From an uncultured Myxococcales bacterium (GTDB taxonomy: Bacteria > Myxococcota > UBA4151), in assembly GCA_964013405.1 (NCBI GenBank), contig CAXGWI010000094.1:1-14314 (forward strand): a stretch of DNA of 14,314 bases, written 5' to 3'. The notes below the pieces were generated by a model. The model ran no database searches. It had not been told where the DNA came from and was given only the letters and a program-made list of their open reading frames with translations. A program made the translations under genes and the position numbers. Each line of letters starts with the position of its first letter. The first letter of the stretch is position 1. This document shows positions 1 through 14,314 of the stretch, piece by piece.

Positions 1-1276
1 ATGGGCTATGTAGGCTTGCCATTGGCCTTAAGTTTCATTCGGGGGGGGCTGCAGCGTCCTTGGCCTAGACATCGACGAAGAGAAGGTGTCGGCCCTGAAC
101 GCCGGTGCCTCGTACCTGGGGCACATCCCAGATGAGCAGATCGCTGCCGCTGTCGCCACCGGCCGTTTCGAAGCCACGTTGGACTTCAGCCGCTGTGCTG
201 AGGTGGACGCGGTGATCATCGCTGTTCCCACGCCGCTGAGCGCCCACCGGGACCCGGACTTGAGCTATGTGGAAGCCACATGCCGAGCCATCGGCCCCCA
301 TTTAAAGGCCGGAACCCTCGTTATCCTTGAGTCGACGACCTATCCTGGCACCTGCCGAGAGGTGATGATTCCTATCCTCGAACAAGAGAGCGAGCACACC
401 GTCGGCGAGGGCATCGAGATCGCTTACTCCCCTGAGCGTGAAGACCCGGGCAATATCGACTTCGAGACCCAGACGATTCCGAAACTGGTGGGGGGGCAGA
501 GCCCAGCCGTGACTGCGCGGGCCGTGACATTGTACAAGAAGGCCCTCGATCTCGTCATTCCCGTGGACAGCATGGAAATCGCCGAGTTGGCCAAGCTGTT
601 CGAGAATATCTTCCGGGCCGTCAACATCGCACTCGTGAACGAAATGAAGGTGCTTTGTGATCGGATGGACGTGGATGTCTGGAAGGTCATCGATGCGGCC
701 GGCACCAAGCCCTTCGGCTTCATGAAGTTTACGCCGGGGCCTGGGATCGGCGGGCATTGTATTCCCGTCGACCCGTTCTATCTCACCTGGAAGGCGAAGG
801 AGTACGGTATCAACACCCGCTTCATCGAGCTGGCAGGCGAGGTGAACAGAGGCATGCCCCAATACGTGATCGACCGTTTGCGAGAGGCCTTGAGTGAGGA
901 CCGAAAGGCGCTGACCGGTGCGAAAGTGCTCGTGCTCGGTGTGGCTTACAAGAAGGGCGTTGAGGACATGCGGGAAAGCCCCTCGCTGGACTTGATTGAG
1001 TTGCTGCTCAATGCCGGTGCTGATGTGCGGTACCACGACCCCTTCGTGCCCTCCCTTCCCCAGATGCGGAAACATGACCTCGCCTTGGGCGGCTCGCGCC
1101 CATTGACCGACGCGCTGCTCGCCGAGTCCGACGCGGTGCTCATCGCAACAGACCATGACGAAGTCGATTACCAGCAGGTGATCGACCAGGCTCGACTCGT
1201 CGTCGATACCCGTAATGCTGTCCGGGCTCAGTTGGGTGCGCAGGTCCAAGGGCGAGCCCGGTTGGTTCATGCCTAA
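1..1276 (+). CDS. wbpA: Nucleotide-sugar dehydrogenase (UDP-N-acetyl-D-glucosamine 6-dehydrogenase, WbpA/WecC/TviB family); probably 5'-partial, with an apparent frameshift at G8 (41-48)
   Basis: Frame 1 from base 1 reads MGYVGLPLALSFIRGG (tail of the Rossmann GxGYVG motif). Frame 2 from about 47 reads GCSVLGLDIDEEKV and continues through the 86..1276 ORF with family motifs AVPTP, ESTTYPG, SPEREDPG, KLFENIFRAVNIALVNE, catalytic GGHCIPVDP and LGVAYKKGVEDMRESP. The segment GGHCIPVDPFYLTWKAKEYG closely resembles Pseudomonas WbpA as I recall it; the exact substrate is inferred. Confidence 0.9.
41..48 (+). repeat. G8 homopolymer at the frame-1 to frame-2 switch of the dehydrogenase gene
   Basis: Bases 41-48 are gggggggg. 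With G7 the sequence reads CGG GGG GGC TGC (R-G-G-C) and joins both halves in one frame. With G8, frame 1 stops at TGA 133-135; frame 2 is closed upstream by TAG 11-13 and TAA 29-31. Confidence 0.85.
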
Positions 1277-2939
1277 ACAGGAGTCATCGCCAGGGGCACC
1301 ACCGTCCACCGGGACGGCGAGTCCACCCCGTGTGGTCATGACGGTCTTCAACACCTTTCAGCACGACACTCGGGTCTACAAGCAGTGCCGGAGTTTGTTG
1401 GAGTGGGGCTGCGAGGTGGATGTGGTCTGCATTCACAAGGGGGACCTTCCGCGGGAAGAGACCCAGGATGGGATCCGGGTCCATCGAGTCTCGCCAAGCC
1501 CATTTGCTTTGGTTCGCCTGTTGCTCTTCCTCGTCTACTGGCCGAGCACCGCGCTGATGCGCCGCTTGCTCAACCGCAAGCCTCCTCAGCCCGCGGCCGT
1601 GGTCGCCGGGCCCGGAAGGCTCCGGCGTATCATCCGGTGGATCTTGTGGCCGATTAGCGCCCCCTATCGGGGGTTTCGCTGGCTGGTATCGAAGCGCCCA
1701 AGACGCTGGCCTTCGTGGACGGCACCGGAAGCCTGGCCCCGTGGGCTTGCCTGGATTGCAGTGATCATTCGTTGGTGCGGCTGGTATCTGCTCTATCGGC
1801 CAACGGTTTTGAGCCTACGTCGTTTTCGACTCGCTCGTCGGGGGTTTCGCCGCTGGAGGGTCCGAAACCGATTGACCATGCGACACGCCCGGAAATTTGG
1901 TCGGCGTCTCATCCTGAAGCTCTTTCATCCGGCCATCATCGTGAACCTGGCCGGATTGGATCTGGCTCGTAAGGCCATTTCGCTGCGCCCGACGTTGATC
2001 CTCTCCCACGACCTCAACACCCTCTTGGCCGGTGTCATCGTGAAGCGAATGTGTGAGGTGCCACTGGTTTATGACAGCCACGAGTTGTACCTTGAGCGCA
2101 ACATCGGCAATCGTAGCCGGAGCATCGACCGGTTCTTCTGGAGTCGGGTGGAGCGTCGCTGCATGAAGCGAGTGGACCTCGCATTCAGCGTCGCCCAGGG
2201 AATTTGTGACTGGTTAGCCGAGCGCTACGACCACCCGGACGTCCGTTTGATCCGCAACGTTCAGCCTTTCGAGCCGCCGTCGACACCCTCTGAGCGGTGG
2301 CAACGAGAGCTGGGGATTCCGGAAGGAACGCCGATCGGGATCTATGCCGGCGCGATCACGATCAACCGTGGCATTGAGCAACTGATCGATTCCGCCGCCC
2401 ATCTGAAACACATGGCCTACGTGATCATGGGCTATGCCTTCCAGGAAGCCTATCTCGAAGGGTTGACCACCCGGGCCCGCGAACTTGGGGTTTTGAACGA
2501 ACGGGTCTTCTTCAAGGATGCGGTGCCCATGGATCAGGTGATCGCCGTCGTTGCCAGTGCCCGAGTGAGCGTCGTTCCGACGCAGAACGTCTGCTTGAGC
2601 TACTTCTTCGAGGCATCAAACAAGATCTTTCATTCGCTGATGGCTGGGGTTCCGGTGGCGATGAGCGATCATGCAGAAAAGCGGATGATCGCGGACAACT
2701 ACAAGGTGGGTGTCCTTTTTGATGAAACGGATCCAGCGGGGATCGCACGTGCTGTCGAAGGCTTTGTCATGGATGAGGATGTCCATGCCAAGGCCGCGGC
2801 AAACTGCTTGGAGGCTGCCAAGGAGCTCAACTGGGAACATGAAGAGTTTCGCTACCGTCAAGCTATGAAGGGCTTGCTGGGGGACGGGGTCGGCCCGGTG
2901 CCTCCTGTGCAATTCTCCACCAAGGAAGCAGCGAACTGA
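1269..2939 (+). CDS. Glycosyltransferase family 4 (GT-B fold), with an Arg/Trp-rich internal insert
   Basis: N-terminal RVVMTV...DTRVYKQCRSLLEWGCEVDVVC, SHDLNTL, PLVYDSHELY, IYAGAITINRGIEQLI and C-terminal SNKIFHSLMAGVPV...NWE are typical GT4 elements. The start is taken as ATG 1269, which overlaps the upstream TAA (1274-1276), rather than 1215. Confidence 0.88.
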   Translation: MPKQESSPGAPPSTGTASPPRVVMTVFNTFQHDTRVYKQCRSLLEWGCEVDVVCIHKGDLPREETQDGIRVHRVSPSPFALVRLLLFLVYWPSTALMRRLLNRKPPQPAAVVAGPGRLRRIIRWILWPISAPYRGFRWLVSKRPRRWPSWTAPEAWPRGLAWIAVIIRWCGWYLLYRPTVLSLRRFRLARRGFRRWRVRNRLTMRHARKFGRRLILKLFHPAIIVNLAGLDLARKAISLRPTLILSHDLNTLLAGVIVKRMCEVPLVYDSHELYLERNIGNRSRSIDRFFWSRVERRCMKRVDLAFSVAQGICDWLAERYDHPDVRLIRNVQPFEPPSTPSERWQRELGIPEGTPIGIYAGAITINRGIEQLIDSAAHLKHMAYVIMGYAFQEAYLEGLTTRARELGVLNERVFFKDAVPMDQVIAVVASARVSVVPTQNVCLSYFFEASNKIFHSLMAGVPVAMSDHAEKRMIADNYKVGVLFDETDPAGIARAVEGFVMDEDVHAKAAANCLEAAKELNWEHEEFRYRQAMKGLLGDGVGPVPPVQFSTKEAAN

Positions 2940-3997
2940 TGCGTTTGACCGGCTACCGTAAAGTCTCGACCTGGATGGCTCGAGACACCCTGCTCCGTTA
3001 TCCCGTCGCCAATATCCTCGGGACCGGGCTGAACTTCGGTGGCATGGCTGTTCAGGTGGCTGCCGTGACCTTAGCTTTGCTCTATGCCCGTCGCCTCGAG
3101 ACCAACCAGCCCGTGCAACTGCTCGGCGAGAGTTACCTGCCCCAATCGTCGACGACACTTCTTTATGCGGTGGGCGCTGGGGCCGGACTGCTCCTTTTGG
3201 TCTCTTCCCTCATGACATGGTGGGGGCAGAAGCTGATCCTCAATCTGCGCCGCCGGTATTATGAGTTCTGTATGGATCGCTTGTTTGGACTGCTGCACGA
3301 GCGGGGAGCGCCGCCGCAGTTGGAAGATCGAGAGCAGCAAGTCCGGGCCTTGTTTATGCTGATTCGGCGGGATGGTCTGTATTGTAGTCGATATTACGGT
3401 GCCCTCATCGGAGCTGTTGTGCCCGGGGTGACGGCATCTGTCGCCTTGGTGACACTCATGGTGACCGATTGGCCCCTGACCATTGCGCTCATCTTGGTCA
3501 TGTTTCTGGCCCTCCCGTTCATCTACCGTGGTAATAAGGTTTCGAGCGCTTTGTCGAACCAAGTGGACCAGCGGGCGCCCAGTTGCTCCGTGGAGTTGAA
3601 AGACCAACTTCGCCAAACCCTCGATGAGGGCGGCGATGAGCGGGAGACGCCCCGGCCAGCCAGTGACGGCTGGATGGATGCATACATGGGCCGGTTAGGC
3701 GCAGCGATTCATTCCGATCTCGTGGTGAACCTCATCATGAGTGTGGCGATCGCTGCCTTGGTGGTCGGTGTGGGTTATCAAACGATCACCAGCCACACCG
3801 GGTGGGGACGCATCGCCATCTACTTGGTGGCATTGCGCTACTTCCTCGTCCACTTGAAGGGCTTCGCTCGCTGCATCACAACCATGAATCAGTTTTACGC
3901 CCAAGCCAGCCGTTACCGGGCCTATGTGGTCGACGGTCTCGTGCCGATAGAGGCGGCGGTATTGGCTGACTTGGACGATGGCAGTGAGGATCTTTAG
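2939..3997 (+). CDS. Integral membrane protein resembling an ABC exporter transmembrane domain (about 6 hydrophobic segments), with no nucleotide-binding domain
   Basis: TGATG stop/start overlap with the GT4 gene. The spacing of hydrophobic helices and the linker LRRRYYEFCMDRLFGLL resemble type-IV ABC (MsbA/PglK-like) TMDs. No Walker A/B or LSGGQ motif in 352 aa. The CDS is solid; the family call is moderate. Confidence 0.6.
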   Translation: MRLTGYRKVSTWMARDTLLRYPVANILGTGLNFGGMAVQVAAVTLALLYARRLETNQPVQLLGESYLPQSSTTLLYAVGAGAGLLLLVSSLMTWWGQKLILNLRRRYYEFCMDRLFGLLHERGAPPQLEDREQQVRALFMLIRRDGLYCSRYYGALIGAVVPGVTASVALVTLMVTDWPLTIALILVMFLALPFIYRGNKVSSALSNQVDQRAPSCSVELKDQLRQTLDEGGDERETPRPASDGWMDAYMGRLGAAIHSDLVVNLIMSVAIAALVVGVGYQTITSHTGWGRIAIYLVALRYFLVHLKGFARCITTMNQFYAQASRYRAYVVDGLVPIEAAVLADLDDGSEDL

Positions 3998-5654
3998 CCC
4001 AGGTACACCTCTTCCCGAAGTCGAGGGGAGCCTCCGATCCGGCAGCGTGGAAGCGGCCGGGCTACGGGCCCGCTGGCTGGGCTTCATCTTCGAACTGGGC
4101 GTGGCGCCGGGCCAAGCCACAGTCACCCGCTACCTGCACGCGCTCGCCACTCAGACCGGCAACTTCGTGGACCGGGTCCAGGCGGCTTTTGGAGGTCCTG
4201 GCCGACGACTGCGTGGTCAGTACCTATTGGTTTTAGAAGACATCGAATCTGGTCATCGCTGCGCGTTTATCGACCACGCGGGCATGTTCAAAGCCTGTGT
4301 GGCCGGCGAGACCCTCAGTGGTGATTATCTATCCCTCGTCGACCATCTGGGACAGGGAGCAAAGGACCTCGATTTGGTTGGGGCTGTGGAGTTCTTGAAC
4401 CTGGGCCATGTCGGCGAGCGACGGACCCTAACCCAGGGCATTACCCATCTCGGCCACGAAGAGCTCCTCTGCTGGACTGATCGCGGATTAGAGCGTCTCG
4501 ACAAGGGCTTGGGGGGGCTGGAAGAGCCCGTTCCGATTGGCCTCAGAGACTACTTCGAGGGGCTTGCCGCCAGCTTGGCCACAGAGACTGTGAGTGTGGA
4601 TTTGACCGGCGGATTCGACTCCCGCTTGGTCGCTGCCCTCTTGCACGATTGTGGTCTCGACTTTGAAGTCAGCCTTTCTGGGCGACCGGAGAATCAAGAT
4701 GTTCATCTGGCTCAGGAGGTTGCCAAAGCGATGGGTAAGCCTCTGGCGGTACACATGCATACGCCCCAGGGTGTTGAGACGGCTCTCACTGGACTGTTTC
4801 ACTATCTCGATGGCCACGGCGACCTCATCCCTTACCACCGAATTCATCAATGGCAGGCGGCCAAACGTGACCGTGGCGTGACCGTGGCTGTCAGTGGGGC
4901 CGGCGGTGAGAATTTTAATGATTACTGGTGGCTGCAGGATTTCCCGCGCTACGGCAGCAAGACAAGCCGGCTCGGCCGGCTCTATGATCTGCGCATGTGT
5001 GCGAGCCCAGTCCCGCAGGGGCACCTCAGTTCAGAAGCCGCCATGGCCAGCCGCCAACTCCGTGCTCGGCGCTTGGATGCCCTCGAGTTCTGCCGGCGAG
5101 AGACCAACACCCAGACTTATGATTGCACCTTCACCCTGCAGCGAATGCCGATTCTGGCGGGGCGAAGCCTGACCAGCACGACCATGAATTGTTTGCCTGT
5201 TACCGCCCCGCTGCTGGACTGGGATTTGGCATCGCTGGCCTATCAGTTGCCGATAAGGCAGCGCTTGGGGCGCCGGTTTCACCGGCAGTGGATCACAAAG
5301 ATTCATCCTGGGATGGCCCGATGCCCAAGCACGAACCGAGTCAGCACAGCTTGGTCTCGGGAGGCTTTGCTCCTCGATCCACCTCGCTATGTGGCCGACC
5401 TCTCCCTGCGCTTGGCCAATAAGTTGAGTACCCGGTTTCTTGGTAAAGCCTTCCTCCATGACAGCCCAGATCATGCCGAGACCCGCAGCCTGATTCGACA
5501 GTCGAAGACGGCAGAAGGACTTGTGACCCGGTGTATCGAAGCTGGAATTTTGGCTGAGACCATGGATGCGCAGCGGCTGCGCCTCGGTGACCTCGGTCGC
5601 GTGCTCTGCATCGGTTTGCTTCTTGAGCACCTCGACCACAGCAGACAAGCCTAG
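3978..5654 (+). CDS. Asparagine-synthetase-like ATP pyrophosphatase (PP-loop) ligase, probable polysaccharide amidation or amino-acylation enzyme
   Basis: PP-loop SVDLTGGFDSRLVAA, VSGAGGE (the SGxGxDE equivalent), APLLDWDL and the linker AVEFLNLGHVGERRTLTQGI are typical of AsnB-like proteins. It overlaps the upstream gene by 20 nt and has no Cys at position 2. Confidence 0.78.
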   Translation: MAVRIFSPGTPLPEVEGSLRSGSVEAAGLRARWLGFIFELGVAPGQATVTRYLHALATQTGNFVDRVQAAFGGPGRRLRGQYLLVLEDIESGHRCAFIDHAGMFKACVAGETLSGDYLSLVDHLGQGAKDLDLVGAVEFLNLGHVGERRTLTQGITHLGHEELLCWTDRGLERLDKGLGGLEEPVPIGLRDYFEGLAASLATETVSVDLTGGFDSRLVAALLHDCGLDFEVSLSGRPENQDVHLAQEVAKAMGKPLAVHMHTPQGVETALTGLFHYLDGHGDLIPYHRIHQWQAAKRDRGVTVAVSGAGGENFNDYWWLQDFPRYGSKTSRLGRLYDLRMCASPVPQGHLSSEAAMASRQLRARRLDALEFCRRETNTQTYDCTFTLQRMPILAGRSLTSTTMNCLPVTAPLLDWDLASLAYQLPIRQRLGRRFHRQWITKIHPGMARCPSTNRVSTAWSREALLLDPPRYVADLSLRLANKLSTRFLGKAFLHDSPDHAETRSLIRQSKTAEGLVTRCIEAGILAETMDAQRLRLGDLGRVLCIGLLLEHLDHSRQA

Positions 5655-7351
5655 GGCGATTGGGCCTCAATCCATTGGGCCACTTGCTCCCGCTCCAGGT
5701 GGACGAGGAGCATGCAGAGGTCACCGGGCTGGGTGCAGTCCATGGCCGCTTCTAAGGCGGCGACCTCATCGCGAACAATCTTGATTTGCGCCGCTGATAT
5801 GCCCCGGCTCAAGAGGCCGGCTTGAATCAAGTGGGGAACCTCTAGGTCGGCCCGCCCTCGTTCATATCCAGTCATCTCTCGAATGATCACCTGGTCCGGT
5901 TGCACGGCGGCGAGGGTTGCCGCCAGGTCGAGGATTTCTTCGTCGAGTCGGTCGCCAGCCTGACCCAAGCTGACACAGAGACGGGAGTTTGGGCGCTGGT
6001 CGAGGAGCGATTGGGCGAGACCTAAGATGGCTTCAAGCCCATGGGGGTTGTGGCCAAAGTCGAGCAACAGGCGACGGCCAGCAACTTCCAGGAGTTGGCA
6101 GCGTCCCGGGTTATCCTGTGGGGCTGCACCGAAGCCGCTCAGGGCCTCAGCCACCTTGTCGAGGGGCAGCCCAAGGGAGCTCGCTGCTGCACTGGCGGCC
6201 AAGGCATTGCTAATGTTGTGTCTGGCTGCGCCACCAAAGGCGCAGGGCATGTCGGCTGCGGCCATCAGGCGGTGTTCGTCGTCGCCGATCCGCTGGACAA
6301 GATGATCGTCGCTCAGGAGCCAAGCCTCGCCACCCCGGCTGCAATGGGTCTGGATCACCGGGTTCGCCTCGTCGAGACCGAAGAGGATGAGTGGGCTGTC
6401 GTACTGGTTTAGGAGGGCGGTAAGCCGGGGATCGTCGGCGTTGATGACTCGATGGCCGGCCTGATCCACGGCGGCACAAATGAGATTCTTCACCTGGGCC
6501 ATGGCCTCGACATCGTGGATGCCGTAGTCGCCCAGGTGATCGGCAGCCACATTGGTCACGACGGCAACATCACAACGCTCCACGGCTAAACCCCGCCGCA
6601 GAAGTCCGCCGCGGGCGGTCTCCAAAACCGCCGCGTCGACTTCGGTATGGCGTAAGGCCAGGCGGGCGGCGCCGGTTCCTGTCCAATCGCCCTCCTCCAC
6701 GACGCGCTCATCGATGCAGACGCCGTCCGTTGACGTCGAACCCACGGTAAAACCCGCTGTCTTCATGATTCTTGTCAGCATGCGAGACGTGGTTGTTTTG
6801 CCGTTGGTTCCCGTGACGAGGGCGACGGGAATGGGCCTGTAGCGCTGCCAGTCGATCGTCGCCGGATCGGGGAGGGAGCGAGCCGGCCAAACTTGACTGT
6901 GGCGACCGTAACCTAGGGAGATCTCGTCATCATCCCAGAGGAAGGGGCAATCCTTGTGGTCGGCTGCCCGCTGCAGGGCGATGACCGCCGGGTTGAGTTC
7001 TTCTTCCAGCGACTGAGTAATGTGTTCGACCGCTGTTTCTAGATCTGGCTCAGGCTGCCCAAGGCGCAGCGCATTTGCCGCCTCGATGGCCCATTCGTTC
7101 ATTTCCGTCGCCGCATACAGTTGGTCGATCGGCGCAACAAAGCCGATGGAGGCCCCCCCTTCAAAGGTCCTTTGGAAGGATTCACAGTGGTCCAGACCGA
7201 AACGGCTGCACATCCGCGCCAGGGCTTGCAACCACAGGTCAAGGCTGGCGGCTGCATCCTCGTCGGCCTCAAAGCAGACGTCTGCGATCGCACTGGGCCC
7301 TGGCCCCTGAAGGTTCGTTCCGGTCAGTCGGCGAGAGTTCTTGATCTCCAT
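5651..7351 (-). CDS. CphA-like Mur-ligase-family protein (degenerate CphA N-domain plus M domain; ATP-grasp domain absent)
   Basis: P-loop VTGTNGKTTT (aa 179-188) and motifs GDWTG, ETARGGLLRRGL, NVAADHLG, INADD, HNISNALAA, PGR, DFGHNP and GDRLDEEI each match a motif in the adjacent CphA. The N-terminal RRLTGTN parallels CphA RVFRGPN. The ATG lies 2 nt after the cphA stop. Confidence 0.88.
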   Translation of the reverse strand: MEIKNSRRLTGTNLQGPGPSAIADVCFEADEDAAASLDLWLQALARMCSRFGLDHCESFQRTFEGGASIGFVAPIDQLYAATEMNEWAIEAANALRLGQPEPDLETAVEHITQSLEEELNPAVIALQRAADHKDCPFLWDDDEISLGYGRHSQVWPARSLPDPATIDWQRYRPIPVALVTGTNGKTTTSRMLTRIMKTAGFTVGSTSTDGVCIDERVVEEGDWTGTGAARLALRHTEVDAAVLETARGGLLRRGLAVERCDVAVVTNVAADHLGDYGIHDVEAMAQVKNLICAAVDQAGHRVINADDPRLTALLNQYDSPLILFGLDEANPVIQTHCSRGGEAWLLSDDHLVQRIGDDEHRLMAAADMPCAFGGAARHNISNALAASAAASSLGLPLDKVAEALSGFGAAPQDNPGRCQLLEVAGRRLLLDFGHNPHGLEAILGLAQSLLDQRPNSRLCVSLGQAGDRLDEEILDLAATLAAVQPDQVIIREMTGYERGRADLEVPHLIQAGLLSRGISAAQIKIVRDEVAALEAAMDCTQPGDLCMLLVHLEREQVAQWIEAQSP

Positions 7352-7353
7352 GC

Positions 7354-10152
7354 CTAGTCGGCTTCCTCTGCCGCCAGGCGGGCACCTCGCTCATCGATGA
7401 CCAGGGCTTCGAAGGCCCGTAAATCCAAGCCTTGAGGTGTTGAGAGCTCGGCCAGTACGGGGCCGATGTCCCCGTCGGCCGTCGAGGGCGCTTCATTGTC
7501 TCGCTCCGCTGGCTGATGGGTAATGATCTGCTTCCAACAGCGGGTGCTGGCATCCCCGAAGATGAGCAGGAGGTCTCCCCGCTTGGCCCGCTCAAGAGCA
7601 CTGTTCACGGCTTCCTCTTCGTCGACGATGACCTCCAGGCGATCGGCCTCGACACCGGCCGCTAACAACTCATCGTAGAGCATCCGTGGGATCTCATCAT
7701 CGCCCCGCCCCCGCCGGGCGTCATCGCGACGAAGGATGATGTGATCGAAGGGGCCAGCAGCGACGTTGCGGGCGATTTCCTGGATGTCTTCGTCCCGTCG
7801 GTCACCGGGCGCAGAGAGGACGCAAAGCCGGCGCCCTTCCACATCCAGCCGGGCGACGAGGTTGACCATCGCAAGCACCGCCGCAGGGTTGTGGCCGTAG
7901 TCCAAGATGACCTTGAAGGGGTGCTCATCGTAGACATTCATTCTTCCAGGCACTTGGAAGAAGGATGCGTCGAAGGTCCGCAGGCCCTGGCGAATGTTAT
8001 CGACCTTGATGTCCATCGCGTAGGCCATCAAGGCGGCAGCCATCGCATTTTGGACATTGTGCAGGGCTTTGCCCTCCATGGTGGCCGGGATCAGGTGGGT
8101 CCACAGCAAGGGCAGATCCAGACCATCATCGTAAAGGGTGATCATCTGGCCCTTGATGCCCTGCTCTAAGACGATGGCGAGCCCACCGGCTTCGATGTGC
8201 TGCAGGACCAACGGGTTGGTGGGATCCATGGTGAAGTAGGCGATGCGGCGGGCCTCGGTATGGGCCGCCATCTTCAAGCACAGGATGTCGTCGGCGTTTA
8301 AGACGGCACAATCCCGGGCCACCTCCACGACGGTTCGCTTCACCTCGGCCAACTGCTCGATGGTATCGATGCCCTTCAAGCCCAGGTGGTCGTTGGCTAC
8401 ATTCAGAACCGCACTCACGTTGCAACTGGAGTAGCCCAGCCCGGAGCGCAGCAGACCGCCTCGGGCTGTCTCTAGGACCGCAGTGTCAACCTTCGGATCC
8501 CGCAGGACCATCTGTGCAGAATGGGGACCCGTCATATCGCCAGCGGCGGTTCGCTGCCCATCGATGTAGACGCCATCGGTGGTGGTGAGCCCGACGGTGG
8601 CCCCAGACATCTTGAAGATATGGGCCAACATGCGGGCGGTGGTCGTCTTGCCGTTGGTACCCGTCAATGCGGCGATCGGGATCCGGGTGGGCGTGCCCGG
8701 AGGAAAGAGCATGTCCATCACGGGGCCGGCCACATCCCGCGGTTTACCCTCCGTCGGTGCCACGTGCATGCGGAAGCCAGGGGCTGCGTTCACTTCGCAA
8801 ATGGCGCCGCCGATCTCCCGGTAGGAGCGCGTGATATCCGGCGTAATGAAGTCGACGCCGGCCACGTCCAGGCCGATGGCTCGGGCAGCCCGCTGGGCCA
8901 TCTCTCGATTGTCGGGATGGACCACATCGGTCAGATCGATGGCGGTCCCTCCCGTAGACAGGTTACCCGTGGAGCGAAGGTAGAAGATTTCGCCGTCCTC
9001 GAGCACGGTCTCTGCCGTATAGCCCGCACCTTCGAGGAGGCGGTTCGCCTGATAATCTAACTCGATTCGAGTGAGCACCTTCTCATGGCCGACGCCACGG
9101 CGGGGATCCTCGTTCACCTTGTCGACGAGCTCAGAGATCGTGCTCGTTCCATCGCCGACCACATGGCCGGGAACCCGTTTGGAGACCGCAACCAATTCCC
9201 CATCGACCACCAACATACGATGATCAAAGCCCTCGATCATCTGTTCTACGAGGACGCTGCGGCCGTGCTCTTTGGCTTTGCCCACCGCGGCTTCTACTTC
9301 CTCCGGGCTCGTCAGGTTCAATGAGACGCCGCGCCCGTGATTCGCGTTGTAGGGCTTCACCACCACGGGATAACGCAGTGACTGCGCCGCGCGGATGGCC
9401 CGGCGGACTGAGCGCACGAGCTTCTGCCGAGGCACCGGTAGCCCGATGGCGGTCAACAGGTCGTTGGTCTCTTCTTTATCCGAGGCGATCTCTACCGCGA
9501 TGTGGCGGGTTTCCGAGGTCACCGTCGCTTGAATTCGCTTTTGAAACTTCCCGTGGCCGAACTGGACGAGGGAGTAGTCGTTGAGCCGCAGCCAAGGGAT
9601 GTCCCGTTCCTCGGCGGCCCGGATGAGCGAGGCGGTGGAGGGTCCGAACTGTCGTCGCTGAGCGAAGGTGATCAGGTCGTCCAATTCCTCTTCGTAGTTG
9701 AAGTCTGAGCGGATCTTTGCGCCCCCGCGGAGGGCTTCAGGGATCGCCTGATGGATCATCTCTACCGCAAGGTCGGCGGCCGCTAAGCCCACTCGTTCCT
9801 CTTCATAGGAGTAAACGACGTGATACTGTCCATCGAGCCCGGTTCCACGGGTTTTTCCGAAGGTGACCCCGGCACCGGTGAGTCCCTGCAGCTCGATGGC
9901 CATATGTTCTAGAATGTGACCCATCCAGGTCCCGCCATCCTCTTGCAGACGGCGGACGAAACCACCGGGTTCGCCATAGGAACAGCCATGCTCATTCAGG
10001 CTCGGCATCCAGGCGAGCAATTGGGCATTGAAATTGGGGATGGTGGCGCTGGGGTAATCCTCGAGCGGCCCCAAATCGAGGGTGAGGCGGATGACCCGAA
10101 AACGGGCGTAGTGATTGGGGCCTCGAAAGACTCGGCGTTCAACGATGTCCAT
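7354..10152 (-). CDS. cphA: Cyanophycin synthetase CphA1 (N, ATP-grasp G and Mur-ligase M domains)
   Basis: 932 aa with N-domain FRGPN and C57...H79-I-L-E82-H83; G domain GPSTASL, VVVKPYNANHGRGV, DHRMLVV, NEDPRRG.GHEKVLT, NLSTGG, EVNAAPGFRMH; M domain TGTNGKTTT, ETARGG, DHLG, DYGHNP. A GGAG RBS lies just upstream of the ATG, and the gene is adjacent to cphB. Confidence 0.97.
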   Translation of the reverse strand: MDIVERRVFRGPNHYARFRVIRLTLDLGPLEDYPSATIPNFNAQLLAWMPSLNEHGCSYGEPGGFVRRLQEDGGTWMGHILEHMAIELQGLTGAGVTFGKTRGTGLDGQYHVVYSYEEERVGLAAADLAVEMIHQAIPEALRGGAKIRSDFNYEEELDDLITFAQRRQFGPSTASLIRAAEERDIPWLRLNDYSLVQFGHGKFQKRIQATVTSETRHIAVEIASDKEETNDLLTAIGLPVPRQKLVRSVRRAIRAAQSLRYPVVVKPYNANHGRGVSLNLTSPEEVEAAVGKAKEHGRSVLVEQMIEGFDHRMLVVDGELVAVSKRVPGHVVGDGTSTISELVDKVNEDPRRGVGHEKVLTRIELDYQANRLLEGAGYTAETVLEDGEIFYLRSTGNLSTGGTAIDLTDVVHPDNREMAQRAARAIGLDVAGVDFITPDITRSYREIGGAICEVNAAPGFRMHVAPTEGKPRDVAGPVMDMLFPPGTPTRIPIAALTGTNGKTTTARMLAHIFKMSGATVGLTTTDGVYIDGQRTAAGDMTGPHSAQMVLRDPKVDTAVLETARGGLLRSGLGYSSCNVSAVLNVANDHLGLKGIDTIEQLAEVKRTVVEVARDCAVLNADDILCLKMAAHTEARRIAYFTMDPTNPLVLQHIEAGGLAIVLEQGIKGQMITLYDDGLDLPLLWTHLIPATMEGKALHNVQNAMAAALMAYAMDIKVDNIRQGLRTFDASFFQVPGRMNVYDEHPFKVILDYGHNPAAVLAMVNLVARLDVEGRRLCVLSAPGDRRDEDIQEIARNVAAGPFDHIILRRDDARRGRGDDEIPRMLYDELLAAGVEADRLEVIVDEEEAVNSALERAKRGDLLLIFGDASTRCWKQIITHQPAERDNEAPSTADGDIGPVLAELSTPQGLDLRAFEALVIDERGARLAAEEAD

Positions 10153-10192
10153 GATGTGCTCCAGTCGAGCGTGAAAGGGATTAGCTTCCGGT

Positions 10193-11014
10193 TTAGGGAG
10201 GGGTGGCGCAGCGGGTGTTTAAGTCAAAGCGCGACCCGTGGGGGAGGATGTGCACACGCACATCGGTCATACACAGGGGCTCCCCTTCGCGGGTCTCTGC
10301 AATGGAGGAGTGACTGAGTTGGGAGACGTCGACGACAGTAATCGCCCCCGAGCCGACCACTCGAACCACATTGTCTGGAGAGATGAATGCGGCCGTATCT
10401 TCATCCAAGCCCAGGCCCACAGCAAAGGGGTTGTAGCTGAGCGCACTGAGGAGTCGGCCTAAACGATCTCGTTCCCGAAAGTGCTGATCGATGACGAAGC
10501 GATTGGTCAGCCCGAGTCCTGGGGCCAAGGAGACCATGCCGGCCAGGGGAGTTCCCCCGGTCCCACCGTATGCGATCATGTGTTCGGGGAGGATGGCAGC
10601 CCCGGCCGAAGTGCCGCCCACCGGGATGCCCTTGGCGTTGAGTCGGCGCACCAAGGTCGCCACGGAGGTGCCACCTAGGGTCGCGGAGAGCCGCAGTTGA
10701 TTGCCGCCGGTGAAGAAGACACCGCTGGCGTCGTTCAGGGCCTCGAGCCAGTCGTCCCGGTCCGTATCGACCCGTTCCCGGTAAGGGAGCGAAACCGCCG
10801 ACTGGGCCCCCAGTTCCTGGAACAAATCTTCGTATTGTTTGCCCGTTTCATCCAGGGATGAGGCCGTGGGAATGATGACGATGCGTGATTCCTCTTCGCC
10901 GCTCAGGCGGACGAAACGCTGGAGGATCCTCGGGTGACCGACCTTTTCCTCGGCGCCACCGACGGGAACAATCCAGCCCCGGGTTTCATCGGTTTGACTG
11001 CGGGATGGGCTCAT
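10193..11014 (-). CDS. cphB: Cyanophycinase (peptidase S51), intracellular CphB type
   Basis: Motifs VGGAEEK, IIPTAS, FFTGGNQLRL, nucleophile elbow GTSAGA, DQHFRERDRLGRL and GLDEDT (Ser-His-Glu triad). No signal peptide is evident. ATGA overlap with the iadA stop. Confidence 0.96.
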   Translation of the reverse strand: MSPSRSQTDETRGWIVPVGGAEEKVGHPRILQRFVRLSGEEESRIVIIPTASSLDETGKQYEDLFQELGAQSAVSLPYRERVDTDRDDWLEALNDASGVFFTGGNQLRLSATLGGTSVATLVRRLNAKGIPVGGTSAGAAILPEHMIAYGGTGGTPLAGMVSLAPGLGLTNRFVIDQHFRERDRLGRLLSALSYNPFAVGLGLDEDTAAFISPDNVVRVVGSGAITVVDVSQLSHSSIAETREGEPLCMTDVRVHILPHGSRFDLNTRCATPP

Positions 11015-12177
11015 TGTTGCTCTCTTTCAAAGGGTCCAAGTCGAGTGGTTTTGCCACCACGGACCATCCATTGCCCCCGAGCCATGACGGCTTCGAGGGC
11101 ATTGTGTTCGTCGAGTATGATCAAGTCTGCTTCCAAGCCTTGGGCGATCCGCCCTTTCTGGGCGAGTCCAGCCACCCGGGCCGGGTTGCGGGTAAAGATG
11201 GGGAGGACCTGCGCGAGGTCGAAGCCCTCTTTGAGTAAGTCCTGCAGGCTTTCCAAGAGCGTGATGGGTTGGCCCACGTCCATGTGGATCAACTTGCCGT
11301 CTGCATCGAAGACGGGGAGACAACCCGCACCATCGCTGCTGCAGGTGAGTTGCTCTACGGGTAAATCATCGCCAAGCCAGCGGCTGATGGCTTCGGCCGC
11401 ACTGTAGCTGTTCTCGTCGGCCTCAAATGCAGTGACGTCCACCGTGATGCCCCGTTCAGACAAGGCCTGGGCCTCGGCGAAGAGCGCCCGCTGCCGATTG
11501 ACATGGGTGGGATGGAAGACCCGTGCTGGGAGTTCCGATTGGTCGAGGGCCCGGCGCACCAGGTCCAGGCCGCGCACCCCATCGCCCAAATGGAGGTGAG
11601 TATGCCCCGATTTCCCGGCGATCATCCCGGCGACATAGGCGTCCGAGACGACCCGCAGCAATTCATCAAGGGTGGGCTGAGACGAGCGATGATCACTGAG
11701 GGCCAATTCGCCCACGCCGATGATGGGATCGACAAAGACGATATCGTCACGGACCGTCCCGGTCAGGGTCACCGGAGGCACTTGATAGCTGCCCGTATAG
11801 CACCAGGCGGAGAGTCCCAGATCCCGAAGGCCCAGGGTTGTGGCGACCAGATCGCGCATCGTACGGGTACTGCCATCGGTTCCAAGAACCCCGATGCAGG
11901 TGGTGACGCCGGCCCGTGTCAGCCCACTCAGGGCGAGGGGGGGAACTCGGGTTGCGGGGCCATCTTCACCGCCCCCGCCGGACAGGTGCACATGGCAATC
12001 GACCAGCCCGGGCAATAGGCGCTTGCCGGCAAGGTCGACCTCCTCCTGGGGCAGCGAAGCATCCAGCCCCGGCAGTTCCGGAGCCATGGCAACGATTTGG
12101 TCGCCAGCAATCCACAGGTCCCGCCGCCCCAAGCGCTCGGGGGCATAGACCTCCGCTTGTCGTAGGACTGTAAACAC
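11011..12177 (-). CDS. iadA: Isoaspartyl dipeptidase / beta-aspartyl peptidase (amidohydrolase superfamily)
   Basis: Motifs PGLVDCHVHLSGGGGEDG, GVTTCIGVLGTDG, TGSYQVP, GVGELALSDHRSSQP, HLGDG, PTHVNR and SSDGAG. The start is reassigned to GTG 12177 (388 aa, normal IadA length), with AGGGAG about 9 nt upstream. The 39-aa extension in the ORF track looks non-coding. Confidence 0.95.
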   Translation of the reverse strand: MFTVLRQAEVYAPERLGRRDLWIAGDQIVAMAPELPGLDASLPQEEVDLAGKRLLPGLVDCHVHLSGGGGEDGPATRVPPLALSGLTRAGVTTCIGVLGTDGSTRTMRDLVATTLGLRDLGLSAWCYTGSYQVPPVTLTGTVRDDIVFVDPIIGVGELALSDHRSSQPTLDELLRVVSDAYVAGMIAGKSGHTHLHLGDGVRGLDLVRRALDQSELPARVFHPTHVNRQRALFAEAQALSERGITVDVTAFEADENSYSAAEAISRWLGDDLPVEQLTCSSDGAGCLPVFDADGKLIHMDVGQPITLLESLQDLLKEGFDLAQVLPIFTRNPARVAGLAQKGRIAQGLEADLIILDEHNALEAVMARGQWMVRGGKTTRLGPFEREQQ

Positions 12178-12185
12178 CGTGAATC

Positions 12186-12193
12186 GCTCCCTG
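12186..12193 (-). promoter_or_regulatory. Probable Shine-Dalgarno site (AGGGAG) for iadA
   Basis: The minus strand reads gcaaaagc-AGGGAG-cgattcacg-GTG(12177). Confidence 0.6.
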
Positions 12194-12331
12194 CTTTTGC
12201 CCTGATCGCCTCGACGTCGAGCATTTTCGCGACGACGTTGAGACCCAGGGCGGATGCGCCCCTCGCGCGGGTGGAGGCGGCGCGCAAGCGCCATTTCGTG
12301 GCGGGCTTGAGATGATGTGGCGGCCCCTTGC

Positions 12332-13186
12332 CTACGGCTTGGGCAAGTCGACCAATTGGCCCCGTTGGTAGTCTTCGATGGCCGTGATCAATTCGTGACG
12401 GCTATTCATCACGAATGGACCATAGCGCACCATGGGCTCGTGTAGCGGTTTCGCGGCGAGTATGAGGCACTCGCAGCCCTCAGGGCCGGCGACGAGATGA
12501 ACGGCCTGCAGGGCCTTCAAGCTACCGAAAATCCCTTCGTCGAGTTGAACACCATCGACCGTGAGTCCCCCCTCAAAAGGATAGAGATGGGCTTCTTGGT
12601 CCGCGGGCAGGGGGAGGTGCAGGGCCCTGTTGGGGCTGAGGCTCAAATGGGCATAGGTGATGGGAGTTGTGGTTTCCACGGGGGAGCGGAGGCCCAAAAG
12701 CTCGCCGCCGATGAGCCGCAAGGTATAACCATCCCCCTCATCTGTCGGAATGTCCTCGGGGGCCATCCCCTGATAGCGGGCCGCTGCCATCTTCTGGGCC
12801 GCGGGCAGGTTCACCCACAGTTGGAAGCCGTGCATGGTCCCACCCGTGCGAAGGAAGTCCGCGCTGGGCAGCTCGGAATGAATAACGCCTCGGCCGGCGG
12901 TCATCCATTGGACGCCTCCTGGAACCAGATGGGCACATGTCCCTGTGGAGTCCTCATGGACCATGGCGCCCTCAAGGAGGTAAGTGACTGTTTCAAAGCC
13001 TCGATGGGGGTGTTCTGGGGCGCCAATGGCCTCCCCTGGTCCCCAGGTCTTCGGCCCCATTTCGTCTAAGAGTAGGAAGGGGTCGATCTGGTCGCAGCCA
13101 GGCACGGGAAAGGGGCGTCGAACGGGAAACCCGCCCCCCTCAAGGGTCCGGTGGCTGGGCAGGCGCCGACGAAAGGGGCTCTCCAC
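12332..13186 (-). CDS. Pirin family protein (bicupin, Fe-binding)
   Basis: Motifs EGGGFPVRR, DPFLLLDEM, HPHRGFETVTY, HEDS, QWMTAGRGVIHSE, FQLWVNLP and C-terminal EPMVRYGPFVMN. The GTG start lies 3 nt after the upstream TGA. Confidence 0.95.
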   Translation of the reverse strand: MESPFRRRLPSHRTLEGGGFPVRRPFPVPGCDQIDPFLLLDEMGPKTWGPGEAIGAPEHPHRGFETVTYLLEGAMVHEDSTGTCAHLVPGGVQWMTAGRGVIHSELPSADFLRTGGTMHGFQLWVNLPAAQKMAAARYQGMAPEDIPTDEGDGYTLRLIGGELLGLRSPVETTTPITYAHLSLSPNRALHLPLPADQEAHLYPFEGGLTVDGVQLDEGIFGSLKALQAVHLVAGPEGCECLILAAKPLHEPMVRYGPFVMNSRHELITAIEDYQRGQLVDLPKP

Positions 13187-13189
13187 CCC

Positions 13190-14314
13190 TCAACGAATCC
13201 AGAGATTGGACAGGCGCCAGTAAGAACCGCTGCCACCACAGACATTGCCGAAGTCTGACCAGCTGTACCAACTGGCAGTGTTTGTGACCCCGGGGAGGTT
13301 ATGGGTGCGATCATGCTGCCGGTTGTCGCCGCAGCCGTGACAGCGGTAAGCGCCGGACCGGTTATCGCTGTCGGGCCAATCCCAGCAGGGCGAGCCGGTC
13401 CCGCCGCTTGAGTACACATTGCCGATGAACCGGACCCGGGTGAAGTTCATGCCGGCGTTGAGGCGAATACTGACACCACCTGCCCGATCCCCGCCCTCAA
13501 GGTTTGCCCGTGTGGCATCGCAGGTAAAGGAGCCGCCACTGTTGCTGAGCCAACTGCCGCAGAAGTTGTGGGGGTTGTTGGGACCGATGATTTCCGTCCA
13601 GCCACCGCCGTCAAAATCCATGTCGCAGCGGACCTGGCGAGGGGTTCCATCAGGGTTGATCCAGTAGGTGCCACTGCCAACGCCCGGGCGACCATCCCTC
13701 AAGGCCAGACACGTGGTCGCAGCGGAGGCCTCGGTTTCGCCCAAGCCCAGTTCGCAAGCGTTGGAGCAGACGTCGTCGTCATCCTCGTTGCCGTCGTCAC
13801 AGGCCTCAACATCACGGCGGACAAAGCCATCGCCGCAGCGGGCAGTGGCGCAGTCCGAGACACAGGCGTCACCGTCATCATCATTGCCATCATCGCAGTC
13901 TTCTACACCGGCCCGGACCACGGCATCACCGCAGACCGCTGCTTGGCAGTTGTTCAGACAAGCGTCGTCGTCGGCCTCATTGCCATCATCGCAGGCTTCT
14001 GCGCCGGGCTCGCCGGCTTCAAGGTCGACCCGGGCGATGCCATCACCGCAGGCGGCAGGCTCGCAGGCATTCGTACAGGCATCATCCGCATCTTCATTAC
14101 CATCATCACAAAGCTCTTCTCCCTCGTGAAGTTGCCCGTCGCCGCATCGGGCCCGTTCGCAGTTGGTGAGGCAGGCATCATTTTGAAGGTCATTGCCATC
14201 GTCACACTGTTCTGCGCCGATCGCTCCCGGCTCCAGATCGTTGCGGATGACGCCATCGCCGCAGCGAGCGGGGGCGCAGGCGTTGGTGCATGCGTCGCGA
14301 TCCACTCGGTTGCC
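13190..14314 (-). CDS. 5'-partial, probably extracellular protein: myxobacterial Cys-rich repeats (DUF4215-like), a fibrinogen-like YCDxxxxGGGW module and a Cys/Trp-rich C-terminal region
   Basis: The frame is open to the window edge (GNRVDRDACTNAC...). It contains repeated CGDG...E.CDDGN....DAC...C units, then TTCLALRDGRPGVGSGTYWINPDG...VRCDMDFDGGGWTEI, and ends LWIR-stop. Confidence 0.85.
   Translation of the reverse strand, partial: GNRVDRDACTNACAPARCGDGVIRNDLEPGAIGAEQCDDGNDLQNDACLTNCERARCGDGQLHEGEELCDDGNEDADDACTNACEPAACGDGIARVDLEAGEPGAEACDDGNEADDDACLNNCQAAVCGDAVVRAGVEDCDDGNDDDGDACVSDCATARCGDGFVRRDVEACDDGNEDDDDVCSNACELGLGETEASAATTCLALRDGRPGVGSGTYWINPDGTPRQVRCDMDFDGGGWTEIIGPNNPHNFCGSWLSNSGGSFTCDATRANLEGGDRAGGVSIRLNAGMNFTRVRFIGNVYSSGGTGSPCWDWPDSDNRSGAYRCHGCGDNRQHDRTHNLPGVTNTASWYSWSDFGNVCGGSGSYWRLSNLWIR
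13754..14314 (-). repeat. Tandem coding repeats: five complete and one partial Cys-rich CGDG/CDDGN units
   Basis: Units start at 14263 and have lengths 39, 32, 39 and 32 aa, followed by a final short-type unit. Each has four conserved Cys and an acidic DDGNxxxxD segment. Confidence 0.9.

Follow-up and report, generated by a model that had tools for sequence, protein, structure and literature searches.

Cyanophycin is a polymer for nitrogen storage, and the ATP-grasp (G) domain of its synthetase extends the poly-Asp backbone. What could be the role of a cyanophycin synthetase-like protein that lacks the G domain and is encoded directly behind a complete cyanophycin synthetase? The question is raised by the window (the whole 14,314-nt stretch of DNA analyzed here, from an uncultured Myxococcales bacterium), in which iadA, cphB and cphA are followed by a G-less cphA paralogue, all on the minus strand. 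The isoaspartyl dipeptidase gene iadA (11011..12294; TIGR01975, 398 bits against a cut-off of 331) ends within the start of the cyanophycinase gene cphB (10193..11014; TIGR02069, 253 bits, cut-off 126.6); the TIGR01975 match begins at residue 41 of iadA, and its true start is probably near 12180. The cphA gene (7354..10152; TIGR02068, 1152 bits, cut-off 850) encodes a complete CphA1 of 932 aa with intact G and M sites and with C57/H79/E82/H83 in its N domain, and the T. morbirosei and A. baylyi enzymes are its best PDB matches and nearest relatives of solved structure. The paralogue (P0001; minus strand, 5651..7351), characterized by its open reading frame, Pfam, NCBIfam, BLAST, a structural model and fold search, starts after a gap of 2 nt behind the cphA stop and reads from 7351 to 5651 as 566 aa with no internal stop. 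The preliminary description placed it as the fourth gene of a cyanophycin operon; among the cph genes it does come fourth, yet a pirin gene lies upstream in the same direction, and the operon is putative. A promoter and terminator scan returned no promoter-like site and three terminator-like sites, none of them on the minus strand, fewer than in shuffled sequences.

Pfam, BLASTP, profile-profile alignment and fold search agree with the earlier reading of this protein as a CphA derivative with an intact Mur ligase core and no ATP-grasp domain. Pfam matched only Mur_ligase_M (179–390) and Mur_ligase_C (416–548) in the paralogue, whereas RimK/ATP-grasp models were matched as well in the neighboring CphA, and no ATP-grasp match was found in any of 59 aligned family members. 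BLASTP aligned paralogue residues 174–549 with CphA 491–865 (39% identity, E 2e-62) and, weakly, 111–153 with 161–205 (E 0.002), while hhalign matched residues 1–153 to CphA 1–205 (probability 83%, E 9e-6) and found no match to the CphA G body at 216–488 (probability 1%). The alignment offsets originally noted, 52 at G149/G201 and 317 at T180/T497, are both correct, so that about 265 residues net are missing, and the spacing from G147 to T180 is 31–57 aa (median 33) in 153 homologues. The AlphaFold2 model of the paralogue (pLDDT 95.7, pTM 0.94) superposes on TeCphA1 (7wae_C) with Z 41.9 and an rmsd of 2.8 Å over 407 residues, pairing model residues 1–409 with chain residues 1–723.

The N-like domain (residues ~1–119; minus strand, 6995..7351), delimited approximately from hhalign, structural alignment, conservation and Atlas structure rows, has the fold of the CphA N domain but no Cx19HxxEH zinc-peptidase motif, and R7, R8, G11, D76 and E86 are conserved in the family. 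It is followed by a stub of the G-domain start (residues 120–153) and a linker (154–172), together at 6836..6994 on the minus strand, recognized by BLASTP, hhalign and the G147–T180 spacing; the stub is a helix plus hairpin of about 35 residues with LGYG at its end, and the linker, of the pattern W-P..LP..W, is family-specific. The Mcore (residues ~173–412; minus strand, 6116..6835), mapped onto SuCphA1 by alignment and conservation, contains the P-loop TGTNGKT (180–186), T208, E244, D271-H272 and K288, besides the family-specific W/Y223 and R253, the latter found also in 5 of 39 CphAs. The Mlid (residues ~413–566; minus strand, 5654..6115), defined by conservation and loop comparison, keeps R417, H434, GDR (466–468) and RGR (498–500), and its loops at 492–497 and 551–554 are unlike those of CphA.

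The residues reported as important in CphA1, K499, T500, T522, E558, R731 and H748 (PMC9427784) along with D585/H586 (PMC9262961), align in the SuCphA1 reference with K185, T186, T208, E244, R417, H434 and D271/H272 of the paralogue. The CphA1 M-domain features, i.e., the P-loop Lys, the Mg ligands T/T/E, the DH pair and the lid Arg and His, are present. Across 153 diverse homologues, K185, E244, D271, H272, K288, R417 and H434 are 99–100% conserved, and T186 and T208 are Thr in 85% and Ser in 15%. On the acceptor side, arginines R247 and R252 are identical to those of CphA. The statement that all M-domain motifs remain holds for the ATP, metal and catalytic residues, but it does not extend to those lid positions at which amino-acid binding is predicted.

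In MurE, the side chain of the incoming amino acid is held by the Asp of the DNPx loop together with a Glu that follows the last strand; the E460A substitution almost abolishes Lys addition (PMC3829189). The corresponding CphA loops carry D810 (34/39) and D/E867 (37/39). In the paralogue, D867 is replaced by His and D810 by a Tyr-bearing insertion: position 551 is never acidic in the family (His in 38 and Leu in 17 of 59), position 494 is mostly Pro or Ala, and a one-residue insertion places Y496 in 50 of 59 members. The second Arg of the CphA GDRR motif (37/39 CphAs; the R786 equivalent) is also lost in the family, and a larger comparison of 145 family and 38 CphA sequences gave the same pocket-loop pattern. 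Because H551 is Leu in 18–29% of diverse members, several specificities are possible. The assignment of these loops to the pocket is by analogy with MurE, since the Arg site of CphA1 is not seen in its structure as described in PMC9427784, and by a sequence alignment that fits loosely in this part of the lid. Loss of the G domain alone does not remodel the lid, as independently G-less CphAs (L181, L182) keep a CphA-type pocket.

Homologues of about 560–600 aa are uniform in length and form a single clade spanning several phyla. They too are without the G domain, and they are linked to cph genes: at 86 unique loci, the gene lies directly downstream of cphA in 79, at a contig edge in 5 and not adjacent in 2. 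Four genomes with an unlinked paralogue still have cphB as well as cphA, the latter either whole or as a fragment at the end of a contig. In two homologues from assemblies that lack cphA, the P-loop, ETARGG, DH and GDR motifs have decayed. Of 201 genomes sampled within one gammaproteobacterial order, 86 carry the gene. Some genomes (G556, G754) have the same type of cphA without the paralogue, which is thus not essential for polymer making. The dN/dS of about 0.1–0.18, with dS near saturation, indicates purifying selection; dN is 0.29–0.38 for the paralogue and 0.08–0.14 for the CphA M region of the same genomes. In the tree, the CphA sample of which contains no known cyanobacterial or clostridial sequence, the family is one clade (SH-aLRT 95 with and 100 without outgroup) beside all sampled CphAs (85), and descent from the partner clade is not rejected (p-AU 0.063). 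A search with query residues 1–170 found no longer, fused forms among 2038 candidates, which is weak evidence; one 972-aa representative with the whole domain set turned up in another homologue search.

N-domain primer cutting by the paralogue is excluded, because HxxEH is absent from all 153 homologues. The primer-making Cx19HxxEH site, reported in 83% of CphA1s (PMC9262961), occurs as CxnHxxEH in 37/37 close relatives of the partner CphA, and a link between the paralogue and its loss was rejected, the site being present with and without the paralogue. Complementation of a dead M site was likewise rejected and is unneeded, since the M site is intact in all 37 of these relatives.

Overall, the reading that we favor, at a probability of roughly 45% and on sequence evidence, is an ATP-dependent ligase that acts in trans on the cyanophycin of the adjacent CphA1 and adds an amino acid other than Arg. 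The non-catalytic N domain would hold cyanophycin or a fragment of it, and the Mcore would phosphorylate a free carboxylate of Asp at the expense of ATP; in the simplest case, and as in CphA1, this would be the undecorated side chain of the last Asp of the chain. The remodeled lid would select a non-Arg (neutral or acidic) residue, the amine of which would form the amide. The resulting beta-Asp-X units would alter polymer composition or solubility or cap the chains, and the promiscuous IadA of the operon could split beta-Asp-X later. A bolder and more tentative version would make the protein a free-standing ligase whose pocket has switched to acidic or neutral amino acids, and thereby a third catalytic class among the cyanophycin enzymes. 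Such a ligase might either convert the beta-Asp-Arg of CphB to the primer (beta-Asp-Arg)-Asp, closing a recycling loop, or place Asp, Glu or other branches on the chain.

Among the alternatives, an accessory Arg or Lys side-chain ligase, which would perform CphA1 M chemistry in trans to speed synthesis or fill undecorated Asp, is the best placed, though we consider it doubtful. The CphA1 M domain is the best family and fold match (TIGR02068 402 bits vs. murE 107), CphA1 sites are reported to work across molecules (PMC9262961), and the acidic residues still close to the pocket, E/D492 (51/59) and E/D553 (32/59), could take over cation binding, judging from sequence; the net lid charge is −4.5 in the family vs. 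−4.6 in CphA. However, the equivalents of D810, D867 and R786 are lost family-wide, whereas the independently G-less CphAs have a pocket of the CphA type, and the partner has an intact M site of its own. With its lid pocket remodeled, the paralogue seems less likely to add Arg, one of the residues first proposed, than some other residue.

Somewhat less probable is a primer or recycling enzyme acting on short products, which would, for example, add Asp onto the beta-Asp-Arg released by CphB, giving (beta-Asp-Arg)-Asp, or make a beta-Asp-X dipeptide by linking Asp to another amino acid. The minimal CphA1 primer is reported to be (beta-Asp-Arg)-Asp, beta-Asp-Arg itself being no primer (PMC9262961); the loss of acids and gain of His551, Arg554 and Tyr496 would suit an acidic incoming residue, and cphB and iadA/iaaA are alongside in many loci (PMC3646047 Fig. 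S2B). Against this, the partner CphAs already carry a primer-making site, and the acceptor side of the paralogue, with R247 and R252, is that of CphA. It is improbable that the protein has a regulatory or other non-catalytic part, setting chain length or granule association as a subunit that either binds ATP and polymer or uses its Mcore to dock on CphA: the CphA1 Mcore touches Gcore modules of other protomers (PMC9427784) and the conserved N-domain surface residues are the family's own, but a scaffold would not need the conserved catalytic set, including D271/H272 and K288, and the Gcore, the main CphA1 dimer interface, is absent. That the gene is left over from a duplicated cphA and decaying after a deletion, or that it encodes a peptidoglycan Mur ligase assigned wrongly, to which the evolution of the gene about 2.5–4x faster than the CphA M region and its database names might point, is very unlikely and largely refuted by the uniform length, the single clade in several phyla, purifying selection, the mere 39% identity to the neighboring CphA, the lack of a Mur N-terminal domain and the separate MurC-, Mpl-, MurE- (DNPR, GKGAE) and FolC-like genes of the host genome.

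The paralogue compares differently with each known system. CphA1 (TIGR02068; PDB 7LG5/7LGQ/7TXV, 7WAE, 7LGM, 7LGN), its best match in sequence and structure, shares the N fold, the complete Mcore and Mlid and the ATP, metal and catalytic residues, whereas the paralogue is without the G domain and the Cx19HxxEH site and has a remodeled lid pocket; TIGR02068 matches the M region of the paralogue alone, at 401.9 bits, below the curated cut-off of 850. CphA2 (PDB 7TA5, 8FXH) is also derived from CphA1, with one active site and a non-catalytic N domain (PMC10273328), but keeps the opposite half, an active G domain and a truncated M domain without P-loop and lid (PMC9427784, PMC10273328), so that the earlier image of a mirrored CphA2 is apt as to architecture. 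MurE-type ligases (PDB 1E8C, 4C12) have the middle and C-terminal folds, the P-loop and the GDR motif in common with the paralogue, which however scores 107 bits with murE and a Z of about 25 against 41 for CphA1, is without DNPR or GKGxE and stands in a cph rather than cell-wall gene context. NCBIfam, structure and tree thus group the protein with CphA and not with peptidoglycan Mur ligases: all mur models are far below cut-off, Pfam found no UDP-MurNAc-binding Mur N-terminal domain, and no CapB model is among the best 25 of 26 NCBIfam matches. Ralstonia-type tandem cphA pairs (Groups IV/V) likewise pair two cphA-like genes in one operon and divide functions between them, but both genes are usually 860–910 aa with G, belong to a separate clade and have degenerate lid motifs in the first gene.

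Judging from a published listing, these proteins very probably belong to a group named "Group VII cphA-prime, cyanophycin ligase-like" by Vollmers et al. (2013), citing Füser and Steinbüchel (2007) (PMC3646047 Fig. S2B, S3, Table S2). Group VII is a separate group of 28 proteins, with accessions mostly consecutive to a Group VI cphA, as in Colwellia, Francisella, Congregibacter, NOR5-3 and Plesiocystis (PMC3646047). The Acinetobacter ADP1 enzyme belongs to Group VI (PMC3646047 Table S2), and the paralogue of the window also lies beside a Group VI-type cphA, its product being near the Acinetobacter enzyme. The order in Octadecabacter arcticus is cphB-cphA-cphA'-iaaA (PMC3646047), and the related Roseobacteraceae strain Ruegeria AD91A has cphB-cphA-paralogue. 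None of the 28 accessions is among the 120 homologue matches listed or in the 10 clusters read. The material cited here from PMC3646047 gives no domain analysis or function for Group VII, and our literature searches found no functional study of the family, in line with the preliminary description; its implied novelty is lower, since the group is very probably already in print.

The family is real and conserved but uncharacterized, and it is very probably not new to the literature. Its members are routinely mis-annotated as peptidoglycan "Mur ligase" or "cyanophycin synthetase", and "UDP-N-acetylmuramyl tripeptide synthase" is also in use. Because cultured hosts that are non-pathogenic, Ruegeria sp. 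AD91A and Shinella zoogloeoides, carry the gene, the question is directly testable. Cyanophycin solubility is set by side-chain composition (PMC8560796), and a ligase of other specificity would therefore be a tool for tailored polyamides. If the paralogue does place branches on the chain, many Xanthomonadales, myxobacteria, planctomycetes and roseobacters would contain a chemically different native "cyanophycin". Cyanophycin metabolism as described comprises CphA1, CphA2, cyanophycinases and dipeptidases, and a fifth type of enzyme, conserved as this one is, would represent an unrecognized step in the making or remodeling of the polymer.

The 566-aa product of the gene at 7351-5651 (minus strand) matches Mur_ligase_M and Mur_ligase_C in Pfam and nothing else. 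Pairwise comparison with the neighbouring CphA gives 39% over the Mur-type ligase (M) domain and a weak match at residues 111-153, and the alignment offsets reported in the preliminary description are correct. In a profile-profile comparison of 153 homologues (the G-less family) with 37 sequences closely related to the window's CphA, residues 1-153 align with CphA 1-205 (probability 83%, E 9e-6), and the ATP-grasp (G) body of CphA has no counterpart in the family profile. AlphaFold2 gives a confident model (pLDDT 95.7, pTM 0.94), whose closest folds are CphA1 structures (Foldseek E 2e-39; Z 41.9, rmsd 2.8 Å, 407 aligned), whereas MurC and MurE structures reach a Z of only up to 27. Based on the Pfam, BLAST, profile, model and fold matches, the protein consists of an N domain, a G stub, a short linker, Mcore and Mlid; Pfam, the profiles and the fold matches thus bear out the earlier view of a CphA-like protein with a Mur-ligase module and without ATP-grasp. 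DUF4938 is matched by 3 of 59 aligned family members (best E 3e-7) and the N region of the family matches a DUF4938 cluster structurally (TM 0.79), so that DUF4938 is probably a relative of the CphA N domain.

Upstream of this gene, also on the minus strand, lie iadA (12294-11011), cphB (11014-10193) and cphA (10152-7354), each above the curated NCBIfam cut-off. The end of iadA overlaps the beginning of cphB, and gaps of 40 nt and 2 nt follow cphB and cphA, respectively; the spacing of the four genes is operon-like. Each locus gene is single-copy in the source genome. A co-oriented pirin gene (13186-12332, minus) directly upstream of iadA is shared with a same-genus genome (G020, locus L178) and absent from the other loci checked. 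The stop codon of the G-less gene overlaps that of a convergent asparagine-synthase-like amidotransferase gene, part of a polysaccharide-type cluster (86-5654, plus) that also encodes a nucleotide-sugar dehydrogenase, a GT4 glycosyltransferase and a 352-aa membrane protein with no Pfam match. A cysteine-rich protein with DUF4215 repeats, which also matches fibrinogen-C weakly (13190-14314, minus), extends past the window edge.

The best 120 homologues listed are 492-593 aa long and nearly all span the whole query; of the 150 profile matches listed, most have 530-620 aa. Genomes with a full-length match number 22 of 301 in the same phylum, 86 of 201 in the order to which genome G301 belongs (Xanthomonadales, from locus L008), 8 of 400 scored in the class of G301, and 16 of 251 in Planctomycetota (the phylum of G303). 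The phylum of the source genome appears to be Myxococcota, because proteins from genomes of that phylum are identical to ones encoded at loci named as Myxococcota. Full-length copies are also found on four plasmid or chromid records (Ruegeria twice, Shinella, and a strain filed as Roseateles), with the order cphB-cphA-G-less gene on the two examined. We scored 92 loci (one full set of 17, 22 from the same phylum, the best 30 of 86 in the G301 order, 7 from its class, and 16 Planctomycetota), or 86 after removal of 6 duplicates. The gene lies directly behind cphA in 79, at a contig edge in 5 and non-adjacent in 2, one with just 444 bp of contig upstream; these counts are descriptive, since kin are not independent. 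Six further apparent exceptions among the 86 G301-order matches were inspected individually: two are contig edges (G362, whose assembly has no cphA match, and G323), and four are truly unlinked (G315, G335, G395, G409), in genomes that still contain cphB and either a whole cphA or a fragment of it at a contig end. The converse fails, as G556 and G754 have partner-type cphA without the G-less gene.

Key residues of SuCphA1, as given in the accessible parts of the sources, are K499, T500, T522, E558, R731 and H748 (PMC9427784) and D585/H586 (PMC9262961). In order of position, they align with K185, T186, T208, E244, D271/H272, R417 and H434, which are 99-100% kept across the 153 homologues (T186 and T208 counted as T/S). 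The N-domain peptidase motif is present in 0 of 153 homologues and in 37 of 37 partner CphAs; in the latter, the G and M residues do not vary either. Among four same-family genomes, the G-less gene has a dN of 0.29-0.38 and a dS of 1.8-3.1 or saturated, and therefore a dN/dS of about 0.1-0.18; dN for the CphA M region is 0.08-0.14. An M-domain tree was built from 31 family members, 39 CphAs and 3 host Mur ligases (one partial sequence excluded). The family comes out as a single clade (SH-aLRT 95), placed next to all CphAs (85), with the partners in a clade of their own (99). The family is old, and a tree constrained to unite it with the partners is not rejected (p-AU 0.063); it may descend from the partner clade.

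Differences between family and CphA are concentrated in the lid. In MurE, the side chain of the amino acid is bound by the DNPx Asp and by a Glu that follows the last strand (PMC3829189, available text); the host MurE loops align to CphA 809-814 and 867, and to family positions 492-498 and 551-553. In these loops CphA carries D810 (34/39) and D/E867 (37/39). The family has one residue inserted in the first loop, mostly P/A at position 494 and Y496 in 50/59, and position 551 is mostly His (38/59) or Leu (17/59) and never acidic. The second Arg of GDRR, found in 37/39 CphAs, is absent from the family. An independent alignment of 145 family and 38 CphA sequences, leaving out 5 CphAs whose P-loop did not fit the pattern, reproduced the pocket pattern. 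Two other residues of the family, W/Y223 and R253, lie close to the acceptor site; R at the latter position also occurs in 5/39 CphAs.

The catalytic residues that the family keeps, together with its linkage to cphA, suggest an ATP-dependent amide ligase that would act on cyanophycin or its fragments. Because the pocket is remodelled, Arg is disfavoured as substrate, and we tentatively prefer (probability roughly 0.45) a ligase that would add a non-Arg residue in trans, to the side chain or as a cap. The pocket reading calls for caution, since the acids E/D492 and E/D553 stay close by and the net lid charge is unchanged; an accessory Arg/Lys ligase ranks second, though unlikely. A primer or dipeptide recycler is slightly less likely still, and a non-catalytic subunit, set beside the conserved catalytic residues, is improbable. 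Ranked last, a remnant or cell-wall ligase is hardly credible beside the dN/dS values and CphA1-like fold.

Some homologues deviate. Two members in assemblies without cphA (G917 and G943; L172:4180-5928 and L173:8068-9597) have intact ORFs and decayed catalytic motifs, with loss of the P-loop Asn and of the ETARGG, DH and GDR motifs. The same unrelated hydrolase-like gene lies upstream of both, and a new non-catalytic role is possible. Long-branched members in two 2-Mb genomes (L174:9192-10874, L175:7414-9108) have KRG replacing RRG and EL/EV, not His, after the last strand, and possibly differ in specificity.

Other CphA copies are reduced as well. Legionella adelaidensis (NZ_LR134428.1, L182:5746-7614) encodes a separate 622-aa G-less CphA in which the CxnHxxEH peptidase motif of the N domain is retained and the lid is of CphA type (GDRRE). 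The gene is lined up with cphB and a gene for an isoaspartyl peptidase, and the record contains no full cphA. This protein lost its G domain independently, at the same boundary, and possibly serves polymer use rather than synthesis. Two stand-alone Deinococcus plasmid copies with CphA-type M domains have G deleted (L181:5329-7503, 724 aa) or eroded (L183:4699-7215, 838 aa), and no annotated cph neighbours. In tandem full-length cphA pairs (L048-L054), the N domain of the first gene is the closer of the two to that of CphA, but its lid motifs are degenerate. The first genes of L053 (661 aa) and L054 (488 aa) have, in addition, lost much or all of G and of the lid, which suggests that N function is all that this gene contributes.

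Vollmers et al. (2013; PMC3646047), in the part available, list a "cyanophycin ligase-like" Group VII (28 rows) beside Group VI cphA, crediting Füser and Steinbüchel (2007). Gene order, partner type and taxa as listed there agree with the G-less family, which is probably already catalogued by name as Group VII. The long-branched "MurE" basal to CphA in the accessible text of Lupo et al. (10.1101/2022.11.30.518518) may be a member. The Lysobacter genome paper describes cphA-cphB alone in its available text (PMC4742617), and the accessible portions of PMC10206079, PMC10687191, PMC10273328, PMC11362209, PMC8560796, PMC7564069 and PMC2824747 do not describe the family. Our literature search, with most subscription papers beyond its reach, found no functional study. 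The G-less family is a real, conserved variant of cyanophycin synthetase. New here are the remodelling of its amino-acid pocket, the finding that catalytic motifs have decayed in members lacking a cphA in the assembly, and the probable tie to Group VII.
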